Part shown: positions 1-64,000 of the stretch, one piece after another
Position numbering within the stretch: position 1 is the first letter of the stretch
Layout of the letters: each line of letters opens with the position of its first letter
Origin: Diplonema japonicum
Taxonomy: Eukaryota; Protista; Euglenozoa: Diplonemea
Assembly (NCBI GenBank): GCA_964019335.1
Contig: OZ025719.1
Coordinates: 372,001 to 436,000, forward strand
Direction of reading: 5' to 3'
DNA: 64,000 nucleotides
Notes under the pieces: model-generated
What the model saw: the letters and a program-made list of their open reading frames with translations, nothing else
Database searches by the model: none
Told to the model about the DNA's origin: nothing
Translations under genes and position numbers: made by a program

Positions 1-2
1 AC

Positions 3-137
3 GTGTACTCTAACGATGTGATTGTGCACAGCTTCCGAGCGGTGTGCCAACACATCACCGTGGCCTGCATCATCCTCTTCTTTGGGAGCATGTATTTCGA
101 CTTTGGAGACCTCGTCTTCAGAATAGTCCAAACATGA
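3..137 (+). CDS. 3' end of an upstream gene (partial; hydrophobic C-terminus)
   Basis: Open frame from the window edge, VYSNDVIVHSFRAVCQHITVACIILFFGSMYFDFGDLVFRIVQT, stop TGA at 135-137, followed by poly-T. Composition resembles the other exons. Confidence 0.55.
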   Translation: MYSNDVIVHSFRAVCQHITVACIILFFGSMYFDFGDLVFRIVQT

Positions 138-204
138 TTTTTTTTTTGAAGAAAAAGAAGAGGGGGGGGGGGGGGGGGGGGGGTACTAAGAGGGAGGAAA
201 AAAA

Positions 205-739
205 AAGAACGGACAAGGACTTCGGCAAGCTACCGGCAGGGGATGTCCTACGGGAGTACACGAAGGAGGTGCTGAGGTGGATGCGGCAACTGCGCTGGTA
301 TGCAGGCAGCAGGAACACGTCAGTGTCGACGGTGGAGCTGGCACTGGATTTCGAGAACGTGACCGGGAAGACCCTTGGAGGGAAGCTGGGGGATCTCGCA
401 GAAGTGCAGCAGAAAGCGAGGAGATTGCATGGACTGATGAAGAAGATCTGGCACACATGGGAGCTAGGGAGGGTACTGAAGAAGGTGAAAGGAAGGAGGG
501 CCTTCCCAGCTGAGCCGAGCACAAGGGTGCACACACAACGAACCATCGGGAGGACAAAGGCGGTGATCGGATGGAACAGGAGGGCGATATTTGCATCACC
601 GAAGACCAAGCATGACCTAGAGGCGTTGAAAGGACAATGGGCGAGAGAACGAAGAGAAAGAGCGGCCAGGCTGGGGAGAAGGCCGGCAAGACCACCAAAG
701 GAGGAGAAACCGCTGCTGAAAGGGGATAGGTGCAGGTAG
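205..739 (+). mobile_element. Probable non-LTR retrotransposon remnant (C-terminal part of the ORF)
   Basis: Purine-rich, start-less frame with WMRQLRW...VSTVELALDFENVTG, resembling the C-terminal W-L-W...S-x-x-EL-x-x-DF...TG region I recall from protist LINE-like ORFs. Bounded by poly-G/poly-A runs. No RT motifs present. Confidence 0.45.
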
Positions 740-1130
740 AAGATGAGAACAAGGGGGCGTCTCACAAAGACGAACACAAAGAATTGTTGTAGCATTTGTT
801 GGGGGGGGGGGGGGGGGGCTACAGGATTACCCCCTCTTCCCACAACAATCAAAAAACTTTTTTTTTTGTTCGACTTGTCACCTTGACATTAAAAGACGGA
901 TTTTTTTTTTCCCCCTCTTGATTTTTTTTTTTGAATACAAATAACAAAAAACACTGTTATTTCGTAGTTTTCACAGGACGTTACAAAAAAAAAAAGAAGC
1001 TTTTCTTTTGTTTGTTTTAAGCAAGATAATCTCCATAACCTATTAGGGTTTTTTTTTCCGATACCCCCCCCCCATTATTTAGAAAAAACCCCCACCCCCC
1101 AACTACACAAAGGAAAGAGAGAGAGGAGAA

Positions 1131-2429
1131 ATGCTCACGTTACGGCGTGCAGTGCCCGTGGTGCGAAGGGCGAGCATAAACATAGTGCGTTGGTGTGGAG
1201 AACCGGCATGGGCGGCGGAGGCAAGAAAGAAATACGAAGAAGAACAGAGAAGAAGAGCAGCACGGAAGGCCCAGGTAGAACAGGTAGACCTAGCAAACGA
1301 AGTAGAAGTGGAAGATGAGTTACAAGTGGAAGACGCGTCTCACGAACTACCGGTCGTGGAGGACGACGGGTGGCTGCTGTGGCAAAACCATGATGCTTGT
1401 CCTTCTGACATGGGCACTCAATGGAACCCATCGAGCGACGACATCGCTGGCGGCGGCATCCGGTCTGTGGAGGAGGCGAAGTTCCACTGCATCAAGAACG
1501 GCTACGGCGGCTTCACGCAGAAGTGGTCCCTTATCTACTACTTCAAGTCAAACACCCCCCGCCGCCTCACCGCTGCCAGGCAGCACGTCAAGAAAGACGA
1601 GAAAGGCATGTTGCACCTGTACGTGGCCCCAACCCTAGACGGCGTCACCGCCCTCACCCCTGAACTTGACAAACGCCTCAAGGACGCAATTGCTGCAGGC
1701 ACCGCGCCTGTCAAGAAGGACATGGATATTGACCTTGATGACGATGATGAGGACTGGGACATCCCCGAGGACCTGAAGAGCCTTGCCGACAACGCGGAGA
1801 CAGAAAAGGAGACAGGGGAGGAAAAGCCGGCTGAAGCGGCAAGCCAAAACAAAGAAGAAGAGAAGAAGACCACGGCAGGCCAAAACAAAGAGGAAGAGAA
1901 GAAGACCACGGCAGGCCAAAAAAAAGAGGAAGAGAAGAAGACCACGGAAAACAAAAAGCAGCCTGTTGAAAAGCAGCCGTGGGGTCATCGGAAGGTCGGC
2001 GACGGGGGCCTGTTCGCACAATTCGGGGGGATGACGAAGAAAGAGCAGAAAGACTCGGCCAAACCGAGCAGAACCCACCCAGCGAGGAAGCGACCTGTGG
2101 AAAAGAAACCACCATTAGTGAAGAACACACCTCAAGTGCAGAAAGCACCAGTGCAACCAAAACCCGAACAAGACAAAAGCACAAACAGCCTTCTCCCCAA
2201 AGGTAGCCCCGTAGTGGCCACAATTGACATAAAAGTGAAGGGCGCGACCGTCATCACAGCAGGCACACAAGGTGTGGTCAAGGGTGCCACCAAAGCCGAC
2301 AGAATGCATGTAGAGTTTTCCCGCAGGGTCGATGGCAAGTATGGAAGATATCCCTTTTTTTTAAAAAAAATTTTTTTCTCAAGGAACCCCAACCTCAACG
2401 TCACGATGAAAGAAGTGACCCTGCTGTGA
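1131..2429 (+). CDS. Hypothetical protein, probable mitochondrial targeting peptide
   Basis: Arg-rich, acid-free N-terminus MLTLRRAVPVVRRAS; small globular domain (WQNHDACP...HCIKNGYGGFT...YYFKS); Lys/Glu repeats; C-terminal beta-barrel-like segment. Probable in-frame 45-nt intron 2339-2383 (GTATGG...CAAG) removes YGRYPFFLKKIFFSR. Confidence 0.75.
   Translation: MLTLRRAVPVVRRASINIVRWCGEPAWAAEARKKYEEEQRRRAARKAQVEQVDLANEVEVEDELQVEDASHELPVVEDDGWLLWQNHDACPSDMGTQWNPSSDDIAGGGIRSVEEAKFHCIKNGYGGFTQKWSLIYYFKSNTPRRLTAARQHVKKDEKGMLHLYVAPTLDGVTALTPELDKRLKDAIAAGTAPVKKDMDIDLDDDDEDWDIPEDLKSLADNAETEKETGEEKPAEAASQNKEEEKKTTAGQNKEEEKKTTAGQKKEEEKKTTENKKQPVEKQPWGHRKVGDGGLFAQFGGMTKKEQKDSAKPSRTHPARKRPVEKKPPLVKNTPQVQKAPVQPKPEQDKSTNSLLPKGSPVVATIDIKVKGATVITAGTQGVVKGATKADRMHVEFSRRVDGKYGRYPFFLKKIFFSRNPNLNVTMKEVTLL
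1843..1947 (+). repeat. 36-nt coding tandem repeat x3 (xQNKEEEKKTTA)
   Basis: Units of gccaaaa(c/a)aaaga(a/g)gaagagaagaagaccacgg start at 1843, 1879 and 1915. Confidence 0.9.
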
Positions 2430-2857
2430 TTGGCATTCAGGAGTGAAACATAATCAGGTGCTGACCTCCCAGTAGGTTAGTCGGCAGAACGATCGCTTAA
2501 AAGGCAGGATCACACCTGCTGAGCAAGAGCGACACAAAGAGAGCCGGGGTGCTTTCTCTTTGTTCCCCCCCCCCCCCCCCCCCTCTTGATCACCCCTCCC
2601 CCCACCATCGATTGCCAGATATCGAAAATAGTATTATTTTTTGTTAAATCATTTAACTGATTTCTTGTTTCCCCCATTTTTTTTTAAATCTGAATGTTTT
2701 TTTTTAGGCGTTCTGTCACATACCGCAGGTACCCTTAAATGTCTCTTTTTTTTTTTTTTTTTTATTTATTTTTTTTTTTTTTATTTGCCCACAACGAAGA
2801 AAACATGAACATACACAACAAGGTACCTCCCTTCCTCGCATCTGAATAAACGGCAAG

Positions 2858-5301
2858 ATGCTGCCTTTGACGCAACAAGACTCGAGGAACATGCTGAAAA
2901 AGGGTGGCGGGAGCGGATGGAAGACTAAAGCATGGGTCCTGCTCGTGTTCATGGGAGTGACGGTCTTCCTGGTGTCGAAGTACTGGGAAGCAGAAGGAGA
3001 AAGAGTGGCGTACAAGGCCGAGCTAGAGAAGAAACGGAGTGACTTAAACCAAGTGTCCGCCAGACTCGCAACAATCGCCGAGAAGCTGGAGCTGGTTAAC
3101 GCCGAGAAGAATGAACTAAAGAGCTCCTTCGAAGACTGTACAAAACGAGCGGTAATCCCAAAAAAAAAAAAAAAAAAAAAACAAAACAAAAAAAACACAC
3201 ACACACACAGAACAAAGTAAAAGCCGTTGCTGAAGAACAACTTAAGGAATCCCAAGCTGAGGTTGACACCTTGAAAACCAACCTGGATACATGTGAAAGG
3301 TATTCCCCCCCCCCCCCCCCCCCCAGGGCACGTTGTCGGCGTACGGCCGTACGTACGCGTATTTCGAACGTACGCCGACAACGTAGCCGCACTTTTTTTA
3401 TTTTTGCTGCGTACGCGTACGCATTTTTTGCGTACGGCATTCATTTTGGAAAAGCCTAAGGCCATAGTCACTGGGCATGTGGTGGGAGACTCAAGGGCCT
3501 CTCTTGCGACCTATTGGCATTAGGCTTTTGGGTCAGGCCTGCGGTGTACGGAGCTCGGGTAAGGGGCACCTTTCAAGGTGGAAGCCCAAAGATCGGCCAT
3601 TGAGATTTGACAAAGCTGATTCTCTTGTCAGAGATATAATTCAGGTCAAACTCTACTTCAGCAAACGTAGTTTCACCTGCACGCAGTTTGTGAGAGACTA
3701 CTGACGTGTGACGGAACTGGCGTTGGAAGACCTGCAGGGTGCCCGATCCTGATGACGAAGAGAACGTCTGATAGAGACGAATCGGGTGTAAAAGTGTTGC
3801 ATGAAGCCTGCCGCCCACCCTCTCTTCCATCCATTTTTGTGCTCCACTCCCCTTTGCCCCTCTTGTCCAACGTAAGCCCTTTGACCCGTAGCCTGTACCT
3901 GTAGGTGTTAGGAGCCGTACGCACAGCCGTACCTTTCCTTGCCATTTCCTTTAAATTTTTTTCTCCTAAGGTAAAAAAAACTGCCCAATACCCTCCAAAT
4001 TAACCAAAAAAATCAAAATCCGCCGGATTAGAGCATTTCTGGGCACTTGTTAATGCTTTATCTGTATTTTTGAAAAACAGTGACCACGGTTTGGTTACCA
4101 TCCTAACCTCGGGAAATTGATAAATATTCATCAGAAATGCCGCGCAAAACACAGAAGAGTTCACAATCGGACAACGTAAGACAGTACTCTGCCGTTCAAA
4201 CGGTAGCGGCGTCCTAAAGAGCCGCGTTCAAAGGGTGGAACAAACCATGGTCAAATTCTAAAATTTTCAGAAAATTCAGAAACTACATGGGAGACAACAG
4301 GCCAGGTACCAAACCGTGGTTACCAGTTTTAAAAATGCAAAATAATGCCTTGTAGGTGCCCAAAAGTAAAAAGTACCCGGCGGAAATCGATTTTTTGGTC
4401 GAGAAAGGGGCGTTTTACATGGTTTAAGCGGCTCCAGTGTTCTGCATTTCCGAATTTGAAAAAACCCACTTTACCACCCCATGTGACCCCCCCTACCCCC
4501 CCACACCTACCTTCACACAGCGCCGCCGCAAAATACGACAAAAAGATTGCTACGGAACGCGAGAAGGCAGCCATGCATGCTGCAAGGATCAGTGCTTTGG
4601 AGGGAAGCGTGGCGAACTGCACGAAAAGGGAGAACATCACGGATTCGAGCTTGAAGGTGGCAAAGAAGACGATCGTGGATTTGAGAGCAACGGTGGCAGA
4701 GATGGAGAAGAAAGAGAAGGCCTCTACCGCAGAGGACGCAGCACCAACAGCAAAACCACTGAAAGCACCTCCTGTTAAGCCGAAGATGGAAAAGATCCTT
4801 GGCAAGGAAGAAACTCTTCTTCGCGCCGCAAATGAGGACCTTTCTGCGGCGTCTGCAACAGGCAAAAGGACCAACACAGACTACACCCTGTTTCCAACAA
4901 CATTATCTGGTGTGAAGGCCAATGTTACCTCGTCAACGAACTTCACGGAAAAACCTCTTTCATCGAATGCTACAAGGCCTGCTTTGGGCATAACACCTAA
5001 ACGAGACCTTGCCCTGGAAGCCTTCCTCAAGCAGGGGGGAAAGCAGAGCAATATCACCTTCATCAAACCCTTCGAGAATTCTGTCAAAGCCACGCATAAA
5101 ACGGAAAAGGACGAAGAAGAAGAGTCTGAGAACGGTAGCGCCCTAGAGTCGTCTGCGTCTGCTTCAGGTTCGGTGGATAGCCATGTTGGTCATGGACAGC
5201 TTACTAGCAGTGTTACAGGAGGCTTTGGGGTTCACCCTAAAACCCGCAAAGAGGTAAAATCAGTGTCGCATGATCGGAAGCAGGATTCTCATGAACTTTA
5301 G
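2858..5301 (+). CDS. Type II membrane coiled-coil protein (3 exons)
   Basis: Exons 2858-3151, 3211-3299, 4521-5301; introns 3152-3210 and 3300-4520 (GT..CACAG). Splicing gives continuous coiled coil (CTKRA|NKVKAVAEEQ...DTCE-S|AAAKYDKK). One N-terminal TM helix (AWVLLVFMGVTVFLV). Confidence 0.75.
3324..4490. mobile_element. Insertion in intron 2, DNA-transposon/MITE-like
   Basis: Starts CAGGGC after a poly-C run. Perfect 16-bp inverted repeat at 3330-3345/3369-3384, many CGTACG motifs, and a second perfect 13-bp inverted repeat at 4083-4095/4308-4320. Internal minus-strand ORF 3673-3945. No matching right TIR found. Confidence 0.5.
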
Positions 5302-6077
5302 AAAGTTATTATTTCCCCAAATAGAAGAAAGATAATGATTGTTCCCCTCGTGGAAGTGGGCTACTTGTTTTTTTTTCTTTTTTTTTTTTTTTTTTTTTCC
5401 CTTCGCCCTCCTTTTTTTTTTTTTTGAGCAGCCAAAAAAAAAAAAAGTCGAAAAAAAAAAGATTGAGGGGGGGGAGGGTGGGGGGGGGAAAAATAAATAA
5501 TACCACAAAAATAAATGAGAGAGGGAACAATTTTTTTTTCTTTCATCTTTTTTTTTTCTTTCTTCCACTTCCTATTGTTTCTAAATTATTTTTTTTTTAA
5601 TCTATCACTGCCTCCGCCTGGTATTCTCCCCCCTTCCCCATATTTTTCTTTTTTTGATGCACTGATTGTATCGCTAGGCAAGCCTGTCACGCACTGCGGG
5701 GTTCCCTTCAAGGACATCTTTTGTGCTCCGACAATGACTTATATTGTAATTGCTTAAAGGAGTTGAGGGGAAAGTGGGGGGGGTGGCAATAGTTGTGGGC
5801 CAATCCTTCTATATATTTAATCCCCCCCCCCCCCCCCCCCCTCCAGCTGCTCCAGGAATATTGGGAAATTGTGATTTTTTTTCGATTTTAAAAAAAGAAA
5901 TATTTTTTAATTTCCAGTCTATTTCCCACCCCCCCTTTTTTTTTACACTTTTTACTTTTTTTCTTATTTATACTTTTCCCCATTCTCCCCCTTCCCCCTT
6001 TCATATCTATTTTCTTTTAAAAAATTGTTTTTTTTTTTTTAAACCCGTTTTCTCTCAAAAAAAAAAAAAGGCATGGG

Positions 6078-9000
6078 ATGGGCGGTGAAACATCGAGATG
6101 CATAGTACCCACGGATGAAGCCAAAAGGCGCTTGGGCTACGAGCGAGCAGGGCAAGTAGATTTATCATGGAGAAAATTAAGCAGAGGGGGCAAAGGTGTG
6201 CCTTTGGAGACATTCAGAGACGAGTTCTTGCACTCAGTGTTGCCCTGCATGCCGAGGCTGGTGTCTGACGCTCTGTTCGCAGCGCTCGACAGCCGAAGCT
6301 GCGGGTTGTTGTCTGTGGACGATTTGCTGTCTGGGTTGTGCGTTTTGTACAAAGGATCACCCGAAGAAAGATTAAAGCTTTTATTTCACATATTGGATGA
6401 AGACCGTGACGACCGTGTGTCGCAGAAAGATGTCCTTCGCTTCATAACAGCTTGCGAAGAACAAGACGTAGATGCTGTAAGACGTTCAATGCAACACCTG
6501 CGCACCGACCGGATCAGCTCAGAGGCTTTTTCCCGTTGGCATGAAGGCAACCCAGAGCTCGTCTCTTGGATCCGGCAATTCGAAACAGCACGTCTCTCGC
6601 CACACCACCAGACCATGGTCAGCTCACAGATTGAAGAACACGAACGTGTGATAGCCACAACCCTCGGTATCCCCAGCGAGATTTTCGAGAATTTGGAAAA
6701 GGCGCACGAGGCACTTAAAGAGAAATCCAAACTTGGTGTTGTGTGCAAAGCTACCATTTCGGAGCTCCCCACATCCTCTCTAACAAGAGGAGTCTTTGAA
6801 AGCCTGGACATGGACAGGAAGGGAACCATCTCGCTGCATGACCTCGTCACTGCCGTCGGTACCTGGCAGATCGGTACTGTGCGGGATAAGCTGAAGTTCT
6901 GTTACCATCTGTTTACAAACGAGACGCAGCCCACCCTCACGCGGAGCAAGGCTAGGAGTCTCCTCGAAGCCATCTCCGACATCCCTGGGGTGTACACCCT
7001 CGCGTCCATCCCATCGCACAAGCACCCGCCTATCCCTGACGCGATCCTACTTTTCCTGGACGATCTTCCTGAAGAGACGCCGTGCGACACGTGGGTAGAG
7101 TGGGGCACGGAGCACATCCCGTCGGAACAGGTCAACGACTTCGTCACCGCCGCCTGGCAGCTTGCAAGCATCGATCTGCGATTGCAACCCGAAACAAGGT
7201 ATGAAGGTCGTTGCCAACTACTTCGGAAAGAAAAAAGGAAAAAAAAAACAGGCAAAAAGAGGTTGAAATTCTAAAGCGGTTGAACGACATCCCCAACAAG
7301 GAGGGCGTGCGGTGGTTCCTCACGAGCAAAGCATGGTGGGACAAGGTCATGGACCCCAGCAGTGATGTGCCCACCATGCCATCCATCGTGAACCAGTGGT
7401 ATGCATTGACACCCTAGCTATCAACACCACGCCACCCAACAGCCTGCTCGATGCGTGCCTGAACCTGCGACAGGACATCAGCGAAGGAGAGGATTACGCC
7501 GTCGTCTCGCACGGCGTGTGGAAGGCAGTGACAGGCTGGTACGGGCTGGTGTCCCCTATCTCACGCACAACCGTGGTGCGAGATGGCCGACTAGTGCTGG
7601 AGCTGTACCCCCTTACAGTCAGGGTGGCCCTGGGGTCGCCAGAAAACGCAGGGCAAGCGGAGCAGCTGCGCGAGTTCCAGATATCCGGCACAAAGACAGC
7701 GAAGGACGTTGTCGAGATAATGTGCAGCAAGACAGGTGCGTTGCCGGACGGGGCGAAGCTCTTTGAAAAGGACGGCACAGAGGTCCCCGCCGACGAGACC
7801 CTCGAAACGATGGACTTCGCTGACGGGCACTTCTTCCTCCTCGACGTCCCTACTGAGGACGTGGAAGCTTCCGTCAAGACACCAGACCTGGCCCCCCGTG
7901 GCGAGATGTCCTCTTTCTGTTCATCTTTTGCATATGACTCCCCCGATGGCGCGGTGTCCCTCACCTACGGATCGAAGGTTGAGTGCCACTACCACCTCCA
8001 GTCGACAGGGGGCAAGTCGCAGAACCCTGTGAAGGGCATCGTCAGATCGACAGGCGATGAGATCAAGGTCGCCGTGCTGTCGCGTGACGCAGTTGTGACG
8101 ACCCACAAGGACTGGGTGGTGCGGGCACTGCCCGCCGCGCAGACGTGGGACGGGTGCACGGGGAGGGTGGGTCTTCAGAACTTAGGCAACACATGCTACA
8201 TGAACTCGGTGCTGCAAGTGCTGTCGAACACGCGGACGTTACGTGACTACTTTGTGCACCAAGCGGAGTATGCTTACGACCTGAACACAACATCCACGTG
8301 GGGCATGGGGGGGAAGGTCACCATTGCCTTTGCCGAGTTGCTTGAGTCACTGTGGTGCACGTCAGAGACTACCGCACCACGCAGGTTCCGAGGTGTGTTC
8401 GGGAACTTCAAACCAGAGTACGCGCAATACATGCAGCAGGACGCAGAGGAGTTCTTGTCTGAGCTGCTCTCAGCCCTCTCAGCAGAGCTCTCTGATGAGT
8501 GCAAAGAGGAGTACGTGGAGTTCAAAGACGCGGAAGACCGTCCTGACGAAGAGGTCGCAAGCGAGAGGTGGGACGATCTCCTCAAACGCGAGCACAGCGT
8601 CATCACAAACCTGTTCTTCAGCCAGTTCAAGTCGCAGCTGACGTGCACGAAGTGCAATCTCGTCACACGGAACTTCCCGTACCTCTCCATCATCCCCCTG
8701 CCCCTCCCGGAATTTCCTCACAAATACTACGAAGTCACCATGCACTTGGGAGGCGTCCCTTTGAAGGTCAGTCTCAAGGCCAGCCATGATTGCGAAATCC
8801 AAGAACTTCTGAAAGAATGTGTGGAAATAGGAGGCGGGTGTGAGAAGGATTATGTACCAGCAGTGCTGACAGAGAGCATGTCGTGCCTCGTGGCGATGCC
8901 TGGAGTGGGGGAGAAGCTGAGCACATTGCACGGCCAACAGCTGCACATGTACAAGGTGCCCGGACATTGCGAGGGAAACAACATAATACCCGTGGTCCAC

Positions 9001-10143
9001 AGGAGGTACGTGACAATCGCAAACGGCGAGTCCTTTGAGATACGAGCACGCCCTGTGACCTACGGCTATGTCATGATGGCATCCGTGAAACAGGGAACCC
9101 CCTACGAAGCTATGAGAGAGCAACTGTGGGAACAGTGTAAATGGATGATGCCCGACTACAAACTGCGAGACGAGAAGTACCCCTTCATCGTGACGACGGT
9201 TACAAAAGATGGGAATGGGTGCTCATCATGCAGCTGGGTGAAGGGCTGTTTCGGGTGCCTCTTCAACACCACCCCCGTCGACAAGGCAATATCCATCGAC
9301 TGGGAAAGCTCCCTTTTGAACAAATACGACAACAGCCGCCTGATGGACCACATGAACATCAAGGTGCACCCGTCCATAAAACAACACAGAGATGAGGTCG
9401 CTGCAGGCTTGACATGCGACTTGCAAGCGTGTCTTGACAACTATACGAAAACAGAGATGCCAAAAATTTGCGGACGATGCACCAAAGATGCTGGTGAGCC
9501 CACGGAAACAGGACATAAGGAGGAGGCAGAGATGTACAGGGTACCGCCTGTTCTTATCGTTCAGCTCAAAAAGTTCATGCATAACAACATGACAGGGCAG
9601 TCGAAGATTAATGGGCTTGTGCAGTTTCCCATTAAGGATTTCGACGTAGCTTCGTGGAGTGCTGGCTCGTCACAGCATATCTCGGACACTGCCTACGACC
9701 TCTACGGTGTGATCAATCACCGAGGGGCTTATGGGCACGGGCATTATTACTCTTATATTTTGAATGGTGGTAAGTGGTATTGCTATAACGACTCCATAGT
9801 GACACCTATGAAGGAGTCGGAGGTAGTCACACCTGAGGCGTACATTCTCTTCTACAAGGCGCGCAATGCTACTGCCCGTAGGTTGCGGTCGGTGTGGCCC
9901 CGCAAGGTTGACAAAGGCGCTGAATACCAAGACATTATTGATCTTAAGGTGTGTGTTTTTTTCTTTTTTTTTCTTTTTTCTTTTTTTTTGTTGTTGTTGT
10001 TGTTGTTGTTGTTGGAAGAAGAAAAAAAAAAAAAGCATGCGAAAGAAGAAAGGAAATGAGAAACCACTCCATCACAGAATCAACCCTGGAGCCGCCCTAC
10101 GAACGCCGCGCAGAAGAAAAACAGAAATTGCGTTGTCATGTGA
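6078..10143 (+). CDS. USP32: USP32-like ubiquitin carboxyl-terminal hydrolase (EF-hands, DUSP, UBL, peptidase C19, CaaX)
   Basis: Exons 6078-7198, 7252-7398, 7443-9948, 10078-10143. EF-hand loops (DSRSCGLLS, DEDRDDRVS, DMDRKGTIS); DUSP (IVNQCLL...EGEDYAVV...WYG); Cys box GLQNLGNTCYMNS; QQDAEEF; His box HRGAYGHGHY...YNDS. N-terminus MGGETSR; last exon ends CVVM*. Confidence 0.88.
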
Positions 10144-10147
10144 GAGT

Positions 10148-10196
<49 letters not shown>

Positions 10197-10580
10197 AGGA
10201 TGAGATATAAGAGAAAAAAAATAAAAGAAAGAGTATGTGACGGTGCCGAGTATTTTGAGAGTTTTTTTTTTTTGATGTTTGTATTTTTTTATTTATTTTC
10301 TTGCGAAAAAAAAAACAAAAAAAGAGAGAAAAACCAAAAAAAAGAGGAGCCCCCCCCCCCCCCCAAGAATCTGAATGTAAAATGTCTTGCACAAGGTAAA
10401 AAAAGAACATCTTTTTTTTAAGCCCCACCATCGCCATCCCTTTTTTTTCCCCCCCCCGGTCAGAAAAAAAAAGTCGATTTTCCTGTTCACCACCCGTCTC
10501 TTTTTTTTTTTCTTGCAAAAAAAAAAATATTTATATTTCCTACGACCGTTGCCAACATTTCATCAAAGAAAAAGGAGCCG

Positions 10581-12512
10581 ATGAACGTAGGAAGAATAGC
10601 AGCAAGCCGGCTATTGAGCCGTAGCAGCAGTGGCGCAAAGGGTGTAGTGTCGGTGTACAGGCACCATCAGCAAAATAGATGGGCCAGCGAGACGAGAGTG
10701 AACCTAGCTGAGGCTGTGAAGGAAAAAACAGTGGAAATAAAGAAGAAGACCAAACGAGGAGGAGTAATGACGCAGGCATGGGATGCAGTGCTGCACATCT
10801 ACCACGGGATGCGTCTGCTGATTATCAACACCCAGGTTGCGATGAAGCTTCAACGGCGCGTCCTCAAGGGCTCCCAGCTGACAAGAAGGGAGCGACAACT
10901 CCTTGAAAGCACCACAAAGGACCTCATTCGAATGGTCCCGTTCAGCTTTTTCATTATAGTACCAGGGGCGGAGCTGCTTCTCCCCGTTGCGGTGATGATG
11001 TTCCCCGACCTGACCCCGTCCACCTTCACGTCAAGGGAGCAGACAAGAAAAAAGCAAATCGTCGACAATCTGAAAAAGGGAGCGAGGACTAGACGGATCT
11101 TCGAGCACACCTTTTCAAGAATCATCATCGACGAGGGGTACGACCTGTACTCCCCTTCGTGGGGTATTCTTAAGTATGTAAAGTTTTCCCAAAGGGGTGT
11201 TGTCCTCCCCACCGTTCTTCGCCTTGTCAGCAGCGATCCCTCTTCTCCAAGAGTTGTCTCTGAAGAGGTCACAGAGTCTTCAAAGGAGGATCCCTTGGAG
11301 GCAACAACTATTGTTTTTTTTACGGTGGTGGGCCGTTTCTAACCACTTCGTTCGTGTCATTGTGAATTTCTTTTTTACTTGGACCCCATTTTTTAAGTCC
11401 AAAAAAACCAATTTTTACGGGGCTCGGATCGTCAAAAATAGGGATTTTTGAAAAACAAAAAGAAACCGAAATACGGGTTTTGGATCGACCACGATCCGGT
11501 TTTTAATTTAGGATCGACCGATCAAACCGATCGTAAAATCAAGATAAACCCATCATTAACCCGACTGTGATCGAAAAAATCTAAAATTGCTCCGGGGTCC
11601 GGTTTCAACCCCCCCCCCCCCCCCCCCTTAACCCTGGGATTCAAGTAATGAGGTAAAATCACAAACAAAAGTGAAGCGCCAAACTAATTTTTTTTTTTTA
11701 TATAAAAAAAAAAGAAAAATATAATATCCCCCCCCCCACAGGCGTACCGGCAAAGGAGACATCATATCAGAGGCAGATATCCGGACTATCTCAAACCACT
11801 TCCAGGTCGGGCGGAAGCTCGATCTCAAAAACCTGCCCTCATGGGTGGTGCGTGACGTGGCACGTGTGTTGGGTTTGTACGGGTCGTGGCCAGGGACATT
11901 GCTCCCAACGTCTATCTATGATGCAAGGCTGCGGAACGCGATCGAAAGCTGTTTCGAGAAGTTGTCTGACGACGACGTGAACATGCTAGAGGCCCTTGAC
12001 ACTCTGAACGATGAGGAGCTTGAAAGGGAAAACATGAAGAGAAACATGCGGTGGTTCGGGCCACCATCGGCCCTGCGGCTTCAGCTGAAGCACTGGTGCG
12101 CGATATCCCTATCAGAGGATATCCCGTCACACATACTCGCCTTCATCCGCCCCTGCGCCACATCACACAAAGCCATGTTGAAGTCTCTTTCGAACGACGA
12201 GGTCAATGTCGTACTTGGCCTTAAGAAATACGATGATGCCCCTATGAGGCAAAGGCTAAAGAAACTCACTGAAGAAATCAAAGAACACCCATCTGATGCG
12301 ATTGACAATTCCATTATGGAGGACGAACTTGTCGATATTAAAGATCGTGTGACAGATATCAAGGAAGAGGTGCAGGCGGCTGACGAAGTCTTCAAACATG
12401 TGAGGGAAGTGTTGCAGAACTTCTCGGAGGAGGAGATTCTCCACTGCTATGAAATTATTTTGGGGGAATCCGGTTTTGTTCGTCCTTGTGATGAGGTATG
12501 TGTCTTTGGGAG

Positions 12513-12549
<37 letters not shown>

Positions 12550-12745
12550 CACCCCTCAACAGCAACGTGGTGTTAAGGTTATCATATTGGCTCGCGAGCT
12601 TCTTAAGTACTTCAAAAAGAAGGACACGAATGTTAAGCTCACCGCCTTCCGTCTCATCATGTGCCTCAGGGAATTCGATATTGATTCGTCCGATGTGATT
12701 ACAAGGGATGAATTCGACAGTTTCCTATCGCGTATCAAGGAGTAG
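10581..12745 (+). CDS. LETM1: LETM1/Mdm38 mitochondrial inner-membrane protein with C-terminal EF-hand
   Basis: Exons 10581-11173, 11742-12495, 12563-12745. Signature HIYHGMRLL...LTRRERQLL..TTKDLIRMVPFSFFIIVPGAELLLPV; presequence-like N-terminus; EF-hand FDIDSSDVITRDEF. Confidence 0.9.
11400..11612. mobile_element. Transposon-end-like fragment in LETM1 intron 1 with GATCG/CGATC subterminal repeats
   Basis: At least six GATCG/CGATC motifs between 11426 and 11575, ending in CCGGTTTCAACCC and a poly-C run. The intron is 568 nt versus about 40 nt for typical introns here. Confidence 0.4.
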
Positions 12746-12763
12746 GGAATTCTTTTTTCTTCT

Positions 12764-12797
<34 letters not shown>

Positions 12798-13817
12798 CCC
12801 TTATTCACCTAGTGCTTTTGCACAGGTTTTTTCTTTTTTTTTTTAAAATATATTGATCCCCTTTTCCCCCCACCCCATCATAGTGAAAATTTTTTTTGTA
12901 AAGATCGGGATTTTTATTCGGAACAAGGAGGTTCTTATGCAAAACAAACCCCCCCCCCCCCCTCCCTTTTGTCTTGTGTTTCTTGTTTGATTTTTTTTTG
13001 ACTTCACAGCAAATCGTAAACCGAAAATAAATAAAAAAAATCGACTTACATGCGTACCTCTTGGGCATTAAAAAAAATAAATGAAAAAAAAAAAAAAAAC
13101 CATTTTTTTAAAAAAGATATTTCCTATTGATATGCAGTAAGCTATTTTTCCTGCTTTCCTTTTTTTTTTTATCTTGCCTGACTTCCATTTTTTTTCTCTC
13201 TCACTCTCCCTACTTTCGTCTCTCTCCACGATAAAAAAAGTATCAAGAAATAGGAGGGAGACTCAAAGTTGGGGAACGGGGCAACGAAAAGCCCGCTAGT
13301 GGGGGGGGGGGGGGGGAGAAATAAATTGTATCCTGCATTATTTGTCCGAAGAAAAAGAAACGTAAATACGGGTACAATTTCTTTTAAATTTGGAATGCCT
13401 GCAACTATGTCGCAGGGAGGGGTGAGGAGAAACACTTTTTTCAAAAAAAAAAAAAAAGAAATAAACGAGGTTTGCATCTTTTGACCCCTTTCAACCTTCC
13501 CTCCATTATCTTTCTTCCCTTCCCGTCAGACCGGCACTCTTTTTTTTTTTTTTTTGTCCACCTGTATTTTTATATTAAAAAATGTAAGTAACTTTTTCGT
13601 CTTTTGAGAGGACTTCATTTCCCCCCCTCTCTCCTGTTTTTTTTTTTTTTTTAATTTTTTTATAGTTTCAAAAAAAAAAAGCCATGGGGGAAAAAAAACA
13701 ACAAAAAAGAAAATCCTCTTTTCCCTTTTTCATTCTTTTTTTTTTTAATATTTTCATTTCGCCTTTATTATATTTTTTCTTTTTTTTTTTTCTGGAAGAA
13801 AAAAAAAAAATGAAAAA

Positions 13818-13869
<52 letters not shown>

Positions 13870-13870
13870 A

Positions 13871-14791
13871 ATGTCAAACGGCAACGGGACGGTGCACGCG
13901 ACACCGGCAACACCAAGGCCGAGCACGATAGATAGAAAGGTCGACGACCCGCCGCAGGAAGATGAGTTTAAAATGAATTACGTCCAAACACAGGCCGGCG
14001 ACAGTCAGGCAGCTGCAGCAAATGGTACATTAGCAGCAAACAGCCTCCACATAGGCAATACACTAGTAGAGGCAACACCGTGCGCGGCCAAGGAAAACTG
14101 GTGCGTAGAAAACACCCCGGAAACACGAACCAAAGACAACAAGGATGCTCCTGCCAGACCCCTTCTCACCCCCACCCTGCAAGTCTCTCCCACTCTAGAT
14201 CAAACTATAGTAACCACACCACTGTCAGGTGAGATTATGGCAAGTGCCGACCCACCATCTAAGAAGCAACGGACAATGCCATCGTCTTCGTCTCCCTTAT
14301 CACAATCTGTCCCGGAAGTTGCGAAGACAGATTCTCCTGTGGTCGGATCGCCTGTAGTCATCACCACTAGCAAAGTTACAGTAGATGCGACACCGTCGCC
14401 TGTTCCCCCTGTGGCGGTGGTGGTGCCTTCACCGACTCCTTCGACTCCTGCAGGCGAGCACTGTGAAGAGAAGATCGAGGGAAAATCGCAGCCTGCGAAG
14501 TACATTGTCGGGCAAAGCGTGTTGTTCTCCAGAGGAGCCGACACCGAACCTGTTCTTGGGAAGATCCGGTCTGTGAACGGCAGCGTCGCCGTGGTGGCGT
14601 TGTTCTGCCGCATCCACAACCCTGACGATGTGGAGTACAGCTCCGACATCGCACGGTGGGCACTTTCCCATGAGCTTTACCTAACTAAGCAGACAGAGAA
14701 GGTCGCGTTAAATGCGATTATCGAGTCTGTGTCAGTTTTCAACGAGGAGGAGAAGAGAACCGTCTTTTTTTGCTCGGGTACTTTTAAATGA
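13871..14791 (+). CDS. Hypothetical protein, S/T/P-rich N-terminus, possible BAH-like C-terminal domain
   Basis: 306-aa ORF between homopolymer tracts; NLS-like PPSKKQR; C-terminal YIVGQSVLF...LGKIRSV...HELYLT...IIESVSV pattern resembles BAH domains (weak). Confidence 0.65.
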   Translation: MSNGNGTVHATPATPRPSTIDRKVDDPPQEDEFKMNYVQTQAGDSQAAAANGTLAANSLHIGNTLVEATPCAAKENWCVENTPETRTKDNKDAPARPLLTPTLQVSPTLDQTIVTTPLSGEIMASADPPSKKQRTMPSSSSPLSQSVPEVAKTDSPVVGSPVVITTSKVTVDATPSPVPPVAVVVPSPTPSTPAGEHCEEKIEGKSQPAKYIVGQSVLFSRGADTEPVLGKIRSVNGSVAVVALFCRIHNPDDVEYSSDIARWALSHELYLTKQTEKVALNAIIESVSVFNEEEKRTVFFCSGTFK

Positions 14792-15165
14792 ACTGGGAAG
14801 GAAAAAAAAAAAAATAAAGGAAAGAACAAGAAAAAAAGAAAAAAAGAATGTATGCAAAACAAAAAGTAGAAGTGGAACGGAACAGAAGTCTTATCTTATC
14901 GATTAATTGAAAAAGCCTACCCCCCTCTGTTGTATTTGTGTGCTCCATCTCTCAAAAAGAACTCCCTTTGATAGAAGGGGGAAAAAAAAAGAAAGGGAGA
15001 AAAAAGAATCCCTAATAAAAAAGAAATGTCCCCCCCCCCCCCTGTAGCTATTGTTTCCCCCTCCAAGAAAAGATCCCCCCCCCACTGTTTTATTTTTTTG
15101 CTAGAACCGGCGTGTTGTCTGAATTCTCACTTGTTTTGTTTGAATTTAAAAAAAGGAATTCACAC

Positions 15166-16518
15166 ATGGCGTCACTTACAACTGAAGAGAGGAGGGGGAT
15201 CTTCTCCCGTATGCCCACAAGGGGAGGATTCAGCTGTGACTGCGAGCACGGCCACATGGGAGAGCCTGGTGAGGTGGACAGCTGGACGCTTGAGAACAAA
15301 CCAAGGGGCTGGGAACTGTACGAACTACTGGGGAGGCCAAAGAGGATCGTGGCCCCTATGGTCGACGCAAGCGAGCTGTCCTTCCGACTCCTGTGCAAAC
15401 GGTACGGCGCAGACCTATGCTACACACCAATGGTCAACACTGCCATGTTCACTAAAGAGACGGCTCAGGTGTTCAGATTAAGAGAGTACTCCACATGCCC
15501 TGCCGACACAAACCAGATCATTCAATTCTGCGGACATGACCCTGAGCTTCTTGTCCAGGCTGGTAAGATGGTTCAAAACTCAGGATGCAAAGCCATCGAC
15601 CTCAATCTCGGCTGCCCGCAAGGCATCGCACGAAAAGGCTTCTATGGCGCGTTCTTGATGGACGACCTTCCACTGGTGAGGGAGCTCATACACACGATGG
15701 ACCAGAATTTAAGAATTCCTATCACGGCTAAGATTCGTGTTTTCCCAGACCCGCTGCACACCTTGAACTACGCAAGGATGCTGATCGACGCGGGAGCCAC
15801 AATGCTATGTGTCCACGGAAGGAAGAGAGAGCAGAAGGGCGTTGCACCTGGCGAGGCAGACTGGGACCAGATCAAAATGGTCAAAGAAGCCATCACAACA
15901 GTACCCATATTCGCAAACGGGAACATCTGGTCACATGAGGATGTCGACCTGTGCATGAAGGAGACCGGCTGCGACGCCGTCATGTCCGCTGACTCGCTTC
16001 TTTGGGAACCTCGATTGTACTCCAACCCCAAGAACTTCATACTATCCGGCAGGCACTTCAACATCACTCACATCCCTGCAAGGATCGAAGCTGTTCAGAC
16101 GGCACTCGAGTACCTCGAAATATGTAAGACACACCCCACACAGCCCAGTCATATGAAGGCGCATATCTTTAAAATCACGCACCATTCTCTTCAGGTTCAC
16201 ACGGAGGTTCGCAGAAGGATTTCGGATTTAACATCTGAAGGGGATGAAAGCCTCCTCACGAGGTACATCAAGCTCGTCAGGGAGCTGCTCCAACTGGAAG
16301 AGGCTTTGCTCACTGGGAAGGAGCCGGTTCACCCAACCAGGCAGGAGTACGCGAAGAGCATTTACCAGCTTGGCAATGTGGACATCCCACAGAGGAATGC
16401 CGTTTCGTACCTAACATCCCCCGCCGACGCCGACTCCGAGTATCGCAGGAAGAAGGATGAAAAGATGGAAGCCATGCTGGAAGATGTCCCTCTCCCCTTC
16501 GACTTGTTCGAGAGCTAG
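15166..16518 (+). CDS. DUS1: tRNA-dihydrouridine synthase (DUS1-like)
   Basis: Motifs VAPMVDASEL, IQFCG, DLNLGCPQGIA, AKIR, VHGR, ANGNI. First in-frame ATG at 15166. Confidence 0.92.
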   Translation: MASLTTEERRGIFSRMPTRGGFSCDCEHGHMGEPGEVDSWTLENKPRGWELYELLGRPKRIVAPMVDASELSFRLLCKRYGADLCYTPMVNTAMFTKETAQVFRLREYSTCPADTNQIIQFCGHDPELLVQAGKMVQNSGCKAIDLNLGCPQGIARKGFYGAFLMDDLPLVRELIHTMDQNLRIPITAKIRVFPDPLHTLNYARMLIDAGATMLCVHGRKREQKGVAPGEADWDQIKMVKEAITTVPIFANGNIWSHEDVDLCMKETGCDAVMSADSLLWEPRLYSNPKNFILSGRHFNITHIPARIEAVQTALEYLEICKTHPTQPSHMKAHIFKITHHSLQVHTEVRRRISDLTSEGDESLLTRYIKLVRELLQLEEALLTGKEPVHPTRQEYAKSIYQLGNVDIPQRNAVSYLTSPADADSEYRRKKDEKMEAMLEDVPLPFDLFES

Positions 16519-17256
16519 TAGTACCCCCTTTTACTTTCACCCCCCCCCCCCTTCCTGCCGATATCTACTATCCATGGCAGCCGGCACTTTAACTGTGCGG
16601 GGGGGGGGTACTTTTTTGTTTTGATCAGATCTGTGTCTTTATTTTTTTTTTTTCCCCGATCATTCTTTATTCTCGTCTGTCTTGCCTTCTTTAAAGAGTT
16701 TGAATTCTTTTCTTTTTTTAATTACTGTAAGGTGACAAAAAAAAAATGACAAAAAAACTCCCGGACCGCCAAAAAGAAAAAATGAAATAACTCCGGCATT
16801 TGTCAGCCCCGTGAATTTTTTTTTTTCCTAAGGATACTTTTTCTTAAAATGAACTTACCGGCGAGGAAGCAGCTGTTTGCGCAGTTCGGCTGCCCCCCAA
16901 CTATTTCATTACAATGAGCCGCAGTGGCCCGCAGCCCAGGTCAGGGTGAGTCAGGCCTCCAAACGGCCTTCAAGAAGAAATCCCGAATTGAAAATGGCTT
17001 GGCCTGACAGACTCCCGGACATGGGAAAGACACCGTCATTGTCAGTCCGAGGGAGCTTTCCACTTTTATAGTAATTTATGTTGTCTCTTCGTTTCCTGGG
17101 GGGGATAATAACAATAATAATAAAAAAAAAAGCACACATTTCTTCTTTAAGAAATCCAGGTTCACATTGTCGATTACATCGAGAATATATAAAAGAAACG
17201 GAAAAAAAAAAAAAGAAAAAAAAAAAACTGTTTGTTAAGTTTTTTTGTATTACAAT

Positions 17257-20200
17257 ATGACTGTTCTCCCAAGTGCTTGGTTACGTGTGGTTGTTACAAG
17301 AGAAAATCCGATTAAAAGAGTGATATGTTTCCCCCATTCGGGGGGTGGTGTGTCTGTGTTTAGTGGGTGGGAGGCGCTCCCTTCGGATATGGAGGTGGTG
17401 GTGATAAACATGCCAGGAAGGAACGACCGAAGCAACGAAATACCAATTGAAAACTGTGATGTTCTTGTGAGTGAAGTGTGCGGTGCACTGCGCGAGAGCG
17501 GTGCCTTGTCTCTCCCGTATGCGTTTTTCGGGCATTCGTTTGGTGCTCTCGTTGCATTTGAAGTCGCTATAACTCTGAAACCTCTCAGAACGGAACTCCA
17601 GCCCCTCCACATCTTCGCCTCGTCTGAAGAATCCCCGTACTCTCTCTCCTCCCGTGTCCTCCCTGAGCTTATGTACACAATGTCCGACTCTGATTTCTTG
17701 ACAGCTGTCAATAAATGGGGTTACCTCCCCACAGAGCTTGGTGATGATGCTTCGCTCCAAGCAGCTGTTCTCCCTTCCCTTCGTGCCGATATTGCTATGT
17801 TCGAAAAGTACCGTGGCAGCAAAGCCAAGCTCGGTAAGGAGACCACTGTGTCCGTCCTTGCTGGCAGGAACGACGCATCACTTGAACAGGAAAACCTTGT
17901 TAGCTGGGCGGAAAACGTCGCCAGCAGCAACCCCGAGGTGGTCCTTTTCGAAGGCGGTCACTTCTATTTCTCTGAATCCCCTTCCGGTCTCAACAATGCC
18001 CTTTCTCATGTTTCATCTGTGCTGTCTTCCCGCATGGCTGCCTTACCTCTCTCCATCCAAAACGGCGGCGACGCCCCCCATCTACACAACCCCAAATGCG
18101 TCTGGGAACTCTTCGAGGAACGGGTGAAATGTTCGCCCAACAGCGTCGCCATCGTCGACAACATCCGCGGCGAGCTCACTTACAGCGACACCTGGAAGCT
18201 GTGTCTTAAAATCGCTAAACAGATCGCTTCCTGCAGCAAGCGTGGCGCCACTGTGGGCATGATGCTCCCTCACAGCTCCGACTACGTCTGCGCCATGTTT
18301 GGAATATGGATCGCTGGCGGGTGCTTTCTTGTTCTCGAACGCCACCACCCACCTGAGATGCTACGCATGGTGTGCTCCACTTGCAACCCTGATGGCAGTG
18401 GAAAGCCGGACATCATCGTGACACTTACCGAGTGTCTTCCATCCTTCACAGGTATCCTTGCGGATGTTCCGAAGATCCTCCTTGACAAGGGGTGGGAGGA
18501 GCGCTGCGACTACAGCGGCTACATTGCCCAGCCCGGGAACCTCGATGACAGGGCGATCCTCATGACCACCTCGGGCACATCAGGCCTGCCCAAACTCATC
18601 GAAGGATCGCAGAGGTTTCAGCAAGTGGGCATGCTGAGCAGGACCACGCTTATGCCGTACACCGGCACACCATTGACGACGAACGCCGACAGGGAGGCCT
18701 GCTCCGTAATGTTCGTATGGGAAGCTCCCAGGAGTCTTGTCACGGGGCATATCTGCGTTGTCATCCCCGAAACTGTCATCATCGACCCCATCAAGCTGGT
18801 GGAGTTCCTCGTAGAACACAAATGCACTAGGATCCTCACCACACCGTCACTAGCGAACCACGTGTACGACTTCTTGGAATCAAACCAAGAGGTCACAGAG
18901 CAGCTGCAGAGCACTATGAAGAGGTGGTTCTTCATGGGGGAGGTTTGCACCGCTAAGCTTGTAACACAGGCACTGAGGGTCGTGCCTAAGATACAAGTGA
19001 TCAACGCTTACTCCACTTGGGAAGGCGCTGATACGACATTGCTGAAGGGGAGCACGGACTACCTGAAACCCTACAAGAAGTTCTACCCTGTTGGGGAGCT
19101 GCATGAGGGCGTCGTGGCCGTTGTTGTTGACCCTGCCACACGGAAACCTGTTCCCAGGAATGTGCCTGGCGAGCTGTTTACAACTGGGCCGCAGCTTGCG
19201 AATGGGTATTCGATGGCACCGGAGCTAACTGCTGAGCGTTACATCAACCTGGGGATCACCAGTGAGGGGCTGACGGGCAGCGAAAGGTGGTACAAGTCAG
19301 GCGACCTAGCAGTGATGTTCAACGACGGGAAGATCGAACTCCATGGAAGGATCGACTCTACAGTAAAGATTAGGGGGTTCAAAGTGGGCCTGCCATTCGT
19401 GGAGGGCATCCTTCTTGACACACCAGACGTCGCTGTTGCTGTAGTGGTGCCCACCTTCGACAAGGAGTCAAACCAACCTGACGCGCTTGCTGCGCTCATT
19501 TCCTCTGCGGGAGACTTGAGCTTTAATGAGCTTGTGGCATCCATCAAGAAAGATATTATCACCAAGATGCCTAAGTGGGCGGCGCCAACCTTCTACCTGC
19601 GCATCGAGGACATCATTGAAGGCGAGCTGAGGCAGGGCGGTGAGAGCAAGAAGATCAACCGACGCGCCATACCGAAGCTCTTCACCAAGGAGCTAAAGGA
19701 CCGCTTCAGGGTGAAATCTTCAACACCCAAGGTTGTGAGGGAGGGCGTTGAGGGTGTTATTTATAACATATGGATCGAGGTGCTGGACCTAGACCACTCC
19801 TTCGACCCTAACGACAACTTCTTTGAGCTAGGCGGGCACTCCTTGTTGGCTTCAACAATGACGCAGAAGCTCAGCGAAGCTACTCACGTCGACATCAGCG
19901 TCCTTGACCTCTACGAGAACAGTACCTTTCACACTCTTGTAAAGTTTGTGATGTCTAGTTCCAGCCCCTTGACACTGCAGCCTACGCGAAAGAAGCCCAA
20001 AGCTAGCGGTTCCATCGCCATTGTTGGGATGTCGGGTAGGTTCCCTGGTGCCAAAAACATTTACCAGTTCTGGGACAACCTCAAAGCGGGCGCCGTGACT
20101 CCCACCTATCACACAGCTGAGTACCTCGCGAGCAAAGGCGTCGACCCCGAGGTCATCAACCACCCAGACTTCGTGCGCGTGGCGTACAAGGTCGATGAAG

Positions 20201-23200
20201 CTGATAAGTTCGACGCAAGATTCTTCGGCATCGGCCGCACGGAGGCTGCCACCATGGACCCCCAGCACCGTGTGTTCATCGAGTGTGCTTGGAACGCAAT
20301 CGAGCACGCGGGCTACGCGCCCAAGACAGGTTTCGAGACGGAAAACACCCGAGTGGGCGTCTTCGGAGCTGCAGGCATAGACGGGTACCTTGTGCACCAC
20401 CTTAACGGCGGAGCGCTCAGGACGCCTTTGGAGCCGGGCAACCTCTTCATGACCGAGGTGGCATCGGAGAAGGATTACATCGCCACGAGGGTCTCGTATC
20501 TGCTAAACTTGCGGGGGCCTTCCATGAACGTCAACTCCGCGTGCAGTTCTGCACTGGTAGCAGTGAGCCAAGCCTGCACCTCCATCGTCATGGGCGAGTG
20601 CGACATGGCAGTGGCAGGGGCTGCATCCCTGAACTTCCCCAACATCGGGTTCTTGTATCAAGACGGGCTGGTGTTCTCAAAGGATGGTCTAGTCAAACCA
20701 CTGGACGAGTCTGCAGACGGCACAGCATTCGGGGACTCTGTCGGTGCTGTTGTTCTGAAGAGGCTGGAGGATGCAGAGGCCGACGGTGACGACATCTGGG
20801 GTGTCATCAAAGGCTTCGGTGTCTCGAACGACGGCAATGTCAAAGCAGGGTACTCAGCACCAGCTGCAGCGGGGCAGGCAGACTGCATCTCCAAAGCCAT
20901 GGCCATGAACGACACAAAACCAGAGGACATTAGCTATGTAGAGATGCACGCAACGGGCACCCTTGTAGGCGATGGGATTGAAGCGAAGGGTCTTGCTAAA
21001 GCGTGGAAAACGCAGGGGCTTGCACAGAGCGATGATAAATGGTGCGCTGTTGGCAGTGTGAAGGGGAACATCGGGCATGCAAACTGCGCGGCAGGTATCA
21101 CAGGTCTGATCAAAACTGTGATGATGTTGAAGCATCAGGAGCTTGTCCCTGTAGCTAACTACACAAAACTGAATGAGAAAGTACTGTTAGACGGGACCCC
21201 CTTCTACGTCAATGACAAAGCAAGGCACTGGGAGGCTCCGAAGAACGGCGTCCGTACTGCGGGAGTCTCGTCCTTCGGAATCGGGGGAACCAACGCGCAC
21301 GTCATCGTTGGAGAGTATTCCAAAAAGGTAGACAAGACGCCTCCTTCCGCTGCCTACGTCACCTTGCAGTTCTCTGCTAAGTCTCAAGACAGCTTAAGTG
21401 GAACCATCGCCGACTTCAGTGCCTACATCACCTCAGACCTCTGCACAGAATCCCTGGTGGACGTAGCACACACCCTGCGTACTGGCCGAGAGCAGTTCAT
21501 GGTGCGCTCCACAGTGACCGTCAAGGCAAATGCAACCAAAGCAGAGCTCAAACAAGCTCTCCAGTCCGCGGCACCTGTTAAAGCTGTACGCAAACCCATA
21601 CTTGCTTTCCTCTGCCCTGGTCAGGGATCGCAATACCTAGGGATGGCCAAAGGCCTCTGCGCCTTGCCTACTTTTAAAAAACACTTCGATGACTGCTGCG
21701 AGCGTCTGACGCCGCTAATTGGTAGGGACCTCAGGAGCGCACTGTTCAACGAAGATGACATGGAGGCCTTTAAGAACCCCGCTGTGCTACAGCCCAGTCT
21801 GTTCACAGTCGAGTACTGTGTCGCGAAGCTGCTCATGTCAGCAGGCGTGACTCCCAGTGCACTGGCCGGGCACTCTATTGGTGAGTATGTGGCTGCAGTT
21901 CTTGGGAACCACATCTCTTTGGACAGCGCCCTGAGGATCGTAGCAACACGTGCGACAGCAACGTCTGCTGATGTGCAGGAAGGGGCCATGCTGTCGGTGG
22001 GTATGGATGAAGAAGTCGTGCGTGCTGCCATCAAGGAATCTGTAGGGGCTGAGGGCCTGTGGTTGGCTGCTGTGAACTCTCCCATTCATGCTGTGGTGTC
22101 TGGCACCTTAGAGGCAGTAGCCGCACTGGAGATTGAAATGCGGGCTAAAGGAGTGAAAGTGACCAAACTGCACGTGAACAGGGCTTTCCACAGCGAGCTA
22201 ATGAAGCCTGCTGGTGACAAGCTCCTTGCAATGACGTTTGAAGAGCCTGAGGGAGACCGCATCCCCATGACATCCAACGTGACAGGTGGCTGGGCTGATG
22301 ATACAGTCAGGACAGGCGTCTACTGGAAGAGGCACATGGAGGACACAGTCATGTGGAAAGGGTGCGCAAAGACGCTAATCCAGAAAGCGCAGCCGCAGGT
22401 TTGCGTGGAAGTTGGTCCTGGAGGCACCCTCAGCATCCTTGGAAACAAATGCTGCGAGCAGGGAATGGCAAAGCCCACTTTTGAGCAGAGTATGCGCCAT
22501 GCCACAGCGACTGATGCTGATGATGTGCAGGTGATTGCGTCTCTGCTTGGCAAGCTCTGGTGCAGCGGTGTGGCTGTTGACTGGGCTGCTTGGAACAAGG
22601 AGCTAGACGTCCCTAAGGGGAAGAGGGTGTCAGTGCCAGGGTATCACTTTGAGAGGACATCTTTCTGGGTGAATCCGAAAGCAAGTACGTACGTCGACGA
22701 GGACGAGGCATCTGCACCTGCTCCTGCACCTGTTAAGGTTGTGGAGGCGAACGAGAATATCCTTGTTAGGTTTGGTAAAGCTAATGAAACGCCTGCGCTG
22801 AGGATGTACTGCCTGCCGTTCGCAGGGGGGTCCAGCAGGGCTTTCGAAAGGTGGCAGTTTGCCCATGTTGATGTTGTTGCAGTTGAGCTACGTGGCAGAG
22901 GCGGGAGGATAGGAGAGAAGCACCTCGAAACAGACGCAGACGATGCCAAACAAGTGGAGGAGATTGTGACCGCTATCGAGGCTGACAGCACAGACACACC
23001 ATTCGTATTAGTCGGGATGTCCATGGGTGGGCTTATAGCATGTGAGGTGGCTATGAGGCTCAAGGAGATGGTATGCATACCAATATTAAGATATTAACAC
23101 GCACAATAGTTTCCTAAACTGCTCCTTGGAGTTGCGATAGCTGGCCGCGCGCCTGTGCGCGAGACGGCACTCATCCCTGAGCTGGAGCTCACTGACGACA

Positions 23201-25190
23201 CTCTGAGCAAGTACTCCCTAGCGCCGGAAGAGCTTCAGCAGAGCGAGGCATGGACGAGTTATCTGCTTCCGATGCTTAAGAGCGACCTGCTCAGCGACAC
23301 CAGGACAGAGAAAAGGCTCTCGCGACTGCAGAAGCCATTCCTTCCTGAGCTGGGCATGACAGTGCTCTGCGGCACGGAGGACCCCATCTTCAAGTGGGAC
23401 GATGCTGACGAGTGGCGCGATGCCGTCGCTGGTGATGAGGTTCGTGTGGGGTTCATGCCTGGCGGGCATGACTTCCTCACAAACCACGGGAAGCGGATTG
23501 CAGAAGCTGTTTCCAAAGATGCCCTCAACTGGCTCATACAGTTGAAGACACGCGAGCTTACGGCCATCACATCCCTCAAGGAAACCATCACCGTCCCCAC
23601 CGTCACCCCTGCGCCTCTCTACTCTATCGAATGGCGACAGGCTACAATCGGGGAAACCAAAGATGTTGCAGCAGTTGCTTACAACGTGATGGAGCTGCCT
23701 AAGCCGACGGACGTTCTAGAAGCCATTCAAGAACAGGCCTTTGTTGTGTACTTGGACAGTGCTGCCACACATGAGGATGCAACGGCCAGTGGGTGGCTGT
23801 TGGTGAAATGGTTGAAAGAGCTGAATCAAGCTGGTGTTGGCAAGGGGGGTGTCATCACCCTGGTGCTACCAAAGAGCAGCAACAGCGGCTTCATGGCAGG
23901 TGCCTCGAAGGCTGTTCCTTTCGAGATCCCTGAGCTGCGCCTGCGTCGTGCTTACACATCACAGGACACCACTCGTCCCTCCACCCATGCACTCTGCCTG
24001 AGGTCCCTGTCAGCTGTTGCCGACGATGATCTGGATTTGGATGCCAAAAAGGCACCAAAACTGGTGAAGAGTGTTGCTCTGTCACAGCTGAAGAAGGCTG
24101 TCCCAGATACAGGGCATGCCTTCGTCGTGACCGGGTGGACAGGCGGCTTGGGCAACGAGGCGCTCTCGTGGATGGTGAAGAAAGGTGGTGTCAAGCCTGA
24201 GCATGTGGTGTTGATGTCAAGGCGGCAGGTCGAGGCGCCCTTCGCGGGCATGAAGGTTGTGGTGTGCAGCGATCTTGGGAACACAGAGGAGGTGAGACGG
24301 GGACTGGCATCGTGTGCCGACGTGCTGCGGATGCCTGTCGGGATCCTGCATCTTGCAGGGGCGCTCGATGACGCCATGATCTCCAACCAGACAGAGGCAA
24401 AGTATGCAACTGCGATAGGCCCCAAGGTGGGTGTGCTGCGCAGTGTGTACAGGGCACTCGAGAGGCCTCCGCAGTGGGTGCTGGCTTTCTCGTCGACATC
24501 TTCACTATTCGGATATCCAGGACAGGCGAACTACTGTGCTGCGAATGGGTACGTAGATGCACTGACGCAGTGGGGCGGGGAGTTTGCATGCAAGGTGACA
24601 GCGATCTCGTGGGGCCCGTGGGGGGAGGTAGGCATGGCGAAGAAAGGAACGAAGGCCCACACCCTAGCACTGAAGGATGGCGACACACCATTGGCAACGC
24701 TGCCTGCCCTGTGCTGCCTGGGACATGTCATGGCGAAGCTAGTACGCGGTGAGGAGACAGCTGCACAGTATGCTGTGTGCGACGTGGATTGGAATAAGTC
24801 CCCGTGGCAAGACCTCCCTTGCCTGAGTGCTTTCAAGCGAGCACCATCAAGTACCCCCGTTGGGCAGGACGCTGCTGCCGCTGATGAGTCCTTCGCTGCA
24901 CAGCTCAGAACATGGCTGCTGCATGAAGTTGACAGAACATCGTGGGACGCAGTGATGGATGAGGTACGGGAGGGGGGAAAAAAAACCCCCAAACACACAT
25001 CAGGACATGGCCTCTCTCGGCCTCGACTCCCTCGACACCGTGCAGCTGCGCAACGCGTTCAACAAGAGGTTTAAGGTATGATTTTTGAAGAGGGAAAAAA
25101 AAAAAAAAAAAACAGAAAATCGCACCGCTGTCACTGTTCTCAAAGCCAAACTTGACTATGAGATCCCTTCACACTTCTTTAACAGAGTAG
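17257..25190 (+). CDS. Hybrid NRPS-PKS, BurA-like: TE-A-PCP-KS-AT-TE-KR-ACP (~2604 aa)
   Basis: Exons 17257-23070, 23110-24963, 25004-25075, 25116-25190; introns of 39, 40 and 40 nt, all GT-AG and frame-restoring. TE1 CFPHSGGG/GHSFG/GGHFY; A TTSGTSGLPK, WYKSGDL, GRIDSTVKIRG; PCP FFELGGHSL; KS NSACSSAL, HATGT, NIGH; AT GQGSQ, GHSIG, RAFHS; TE2 CLPFAGGS/GMSMG/GGHDF; KR TGWTGGLG, HLAGALDD, YCAAN; ACP LGLDSL. Confidence 0.93.
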
Positions 25191-25378
25191 AATGAGATAA
25201 GGGAACGGGGGGGGGGGGGATATTTACAAAAAAAAACAAAACAAAACAAAAAAAGAAGAGTTCAAAGCACTCCCCTCTATTTGGGGTGCCGGAGTAGGCA
25301 CGAAGGATAAAGGCCTACCCTGTTGAAATGTGGACAAGAGGCTTGAAGGTTGAATGTTTCTAATTATCTTTTTTTTTT

Positions 25379-25494
25379 GTTTTAACAATATTATTGTCGA
25401 GACTAAAAACTAGTTGATGGCAGCGTAATGAGCTATTTTATTAGGTAAAATTCCGCTCGTGCGCACAAACAAATGGAGCGCCAAACTAGTTTTT
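25379..25494. repeat. Dispersed repeat family A, copy 1 (~115 bp)
   Basis: Near-identical to 39877-39990; contains the inverted pair AAAAACTAGTT...AACTAGTTTTT. Confidence 0.9.
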
Positions 25495-26486
25495 GAGACA
25501 ACTGTTCGCGCGCAAGCGAAAAGACTTTTTTTTAAAAGTTCCTACCATCTAGGTGAAGGAAAATTTTGCTTCCTGTGATGGTTTTCCATTTTTCTTTACT
25601 CTCGTAGAATCTTTCTTCGTTATTCGTTAGGTGTTTGCTTTTTTTTTTTTTTTTTTTTTTTTTCAACGTGAGAAGGTTTTCACCTTTATCAAATTTTTTA
25701 AAAGGAAGAATGGGTAAGAAGATCGCCCAGTTTTTTGCATTGCCGTGCGAGGCACCGAAAGAACAAAAAAGAAAAAGAAAGAAAATGAGGTTCCTTCCCC
25801 CCATCAAAAGAAAGATTGTTTCTTGAGGTGATAAGGGGGGTTATCTTTCTTCTTTCTATTTCTTCTTCCACACCCCCCTCACCCCTTCTCTCCACCGGCT
25901 TCTTTTCTTTATACAAATAAAGAAGAAGAAAGAAATGTAAAACAGAAATAATAATAATAATAATAAAACAAAAGGTGAATTGATGCAAAAGGGCAAAGAT
26001 ATAGTTCTTTTTTTTTTTCTCTCTCTCTTTTTATTCTTAAATTATGGACATATTATAATTTTGTTTCAAAAAGAAAATACTTTTTATCTTCTTTCTTGAT
26101 TACCCGGCTCCCTTTCTGTGCCTGCCCTTTGCGTGAAAGATTGACATGTTGAGAGTGGTATTGTGTGTTCCCCCCCCCCCCCCCCCCCTTTCTCTCTCTC
26201 TCTCTTTTCTCTTCGTTCTTTCTCCAACGAGGAGGGAAGGGAGAAAAAGAAAATATGTAAAACGAAATCCGCATTTTTTTTCTTTTTTTTTTTTTTTGCC
26301 AATCTCAAACTTCCGGGTGTTTTTGGCTCCCCTTCTAAATTGACTGGGGAAACTAAATAGAGACTCGCTCTTATTCTTTCTCTTTTTTAGTGTGTTGTTT
26401 TTGCATAGTTTGCTATGCTGGTGTACTGTGCGCGCGATATGTATATTGTTTAAACATTTTTTTTCTTCTTTTTGTGATTTTGTGCT

Positions 26487-26525
<39 letters not shown>

Positions 26526-26644
26526 CACTTTTTCTTTTTCTCTTTTGCTTTACTCTTTTCTCCCTGGTTTTTCTCTCTATTTTTTTGGGGGGTGTCGTAT
26601 CTGCTCCCCCAATAGTAATGAGTTTTCTTTCTGTCGTTTCCATT

Positions 26645-26700
<56 letters not shown>

Positions 26701-26897
26701 CTCTAGCCAAGCATCCCCCCTTTATTTTCTCCCCCCCCGTCAAACAAAAGAAATAATTTTTTCTTGTTTACGTAAGTTTCTTTTAAAAAGGAAAATGTAT
26801 TTTTTTTTTCTTCTTTGCTTTCCCCCCTCCTACAAAACACAGCACAATATATAAAAAAAAAAAAAAAAAAAAGAAGGGAAAAAAAAAAAAAGACACG

Positions 26898-27592
26898 ATG
26901 CTAAGCGAGACGAAAGTAACTCAGGAAGAGGCGACCAAGGTATACAGGGAAAATAATAAAAACGAGTTTAAAAAAAAAAAAAAAAGAAGCCCCACAAAAA
27001 AAAAAAAAAAAAAAAAAAAAAGGGCTTAGATTTAGACACTGTGAACGAGCATCTTTTGGAAAAGGAGGACGGCGAGCTTAGCTTCAATGAACTAGAGAAA
27101 TACAAGAAGGGCACCACGTTCAGCAGGGCACAGGTACAGAAGTTGCACAGGAGGTACGCGGGGATCAAGGGGGAGAAGCAACATGCGGACAAAGAGGATA
27201 TTATAAGGGTGATGCCGCATACGCTGAAGAACAGCTTCATCCTGGACAGAATGGTGGACGTGGCCTGCAGGGGGACGGGGAAGATAGATTTTGCAGCCTT
27301 TCTAACCATCTTTTCACCATTCGAGCTATCCTGTCCACAGGACACACAACGGGAATACCTTTTCTCGCTATACGACATAGATGGTGACGGGAAGGTCTCA
27401 CCTGGCGACCTGCACCACGTCTTCAGCCGCCTCTTTGATGGTGCCCCCGACAGCCAGATACACCAGATCGTCAACAACACCTTCCAATCTCTCGACGTGG
27501 ATCTGGACGGCTACCTCCTTGTCACCGACTTCAAGGCTGCCAACGAGAACGTGCTCTCCATCATGCACTGCCCATTCTCGTCGCAGGGGTGA
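26898..27592 (+). CDS. Calcineurin B-like / CIB-type EF-hand calcium-binding protein
   Basis: Exons 26898-26939 and 27023-27592 (intron GTATAC...AAG, phase 0). TTFSRAQVQKLHRRY, GKIDFAAFL, FSLYDIDGDGKVS, LDVDLDGYL. Confidence 0.85.
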
Positions 27593-27604
27593 GAATAATA
27601 AGGT

Positions 27605-27636
<32 letters not shown>

Positions 27637-27712
27637 TTTTTGTTTGTTCTTCTAGATAGTATTCTTGATTGTGTCCTTGTGCACTATCTATTGTCTCTCC
27701 CTTAGGGAAAAA

Positions 27713-28864
27713 ATGCGCACCGTCGGGTCCCCCGACCTCACCGTGCGCGGGATGTCCCCTGACCGCAACCCCTCCCTAACCGACGGTACTGCGGTGCGGA
27801 CGACGCGTGCACGGTTGCTCGCAATGTACACGCAGACAATAAAAGAAAGCCCATGGCTGACCAGCCCGTCGCCGGAGAGGCTGCGCAACACATCTGTACG
27901 GCTGGGGAACGACGCGGAGGGGCAGGGACGGTGGCGGGACTGGAACTCGATGCGGAAGGACGGCGTCACGATCTCAACAACCGAATACCGGGAGCTCCTA
28001 GAAGCGCACAGGGACCTCGTGTTCCTCAGGAAGGGGAAGGGCAGGAGCGTCCACAGGGTGAGGGGGAGGAGCGTACACACCGACGGGGCATCGGTGCATG
28101 CCGACACAGAGCCCTTATCCCCCGCAGCACACCATAGCAGCATCATACTGCAGACTGAGAGCAACGCCCTGACCACCACCGTGCCTGTCAACGAATGGTT
28201 TTCGGGCAGCGTGCGGGTGGAAGAGGACGTCCTTCTCATCACCACTGCGACGGACCCCCACAAACGACTGTCCTTCTTTCTGAACGCGACGAAACTGTCG
28301 CCGCTCACGACGAACGACGGCATCGGCATCAAGGGCGGCGGCAAGGTGTGCTACCTGAGGTTTGAAGCGTGCGACGTGGCGGCGGCGTTCCTAGAGGACA
28401 TCGAAGCGTACATCCACCACAGCATACAACGGGCAAGGGGACAGCGCGAGGTGTATGAAGAGTCTGTACGGTCACACAGATCGCCGAGTTACGAAAGGTA
28501 CCAACACATGGCGCCCCTTGACAGGCATGAGAGGAGTGTCATGGAGCCACGGCAGTCTGTGACCCCTATCTTGCCTTGCCATCCTCACAATAGCTTTGAC
28601 AGATATGAAAAGTACCACCCGGTGGACGAGGAGAAGGTAATCGCCTCGCTTCGTTCTGCAAGCCCCGACAAGAAAGTCAGGATACAAGAGCACACCAGCC
28701 GCAGAAGACGACGCAGGCGGTCACGGTCCACATCTGAACCCCGCACACGCAGAGGGAGTTCCAAAGCAGCCTCGTCTTCTTCCCACCACCGCAGGCGGCG
28801 GAGGCATAGCACCACACCCTCAGCACAGCCTTACCAGCCTGAATATCTAGCCCGATCTCCCTGA
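27713..28864 (+). CDS. Hypothetical protein, possible PH-like central domain, RS-rich tail
   Basis: Intact ORF after a CTTAG acceptor-like site. A central beta-rich block ending in a helix (YLRFE...AFLEDIEAYI) is followed by an Arg/Ser-rich C-terminus. Confidence 0.65.
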   Translation: MRTVGSPDLTVRGMSPDRNPSLTDGTAVRTTRARLLAMYTQTIKESPWLTSPSPERLRNTSVRLGNDAEGQGRWRDWNSMRKDGVTISTTEYRELLEAHRDLVFLRKGKGRSVHRVRGRSVHTDGASVHADTEPLSPAAHHSSIILQTESNALTTTVPVNEWFSGSVRVEEDVLLITTATDPHKRLSFFLNATKLSPLTTNDGIGIKGGGKVCYLRFEACDVAAAFLEDIEAYIHHSIQRARGQREVYEESVRSHRSPSYERYQHMAPLDRHERSVMEPRQSVTPILPCHPHNSFDRYEKYHPVDEEKVIASLRSASPDKKVRIQEHTSRRRRRRRSRSTSEPRTRRGSSKAASSSSHHRRRRRHSTTPSAQPYQPEYLARSP

Positions 28865-29125
28865 CCTCATACATGACGGGACCTTCACGTGTTAAACACC
28901 TCACTTCCTTCTTTTTTTTACATTGCACGCTTAACGCCACCTAGTGTTGCAATCAAAGCCCCATTTTTTTTTTCTTTTTTAGATAGATGTTTTGTACTCC
29001 CCATCCCCTGTGTCTTCTTTTTTTTTATGCTACGTTTGTTGTTATTTCTATTTACTGATTTATTTCCCCCCCACGGTGCCGAATGTGAATTGGTAAAAGA
29101 AGGGGAGGAAAGAAAAGCGAAGAAG

Positions 29126-30995
29126 ATGGCGGGGGCTGAAAAGATACGAATGGTGAAGACCGCAGAGAAGCGGCACAAAGTGGTTGTGAGGCATCTACCT
29201 TGGAATCTTACGGCTGAAGGGTTCGAGCAGATTGTGAAAGAGAACATAAGTGGCGAGGTGTGTCATAAGGAAAAAAAAAAAGGGAAACAACAAAGATACT
29301 GGGGGACGTGACGTGGCGACATTACGAAAAGGGGAAACTGACAAGAATGAAGCTGGTGCCGTCGTTTGCGGTGCTGATGTTTTCAAACGAGGATAGTATT
29401 CAAAAGGTATCGTGCACCCCTCCTCAGGATTTTAATACCACCCTCAGCTTCATGAGCAATTCGATGGTCGTTCCTTCACAGACAGCAAGGGGTACACGTC
29501 GAAGGCGACGGTGGAGTTCGCACCGATAGCACAGGTATTTCTTGTTTCATTTTCTTGTTGTTGCGGAACAACGTTGATTTCCCCTTCTTGTTCCCTTCCT
29601 GTGGCTCCTCCACGTTGTGATGACCTATTAGCTCCTTGTACTGGCTGTGTCTAGCCACTCGCCACCTCGTCCTCCATCGTGTAAGTCCTGTACTGTAAAG
29701 TCTTTGACACAAGTGTCCTTCTCCGTTGAGTGGTGGGCGGTACAGGTTAACGATGTGGATCTCGGGACCTGTCTTCTGTCTGATCAGCACGGATACTTCC
29801 TCGGTGACCCTGCCGATGCTTGAATCTCGATCTTTTCCTTTTTTACGAGGCACTTTCGTCGTGTTGCTTGTTTACAGCCGTTTATCTGAATGGCGGACAA
29901 ACCCAGTTTCCGAGTTCCAGCTCCGTGAAGCGCTTTCCTGCTTTCTTCAATATTGTTTGTGCACTGCCAGGGGTTATCCTGTAGAAGCCCAACAATGCTA
30001 TCACTACTCTTTTTAGCTCTGACAATTCATTGAGTCTATTGTTTTTCTTGCAAAAGGAAAAAAAGAAGGGAAAAAAAACAGGTTCCCGGTGATGCCCAAC
30101 CAGACCCCAAGAGTTTATCGTCGATCGAGGACGACGAGGAGTACAAGGAGTTCATTAGAAGCTTGGATGCACAAAAGACAGCAGCGACAAGCAAGACAGA
30201 GGAGAAGGAGAAGGCAGAGCAGAGCTTGAACGAGTGGATTGCACAGAACAAAGACGAAAAGGGAAGGGTATGCTGAGGGGTTACAGACAACATGACAAAA
30301 AAAAAAAAAAAAAAAAAAAACACGCAGACGAAAATCGTGGAAACGGTTCTAACAGAATCAGTGAAGGAACACCTATGGGGCCGTGGGGGTACAGGGCTGC
30401 GATTGAAGAAACGGCGAGGAGGAGGGAGAAGGGACCGTGAGAAGGAAAGAGATTGGGACAGGGACAGAGACAGGGACAGAGACAGGAGGCGCAAGGGAAG
30501 GGACAGGAACAAGGAAGCAAGGCACGAGGAAAGTGATGGTGAAGCACCGAAGATGCCCAAAAAGATCTCCTTGATGCGGGCAGAGGACGAAAGCGAACCT
30601 GCAAAGGAAGACAGGCAGGACAGCAAACGGCCTGAACGGAAGCAAGACGCTGCACCTGCCCCTGGTGTGATCCTCGGCAAGGACGATCATGAACGGAAAG
30701 GCGGGAAAGGCAGCGGAAGAGGAACCGGCAGCTCCCGAGGAGGAGGAGGGGGTGGCAATGGTCGTGGCGGTAGCAACGGCCAGGCTGACCGTGATCCCCA
30801 ACAACATGAACCCGAAAAAGAACGCAAGGGAGGCGGGAAGGGGTCAAGAAGCTCCGGGGGCAAGGGCGGACGAGGTGGTGGAGGTACGTGGGGGGGGGGG
30901 GGGGGGGGGGGCAATCCAATAAAATAAAAAATAACCTAGGCAAGTCCTCTGGCCGAGGTGGCGAAGGAAACTCCGGGAAGAGAGGGCGTCGGTAA
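29126..30995 (+). CDS. UPF3: Nonsense-mediated decay factor UPF3 (Smg-4/UPF3 family), 6 exons
   Basis: Exons 29126-29257, 29296-29406, 29448-29534, 30082-30267, 30328-30883, 30940-30995. Spliced product has KVVVRHLPWNLT...FDGRSFTDSKG..SKATVEFAP..VP...DP...SIEDDEEYKEF (UPF3 RRM-like signature) and an RD/RG-rich tail. Confidence 0.85.
29560..30058 (-). mobile_element. Degraded apurinic-endonuclease-like fragment of a non-LTR retrotransposon in UPF3 intron 3
   Basis: Minus strand reads LLQE..., GAGTRKLGLSAI..., IHIVNLYRPP in the order expected for an APE/EEP domain, with stops and a frameshift. Confidence 0.65.
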
Positions 30996-31147
30996 ATGGG
31001 TTTTGTTTGTTTCTTTTTTCTTCTTCTTTTGAAGTGTAATTTCTATTTCAGAATAGCGCTCGATAACACCGTTATCCGACTAACCTTTTATTCTTTTTCT
31101 TTTCTTTCTTACTTTATTCACTTGGTTCCCACCACCCAAAGGACACA

Positions 31148-31615
31148 ATGTTGGAGCCTATCAGGAAATGGGAGCATCTCTACTGCGCAGTGGAAGGGTG
31201 TGGGTACCCCATGACTCCATACCCCCCTGAAGGGAAGGAGGTGGCGTGCATGGCATGCGGTGCTGAGTACAAACTGGAAAAAGAGTTGCATGACAAAGAT
31301 ATGGTAGAGGAGGTCCTCAAGGCAGAGGGAGCGGAGGGGCTGCCGTTTTCTATAAATGACCCGAACGTGAGAATGGGAGTAGACTGGCTGCAGCGGATTG
31401 CAGAAGGAGGTATGCACTATTTGTTCCACCCACTCCTCACAGCTAAGGCAACGGAATCGAAGACTATCATGGACACCATCATGGAGTACTGTGGCAATTG
31501 CAAGGCCCGGACAAAGTGCACCTACTACAGCAAGCAGACACGAGGTGCGGACGAGGGGCAGACTCAATTCTATACTTGTACAAAATGCGAGGATACTTGG
31601 ATGGCGCATTCGTAG
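31148..31615 (+). CDS. RPA12: RNA polymerase zinc-ribbon subunit, RPA12-like (TFIIS-type C-terminus)
   Basis: N-terminal C-x4-C...CMAC ribbon; C-terminal CGNC...QTRGADEGQTQFYTCTKC. The ADEG-Q-T form fits RPA12 better than RPC11 or TFIIS (ADEP). Confidence 0.78.
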   Translation: MLEPIRKWEHLYCAVEGCGYPMTPYPPEGKEVACMACGAEYKLEKELHDKDMVEEVLKAEGAEGLPFSINDPNVRMGVDWLQRIAEGGMHYLFHPLLTAKATESKTIMDTIMEYCGNCKARTKCTYYSKQTRGADEGQTQFYTCTKCEDTWMAHS

Positions 31616-31720
31616 TCTCAGAATGGCGAACAGAGTGGCAGAGGGTGATCATCATTTCGGTTTTGTTGTTATAAAAAAAAGTTTGCATTTTCTCCATCAC
31701 TATCCTTATTCTAGGTGCAC

Positions 31721-34700
31721 ATGATACGTGGCCAGTTCGTGTGTATTGTGCTCTTGGTGCTGACTGACGCGTCTGCTCGGGGACCCTCAACATGCCCACC
31801 AATAAGGACGAAACGCTAAGCTGTGGGAGTTGCAGCAGCTGCACTGTGAACTGTGCTGACGGCTACGCTTGCACCATCGACTGCAGTGGGAGCTGCAACG
31901 GGCTCACAGTGAACTGCGCCGCGTCCGGCACCTGCAAGGTGGACTGCTCAGGCGACTGCGGCGACATCAAGGTGAAAAAGTCGGGCAGCTCCCCAGGTGC
32001 TGCTACCAAGCTGACCTGCTCCAGTCAGGACGCCTGCCTCAAGGGCTTACTTCAGTGCCCCGCCACTGGCAAGTGTGAGCTTGTCTGCACGCGAAGACTT
32101 CCTGCAAAGAAGTCACCCTCACCGGTCAGGCAGGACCCGTCGTCATCACATGTGATGGTGAGCAGACTTGCGAACAGTCGACACTCAACTGCGGCACCAG
32201 CGGTGCTGTCGACTGCCGCCTTGAGTGTGCCACTACAGAAGGCTGCAAACAAACTAAATTTCAATGTCCTGGTTCTCTGACTACGGGACACTGTGGTGTT
32301 AGCTGCACCACCAGCAGTGCTTGCACTGATTTAAACCCCACAGACCCCACAGGCGAAGTCGACTGGGCCTTCTGATCCGGATAATGCCTGCACGAGCTCC
32401 TTGCGAACAATAGAAACGGCCTCATCTTCCACGTATGTGGTGTTGTAGATAAGAACTTTCATAGGCTCGCACCGCCAGCAGTATCCCAAACAGCAGCACC
32501 ATCTACGGCCGTGCCCACAGCTGTGCCGACAATTGCCCTACCTACAGCTGTTCCAACTGCGGTGCCCACAGTTGCCCCACCTACAGCCGTACCAACAGCT
32601 GTTCCTACAGCTGTGCCCACAGTCGCCCCACCTACAGCCGTGCCCACAGCTGTACCGACAATTGCCCCACCTACAGCAGTTCCAACTGCGGTACCTACCA
32701 TCACACCGACAGCAGCTCCTACAGCTATTCCAATCGCTCCCACTGTATCCACAGCAACTCCTACGTCTCTGCCAACTGCTGTTCCCACCGCAACCCCAAC
32801 CACTGTTCCTACAAGCACTGCAGTGCCGGCAGCTGCACCCACAGTTATCCCCACAGCGGCTCCACCCACAGCGGTCCCAACAAGCCTACCTGCAGGACAA
32901 ACATTGATACCAACTGTTGTCCCCACGTCAGCACCCACTCTCCTTATAACAGTTACACCGACAACCGCACCCACGTCCCTGCCTGCTGGGCAAGCGGCCA
33001 TACCTACAACAGTTCCGACAGCCATACCTACTGCACCGGTCACTGCTGCTGCTGTACCAACAGTGACGCCAAATGCACCAAATACAGCTGTGCCAGGGAA
33101 AGGTGCTGTCCGCTTTATGCTTGAGAGTGCTGAGAACACCATTGAAGCGCTAGATGTACAGAACGAGGGAGCTAAAGTGAACATAATTCTGACTGGTCTC
33201 GGTATACATGTGATGTGGCCTGGCGGGGGGAGGGAAATAAACCCACCCGGTGCGAAGAAGCGCGCCGAAGGGTGTGTCGTGGTACAGACGTCAATGTCTG
33301 CTGAAGACTCTCCACACGGCTTGGCCGCAACGTTGACACACCGAACTGACAGCGACGGACACTGCCACCACAAGTGCCTTGGGTGGTAGTGACACGATCT
33401 CGCTGCTGATCAAACATGCTGAGTACCGTGCGTACGCGCCTCATGCGGAACAATTGCGTGTGACTGTCTCGTCAGATGTTATCACAACATCGCTGAGGGA
33501 CGAGGTTTGTGGCAGCAGCGGGGACCTGGTGTGCTCGTGCCCTGGGGGGTGTACCACGACACTGCAGGTCAACACACAGCCAAAAGAAGTGGCTAATGCC
33601 AAGGCACAGCAGGACACTCGTACATATGGTGCCGTCGCAGTTCTTGCTGCGGGCGCTGCCGTACCGGTCTCGCCTGCTGCAGGTGGCGCACTTTCTAGGA
33701 TGGCCCTTCTCACCAGAACCATCAATTGCCCGGACGATGGAACCAACGAGATAAACCGCACGCCGAACCCCCTGGGCCTCGTCATCGGGGGCGGCCGCAA
33801 CGAGCAGGTCAATGGCGCGCTCATAGGGAACGTGATCCTGCACTGCGTGTCGATCGTGTTCTTCGGTTCTGTTGCCTTGCTGCAGTATTTTTGCGATGGG
33901 CAAAGGCCCAAAGGCACGGAGGTTCCATGGACCTTGTACTTTGCCAATGCACGAACAGGCTGGCTCATCATACCTTTGGTGTTTATGTATGGCGGTGCTG
34001 CGATGAGCAGCTTCTCGGCGATCCTGTACTCCTCGAACGGGTACAAGGCAGTGGGCCTCTTCGAATTCGTCCTGTTCCCGATAGGCTTCCCCTTGTATGC
34101 GTACGTCATGGCGAGCCGATGTACATTTTTCACAAAGGTGGACCCGATAGCAAGAAGAGGGTTTCTGCGGTGGGTGATGTGGGGCGATAACGAGTGGACG
34201 AGCGACGGGAAGGGTCTGAAGAATGGATGGAACTCAACAGTCTGCTGTTCGACGGCTTCAAGGTAAGGGCGAAGTACTTCTTGACGGTGGAACTCGTCGT
34301 GACGCTCCTACTAGGAATGGCCGAGGCATGGAGCCCAGCAACATCTTCGCAGTGCAAAGTGAAATCGGCCTTGGTGATTGCGCTGTTTGGCGGGCTGTTC
34401 CTTTCAATGCTACGCCTGCGGCCATACTTGGCACCTTATGAAACGGCGGTCGAAGGGATCATTGTGGGCGGGGAGCTTGCCATGTCTATCTGTATTTTTG
34501 TAGCCCTGTCTTCAACAAAGCCGACGGAGCATCCCTCCGCGCAGTGGGCTGGGAACATTGCCATGTGCACGCAGATGGTCATCTTCTTGAAGTTTGTTCT
34601 TGATGTGATGGTTTTTCTGTACGACGAACACGAAGCTTGGCTGGAGGGGGGTAAGCGCACCTCCTTCCCCACCCACCTTCTTTGTTGTGGCAAAGGTGCG

Positions 34701-34877
34701 GCACAACACGAACAGGAGCCCACCTGGGCTGAATTTTCCATCACGCTCGAGCGCCACAGCCTGGACAATGCCACCACTCATCCTTCCCCTTGTGCGTTGG
34801 ATTTGAGTCAAACTCTTCTTAAGAGGCTCCCTCACGGACGCCGTCGGTGCGTCTCACGAAACCCGTATCCGCCGTGA
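31721..34877 (+). pseudogene. Frameshifted surface-protein gene: signal peptide, Cys-rich repeats, PT stalk, multi-TM C-terminus
   Basis: Signal peptide MIRGQFVCIVLLVLTDASA at 31721. The coding pattern continues across frame changes near 31785, 32090, 32360, 33100-33380 and 34200. 32-nt intron at 32433-32464. Neighbouring genes are intact. Confidence 0.65.
32502..33080 (+). repeat. PTAVPT/PTAAPT mucin-like coding repeats
   Basis: Degenerate 12-nt units encoding PTAV/PTIA/PTSL. Confidence 0.9.
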
Positions 34878-35208
34878 TAGAGATTTAAAAACACGACACG
34901 ATGCGCCTGAAGCTGCTAGGATGTCTTGCGGCTGAGGGTTAGCTACATATTCAGTCTTCCTCCCTTCCCTTTAGTAGTGCTCCCCCTTTTTTTAATCCCC
35001 TTTATCGTGTTGTTGGTTTTTGTTTGTTGCTGTTGTCCCTGCTATCTATCTATTTTCCTCCCTGTCTTCTTGGCATCAAGCAGAATACTACTGTTTCCTC
35101 TTTCTGTCAAAAGAGAAACACCCCTCTCCTCAATATATTTTGAACGTATTTATCTGTTTTTTATACATCGCCGCATGCCCATCACACCAGGTCAGATGGC
35201 GTGACAAG

Positions 35209-36591
35209 ATGAGCGACACAACGTCGAACCCCTTGCAAGGCGTGGGCGACGCGCTGGATAGGAATGTATCATACTCAGCAGCAGAGGCGGCGCCTGTGAA
35301 GGGGTATGATGACGTGAGCATCAGTGTGTCGATGACTCAAGTGGAAGAGGAGAACGTGGAGGACGTGTGCGTGGTGCAGACGGGACAACGGCACCCCATC
35401 CTGCGGGCGATACTGTTCGTGGTCGCGCCTATGCTCCTCAGCATGGCGTGGATGGTGGTCCCCGCCTCAGAGAGCGGGAAGCTGGACGACCCCGACACCA
35501 GCCTCGCGTTAATGGTAACCTTGAAGATCCCACTGCTAGCGTTGGCCTGGAGCTTGAACATGGTACTTCTTATCAACGACATCAACGAGCGAGGGAACTA
35601 CAGCAGCAACATGCTGGTACCTGCGATGTGCCCTCTCATCACAGGGCTCTTGGTGCGAATATTGTATAGTGATATCGATAAGTCGTGGCAGTTCCTTGCG
35701 TCAGTTGGTGCAGCTTATGTAATATCCCAAGCATTGTACTTAGGAGTCCGTGCTGTCATGGGGAGTGAGGGCCTGATGATCGAAGTAAGGTGCGTGGTGA
35801 TGACGATCCTGATGGGCTGCCAGCTGACCATGTCGTCTATGTTCGGGTGGCTGTTCGGGTTGGTGGACAACGTACCGCAGATGATGATGTGTCTCGGATA
35901 TCCGTTCTTGGTACTGTTTTTCAAGGTTTTGATGAGTAAAGTCTTGCCCGCAAGCATCTCTCCTGAAAAGCACATTGTGATGGGTGGCGCGAGTCAGTTG
36001 TACGCCGCCTTTCCCTATCGTATCATTTTCATGTTCACGAAAGGCGGGGATCTGACCGTTATCATGATATATTGCATAGAGGTTGTGTTTAAATGTGTTG
36101 CATATTTAATTCCTATGATGAAGGCGATTAGAGGCGGTCGGGGGCTGAGCTGGCTTCCAGCTAGTATTCCTACAGGAAATCAAAGGGCGTCTTTCCGCGA
36201 TTTATCTGTGAAGTTTGGCGTGCATCAGTTTCTCGATTTCAGTCAGGCTGCTGTTCTTGTTTTCTACCTCAGCGTTACTTCTTCTGTTGATGTGTCCACC
36301 CAGCCTGCTCTGGTTAAGATTACTGCGTATATGCGGAATCGTCTTTTGATTGTTTACGGGGCAGGTGCAGCTCTTGAGATCTTGATCTGGTTTGTCTTCC
36401 CCCTCATTGCGAACAGGCTAGGAGCCACGCACTTCCAACCTTGGGAAAGTTTTGCAACCACTTTAACCAAGCCTGCTTTCTATGTCCTTGTATCTGGGTG
36501 TGTTTCTGTACAGGTTTGTGAGGGTGGGCGGAAAAAAAACTTTTTTTTAAAGGTACTGATGCTTGCTTTTATTGGCGACTTCAATGGTTGA
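35209..36591 (+). CDS. Multi-pass membrane protein of unknown function
   Basis: About 10-12 hydrophobic segments; ATG at 35209 after a CACCAG acceptor-like site; probable in-frame 39-nt intron 36514-36552. Confidence 0.75.
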   Translation: MSDTTSNPLQGVGDALDRNVSYSAAEAAPVKGYDDVSISVSMTQVEEENVEDVCVVQTGQRHPILRAILFVVAPMLLSMAWMVVPASESGKLDDPDTSLALMVTLKIPLLALAWSLNMVLLINDINERGNYSSNMLVPAMCPLITGLLVRILYSDIDKSWQFLASVGAAYVISQALYLGVRAVMGSEGLMIEVRCVVMTILMGCQLTMSSMFGWLFGLVDNVPQMMMCLGYPFLVLFFKVLMSKVLPASISPEKHIVMGGASQLYAAFPYRIIFMFTKGGDLTVIMIYCIEVVFKCVAYLIPMMKAIRGGRGLSWLPASIPTGNQRASFRDLSVKFGVHQFLDFSQAAVLVFYLSVTSSVDVSTQPALVKITAYMRNRLLIVYGAGAALEILIWFVFPLIANRLGATHFQPWESFATTLTKPAFYVLVSGCVSVQVCEGGRKKNFFLKVLMLAFIGDFNG

Positions 36592-38209
36592 TTTTGATTT
36601 CGGTTGGAAGAAGGAGAGGAAGGGATGTTTGTTTTGTTTTGTTTGTTTTTTTTTTTTTTTTCTTCTCTTTTCTTTTTTAGTCTGTTGGCGAAAAAAAAGA
36701 AAAAAAAAAAAAGAAAAAGAAAGAAAGTGAGAGAAAAAGAAAAAGAGTAGTGGCAACTTGTTGGTGGTCGCCTTACGCAGCGGGTTTAACCGGCTTGTAC
36801 AAACAACAGTCGTGTGGCTCTTCTTCTTTTTCTTTTTTTGTTCTTCCTTTTTTTTTTTCTTGTGGTTCTATGAAGTTTTTTAAATACTTCGGGGATTGTC
36901 ACTAGTGCCCCCCCCCCCCCCCCCCACCACGCACGCACACACACACACACTCTACGGCAAAAAGTAAATAATAAGTGAATTGCAGGAGGAGGGAAGGGGG
37001 AACCTAAGGGAGAAACAAAAAGAGTCGGCAGCAACCGCGCGGTAGGTGCCTCAGAAAAGAGGCTCTTACTTCTCCTTCCCCCCCCCCCCTTTATCTTCTT
37101 CTCCTGGTTCGAGTCCTTTCCTAGTCCCATGTGGATGTTTGTTTCGTTGAGTTTTACAAAAGGTCATCGAGAGAAAGCCACAAAAGGGAAAGAACGAAAG
37201 AAGAAGAAAAAGAAAAAGAAAAGAAAAAGTTTACGAGCCTTGATGATAGTCCCTTAATCAGGGGTTCGGCCCGAAAAGATAGGCTTCAAAAGAAGAAAAA
37301 AAAGGGGGGAGGAGAGTTCTATGGCAAAGCGTAATGAAGAACATCTTACAGCTACACGCACCTCATCTCGCCTGGTGAGAACGGCATGACGTTTCGATGG
37401 TTGAAATTTAAAAGAAGAAAAAAAAAAAAAAAGAAGAGAAAAAGGATCCTTTTTAAAGTCTCTGAAAGGAAAAAAAAACTGTAAAAACGATGAAGTACCG
37501 GGGCATTTTGTGGGCAAGTTCCATACACTTCTTTTTTTTTGTTTTTTTTTTTTTGTTTTGCATTTTACAGTACTTTCTACAAAATAAAAATAAAAAAAAA
37601 AATAACAAAAATAAAACGGAGAGGGTGGGGCTAGAGGGTGTATGAATTATTATTGCCTCAAGACATGAAAATGCTTTTTTTTTTTCAGTGGTGGTGCTCT
37701 CGAGGGTCATCCCAAATGTAATGAAAAACAAAAGCTGACCCCCCCCCCCCCCCCCCCCCCCAAAGGCAGCCGAAATAGAAACCTTTCTTTCTGCTAAACT
37801 AGATGCTATCAAAAAAAGAATTTTATAAGGTTCATTTTTTTTTTTTTTTGGAAAACGGGTTTTTGGTCTTGACAAAGGGCGAATAGTGAATCATGCACCC
37901 TAGCTACCTATTGTCCCCCCCCTCTCTCCCTTTTTTTTTTGAATCTTTCTTTCTTTGTTTCTTGGTGGGTAGTTGCAAGACTTCTTCCCACTATGTGTAT
38001 TTTCTATTTCTATTTTATTTTTAAAGCAAAACGTAGGAGGGGGAGGGTTTTTACTAAAGTGGAGCCGGGGATAAAAGAGGAAAAGAAGAGAATAGAAATC
38101 ATACGTAAAAAAAAAAAAAAAAGAAGGTTTTTTTTTTTTTTTTTTATAAATCGTCGTTTGCTTCACTCTCACTCTGCTGTTGCTGCAGTTCCTCACCTAT
38201 TACAGAAAT

Positions 38210-38258
<49 letters not shown>

Positions 38259-38982
38259 AAACAGGAATGAGTGAAGAAAATGACGAAATGGAGGGTGAAA
38301 TGATTTTTTTTTTCCTCACGCAATTTTACTGTCTTAATCAAAAAAAAATACCCTCTCTTTAGGCAAAGCCCCTTCTTCTTTTTTTTTTTTTTATTTATTA
38401 GATAAATAATTTCTTCCTTTCATCCCGTCTATTCTACATATGAAGCGAGAGTCACAACACCCCCCCCCTCCCCCCTTTTTTTTCAAGAGCAACTCTAATT
38501 TCTTTTGTCAAGAAGTTGACTGACTAAAATTGGTTTCTGTTTTCTAACTAATTTCAACCCTTCTACCCTAGGGTTGGGGAGGGGGGGACATTCTCAAACA
38601 ATAACCAGATCTTTTTTTCTTTTCTTTTTTTTTTTTTTTTTTCCGTGGACAAAAAAACACTTGTTTATTGAAGTTCAAAGAAAAAAAGATTTAAAAAAAA
38701 GAAGGAAAAAAAAAAAAAAAGAAAATTGACCTTCGCCCCCCCGTTTCTCTCTTTCTTATCGCCTGATTCTCCAATGAGGGTTTTAAAAGAAAAGATGAAG
38801 AAAATGGAATGAAGGAAAACAAAAAAAGGGGGGGACACAATTAAAAAAAAAAGATTCTTTTAGGCTATGTTTGTTATATTGATCTCCCCACCCCACCCCC
38901 ACCCCTTTTTTCCCTTTCTTCTTCTTTTTTCTTTTAAGATAACAATATTTTGTATGGAAAAAGAGAAGAGGAAACATTTAGG

Positions 38983-39013
<31 letters not shown>

Positions 39014-39379
39014 TACGTATTTTTAAAGACCTTAGCAAAGATCTAAAAACCCAACCCGCCCAAAAAGCCTCTGGGGGAGGGGGAAGAGAAAGACCTTGTG
39101 GCAGCGTGCTGAACTATTTTATTAGGCAAGATTCCTCCGTTCGTTCACACAAGTGCACAAACTACTGTTTTTTTTGTGTAGTACCAAACGGTTAACAATC
39201 TGATTTTTTTTTTTAAATTGAAATAAAGACCTACCAACATTTTTTTGTTCCTCATCAAGAAGGGGGGGGGGGGGGGGTAAGATGCAAAAGGAAAGGGAAA
39301 AAAGCAAGATAAAAAAAACCCCCCCTCCCTCCTTCCTCCCTTCCTGTAAAAGAAGAAATAACGCTTTTTTTTTCGAGGT

Positions 39380-39444
39380 CCCAGAAGGGAGATAAGTAGA
39401 GACAAGGGGGACGTTCCAAAACAGGAACCTCCTTTATCTCATCT
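39380..39444. repeat. Dispersed repeat family B, copy 1
   Basis: cccagaaggga..gataagtagagacaaggggg..ccaaaaca(g/a)gaacctcctttatctcatc-polyT, also at 63162-63232. Confidence 0.85.
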
Positions 39445-39876
39445 TTTTTTTTTTTTTAAAATCCCACTTGTGAAAGCCATGGCGTAAAGTTTGTTGTTGT
39501 TTTTTTTTTTTTTTAAGGGTGGTCCTCGAGTGGGATTTGCCCTTAAACATCGCCTTTTTTTTTTTTTTTTTTTTACTTAGTCCCACCCCTATCCCCGTCA
39601 TCTGAAGAAAAAGATAAAGAAAATGTGCCCCAAAAAAAAAAGAAAATAATAGAGGAGGAAGATAGAAGAAAACAAAAAAGGGGTTTCACCATGCAGCACA
39701 CGAGCACACCAGTACTTCGTGTCGTCAGAAAACGGGGAAAATGGAAAAAAAAAATAGAAGGAAAAAAAAAAAAAGAAAAGAAAAACATGCTGCATCATGC
39801 GCGTTCACTCGGAGGCTACCATATGCCAGCAGGACAACAGATATCACACACACCCTCTCTCTTTTTTTTTTTTTTT

Positions 39877-39990
39877 GTTTTAACAATATTATTGTCGAGA
39901 CTAAAAACTAGTTGATGGCAGCGTAATGATATTTTATTAGGTAAAACTCCGCTCGTGCACACAAACAAAAGGAGCGCCAAACTAGTTTTT
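39877..39990. repeat. Dispersed repeat family A, copy 2
   Basis: Matches 25379-25494 with a few substitutions and a 2-nt indel. Confidence 0.9.
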
Positions 39991-40476
39991 TTTTTTCTTT
40001 TTTCTTTCTTGTTTATTAAAAGCTTTACTTGGCTGATATAGTCCTTTTTTGATTTACCGTCAAAAAAAAAAGAAACGGGGGAATGAGTTTTTTCTGGGAG
40101 GGGGGGGGGGGGGGGGGGGAGAAGAGATGAATTTATTGTTTTCTTTCTTCTTTGTTTCTCTCTTTTTTTTTTTTTTTACTAAAAAGTCCAATGGTAGAAA
40201 TGGCCTGAGTGAATTGTTACTGTAAAAGCTTACAGAACTATGATATTTTTCTTTTGTTTATTGTTAAATTACCCCCCTTTTTTTCTGTACAGGTCAGCAT
40301 ACCCGGACTAATTTAAATAAGACTCCCTTTTTTTCAGAGTTTCTTTGAAAAGAAATCTTATAGCAAAGAAGGAGTAGAGAGACAGCATCCCTACTATAGG
40401 TGAACACCACTTGCTTGTTTAAACGAAGAAATGAATTTTTCAAGGGGCGGGGGGGGGGGAATAAAAAGAAACCCAT

Positions 40477-40622
40477 TGGGGTTGAGCTGTACACCGCACG
40501 CATTAAGGACACGACGCGGAACGCAGAAGAAGCTACAACTCGGCCGCGGCGCGCCCCCTGTAATCAAGTAGACAGTTCTTGTGCAGGGCGCCGCCAACAC
40601 CGGCCTCCTTTAACTCATATAT
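40477..40622. repeat. Dispersed repeat family C, short copy (146 bp, GC-rich)
   Basis: Identical by eye to 41749-41894. Confidence 0.92.
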
Positions 40623-40735
40623 ATTCACAAACACGTTGTTTCATTTAACGACAGCAAAATTTTGAGGTGAACCGCAGTCGGGTGCTTGCCCATCCCAAAA
40701 AGAACCTTGGTAGGAATTTTGGGAGGATTTTGCTG

Positions 40736-40882
40736 AAATTAGGCCCAGGAGTGAAACAATATTTTTCTTATTTTAACGCTATCAGAATTTTTTTTTTTCA
40801 CTCCTGGGCCCTAATTTTTCTTTAGAAGCCTGAAAATAAAAAGTCCGGAGTGAAAAAAAAGTGAATTCTGATTTTTCACTCC
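40736..40882. repeat. Nested inverted repeats (GGAGTGAAA/TTTCACTCC), foldback or MITE-like
   Basis: aaattaggcccaggagtgaaa (40736-40756) pairs with tttcactcctgggccctaattt (40796-40817). A second ggagtgaaa..tttcactcc pair lies at 40847-40882. Confidence 0.75.
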
Positions 40883-41039
40883 CACACACACGAAAAGTTG
40901 TGCTGGAGTTAAATAAAAAAAAAATATATATATATAAAAAAGAAAGAACAGAAAAAGTCTTTTTTTTTTTGATGCGCTCAACTCATATTAAATTTAGGGG
41001 TACTTTTTTTTTTTTTTTTTGTGTAAACAAGAAAAAGAA

Positions 41040-41102
41040 AAACAATAAATTGTAAATTGAATTGTTATTTGCTAAAAAAGAGTCGAGACAGCTTTGTTCG
41101 GC
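41040..41102. repeat. Dispersed repeat family D, copy 1
   Basis: aacaat(a/g)aattgtaaat(t)gaattgttatt(t/c)gctaaaaaag(a/t)gtcgag(a/g)cagctttgttcggc, also at 63741-63802. Confidence 0.85.
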
Positions 41103-41604
41103 CTTACCCTTCTACAGGACACCGCTGACTTTGCACAAACAACAAACCGCCAGCTCTTTTTTTTTTCTTTTTTTTTTTCCCTCTCCCCTTACTCGAGCGA
41201 GGGGGAGAAAAAAAAAAAAGAAGCAGGTCTTTTGTCACCAATATGGCCATGTGGTCCGTTATTCGCTGCTTTCTGTCACAAAGTGTATTTTCCGAGAAGA
41301 TTGGGGCAAATAGCGAATAATAGACCATATGTATTATTCTTCTTTTTTATAATAATACTGTTTCCCGTGGAATGGATGCAACCCAATGGATCTCCAAGGG
41401 TTTTTTTTTTTTTTTTTTTTTGCACATCTATGGTGTTCAGTGGTAAATAATGTTCCCCCTTCTCTCTTTCCTCCCTCCAGAACAAAGTAAAAAAAAAAAA
41501 TGTCAATTCTGTGGTTACTGTGTGTGCCGGCAAATACTTGACCTTTTTTCCCGACCATGTGTATTTTCCAGGTGGTGGGGATAACATGAAAATATAAGAA
41601 AAAC

Positions 41605-41894
41605 ATCAGATGTGTTGTTCGCTGTTGACCTCCTCGTCGGTCATCACCGGCAGCACCCGAGTGGAAGAACATAATGCAGATGCTCAGGGTGACGAACAGG
41701 CAGCAAACTGCACGAGCGCAGAATCTTGGTTACCCGGGACGCACCGGCTGGGGTTGAGCTGTACACCGCACGCATTAAGGACACGACGCGGAACGCAGAA
41801 GAAGCTACAACTCGGCCGCGGCGCGCCCCCTGTAATCAAGTAGACAGTTCTTGTGCAGGGCGCCGCCAACACCGGCCTCCTTTAACTCATATAT
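41605..41894. repeat. Dispersed repeat family C, longer copy
   Basis: 41749-41894 duplicates 40477-40622. GC-rich sequence extends about 140 nt further left, and the copy ends in poly-T. Confidence 0.8.
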
Positions 41895-42651
41895 TTTTTT
41901 TTTTTTTTTTTTTTTCCAGGGCCCTCTAGTGGGGGTTGCTCTTAAACATCACCTTTTCTTTTCTCCTTCAACACATACCTATCTCAAGAAACAGTTTTTC
42001 TTCTTTTTTTTTTCTTCCTTTTTTTTTCTTCTTCTTTTTTCTTGTAAACGTTAAAAGAAACATGCAACACCCACCCCCCCTACCCCTGTAAAGTAGCTTT
42101 TTATCTGTTATTTCTTTCCTTCGCCTACTTCAGAAAACAAAAAGAGGTACCGGGTTTGGACATACTTTGAGGGCGAAACTATTTGAAACGGGAAAAGTTG
42201 TATCAAAACCTTTTCCGGATAAAATAGGGATTCTTATTTTATTTTATTATAAGACCCTTGGAGTGAGAGCAAAAGAACAGAAGCGCGGCTCCAGAAAGGG
42301 AGCATCAAAAAGACCCCGCCTGAAAATTGCCCTTAAACACTCCTTGTATTTTTTTTTTTTTTTTTGGCTCAGGTCCAAATCCGGTATTCTACTCCCAATT
42401 ATTTGCTTTTAAAATTTTAATTTTTTTTTTTTTACGAGATTCCCAACAAACTTTCCCCCCCCAAAAAAATAGACTGTTTGAGGAACCGTAGTAAAAAAAA
42501 AAGAGGAAAAAAAAAAAAGGAAAAAAAAAAAAAAAAAAAAAAAAAAAAAGCACCCATTCTTTACTTCTGTCTTCCTATTATTATTTAATTATATATTTTC
42601 TTTCTCGAAGTTTTTAATTCTTCTTACTAAAAGACACCCACAGGGGTCCAC

Positions 42652-45600
42652 ATGCCTGTCGCAGTAGGGAGCAAGGTGCGCCTCAATCCTGATGTGGAGC
42701 TCGTGCAGAAGCTCTGCAAGTCGCTGGGTACTTGGAACAGGTCGAAAGCCAAGCGGTGTGGGTGTGAGGCAGTGGTAGTAGAGGTTGACCCATTGGACAA
42801 CAGCTGTAAGCTAGAGTTTGAGGACCTAAGGTGCGCGTGGTACTCGGGAGAGGCCTTGGATCCTATCGACGACCTGAAGGATAGTGAAAACAGCTGGGAG
42901 GAGCTCGAGCACAAGGAGCACACCAGCCAGGCATGCGACCCCTCGATGTCTATACAGCAGGACTACTTCGTCAATGATGCCCAGCCTGCCATCCCTGAGG
43001 TCAAGCCAATCATCCCCTCGCACTTCTCCCCTGACCCCCCCTCACAGCTCGACGCCGCTATAGAGCCTGAGGCTCTGCTCACCCACAACTCCCAACCGGA
43101 GGACGACGATGCCTTCTGGACACAGCAGCAGGAGCCGTTTGAGTCGTCCCTGCCCAAGACAGGCTCTCCTGCCGAAGCTGCCCCGCAGCCCCACAAGCCA
43201 TTCGACCCCTTTGCTGGCGGTAATGTCGTATCTGAGGAGCCGACATACACGTTGAGCACACCCCCTCAAGAACCCCCTCAGCACGTCAACGCCCCTGCCC
43301 CCGCTCCCACAGCAGTCTTGGACCCTTTCCAGAGCCCTGCCAGCACCCCTGTGGACTCCGACACAGTGCCCGGCTCTTGGTTTGTAAAACCGGCTTCTAG
43401 TGAACAAGACATGCTGCAAGGCTCGTGGAGGAGCAGTGCATCTGAAAGACAGAAAGAACCAGAGCAGCTTCACTCTAAGCCTGCCTCGAGGTTGGAAGAC
43501 TCGTCTGACTCGAAGCCCATCGCAAGCCACGACGTTGTGGACCCTCTTCAGGCGGACACGGAACCCGAGTCTGTAGCTGCTGGTTTTGATTACGAAGCGC
43601 TCCCTATGACAGAAGACTTCGCACCAATGATCGAGGAGCCTGCAGAGTCTCCCTTTGTGGCCGAGGCAGCACCCATTGACCCCTTTGCTGGACCCGCAAC
43701 ACATGTAGTTGAGCCAGCTTACCCTGTCGCTGCAGACCCCTTCGTGAGTGCCGAGGTTAGTGATCCGTTTTCGGGTAGTAGCAACCGAGCCCCACAGTTT
43801 GCAGTACCAGCAACCATTCCCCAAGACCCCTTCTCGCAAGTGGGGGAGACACCAGCACTTCCCTTCACGACAGACGCCTTCGAAACAGATACGGGTTTTT
43901 TCGTCAACGACACGAAGCCGCAAGAGATGGCCGCAGAACCAGAATTACCTGCCGAACGAGAGCCTCAACCTGAATTTGAGCTTCAGCAGGCCATGGCCAT
44001 GGCACCTTTTCAGGATACGTTGTTGGCGCCCATTGCTTACAGTGCGGAACAGAGTAAAGGCGAAGACTTGCTTATCTTATCTGATGCAACGGCTGCCCCT
44101 GTGGAGCCTGTTGTTCAGCCCGAAATTCAAGAACAGGTTCGAAACGAATGTGCAGCTGCAACGGCACCATCCCTGTCACCGTCGCCCTCCAGCGACATCG
44201 ACCAGTGGCCAGGGGCAGAGAGGGTGCCTGAGAACGCCTCTGTTGAGGTGCCATACGAGAAACCGAATGAAAATGTGTTTGAGTCCCAAGATCCTTTCTT
44301 GCAGGCTGCCCCCGAGCAGTTCGCTGCACCTGCTGACGTCGACCCCTTTAGCGGGATGCCGATACACCCCCAAGACCCTCCTCAGGAGTTTATACCCGAA
44401 ATGACATACCCTCCTACAACCACTGCCACAGCCGCCGAGATGCCACTCTTGGATCCCTTTACGGGCGAACCCATCTACGTTTCCAAAAAAGAAGAACCTC
44501 TCCCATGCCCAGAGCTGCACCCGACACCTGAGCGCCAACCAACACCTGAACGCCAACCAACACCTGAACCCCAGCCAACACTTGAACACCAGCCAACACC
44601 TGAACGCCAACCAACACCTGAACCTGAGCAAGTTCCTCCAGAAACACAGCCGGAGGCAGAAGCAGCACCAGAGCCGGTACCTGTGCCTGTGCCAGAGCCA
44701 CCACTGCAGGAACAAGAGCCGCCCCCAGTGCCTGAGGAAAGGAAAGATGTCGAACAGATTGGAAAGACAGAACTTGTTGAGTGTGTTGAGAAAGAGGCCG
44801 TCCCGGATCTTCCAATGGCGCCAAAAGAGACAAAGACCGGGGACACTATTAGTTCTGAGGTCAGAGAACTAGGAGACGACATGAGAGCCAAAGAAGCTCC
44901 CGAAGCTCTACAAGACACATCAAAAGAGCCTCCGAGCGTCGTGGAAGAAGCGGGGGAAAGTGATGAAATGAGCAGCATGCATACGCCTGAAGACTCAGAC
45001 ATGGGGGACGATGAGCCAGACCCACAGGTGCCTACAGCATGTGAGGTAGCAGAGACTGCGAAACCTCTCGTACCATCTGAACAGGTAGAGGCAGCCAGGG
45101 AAGAAGAGAAAATAGAAGAAAAAGAGCCAGAAGCACCAAAGAAAGAGCCAACGGAAGAAGTGTTCGACCCTTTTTTGCAGAATACTGAGGAACCGCCTGT
45201 GCAACAAGAACAGGAACCAGAACAGCAACAACAACAAAGTTCAGAGTTTAATGAGACAGCAGCCCAGCAGCCTGCTACGGGACAGTATGAAGCAGAGCTC
45301 ATGCAACAGTATCTCCAAGAACAGCAGGGCTGGGTTGAGCTCGTTGATCCTGCTTCAGGTTACACTTACTATTATAACCAAACTACAAACGAGTCCAGCT
45401 GGCAATTGCCCGCGTGTTTCACGCAGTACCAGCAGCTTCTTGCATCCATGCAACAGCCATATGCTCAAGAGGCTGTTTCTCAGGATACTACGTCCGCAGT
45501 TGCAAGTGCTGTGCAACCCGAGCCTGAGGAACAAAAGCGAGCAGCAAGCCAGCAGGATAGTGCACATGTAACCCCACAGATGCATCATGCCTCTGAGCCT

Positions 45601-47312
45601 GTACAACGGACGGGAACGGACTCTCCCATACCTCAAACGCAGCAGGACATGAGTCCCCAGGCGGGGCACTGCGTACCGATGCCGAGACAGTTCAGGACGC
45701 CCTGCCTTGCCTTTGGTGCCGGTAGGTTCTTCACCACCAACTGTCTGACGACAGTCCAAAGCTACTCATTTACAAGCATGTTTGAGGCCTACGGCACCGA
45801 GTATGGAAAGCAGGAATGGCGAGTCCTAAGCAACCACCCTGGGCCGCTGAAAGAGATCAAGCCAGACACCGTTGCTGACCATGTCGACAGGCTGCCTAGT
45901 GCACCGCTGCAGAACATCCTGAGGTACTTGGCACTGCATGGATACAGCTGGGAGAACGATCACTGGGAGCCGTATATCACCGCACTGCTTGACGGTTTGA
46001 AAGAAGAGGAGATTGCACCTGCTGTGTCTGTGGATGAGAGCCTCGTGGACGACGTGTCGCTGTCCATGGAGGAGAGGCTTCGCAGGGCATTAGAGAGAGA
46101 GAAGCAGGCAGGGTACAAACGCGATGTGTGCAATAGCATACAGAAGCAGCTTCTGTTCAACACTCAGAAGGAGGCGGTGGCGACGGCCGTGCAAGGGAAG
46201 GAGTTCGGGCTGGCTAGCTTGATCGCGTCGTGTCTGAACGAAGAGATCTGGAAGGACGTGCAGATGCAGCAGGCAAAGAACCTCGACACGCAGTCACCCC
46301 TGTTCCACTCGCTGCTCGTCTCACAGCAGATCAACTCTGTTGAGTCAATGACCGACTTCCGAATCCCCTCATGGCGGGGCATCCTTCTTGCAGTTCTCAA
46401 AACGCCTGTCGGCGGGCACTCCGTCACTGTCATCAAGAGTCTCATCGACAAGCTCTTCGCAGCCAGCGAGGTCGACGCAGCACACTTCTGCCTGATGTGC
46501 ATCGCAGCCCGTCCGCAGATGCAGCAGTTCCACCCTATGCTGCTGGGCGGCATCAACCAGAGACCGTGCTGCAGGACCTCCTTCATCAGCACGCAGAGCA
46601 TCTTCCAGACAGAGGTCCTTGAATACCACAAACAGAAAACGAATAAGAACTTTCACCTGGAGCACATGGTGCCTTACAAGATGGCGTTGGCATGCTTCAT
46701 GTTTGAAGTGGGGATGTTCAAGGAATGCGTGGCGTACCTGCCAGACAGTAGGAAGAGGGATGGACCACAGGCGGTGGCACATTTGTCCGAAGAGTTGAGA
46801 GAGAAGTGCAAGATACAGTTAGAAGGTGCAAAGAACAGTGGTTGGGGGTTGGGGAGGATGCTGTGGGGGAAGAAAGAGAAGGAGGCGAAAGCAAAGGAGC
46901 AGAATAATAAGAAGGAGGTAAAAAAGATACAGAAGGAAGAGGTGGAAGAGCCAAAGAAAAAATCGGGGTGGTTCGGGTTTTTGAAGAAAAAGGAGGACGA
47001 TGGGTGCCCTCAGGTATGCGGACAACAACATAGTCACAGACACCACAGGCCATTCTGCCTGACGAGAAGGACGAAGCTGACTTCGGCTTCGATGAGAGCA
47101 AGGGTTGGTACTTCAAGAACCCTGAGACAGAGATGTTACCACCCACTACAGGGCCTCCTCCTCCCGTAGCCCTTACGACAAGCAGGGAAAGAGCCGGGCC
47201 CTCGACTGCTACTTCCCAACCGCCACTTCCCCCGGGTGCTGGTGTGCCTCCTGTTTCGTCTTTTGCACAACCAGCCCCACAGAGAAGTCAGTACCTCGAT
47301 TCATTTAACTAG
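42652..47312 (+). CDS. SEC16: Sec16-like COPII scaffold with N-terminal Mib-type SH3-like repeat, DPF-rich region and WW domain
   Basis: Exons 42652-47013 and 47049-47312 (35-nt intron). Sec16 central-domain pattern PCLAFGAG, HPGPL, EAVATAV...ASLIAS, WRGILLAVL, DAAHFC, LLG, QTEVLEY, PYKM...EVG; C-terminal AILPDE...FDESKGW and RSQYLDSFN. WW: GWVELVDPASGYTYYYNQTTNESSWQLP. Confidence 0.8.
44521..44625 (+). repeat. 18-nt coding tandem repeat (PTPERQ) x5-6
   Basis: ccaacacctgaacgccaa units. Confidence 0.9.
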
Positions 47313-48013
47313 TTTTGAAACGAGGAGTGCTATAAGAAACCAATGAAAGAAAGATAGAAAGAAACAACTAGCCCTTTTGCGGTGACCTTCCTTGTAAAAC
47401 TAACCAGAGATGAAAGAATATTTTTTTGACAGGGAAAAAAAAAAAGAAAACAAGAAAACAGTTTTTTTTTCTCCTATCATGAGGGAACTCAAAGAAAACT
47501 TGAGAGAAGAAAAATGAAAAGTAGCATCAGAGGAATGGGGGCAGTAAAAGGAAGATCGGCTTTCGGGAAATGTGGTAATGGAGGGGTTCCCCTTGAGGTA
47601 GGTTAATGAAATTTTCATAGAAAAGTAACCCCACTTTTTTTTTCTTTTTTTTTTTTTTGAAAGTGTGTCATAGTTCAAAACAAAGAGAGATGAACTTAAC
47701 AAAAGAGACTTAAGAATTTCCACGTTCCACGAAGGTTTCCCTCCCATGGAATGAAAAAGAAGAAATGACTAAAGAAAAAGGTGATTTGTATAATAGCACC
47801 CTTTCCCCCCCTTTTTTTTAAAAGAAACCACAAAGCCTTTTCTTTCATTCTTTCTTGAGAAAAAGAAAAAGCAGAAGTTACTTTTTTTTACAATCTCCCT
47901 CCCCCGTCCCCCCACAACTTTTTTGTTTTGTTTGGTTAACAAATGATATTTATTCACAAAAACGCCGCCTCCCTTGCTGTATTCTTATCGCAGTGCGCTT
48001 TGGTACTAAGGCC

Positions 48014-49540
48014 ATGCACATACGGCCTATAGAGGCAGCGAAGCTGTTAGGATGTTTCAAGAAATACCCGATGAGCAGCTTACAAAGGAAGTCCCTACGC
48101 GTGATAGGTGATGCAGCTGCTAAGGGGAATTCTAAAGCAGTTCGTGTAAGCATAGTGCGGGAGTTCTGCAGGCTGTCTGTGCAGCATGTGAGCATAGGGA
48201 TGGCAGCCAGGAGTTTGCATGTGAATGGACGGGGGGGAGGGTTCGTGAGATGTCTGCAACAAGCGACCCCCGTGGTGCGCGATCGAGTGCTTCGTGAAAT
48301 TCATTCTGTGCACGACACGAGTGTCTCTGACGCCGTCCAGCTGCTTAGATGGAACATTGTCATTGCCGATGTATCCGATCCTCGCCCCAGCTTTCTTGAC
48401 TCCCAGCTTGTGTCCGTTGTCTGTGCGGTGCCCTGCCCAACGCCTTCCTTGTTGTCCTTTGCTTGCCAGTCAATTGCCGCCCTCCGTCTTGCTACCTTCT
48501 TCGCCGACATCACGCACCACATTCCCGCCATTCTACCTACTGCATCCCCTTCTTACCTCGCCCCTATCTTGGCTTCCTTCTCTAAATGCTCCGCTGTCAA
48601 CCCTCCACTCATTGACTCTCTAACCGCTGCGCTCCTCGAATCGGACCTCTCCTCCATCCAAGCGCTTTCCGTGGCACGCTCCCTCTGTACCTACCGCGCC
48701 TTCCCCCTTGAGATCTCGTCCAAGTTGCTCCCGCTCCTCTCCCCCGGCAGGTTGGGGTTCATCGATTCCACTAAGCTCTTACGTTCCCTCGCAACATACC
48801 ACGAGGAGCAACCCTGTGAGGAAGCGGTCCTCTTCTTCGAGACATATGGGGACTGGGTGGTGGTGCAGCTACGGGATGCCGTTCTGCGTGATTTGTCACA
48901 CAAGCATATCACGAACCTAGTGGCTGCCTATGCTGACATGCTCTGCGTTCACAAGACACTGTTCTTCGAGATGGAACGCGCGGTGTTGAGGCTAGCGTAC
49001 CCCCCTGAGGGCCTGGTTGTGGTGATTTCACGGTATGCGTCAGTGCGCGCAGGGAGCACCGTTCTGTACGACATGGCATACCGCACTCTCACACGGTGCA
49101 GCAATAAGTTGACAGGGTCGCAGCTGTACACAGTAGGCAAGGCGCTATCGGTTGTGGGTTGCGATATAAAAGGCAGCAAGATGAATATCATTGTCAAAGC
49201 CATTGCAGGTAAAACGCACACTCTTCAGCCGAAGGACGCCGTCAAGATGATCTCTGATCCTGCAGTCAAAGGCCGAGCCAGACAGGAACTCATCTCAGCT
49301 ATCTCATCAGACTACACGTTCCAAGCTTCGTTCACACAGCTACAAGCACAAAGGTTCCTCAACCACCTTCCCGATGTCAAGGGCCTGCACACCTTGTCCG
49401 CCATCTCTTCAGGGTACCCTTTTGACGCAAAGCAATTGACGTCTCTCACTTCAACGCGCAAACGTGACAACTTCCGCGACGTGACAGGCCACCCTCTTAT
49501 CAAGGATGCTGTTGCAAGACGCAGCAAGAAGGGGTGGTAG
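48014..49540 (+). CDS. Hypothetical alpha-helical repeat protein (possibly organellar RNA-binding); start uncertain
   Basis: Leu/Ala/Ser-rich helical repeats (e.g. LSHKHITNLVAAYA, LTGSQLYTVGKALS) reminiscent of HPR/FASTK-like repeats. The frame is open upstream to 47855; the first ATG is at 48014. Confidence 0.6.
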   Translation: MHIRPIEAAKLLGCFKKYPMSSLQRKSLRVIGDAAAKGNSKAVRVSIVREFCRLSVQHVSIGMAARSLHVNGRGGGFVRCLQQATPVVRDRVLREIHSVHDTSVSDAVQLLRWNIVIADVSDPRPSFLDSQLVSVVCAVPCPTPSLLSFACQSIAALRLATFFADITHHIPAILPTASPSYLAPILASFSKCSAVNPPLIDSLTAALLESDLSSIQALSVARSLCTYRAFPLEISSKLLPLLSPGRLGFIDSTKLLRSLATYHEEQPCEEAVLFFETYGDWVVVQLRDAVLRDLSHKHITNLVAAYADMLCVHKTLFFEMERAVLRLAYPPEGLVVVISRYASVRAGSTVLYDMAYRTLTRCSNKLTGSQLYTVGKALSVVGCDIKGSKMNIIVKAIAGKTHTLQPKDAVKMISDPAVKGRARQELISAISSDYTFQASFTQLQAQRFLNHLPDVKGLHTLSAISSGYPFDAKQLTSLTSTRKRDNFRDVTGHPLIKDAVARRSKKGW

Positions 49541-49599
49541 CACTTGAAGTATCCGTGTAACACGTGTAAACTACTACAGGAGATGACATACACTTTCAC

Positions 49600-52128
49600 A
49601 TGACGCGCGACACAAACAAGGCGAGTGACACGAACAGGGTGGGTGTCACCCTGAACGAGATTACTGAACACCTGCGGAATGACTTTGCACGGGAGACCAT
49701 TCATGTGATAATGCTGAAGTTCAGAAAAGTGACGCAGAACAAAACAATGGTCAACAGCCAGTTTGCTCAATTTATCGGTCTGTTGTACGAGTACTGCAAC
49801 GTTCGGAAGACGGAAGAAGAGCTGCGGGTGTTGAGCAACGTTGTCTTTTCAACAAACGAGGCGATATGCGCCAAGGAAATATGTTCGGCGCTGTGTGAGA
49901 TGGACATCAAGGCATTGATGAAGAAGTCTGTGACTGTTAAAAACCTTTCTGAGTCACAGCCTCCTTCACCTTTAAGCACTAGGGTGAGCCTTGCAACGTT
50001 TGTTGTGGAGCCTGTGCGCGAGGACATCACAATGGACGACGACAAAATGCGTATCGGAGTCGACCAGGTGTCTCATTTGATTAAGCTCCAGACTGACTCC
50101 ACCCCGAGCAAGGGGCTGCTCCGGTGGAAGATGGCAAGCCAGATCCTCAAGAGACAGTGGATTGAGAAAATCAAGCGCGTCTCCGACAAGCTTGAGGACT
50201 TGACAGAGCATCGCGTTTCCATGTGGAAGGTGTCTGAGCGGCTGCTCTGCATCGTGTCCGAAGTCCACGACAGACTGCTTCATAAGAAGTACGAGAACCT
50301 TCGTGACGAGCTGTTAAGCGCTGCAGCTGAACAGGGCATGATAACTGCCGTTAGCCACGACGGAGACGTCGACTATTCTCAGCAAGGCGACGCAACCCTC
50401 AACAGCCCCCAGTTCTTGAAGAAGCGCCTAGCAATGAAAGACGACAGGCGCGTGCAAGCCCAGATCAAGGGCATGTGGGAAAAACTGCCGAAGTGTCCCG
50501 CGCCAAATCAAGACAAGATCGACAAGCAGATCTACATGTGGATGAGCGGCAAAATGCTTTCGGCAGACGTAAAACGCAGCTCGCCCTCGTGGCGTACTGT
50601 TGCAGAGAATGAGTGGCTCGAGGACAACGGGGCCAACTATTTCATGGACTACAGCACCTTTTTCAACAGCATGTTTAGCTTCTTGGACGTATGGTGCCGG
50701 TCTATAGACATTGAAGAGTACACCACCACTGCGTCCGGTATCACCAGAAAGGTTGCTGTTCACACCGATTTTCAGTACTCCACACGACTTGCGGAAAAGT
50801 ACTTGCATCAATCGAAGGAACTGGCATCTGCGAGGGGCATAGTCGGCTCTGGGAAGTCGTTGGAACGGTCTGCCAAATCGTCGGCACACAAACAAAACAC
50901 AACCCCGCACCACAGCAGCCAAAGCACAACCCCCCACCAAAGCAAGCAAAGCACAACCCACCACAGCAAACAAAGCACAACCCACCACAGCAAGCAAGGC
51001 ACAACTCACCACAGCAAGCAAAGCACTACCCCCCACAGCAACGAAAGCACAACCCCCCACAGCAACCAAAGCACAACCCCGCACCACGGTATGCAAAGCA
51101 CAGAACGGCGCTCTGACCAACTTGAGAACGTGCAGTGTGAAGGTAAATATTCACATGATAAATTGCAGCATGCAGCTCAGCCGCGCCATGGTGTGGAGAG
51201 GAGAAGCGTTGGGAACGAAGACGAGCAACGATGCTCCGTGCAGAGCAGACGGTTCTCTCCCAGTCAGATTCCAGAGTGGGAGCGGGGTAAGAAAGGCACG
51301 ACAAAACTACATGTTAAAACTGTGAATATGTGGCCTTCAGCCACTCTATCGCCGTCTCAACTGCAGCCTGAGCGAGCTGTCAAAAAGGATACAGCAGCAA
51401 GAGGTCCCATTGAGGAACTGGCACTTCGTGCCCTTCTGATCAAGAGATCTGCACCAGAGGTGTTCGACGAAAATGACATCATTACGGTGCATAGTTTGCC
51501 GCCCGCGGTGGCGCCTAAAGTAAAGACGGAGTCCTCAGGGAAAGGGAAGAAGTTGTTACTGAAGAAGATGATAGCACAGACTAAGAAGAGGAGGTTGGCG
51601 AACGGGTACCCGCAGATTAAGGTTAACCCGCTGAGGGCTTCGCGTGCTGACGTCTCTAGATGCAAAGCGAAGATGGTTATTGCCAATGAAGACAATAGGA
51701 TGAGCAAGATAAGGAGGAAGGCCGATAATCATTCAAGGAACCCACTTCCTGCTGCACTTGCATCGATGCCTGTGCCTGTACCTGTACCTGTGTCAGTGCC
51801 AGTGCCTGTGCCCACGTCTGAACCTGAACCTCTCCCCAAGATACGCACACCACACAACTTAACAACAGTACTTGTGAATGTTGACTTCAGCAGGCCTTTA
51901 GCACCCCGTGTGAATAGTGATGTGCCGCAGGCTGTTTGCGAAGACCCGGAAGTGCCTTTCTTTGCGACACACATCAGACCGAATAGAAGGTCCCCACTGC
52001 CTGAGGTGGTTCCTGTCTTTTCCTCGGCAACTCACACCTTTGATAGAACATTTGTTAAGTGCTCAGGGAAGCCCCGCCAGGTTTCCAGGTTCCCCGCGGT
52101 CAGGCCCATTAGTAACACCCTAGAGTAG
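49600..52128 (+). CDS. Hypothetical protein (842 aa) with HHSKQSTT repeats
   Basis: Long intact ORF; a globular block around aa 280-370 resembles one in 55030-59751; low-complexity tail. Confidence 0.75.
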   Translation: MTRDTNKASDTNRVGVTLNEITEHLRNDFARETIHVIMLKFRKVTQNKTMVNSQFAQFIGLLYEYCNVRKTEEELRVLSNVVFSTNEAICAKEICSALCEMDIKALMKKSVTVKNLSESQPPSPLSTRVSLATFVVEPVREDITMDDDKMRIGVDQVSHLIKLQTDSTPSKGLLRWKMASQILKRQWIEKIKRVSDKLEDLTEHRVSMWKVSERLLCIVSEVHDRLLHKKYENLRDELLSAAAEQGMITAVSHDGDVDYSQQGDATLNSPQFLKKRLAMKDDRRVQAQIKGMWEKLPKCPAPNQDKIDKQIYMWMSGKMLSADVKRSSPSWRTVAENEWLEDNGANYFMDYSTFFNSMFSFLDVWCRSIDIEEYTTTASGITRKVAVHTDFQYSTRLAEKYLHQSKELASARGIVGSGKSLERSAKSSAHKQNTTPHHSSQSTTPHQSKQSTTHHSKQSTTHHSKQGTTHHSKQSTTPHSNESTTPHSNQSTTPHHGMQSTERRSDQLENVQCEGKYSHDKLQHAAQPRHGVERRSVGNEDEQRCSVQSRRFSPSQIPEWERGKKGTTKLHVKTVNMWPSATLSPSQLQPERAVKKDTAARGPIEELALRALLIKRSAPEVFDENDIITVHSLPPAVAPKVKTESSGKGKKLLLKKMIAQTKKRRLANGYPQIKVNPLRASRADVSRCKAKMVIANEDNRMSKIRRKADNHSRNPLPAALASMPVPVPVPVSVPVPVPTSEPEPLPKIRTPHNLTTVLVNVDFSRPLAPRVNSDVPQAVCEDPEVPFFATHIRPNRRSPLPEVVPVFSSATHTFDRTFVKCSGKPRQVSRFPAVRPISNTLE
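50895..51100 (+). repeat. 24-30-nt coding tandem repeats (HHSKQSTT/PHSNQSTT)
   Basis: About 8 degenerate units of aaagcacaacc(c)..cacagca. Confidence 0.85.
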
Positions 52129-52251
52129 AAAAGCTATTAACTTAGTTCATTCGTGGTTTGTTATTTTACAATAACACGATAAAAGAAAAAAAGAAATAGT
52201 ATCACAAGGTTGCCCCCCTTCTTTATTTACCAGCGTAAGCACACAACAGGG

Positions 52252-53546
52252 ATGAGCGGCAGGATGTTATGGCGGCTGTTCGGGGTGGTCCCCGATGTAG
52301 GTGGAAAGTGCGAGAAGGTCCTGCTGTACGTATCGTTGGCCATCTTCTGGGAATTGTATGACCTGTCGCTGTCGATGTCCGCTCTGTCACATATTGCGGA
52401 GGAGTTCAAGATAGAGAAGAGTGCCTTGGCGTATGCCACCAGCTTTGTGCGGTTCGGTGCCTTCCCTGCGTTGCTTCTGACGCAGCTGGCTGACAGGTTT
52501 GGCAGGAAGCATGTTTTCGTCACTGCTGTGGCGGGGATCAGCATCACCACGTGCATGACTGCCTTTTCCATGAACGTGCACCACTACGTGTTCTTGCAGA
52601 TGATATGCAGATGCTTCGTCGAATTGTGCAGTGCCACCGGCTTTGTCATAGTCACCGAAGAATTTCCTGCAGAGCACAGGGGGTGGGGCATGGGTATCCT
52701 GGGTGCCACAGGTGCCCTGGGCTTCGGCACCGGCGCCATAATGTTCGCTGCAGTGGACATCCTGCCGTACGGGTGGCGGGCGCTGTACTTCCTTGGCATC
52801 ATCCCTATTTCATTAATCCCTACGCTGCTCCGGAATATACCTGAGACACAGAGGTTCAAGAATCTGCGGGAGCAGGGCGGCGCCTCTGTAGGGGTGTTGG
52901 GTCTGTTGGCGAAGCACACAAAGCGTGTTGTTGGCGTCGTGGTGGTGTGCGCGTGCTTTTCTGCGGGGAACACTGGTGTGTTCCAGTTCAGTGGGTATCA
53001 CGTCCTGAAGGTGAAGAAGTGGTTCCCTTGGCAACTCAGCATGTTGGTTGTCATAGCAGGAAGCATCGGAGTGGTGGGCAACGTCATTGTAGGTAGGCTA
53101 GGTGACAGCCATGGGAGGAAACCCATTGCATGCGGTATCTCGCTAGTGTACCCGGCGCTTGCATATTTGTTCTACCACAGTGACTTCATCCTACTGTCAA
53201 TATCGTGGGCGGCGCTTACATTCTGCTCCGTCGTCATGAATGTGCTCACAAGGGCACTCAGCAGTGAGGTTTTCCCCACCTCTTGCCGCAGCACGGCAGG
53301 TGGTTTTGTCTCTGCATCCAATGCCGTAGGCGGTGTAGTGGGCCTAGCTCTTATCGGTTCGGGTACCACCGACCACGGTCTCCCGGACATGGTATGCCGA
53401 CTTTCTGTTACATATATATTTTTTTACTCCAGGTCACTTATGTAGCATTCCTCGTCATCGGTTCTGGTTTTGCTCTGCTTTCCCTTCCCGAAACATCCGG
53501 CAAGGAACTAGAAGCGATTACCTCCGACACCGGCAGTTTCGTTTGA
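52252..53546 (+). CDS. Major facilitator superfamily transporter (sugar/organic-ion-like)
   Basis: Exons 52252-53391 and 53433-53546 (41-nt intron). LADRFGRK, EEFPAEHRG, PETQRF, LGDSHGRK, SEVFPTSCRS, LPETSGKEL. Confidence 0.9.
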
Positions 53547-53788
53547 AGTATTTTTGCTGACAACATCTTTCTAAAACCTCTCTTAAGAACACATCCATTT
53601 CTTTTAATTACGACATTTTTAAGTTTAGTGAAAATCCCGAGAGTGAGAAAAAAGAGGAGAAAAAAAAGAACAAGGAAAAAGAAGAGTAAACCCTGAAGGT
53701 TAGATCACGCAACGGTTTCCTTCTCTTTTTTCCGCAAGGCTTTTCGACTTGTCATGCCACGAAAAGATACGAAAAACTAAAATACAAC

Positions 53789-54943
53789 ATGAAGTACGAC
53801 ATTGTGCTGTGGGGTGGTTCGGGGTATTCGGGGAGGTTGATCGCGCGATATTTGTCAACAAAGGGTGTGAAATGGGCCATCGGGGGGAGGAATAAGGAGA
53901 GGCTCGAGAAGGTAGCGGAGGGGTTGGGAGACAAACGACCAGACATTCTGTTGGGTGATGTGAATGACAAGGAGTCGCTAGGGGATGTAGTACGGCAGGG
54001 GAAGGTAATAATTGGCGCTGCTGGTCCTTTTTCTTTGGTAGGCACACCTCTAGTGGAGGCATGTGTGGAGCTTGGGAGGCACTATGTCGACATCAACGGA
54101 GAGACGCCATGGGTGAGACAGATCATCGATGCCCACCACCAGCAGGCCATCGAATCGGGCATCACGCTGATCCCCAACTGCGGGTTCGACTGCGTCCCCT
54201 TCGACATTGGTGCCTACCACACCGCCCTGCATCTCAAGCAGCGTACAGGTGAGCCCGCCCTTCGCGTCCGTTCCTACATCGACATGAAGGGTTCTCTTAG
54301 CGGTGGGACCCTCAACACTGGCATCACCCTCGAGGAGATGGGCTTCTCCGTTATGAAGAAGATGGCTGACCCCTTCCTCCTCGGTGGGCGGCCTTCCAAG
54401 CCCAACCCCCTCGACAGAGACACACGGGAAGCCAGCTACAATGATGAAATGCAAACATGGACTGGCCCCTTCATGATGGCCCCCATCAACACTAGGGTTG
54501 TAAGGAGGTCCATCCACCTCTTGGACGGAACCCCGGACTCACCATTCGCGCCCGACGCAGGCTACTCTGAGGTGGCTGTCGCCACCTCTGAAGATGCCGC
54601 CAAGAGGCTCTGCGCCAAGGTACCTCTCGAGAAACGTAAAGAAATGGTGGCTGCCGGTAAGCTCCCCAAGCCGGGCGAGGGCCCCTCCGATTCTGCCATC
54701 GAGAAATCATCCTTCTCGTGCGACTTTTTTGCTGAATCTGCCAGTGGTAAGGTGCTTCACGCCACCATGAAGGGCGGGGACCCGTATCTGGAGACAGCTA
54801 GGATGGCTTCGGAAGCTGCTTTGCATCTTGTAGATGGAAAGATGAGTGCGTATGGTGTTGTGACACCTGCTGTGGGGTTGAGCGCTGGATATCTGGAGAA
54901 GCTTCAGTTGAGTGGGTTGAGTTACTCTGTGCATAACTGTTAG
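53789..54943 (+). CDS. Saccharopine dehydrogenase-like oxidoreductase (SCCPDH / trans-acting enoyl reductase family)
   Basis: YDIVLWGGSGYSG, AIGGRN, AGPF, HYVDINGE, CGFDCVPFD, SGGT, NTRVVRRS, PGEGPS, DPYLETA, GVVTPA. Confidence 0.9.
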   Translation: MKYDIVLWGGSGYSGRLIARYLSTKGVKWAIGGRNKERLEKVAEGLGDKRPDILLGDVNDKESLGDVVRQGKVIIGAAGPFSLVGTPLVEACVELGRHYVDINGETPWVRQIIDAHHQQAIESGITLIPNCGFDCVPFDIGAYHTALHLKQRTGEPALRVRSYIDMKGSLSGGTLNTGITLEEMGFSVMKKMADPFLLGGRPSKPNPLDRDTREASYNDEMQTWTGPFMMAPINTRVVRRSIHLLDGTPDSPFAPDAGYSEVAVATSEDAAKRLCAKVPLEKRKEMVAAGKLPKPGEGPSDSAIEKSSFSCDFFAESASGKVLHATMKGGDPYLETARMASEAALHLVDGKMSAYGVVTPAVGLSAGYLEKLQLSGLSYSVHNC

Positions 54944-55029
54944 AGGGCTCGTCTTTTATTCACACGCGACTCGTTACACCTGAAACACGCCAGTTTTATA
55001 CTCACCACAGACACTACAATGCACTGCAC

Positions 55030-58000
55030 ATGCAGGCGAAGGTGCAATCCAGATGGAAGGCCGTCGGTGGTGGTCCCGTCCGCGTCAACAAGCTGCACGT
55101 TAAGAGGTTTCACCGCAAACTCAGCAAAGCATGCGAAAGTGGAGCGATAGCGATGTTCATAGCCGAGGGCGTCATGCGCTGGGTCAACAGGGGACGCAAA
55201 GCTGCAAGCATGTTAAAGGTGTTGATGTTGAGTGAAAATGCCAACGAGCTGATTGCAAAGCGCAGGAGGTTCACGGGGAAACGGAGCATGCTTACGGACG
55301 CCATGATGGCCTCTATAGCCACACTCAGGAAGAGGGAGTCTGTGAACACGAACCACCGAGTGCTGAACCTCATTCAGTCATGGTGGGACAAAATGGAGAA
55401 GGTTAATGATCGCGTACTTTTTAAGGGATACAACTGGATGTACACAGAACTGTACCCTGTGTTTGCACCTGAACTGGACGAGGAACAGGTGGCATCCTTC
55501 ATTGCAGACGACTGGGAAGAGGACTGTGGCGGGTGCGAAGACCTCACTGCAGTCATGTTTGGCGCGTCCGTCCTGAACTTCCTGGACACGGTCGACAGCT
55601 CACACACTGTGGCCTCCTACGTTACGCTCTTGAAGAAGTCCATCGGCACGTTGTTTGGCTATCCAGAGGTTGTCTCCGCGTTAGAGGCAATCGAAGCTGA
55701 AGCCGAAAAACAACCCGAAGAAGAAGAAGAAGAAGAAGGACCTTCAACACCTCCCGCGGACTTCGACTTCTCTGTTTTCGAGACTGAGCGCGCTCAGCGT
55801 TCACGCAAGATTTCCTTTGCAGAGATCGTGGCACCACCATTGCCCAAGGTGGAATTGGAAGAACAAGCACCCCCTGAACCATTGGAGGAGGACGAGGAGG
55901 AGGAGCTGGCTGAGTCCAATGAGTTTGAGGAATCGAACGAAGGCTGCGAGCCCAAGTTCACAGTTCCGAAGGACATCAAAAAGCCCTCCCTAGTTTCTGC
56001 CGTTCAGGACAAGCCTGTAAAGAGAGCAACAATGATGGTGGGCAGTGTCGACCCCCGTAAGAACCCAACTGAAAAGTTGAAGGACCCCAAAGAACGGCAG
56101 GGGGATGGCGGGATCCAAAACGAACCAAAGCGCTACATTCACATAGACCCTGAAAATGAACCGCGTACCGATGGCCCTCAAAACGTCCCTCACCATACAA
56201 CGCCACACAGAGCTAAAAAGGAAGAGGCAAGGAAGCGTGGAACTACTGCGGATTCTCCTGTTGATGCCCCGAGCAAGACCACAAGTTTACGTGATGTTGA
56301 CACCTCAGGTACAGGGACCGCCGAGGACGAAGACATAGCCAGGCCGCCTGGAGCCACACCAGAAACTGAGAGTTTGCCCTTGAACGGCACGACGGCAGAA
56401 ACAGTGATTGCAAACATGAGTAAGGGAAAGCAAAAGAAACCGGGTGGGAAACCTGGGTGGAAGCGAAGAGCAAAAAACAGAGATACTGAGGAAGTGGAGC
56501 AGGCGAAACACAACCTTGCTGATATCCAGGCGGAGATGAATAAGATGCGCGTGAAGTTCCTCGGTGAGGATAACTCGAAGAGGATGTTGTTTGGGGTGTT
56601 GTACGTGGCTGCCGCAAGTGTTTCCTGCGACGCCGCACAACGTGTGATTTCGCGACGCCCTGTTATCAGACGGCGGGAAGTCCCTTCCATGTCAGGCATG
56701 TCCCACATAACCCCTTCTGAAGAAACTTATGAAGGCACTGCAGACGGCACTGGGATAGAAGAAAACGAAGAAGAGGAAGAAGAAGAGGAAGAAGAGGAGG
56801 AGGAGGAGGAGGAGGAAGATGAGGAAGAAGAAGAAGAAAGAGAAGAAGAGGAAAGTGAGCCGAACGTAGCACCTGATCTTGGCCGCGCTGTTCTGGCACG
56901 GTGGAAGAAAAAGAAGAAAAAGCGCAAGAACAAACGAAATGCGATTGCTGCGTTCAAAAAGGTGGCCGCATTCAAGCCTGCTGAAAAGAGTGGCGCCCCG
57001 AAGCTAGCAAATGTACTCAACAAGAAGTACAAGAACTTGAAGCCGATGAAGATTATTAGGAAGCAGCCGGACATGAAAATTCCCGAGCCAGGTCCAAAAC
57101 CTACGACGACGGCAGTCAAAGCCGGACGAGTGCTTGCTGCAAGGAAATTCAAAAGCCTCAAGAACAAGGTATCGCCGCCTGCCGAGGTACCACGTGATGA
57201 ACCAATGCCCTCGTCGCCTATGGACGACAAGTGGGGCATGTTGGAATCTGACATGCAGGGCAAGCAGTATTCAAAGGCAGCAATAGACAGTCTCATCCCT
57301 GCGCTGCTATCGTCGGTCACATCAAAGGAGGCCAACATCCTCAAGAACCAGCCCGCCACTACTCCTGACACGCAGTGGACAGACCGTAGTGACGGTGACT
57401 ATGCTGCACTCCGCACTACACTCGGGAGCCAGGAGTTCGAGGCAGAGGCTTCCGTGTCTCCTCTTTTGCGCTCCGCTGATGACATGCAAGACTTCAAGCT
57501 GGCTGACCTTGGCACCCCTACCGGGCTAAGTGTTGCTGTGACAGATGTCAAACAAGAAGCAGACACAGAAAACACGCAAAAGAGAGAGGTCAAAGACGAT
57601 GGCGCAGTTGTGATACCACCTGCCGCTGAAACGGACGATGTGCAGGACACAAGGGATGACAATACGTGCGATGAGGACAGATCACCAGACTACAATGCGT
57701 GCGATGAGGACAAGTTGTCAGGGCAGGATACGGACAGAAGCGGGAGGGAAGATAAACTTTGGCAAAGTGGATACAAGATTGAAGATGCAGTGGTGCGGGA
57801 CGAAGCAGCACAGCAGGAGGCCGAAGAAGAAAAAGAAGAAGAAAAAGAATGGATCAGCAATGATAAAGCCCTTGAAAGACTCGTTGACCCAGCTCCCTTA
57901 AAACCGTCTAGTCCTGTGTTCACTGCTGCCGTGCTTCCCGATGACACTGACGATGAAACTCCTATTTTGAAAGATAGCAGAAAGGCCACGCCAGTAACAT

Positions 58001-59751
58001 CGCAGCCTGCAAAGCTCGCCATTATTAATAAGACAGACAACCATGGGATGGGGGTGAACAGGGCTGCTGTGGAACAGCTAGTCAGACAGGAGCTGGGTCT
58101 CATGGACTTCATCGAGGGCGTGTCAAAGGAAAGCAGGAGCTACTCTGATGATGAATTGTCCATACCAGTGTTCCCTGAAATTGTGCATGAAAAGCCACTA
58201 TCAGAAGTTGCGGAGCACGACATCGCAGAGAGTGTTACTCCTTGCCGTCTTGTGACTGAAAGCCAGAGCGACAACAATGATAACGACAACGTGTCTCTAG
58301 CCGAGCTTGACGAACGGCGTCAGTCGCACGGCATTGTCACTCACTTCCACCATGAAGACATGTCATCTCATGATTCTGAATCTGAATCTGAATATGAATC
58401 TGGATCTGTAACTCCCGGAACTCCTGTAACACCTGTGACACCCATGTCCCCTGTTGCTGCCACCCCTGTCAGTCCCGCTCTTCTTGTCTCCACTCCTAAG
58501 CCCGCGGCACGATCTCAAATAAATCTAGTCGCGAAACCCAAGCAGTCGAAAAGACAATATCCGCTGCCAGAAAGGAGTACAGCAAAAGGCGAGCCCGCGA
58601 GCGTTGGACGCGTGCAGGTACAAGTGCGGGAGAATATGAATGATGACGAGGTAGTGGTGCAGCTGGATGCCCCTGTTGAGCAGGACGCATCTGCGCCTGT
58701 TGTAGTAGTACCACCTTCTGAAAGTTCAGCAGAGTCATTCGACGAGCTATCACGCAGCATGCCGATGATTGTTGTAAACGCAAATGGCGAGGTGAGCATT
58801 GCAAGCAAGAAAAGCGTTCATGATAGCACAGCAAAGAAGCTCACCTCACAGCTGTTGAAAGCCTTTGCTGAAGAGCCTTTGACAGAATGCATGCGTGTGA
58901 GCACGCCTGTGGCCGTGTCGCGTGGGGAGCTGAGCGGGTGGAAATCGTCGACAGCGAGCTGCCTTTCAGGCGACGGAGTGACCTCTTCACAGCGACAAGT
59001 ACTAAACAAGATGCAGGCACGACCTTCGACACACGGGGGCAAGGTGCATGTGGCGAAGTATATAAACAAGAAACATGGTAGACCGGCAACTGTCAGCACA
59101 GCTCTATCTGCAACTCAGCATGGTGCCACGAGAACCCTTCCAAAAGAGAGCAAGTCACCTATGACCATGGCACGGCATGCAGTGGCAGTGATGAGTAAGG
59201 CCCGTGATCCAAAAGCTCCACCGGCAGAGAGGGCGCTGCAAGCACTGTTGCCGACGAGACATTCGGAGAGCAAGGAAAAGAAACGGCTGCTCCCTGCGAT
59301 AGATAAGGTTCTGCAAGAGTGGAACCCGCGACAGGTCGAAAAGTATTTGCACGACAGTGGGCTCCCAGAGGATGTGTGCCGCGCCTTCAGGCGGCATGGG
59401 GTTTCAGGGTTGTCCATCTGCAACGACAGCGAGTCATCACTCAGCTTCCTGAAAAACATACCTCTCACACAGCGGCAAGCAAAGCGCCTCGTGAATGTGG
59501 TGCGTACAATGGCTTCGTTTGATTCGAAGCTGTGCAACGCACCAGCCAAGCAGACCCTTCTTGATGAGAAGCTACCTGAATTGCGCTATTCTACAGGCCC
59601 CCTTTCCAGGGGGCGGCTTAAACCTTTAAAACCAACTCAGACCAAAAGGGCCTCGCTGCCGTCGTTCTCTTTTGGGATCATAGGCTCGGGGCCCTTATTA
59701 GAGGGACACAAGCTGCCCGGTGTAGGTCTCGCGAAGTATTCGTGTCATTAA
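55030..59751 (+). CDS. Large, mostly disordered protein with poly-Glu tract and C-terminal SAM-like domain
   Basis: 1573-aa intact ORF; EWNPRQVEKYLHDSGL...FRRHGVSGLSI fits a SAM domain; N-terminal globular block resembles one in 49600-52128. Confidence 0.75.
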   Translation: MQAKVQSRWKAVGGGPVRVNKLHVKRFHRKLSKACESGAIAMFIAEGVMRWVNRGRKAASMLKVLMLSENANELIAKRRRFTGKRSMLTDAMMASIATLRKRESVNTNHRVLNLIQSWWDKMEKVNDRVLFKGYNWMYTELYPVFAPELDEEQVASFIADDWEEDCGGCEDLTAVMFGASVLNFLDTVDSSHTVASYVTLLKKSIGTLFGYPEVVSALEAIEAEAEKQPEEEEEEEGPSTPPADFDFSVFETERAQRSRKISFAEIVAPPLPKVELEEQAPPEPLEEDEEEELAESNEFEESNEGCEPKFTVPKDIKKPSLVSAVQDKPVKRATMMVGSVDPRKNPTEKLKDPKERQGDGGIQNEPKRYIHIDPENEPRTDGPQNVPHHTTPHRAKKEEARKRGTTADSPVDAPSKTTSLRDVDTSGTGTAEDEDIARPPGATPETESLPLNGTTAETVIANMSKGKQKKPGGKPGWKRRAKNRDTEEVEQAKHNLADIQAEMNKMRVKFLGEDNSKRMLFGVLYVAAASVSCDAAQRVISRRPVIRRREVPSMSGMSHITPSEETYEGTADGTGIEENEEEEEEEEEEEEEEEEEDEEEEEEREEEESEPNVAPDLGRAVLARWKKKKKKRKNKRNAIAAFKKVAAFKPAEKSGAPKLANVLNKKYKNLKPMKIIRKQPDMKIPEPGPKPTTTAVKAGRVLAARKFKSLKNKVSPPAEVPRDEPMPSSPMDDKWGMLESDMQGKQYSKAAIDSLIPALLSSVTSKEANILKNQPATTPDTQWTDRSDGDYAALRTTLGSQEFEAEASVSPLLRSADDMQDFKLADLGTPTGLSVAVTDVKQEADTENTQKREVKDDGAVVIPPAAETDDVQDTRDDNTCDEDRSPDYNACDEDKLSGQDTDRSGREDKLWQSGYKIEDAVVRDEAAQQEAEEEKEEEKEWISNDKALERLVDPAPLKPSSPVFTAAVLPDDTDDETPILKDSRKATPVTSQPAKLAIINKTDNHGMGVNRAAVEQLVRQELGLMDFIEGVSKESRSYSDDELSIPVFPEIVHEKPLSEVAEHDIAESVTPCRLVTESQSDNNDNDNVSLAELDERRQSHGIVTHFHHEDMSSHDSESESEYESGSVTPGTPVTPVTPMSPVAATPVSPALLVSTPKPAARSQINLVAKPKQSKRQYPLPERSTAKGEPASVGRVQVQVRENMNDDEVVVQLDAPVEQDASAPVVVVPPSESSAESFDELSRSMPMIVVNANGEVSIASKKSVHDSTAKKLTSQLLKAFAEEPLTECMRVSTPVAVSRGELSGWKSSTASCLSGDGVTSSQRQVLNKMQARPSTHGGKVHVAKYINKKHGRPATVSTALSATQHGATRTLPKESKSPMTMARHAVAVMSKARDPKAPPAERALQALLPTRHSESKEKKRLLPAIDKVLQEWNPRQVEKYLHDSGLPEDVCRAFRRHGVSGLSICNDSESSLSFLKNIPLTQRQAKRLVNVVRTMASFDSKLCNAPAKQTLLDEKLPELRYSTGPLSRGRLKPLKPTQTKRASLPSFSFGIIGSGPLLEGHKLPGVGLAKYSCH

Positions 59752-59781
59752 CTTGGTGCAGCTACACAACACACAGGTTGG

Positions 59782-61065
59782 ATGACGGTACTAACGGAAA
59801 GATCTGTTTTTGCGGGCGAGTTGCGCACATGGTTGAAGAAAGCACTTGCAGAGCGGCTGCAAAAGCTGGACCGAGCTGAGGAGGAGCACATCTTCCAAAA
59901 GCCGGCGCAGGCAATGTTCGACATACCCGACTATAAGCTGAAGATACGCCACCCGATGGACCTCAGCAATATCACACTGCAGTCAAAGGAGTCCTACTCC
60001 ACTGTGGAAGCGGCGAAGGCGGACTTCGAGCTGATGATTCTGAACTGCAGGCTGTACTACGGGAAGGAGACTACGTACGACCAGTACGCAATGAACCTGC
60101 TGGCCGATGCATACAAAGTGTTCGACGAGCTAGAGGCTGACTTCGTCCGCGAGCAGGCACGCTACCCGGACCATGCCGATCTGCTGAACCGGATATGGCA
60201 ACGGAGGCTGCGGGAGCACCCCTTGACCAGCGGACTAAAGCCGGATGAGAAGGAAAAGTACTTCGCTATGGTAGGGAAGAAGGGCGTGATCAAGGCACCC
60301 TCGTCACCGTCGCCTACACCCACACCGCCTACCCCTACTGTGACATCGACCCCAGCGCCCTCTGCTTCGATCACCCCGCAGCCACCCCCGTCTCTGAACA
60401 GTCGCCAGCTGCGGCCCCCGTCGTTGCAGCCGCTGGACACATATGTCGAAACGCCGCATGTGAAGAAGAGAAAGGTTGAATTCAACATCCCCGACGCACC
60501 TCCAGGGTGCAGCGCACCCGTCCCCTTGACTGGGCCACCTGATGTCATGGGGTATGGTGCGCTGACACAGAAAATGCGCGAACAGCTCCGGGACGACAAG
60601 AAGTCCCTGCAAGAGCTGTGTTCGTCACCTTCAGATGAGCAGGTCAATGCAACCATGGACCTCAACAGGCAGACATGGCCGGTGGAGGCCATCATCATGG
60701 CATACCTAAGCAGGGTCGAGGCAAGGCAGCATCTGCGTGACGACGAAAAACAGAGCATCACGACTGTGATGCACGGACTTCTGCAGAACTTCAACACCTA
60801 CGCAACGGAGTCCCTGCTGTACCCTGTTGAGCGCCGTGTTGTGGAGAACTTCGTGCTCGCGTATGAACTTTCCGATGGACACCAGTGGGGCAGCTACTTA
60901 GGGGTAAGGTATCTTGTGAGGCTGCTGGCGGTCCTGCCCACCAGGCTGCAGGACACGGCTTCTCTACGGGACTCAAAGAGCATCCTTCGGATCGTGCAGG
61001 AGTTTGTGATGTATTTAGATGGGAATTGGGATCAGTTCAACGGGGCCCGTGAGCTTCAAGAGTGA
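59782..61065 (+). CDS. Bromodomain + MRG-domain chromatin protein
   Basis: Bromodomain IFQKP...IPDY...IRHPMDL..I...Y...ADFELMILNCRLYY; MRG LRDD...GLLQNFN....LLYPVER...YLGVRYLVRLLAVLP. Confidence 0.85.
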   Translation: MTVLTERSVFAGELRTWLKKALAERLQKLDRAEEEHIFQKPAQAMFDIPDYKLKIRHPMDLSNITLQSKESYSTVEAAKADFELMILNCRLYYGKETTYDQYAMNLLADAYKVFDELEADFVREQARYPDHADLLNRIWQRRLREHPLTSGLKPDEKEKYFAMVGKKGVIKAPSSPSPTPTPPTPTVTSTPAPSASITPQPPPSLNSRQLRPPSLQPLDTYVETPHVKKRKVEFNIPDAPPGCSAPVPLTGPPDVMGYGALTQKMREQLRDDKKSLQELCSSPSDEQVNATMDLNRQTWPVEAIIMAYLSRVEARQHLRDDEKQSITTVMHGLLQNFNTYATESLLYPVERRVVENFVLAYELSDGHQWGSYLGVRYLVRLLAVLPTRLQDTASLRDSKSILRIVQEFVMYLDGNWDQFNGARELQE

Positions 61066-61144
61066 AACGGAGTGGTGAATGGTGTCTTTTATTATTATAA
61101 TTATTTGTATTTCTAGTACCCGAGTAAGGCATACACAGGACAAT

Positions 61145-61354
61145 ATGGGCACCCCATGCAAGCCGCTGCATGATGATGAAATACTCCCTATCCCGACGCC
61201 GGACCTGCGTTGCCGAGACGAGAAAAGCATATGGTTGGAAGCTGCGCTGCTTACGTCCCCTGGCGGCGAAGCAATCAGAAGGCCCCATCCAGAGGACATG
61301 GTGCGCATGATGCTCACCTCTCCAGGTGCGGAAGAAGTGCACATTTCAGTGTGA
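61145..61354 (+). CDS. Small hypothetical protein (69 aa)
   Basis: GC-rich, exon-like ORF after a CATACACAG acceptor-like site; internal LTSPG repeated twice. Confidence 0.45.
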   Translation: MGTPCKPLHDDEILPIPTPDLRCRDEKSIWLEAALLTSPGGEAIRRPHPEDMVRMMLTSPGAEEVHISV

Positions 61355-62053
61355 CCTTTGTCCCACCTCCCGCCCCGACCTATCAGGTTAAGGGGCATAC
61401 CCTGTGTACTATTAAAGAGGAGCTGCCTTGGCCCCTTTTCTCCCCCTTTTTTTTTTTATGTGACAACACCTCCCCTTAAGCTAGTCAAAATGAGGGAACT
61501 GCGTCACTCAGAACAGAGGAAGGCAAGGGTGTGATTAATTAATAATACTAACGTTAAAAAAAAAAGCGAAAGAAAAAAAGAAAAGGAAAAAAAAAAAAGA
61601 AAAAAAAAAAAAGAAGCCAGAAAGTACCTAACCTCACAGGTTTTTAACCTTTTATTTCACTCTTCTGAGATTACTTCACGCTAAATCTCATTACTTCACG
61701 GTGAAATAATGGCCTGTTCCGCGTATGCCCTCGTCAGTAGGCCAGTTTTTTTGCCTCGGTTAACTTTTTTTCTCAGTTTGTCAATCCCCCCCAGCCAGCA
61801 GGTTCAGCTCAATTGGCCAGCTTTTTGCCTCAGTTCTCGGCTCAGTTCCAAGTTGGACTACTTTTTCCTCCCAATTTGCCCACTTTTGGCTAGGCCTTGT
61901 TCCCAGTTTCAGCTTTTCTATTTAGTCAGCTAATGCCAGCGACAGCGGCAGCTCTTAGTCAACAAAAGGAGGGAAAACAACTTTTGTATTGTAACCTTTG
62001 TCTTGTCGAAGTAATTTCAGAGTGTCTTGAAATAAAAACCACTTACCTACCGT

Positions 62054-62139
62054 CAAGTAATGACTTTTACCGTCCTCTCGGTTCCCGCAGGGGCCCTCGA
62101 TGGTAAAATGCGGAACCTCGAGGTAACGGTCATTACTTG
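62054..62139. repeat. Inverted repeat / small MITE-like hairpin
   Basis: caagtaatgac (62054-62064) pairs with gtcattacttg (62129-62139); inner ttttacc/ggtaaaa pair. Confidence 0.65.
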
Positions 62140-63161
62140 TTGGCAGTAAATAGCTATTATGTCTTCTGAAAGCTCTTTTAACATAACATGGTTTAAAAAA
62201 ATATAGGGAGCCTTTCACCCCCCCCCCCCCCCCCCCGTCCGCCAAACCCAATGGCGGGGATCACTCTTCTCTCTCGACATAACCTCTCCCCTACCTAGTT
62301 TCTCGCTCAGATGCTGTTCATCTCCTCGCGACACACAGTCACTAGACTGCCAAACACTGACGGAGCAAAAAAGAAAGAAAAAAAAAAGAACTCTCACCCA
62401 ATCCAACTTTAAGCCATCCTGCTTGGAAGGCTGTTGGTATGAAGTGTTCATGAGTTCGAGAAAAAAAAAAAAAAAAAGAAGCCTCTCCCTTACTACCGGG
62501 GAACGGAAGTCGGAACTCACAAGTATGCTAACCACCAGACTTTTCCTTTTTACTCGAGTTCATTACAAAGATGTTTATGCTTTTTTCTCATATCTCTAAG
62601 ACTGTCTGAAAGAAGGGGGGTTTTTTTTTTCCCTCTTAAAATCTTTTTTTTTTTTGTTACAAATATTTATCTTTCAAAAAGTGATTTTATAACTATATGC
62701 AACTTGTGCCGAGCAAAAAACTTTCGCAGCTTTTTAAAAAACCTTTTTTGCTCGTGCGAACAACAAAGACATATAGTCATAAAGAATTATTTTTCTTCTC
62801 CTGCCCGGGGTTTCATTCGGCTTTAGAGAATTGGGAAGGGATCTTTGTCTCGATTGTGTTCGAAAAGAAAAAGGGTTTTTTGTAAGAAATGGGGGGGGGG
62901 GTATGCGTTGCTTTACTTTTCTTTTTACATCTCCTATGTTTTTTTTTTTTTTAAAGAAAAGTTCAAAACAACAACAAAAAAATAGAAAAGATGGTCAAAC
63001 CAATGACACGAGGCAACACAAAGAAAATAAAGAAAAATAAAAAAAAAAGCTAGAAATAAAACAAAAAAGAATAATAAACTAGAAAATAAAAATAAATTTA
63101 AGTATGTTCGCAGTCACGGAGGTTTAATGTCAATTTTTTAATGACAATTTTTTTTCAAGGG

Positions 63162-63232
63162 CCCAGAAGGGAGAAAGGGATAGATAAGTAGAGACAAGGG
63201 GGGCCAAAACAAGAACCTCCTTTATCTCATCT
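63162..63232. repeat. Dispersed repeat family B, copy 2
   Basis: Matches 39380-39444. Confidence 0.85.
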
Positions 63233-63740
63233 TTTTTTTTTTTAAGCCATCTCCTTCGTCAGTTTTCTTCACTCACATGCTGCCCATTCTTTTTGCACAA
63301 AAATGCTTTAAAAATGTTGAAAAGTTCATTTCTGAGCAGGGAAAAGAAAGAGAAAAAAAAAGAGAAAGAAAGATATTTAACATGCTTTTTTTCAACAAGG
63401 GGCGAAAGGGTATTTTAAAAAATATAGGACACTTACTTACCCCCAAATGAGCCATAGTTTTAATTGCAAAGAATTCGGAAACTCAAGCAAGCTATATATT
63501 ATGACTCATTGGCTGGAACAAAAAAAAACCCAGCTATTTGTCTTTTTGGATTTTTAAACATACCCCGCGTTACATCTCTCGAAGTAGCTATTTTTTTCCC
63601 CCTCACAAATCAATAGTTTAAAAAAAAAAAAAAAGAAGAAAAAAAAACCCAACGGAAGTGGCACAAACAACAACCGACCGACTCCTTTTGAACCGACTCA
63701 TTTCTTTCCTTTTATTTGCAACTTAAGAAAAAAAGAAAAA

Positions 63741-63802
63741 AAACAATGAATTGTAAATGAATTGTTATTCGCTAAAAAAGTGTCGAGGCAGCTTTGTTCG
63801 GC
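63741..63802. repeat. Dispersed repeat family D, copy 2
   Basis: Matches 41040-41102. Confidence 0.85.
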
Positions 63803-64000
63803 TTTTTTTTTTTTTTTTTTTTTTACAAAAACAAGTCCTTGACTTGACTTACGGGTTACAAACTTCACAAGGTTTCTGCCCCTCCCGCATGGCATGTACA
63901 GGCAACAGCCAGTCAAATAATGGGAAAAAAAGGGGGGAGGGGGGCGTGTAGAAAGCTAATGTAAAAAAAAAAAAAGAAAAAGCCCCCCACCCTTCTTCGG

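What the first reader, a model, noticed from the sequence alone, without database searches (positions are those of the whole stretch)
17257..25190. BurA-type TE-A-PCP-KS-AT-TE-KR-ACP megasynthase in a probable euglenozoan: candidate DMSP-to-gonyol (onium-acid extension) enzyme
Seen: after removing three ~40-nt introns, the two large ORFs and two micro-exons form one ~2604-aa protein. All eight domains retain their motifs: both carrier serines, the KS Cys-His-His triad, the AT Ser with malonyl-type AFHS, the KR Tyr with LDD, and two GxSxG thioesterases. There is no condensation domain. Established (from recall): Burkholderia BurA of the malleicyprol/burkholderic acid pathway loads DMSP, adds one malonyl unit and ketoreduces it to gonyol, and BurA-like two-TE hybrids are reported from dinoflagellates, where gonyol occurs. 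Inference: this gene does one C2 extension and reduction of a sulfonium or ammonium acid and releases a 3-hydroxy zwitterion such as gonyol. That would link this protist to marine organosulfur chemistry. The gene stands alone among housekeeping genes.
Basis: partly seen in the sequence, partly recalled or inferred. Interest (0 to 1): 0.93.

Follow-up and report, generated by a model that had tools for sequence, protein, structure and literature searches.

The report
Diplonemid BurA-like candidate gonyol synthase
This is a real, expressed, single-copy gene of a marine diplonemid protist, built like the bacterial enzyme BurA that turns the sulfur osmolyte DMSP into gonyol, and it is the obvious untested candidate for the gonyol already measured in a related diplonemid.

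Summary
Observation confirmed. A database transcript ORF (P0001, 2604 aa) matches four exons exactly: 17257-23070, 23110-24963, 25004-25075 and 25116-25187. The three GT-AG introns are 39, 40 and 40 nt. The domain order is TE-A-PCP-KS-AT-TE-KR-ACP, with no condensation domain and every catalytic residue intact.

The host is a euglenozoan, most likely a diplonemid. The best named hit is Diplonema papillatum PKTS1 (61% identity).

The protein belongs to the BurA family. It is 36% identical to B. thailandensis BurA over almost the full length, with the same architecture. Its A domain carries the family signature: the Asp235 loop is deleted and a conserved Asp follows the A5 Glu. Whole-protein, KS-only and A-only trees place it with dinoflagellate and haptophyte "BurA-like" proteins, not inside the Burkholderia clade.

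New support for DMSP-to-gonyol:
- Published metabolomics found both DMSP and gonyol in D. papillatum without naming an enzyme.
- This genome also holds two DSYB-like DMSP-synthesis genes. The scan had already noted both on other contigs.

The function remains an inference; no assay exists. The gene is a new member of a known kind. It makes eukaryotic gonyol synthesis directly testable.

The parts
17257..25190 (+). Whole BurA-like NRPS-PKS gene, ATG to TAG: 4 exons, 3 introns, 2604 codons
   Evidence: P0001 maps 100% onto the four exons
17257..23070 (+). Exon 1 (aa 1-1938): TE-A, A, PCP, KS, AT and the first part of TE-B
23071..23109 (+). Intron 1, 39 nt, GT..AG, with an in-frame TAA. It splits TE-B 16 codons after its catalytic Ser
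23110..24963 (+). Exon 2 (aa 1939-2556): rest of TE-B, KR, start of ACP
24964..25003 (+). Intron 2, 40 nt, GT..AG
25004..25075 (+). Exon 3 (aa 2557-2580): micro-exon carrying the ACP LGLDSL motif. Ser2565 lies at 25028-25030
25076..25115 (+). Intron 3, 40 nt, GT..AG
25116..25190 (+). Exon 4 (aa 2581-2604) plus the TAG stop
17317..18012 (+). TE-A, the N-terminal type-II-like thioesterase. GHSFG Ser94 lies at 17536-17538
   Evidence: Pfam PF00975, aa 21-252; aligned with BurA Ser90
18067..19656 (+). Adenylation domain (aa 271-800). The shortened A4 loop SVMFVWE lies at 18703-18723. The conserved pocket Asp592 lies at 19030-19032
   Evidence: PF00501 and TIGR01733; signature columns
19759..19950 (+). 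PCP (T) domain. Ser862 lies at 19840-19842
   Evidence: PF00550
20011..21162 (+). Ketosynthase. Cys1096 lies at 20542-20544; His1231 and His1274 are also present
   Evidence: PF00109 and PF02801
21607..22461 (+). Acyltransferase, malonyl type: GHSIG Ser1540 at 21874-21876, and RAFHS
   Evidence: PF00698
22828..23508 (+). TE-B, the intramodular releasing thioesterase, interrupted by intron 1. GMSMG Ser1922 lies at 23020-23022
   Evidence: PF12697, aa 1858-2071 of P0001; aligned with BurA Ser2023
24121..24624 (+). Ketoreductase catalytic subdomain, B-type. LDD lies at 24364-24372
   Evidence: PF08659
24868..25187 (+). C-terminal ACP, spread over exons 2 to 4
   Evidence: aligned with BurA ACP Ser2746

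Best explanation
The gene encodes a cytosolic, stand-alone NRPS-PKS of the BurA family in a diplonemid, and most likely acts as a gonyol synthase.

Inferred steps, by homology to BurA:
1. The A domain adenylates dimethylsulfoniopropionate (DMSP) and loads it on the PCP.
2. The AT loads malonyl on the C-terminal ACP.
3. The KS joins the two by decarboxylative Claisen condensation.
4. The B-type KR reduces the 3-keto group.
5. The intramodular TE-B hydrolyses the ACP thioester, releasing 5-dimethylsulfonio-3-hydroxypentanoate (gonyol).
6. The N-terminal TE-A proofreads mis-primed carriers.

The DMSP would come from the organism's own DSYB-type pathway.

Shown here: the gene model, its expression as a spliced transcript, intact catalytic residues, family membership, the A-domain signature, and DSYB homologues in the same genome. 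Inferred: the substrate, the product and the role of each thioesterase.
For: Gene model and architecture:
- The spliced model is confirmed by a transcript ORF.
- The eight-domain order is the same as in BurA, and about 70 homologues share it.
- P0113 is B. thailandensis BurA by its published residue numbers (PMC9428774), and it is 36% identical over 93% of exon 1.

Active sites:
- All catalytic residues are kept, including the counterparts of the essential TE-B Ser2023 and ACP Ser2746.
- The AT keeps the malonyl-type Phe, and the KR has LDD as BurA does.

A-domain signature:
- A three-residue deletion removes the Asp235 loop when the domain is aligned with canonical A domains of the same genome. 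This matches the description of BurA-A in PMC7496086.
- Trp488, Glu489, Trp588, Glu589 and Asp592 are conserved in 71-74 of the 75 family members.

Phylogeny:
- Whole-protein, KS-only and A-only trees agree.

Metabolic context:
- D. papillatum, which has a 61%-identical orthologue, contains MS/MS-verified DMSP and gonyol (PMC8611851).
- The genome has two DSYB-like genes. One hits PDB 7wdw 'DSYB' at E 1e-57.
- The genome has PPTases.
- In bacteria (S. mobaraensis, A. vitis, Burkholderia) the BurA-like gene sits next to DMSP-synthesis genes (PMC9135737).
- The lineages represented among the hits of both searches, dinoflagellates (Polarella) and haptophytes (Prymnesium), are known gonyol producers.
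Against: - No enzyme of the eukaryotic branch has been assayed.
- The A domain is only about 30% identical to BurA-A.
- Residues flanking the pocket Asp differ: G-A-D-T here, S-L-D-V in BurA, S-G-D-V in dinoflagellates.
- The paper's 'D606' is Gly in P0113 numbering. Equating it with Asp585 of P0113 is my inference.
- The gene is not clustered with any DMSP gene.
- The metabolite data come from D. papillatum, not from this species.
- No RNA run is on record, so splicing rests on one transcriptome assembly.
Confidence: 0.68

Rival explanations
1. The chemistry is the same, but the preferred starter is another onium acid. Candidates are dimethylselenoniopropionate, beta-alanine betaine, dimethylsulfonioacetate or glycine betaine. 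Glycine betaine would give carnitine after one C2 extension and reduction. The main product would then be a different 3-hydroxy zwitterion.
For: - The A domain is only about 30% identical to BurA-A.
- The pocket-flanking residues are diplonemid-specific, G-A-D-T.
- BurA-A itself accepts an ammonium analogue, at more than four-fold lower activity.
- D. papillatum also contains DMSeP, abundant alanine-betaine derivatives and free carnitine.
Against: - Gonyol itself is present in D. papillatum.
- DSYB-like genes supply DMSP in this genome.
- The positions I equate with 299, 301, 322 and 330 are identical to BurA: F, M, A, D.
- Bacterial members are linked to DMSP synthesis.
Confidence: 0.17
2. 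Gonyol, or the ACP-bound chain, is not the end product. It is an intermediate passed to other enzymes for a more complex metabolite, as in Burkholderia malleicyprol biosynthesis.
For: - In Burkholderia, gonyol is an intermediate.
- The genome holds several other PKS/NRPS genes, including a 21,455-aa open frame.
Against: - There are no bur-like tailoring genes next to the gene.
- The releasing TE-B is intact.
- Free gonyol accumulates in D. papillatum and is listed among its osmolytes.
Confidence: 0.1
3. The gene is a bacterial contaminant, an assembly artefact or a decaying pseudogene.
For: The family is mostly bacterial, and the dinoflagellate copies are thought to derive from horizontal transfer.
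Against: - It has three spliceosomal-type introns, a spliced transcript, and same-strand eukaryotic neighbours on a contig of at least 436 kb (the window ends at C72:436000).
- The GC content is like that of its neighbours.
- All active sites are intact.
- Orthologues exist in D. papillatum and in other assemblies.
Confidence: 0.01

Closest known systems
BurA of Burkholderia thailandensis (P0113): NRPS-PKS gonyol synthase of the malleicyprol/burkholderic acid pathway (PMC7496086, PMC9428774)
   Same: - Identical order TE-A, A, T, KS, AT, TE-B, KR, ACP, with no C domain.
- 36% identity over almost the full length.
- Counterparts of Ser90, Ser2023 and Ser2746 are present.
- The Asp235 loop is deleted, with a conserved Asp three residues after the A5 Glu.
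- Malonyl-type AT and an LDD ketoreductase.
   Different: - Eukaryotic nuclear gene with three introns.
- Not clustered with DMSP-synthesis or tailoring genes.
- Sits in a separate, eukaryotic branch of the tree.
- The A domain is only about 30% identical and has different residues beside the pocket Asp.
- The product would be an end-point osmolyte rather than a toxin precursor.
- Never assayed.
Dinoflagellate 'BurA-like' hybrids, such as the Amphidinium, Scrippsiella, Polarella and Karenia transcripts (PMC5725682, PMC8283056)
   Same: - Same architecture, about 40% identity.
- Sister or near-sister clade in the whole-protein, KS-only and A-only trees.
- Same NVMFVWE-type A4 and STWE..D A5 motifs.
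   Different: - The host is a heterotrophic euglenozoan, not an alveolate alga.
- It is single-copy here.
- The dinoflagellate papers that discuss the BurA-like gene do not assign it a product, and none of them came up in my searches for gonyol.
PKTS1 of Diplonema papillatum (P0002, GenBank annotation)
   Same: Probable orthologue: 61% identity, 2650 aa, all domains present, sister in every tree.
   Different: - Another species.
- The record carries only an automatic name.
- No paper in the searched library discusses it.
ATRR-A, the glycine-betaine-activating A domain of the fungal NRPS-like reductase (as described in PMC7496086)
   Same: An onium-acid A-domain logic: a shortened loop without Asp235 and an acidic residue elsewhere in the pocket.
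   Different: A different enzyme family (A-T-R-R reductase) with no PKS module.

Membership tests
BurA-type NRPS-PKS (gonyol synthase family) | Domain order TE-A, A, T, KS, AT, TE-B, KR, ACP with no condensation domain | tested here: met
   Pfam on the window ORFs and on P0001, P0113 and P0017; per-domain BLAST across 75 homologues
BurA-type NRPS-PKS (gonyol synthase family) | Catalytic Ser of the intramodular TE-B (BurA Ser2023, essential) and Ser of the downstream ACP (Ser2746) | tested here: met
   Ser1922 in GMSMG and Ser2565 in LGLDSL align with them
BurA-type NRPS-PKS (gonyol synthase family) | A domain without the alpha-amino-binding Asp235 (shortened loop) and with an acidic pocket residue | tested here: met
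   A three-residue deletion relative to canonical IFDVSVWE. Asp592 aligns with BurA Asp585 and is conserved in 71 of 75 members. Equating Asp585 with the published 'D606' is inferred.
BurA-type NRPS-PKS (gonyol synthase family) | Full-length homology and placement inside the family in trees of the whole protein, the KS and the A domain | tested here: met
   It lies in the eukaryotic sub-clade, not with Burkholderia.
BurA-type NRPS-PKS (gonyol synthase family) | Adenylates DMSP and releases gonyol | not testable with these tools
   Indirect only: DMSP and gonyol in D. papillatum, and DSYB-like genes in this genome
BurA-type NRPS-PKS (gonyol synthase family) | Genomic linkage to DMSP-synthesis genes (burB or mmtN operons in bacteria) | tested here: not met
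   The neighbours are housekeeping genes. The DSYB-like genes lie on contigs C52 and C1. This is a feature of the bacterial operons, not of the enzyme itself.
DsyB/DSYB MTHB S-methyltransferase (for the companion genes on C52 and C1) | Full-length similarity to solved DsyB/DSYB, well above that to other O-methyltransferases | tested here: met
   PDB 7wdw/7wdq at E 1e-57 and 198 bits, against 68 bits for the next family. 47-52% identity to dinoflagellate and haptophyte homologues; the one shown carrying a source name for MTHB S-methyltransferase (P0189) is 49% identical. Activity was not tested.

The most novel reading that the evidence does not exclude
[quoted passage not shown] They would make DMSP themselves through DSYB and convert it to gonyol with this single-copy BurA-like megasynthase. 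The same eukaryotic enzyme clade would then be the unidentified gonyol synthase of dinoflagellates and haptophytes, spread among unrelated eukaryotes by gene transfer. That would give marine sulfur-cycle studies a gene marker for gonyol production.
Probability: 0.55. Interest if true: 0.8.

Novelty: new member of a known kind. Interest (0 to 1): 0.64.

Why it matters
Gonyol is a widespread marine sulfonium osmolyte that interferes with bacterial DMSP turnover (PMC7221440). Its only known biosynthetic enzyme is bacterial BurA. One paper reported gonyol and DMSP in the heterotroph D. papillatum as a surprise and named no enzyme. Another noted that gonyol synthesis seems restricted to eukaryotic plankton.

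This gene, together with the DSYB-like genes in the same genome, gives a complete and testable genetic route from methionine through DMSP to gonyol. It does so in a lineage that has a genetically tractable model species. If confirmed, the eukaryotic BurA-like clade could be used to map gonyol producers in ocean metatranscriptomes. It would also assign a function to the conserved dinoflagellate 'BurA-like' gene, known since 2014, which the dinoflagellate papers read here leave without a product.

Tried and rejected
- Reads: the runs that hold the stretch gave unspliced DNA contigs only. No RNA run is on record, so no independent junction reads were obtained.
I could not fetch the D. papillatum or ENA loci to compare intron positions or synteny.
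- Mapping the published BurA 'D606': residue 606 of P0113 is Gly. I settled on Asp585 by motif position and conservation. This is not proven.
- phmmer against PDB puts the A4 region in a different register from MAFFT L-INS-i. Neither register places an Asp at position 235.
- The ATRR paper (PMC6535007) is not held.
- Rfam found nothing in the window.
- NCBIfam has no model that names BurA or DsyB.
- BurB turned out to be a SET-domain protein in the B. ubonensis locus. It is too generic to search for in a eukaryote, so I looked for DSYB instead.
- Contamination or pseudogene: considered and rejected.
- Conserved position of intron 1: the truncated models P0003 and P0004 end near it but not at it, so I make no claim.
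Exons were searched by reference, and the database protein P0001 stood in for the spliced product.
Full report
**The observation**

The ORF listing shows two long + strand ORFs, 17245-23097 and 23155-25074. Pfam finds Thioesterase, AMP-binding, PP-binding, KS N and C domains, AT and the start of a second alpha/beta hydrolase on the first ORF, and KR on the second.

A search with exon 1 by reference returned P0001, a 'complete' 2604-aa ORF from a EukProt Trinity transcriptome, at 100% identity. I mapped P0001 back on the three + frames. It fits four exons with no mismatch: 17257-23070, 23110-24963, 25004-25075 and 25116-25187, followed by TAG. The introns are 39, 40 and 40 nt and have GT..AG ends.

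The transcript does not stop at 23097.

I did not build a joined sequence myself. Exons were used by reference, and P0001, a database protein, served as the full-length product.

DNA contigs of three public runs cover the locus unspliced. No RNA run is on record. The splice evidence therefore rests on that one transcriptome.

**Domains and active sites**

P0001 has TE-A (aa 21-252), A (286-651 and on to about 800), PCP (835-898), KS (919-1302), AT (1451-1735), TE-B (1858-2071, split by intron 1), KR (2276-2443) and a C-terminal ACP.

In an alignment of 75 homologues, every catalytic residue is present:
- TE-A: Ser94 in GHSFG.
- PCP: Ser862.
- KS: Cys1096, His1231 and His1274.
- AT: Ser1540 in GHSIG, and RAFHS. 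The malonyl-type Phe is kept; the first residue is Arg, not His.
- TE-B: Ser1922 in GMSMG, plus GGHD.
- KR: TGGLG, LDD at 2357-2359, and the Ser/Tyr/Asn triad.
- ACP: Ser2565.

No condensation domain was found.

**The host**

All ORFs of 200 aa or more with a Pfam match lie on the + strand and encode ordinary eukaryotic proteins: UCH, LETM1, BAH, Dus, Sec16, MFS, saccharopine-dehydrogenase-like and bromodomain-MRG.

The best named hit of the gene is PKTS1 of Diplonema papillatum (61%, 2650 aa). The best hits of the Dus neighbour are unnamed EukProt and ENA proteins (59-76%), followed by the kinetoplastids Bodo saltans and Perkinsela.

The assembly is 62.5 Mb in 132 contigs, and the gene is single-copy. 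'Probable euglenozoan' is right. The organism is most likely a diplonemid other than D. papillatum.

**Family membership**

P0113 (B. thailandensis, 2792 aa) has Ser at 90, 2023 and 2746. These are the residues mutated in BurA TE-A, TE-B and ACP (PMC9428774), so P0113 is BurA. It is 36% identical to exon 1 over 93% of its length and has the same domain order. About 70 proteins from Actinobacteria, Proteobacteria, dinoflagellates, a haptophyte and diplonemid-like sources share this order.

The published description of BurA-A has two parts: the loop with Asp235 of GrsA is replaced by a shorter hydrophobic loop, and an acidic residue lies elsewhere in the pocket (PMC7496086).
- Loop: aligned with canonical A domains of this same genome, the BurA-like proteins show a three-residue deletion. 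Canonical IFDVSVWE becomes VMF---VWE.
- Acidic residue: an Asp three residues after the A5 Glu is present in 71 of 75 members. It is NAYSTWEGAD, Asp592, in the window protein and Asp585 in BurA. Two family-specific Trp residues are conserved with it.

The paper's 'D606' is Gly in P0113 numbering. I equate it with Asp585 by its motif position. This is an inference.

**Phylogeny**

Three trees were built:
- Whole protein: 71 rows by 2533 columns, LG+G4, quick search.
- KS only, with other PKSs added as an outgroup.
- A domain only.

The trees agree.
- The window protein is sister to D. papillatum (support 100 and 99 in the whole-protein and A trees).
- With two or three unnamed ENA proteins it forms a clade (100, 99 and 100).
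- That clade joins the dinoflagellate BurA-like proteins (100, 95 and 97).
- In the whole-protein tree Prymnesium branches next.
- On the A-domain tree the eukaryote label needs one change.

Burkholderia BurA lies in a separate 39-row bacterial clade.

The gene belongs to the eukaryotic branch, and none of that branch has been assayed.

**Function**

BurA converts DMSP and malonyl-CoA to gonyol. TE-B releases the product from the downstream ACP, and TE-A is dispensable.

Three further lines bear on the window gene.
1. A metabolome study of D. papillatum reported gonyol (m/z 179.074) and DMSP (m/z 135.05), both verified by MS/MS. [quoted passage not shown] That paper does not mention BurA, PKS or NRPS. 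No paper in the searched library combines gonyol with diplonemids and an enzyme.
2. The genome encodes DSYB-like methyltransferases. The 348-aa ORF on C52 hits PDB 7wdw 'DSYB' and 7wdq 'MTHB methyltransferase' at E 1e-57 (198 bits), against 68 bits for the next O-methyltransferase. It is 47-52% identical to dinoflagellate and haptophyte homologues; the one with a source name for MTHB S-methyltransferase (P0189) is 49% identical. A second, two-exon copy lies on C1. Earlier scan notes had flagged both.
3. In bacteria, BurA-like genes sit in operons with DMSP-synthesis genes (PMC9135737; B. ubonensis locus). This argues that DMSP is the ancestral substrate of the family.

BurA-like and DSYB-like proteins both occur among my hits from Polarella, Prymnesium and D. 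papillatum. Dinoflagellates and haptophytes are the known gonyol producers. PPTases are present in the genome.

From established KR rules, an LDD (B-type) reductase gives the D-3-hydroxy product. Because the sulfur-bearing branch takes CIP priority, that product is named 3S in gonyol. This is the same as for BurA, which also has LDD. It is inference.

**Limits**

- No assay exists for any eukaryotic member.
- The A domain is only about 30% identical to BurA-A.
- The residues next to the pocket Asp are lineage-specific, so another onium acid cannot be excluded. Candidates are DMSeP, which is also found in D. papillatum, or betaines.
- The metabolite data come from a related species.
- The gene is not clustered with the DSYB-like genes.
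The one hint available is that Dus orthologues P0244 and P0247 lie on contigs of the same lengths as BurA-like P0004 and P0003.

**Novelty and verdict**

The architecture has been known in dinoflagellates since 2014. BurA's function has been known since 2020. The D. papillatum orthologue is already in GenBank under an automatic name. This is therefore a new member of a known kind.

Its value lies in the link it makes. It gives an orphan metabolite of diplonemids, and probably of dinoflagellates and haptophytes, a single-copy candidate gene together with a plausible DMSP supply, in a group that has a tractable model species.

I put 0.68 on gonyol synthase from DMSP, 0.17 on the same chemistry with another onium acid, and 0.10 on gonyol serving as an intermediate to something larger.

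Noticed in passing
G000:C96:~228,600-292,000 (- strand), outside the window: One uninterrupted open frame of 21,455 aa with at least 17 separate A-domain matches and a KS-AT match. This would be a giant NRPS-PKS in a diplonemid.
   Followed up: no
G000:C52:412026-413069 (-) and G000:C1:27688-28760 (-): Two DSYB-like genes. The C52 copy is intronless, 348 aa, and hits PDB DSYB at E 1e-57. The C1 copy is 55% identical and lies in two exons. D. papillatum also has two. No paper in the searched library mentions DSYB in diplonemids.
   Followed up: partly
window 25369-25494: A 126-nt dispersed repeat just downstream of the gene. There are at least 542 candidate copies in the genome, and those scored are 98-100% identical, on both strands. 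Read depth is about 1000 times that of the flanking DNA, and contigs join it to many different upstream sequences. No Rfam match.
   Followed up: partly
window 1-64000: Every large ORF with a recognisable domain lies on the + strand over the whole 64 kb, as in kinetoplastid-style one-directional gene arrays. Yet the genes carry short (about 40 nt) GT-AG introns.
   Followed up: no
P0003/P0247 and P0004/P0244 (unnamed ENA assemblies): Orthologues of the Dus neighbour and of the BurA-like gene lie on contigs of identical length (1,839,156 and 471,320 bases). This suggests that Dus and BurA-like are linked in two other relatives as well.
   Followed up: partly
window 25190-27650: The intergenic DNA is packed with long homopolymer runs: poly-T up to about 60 nt, poly-C of about 20 and poly-G of about 13. 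A small EF-hand gene with a short intron lies at about 26899-27592.
   Followed up: no
G000:C107:99295-101112 and G000:C19:23916-25718: Two further A domains in this genome also lack Asp235 (FGISEWE in place of FDxS). They may activate acids other than amino acids.
   Followed up: no
run X1 (organism A), window 22400-22559, 24211-24623, 24997-25075: Short contigs 95-99% identical to the gene, mostly with silent-looking differences, from a differently labelled organism. This is probably a closely related strain or species carrying the same gene.
   Followed up: no
G000:C23:459635-459844 and C23:476085-478871: A PPTase-family match lies about 16 kb from another KS-AT gene on the same contig.
   Followed up: no
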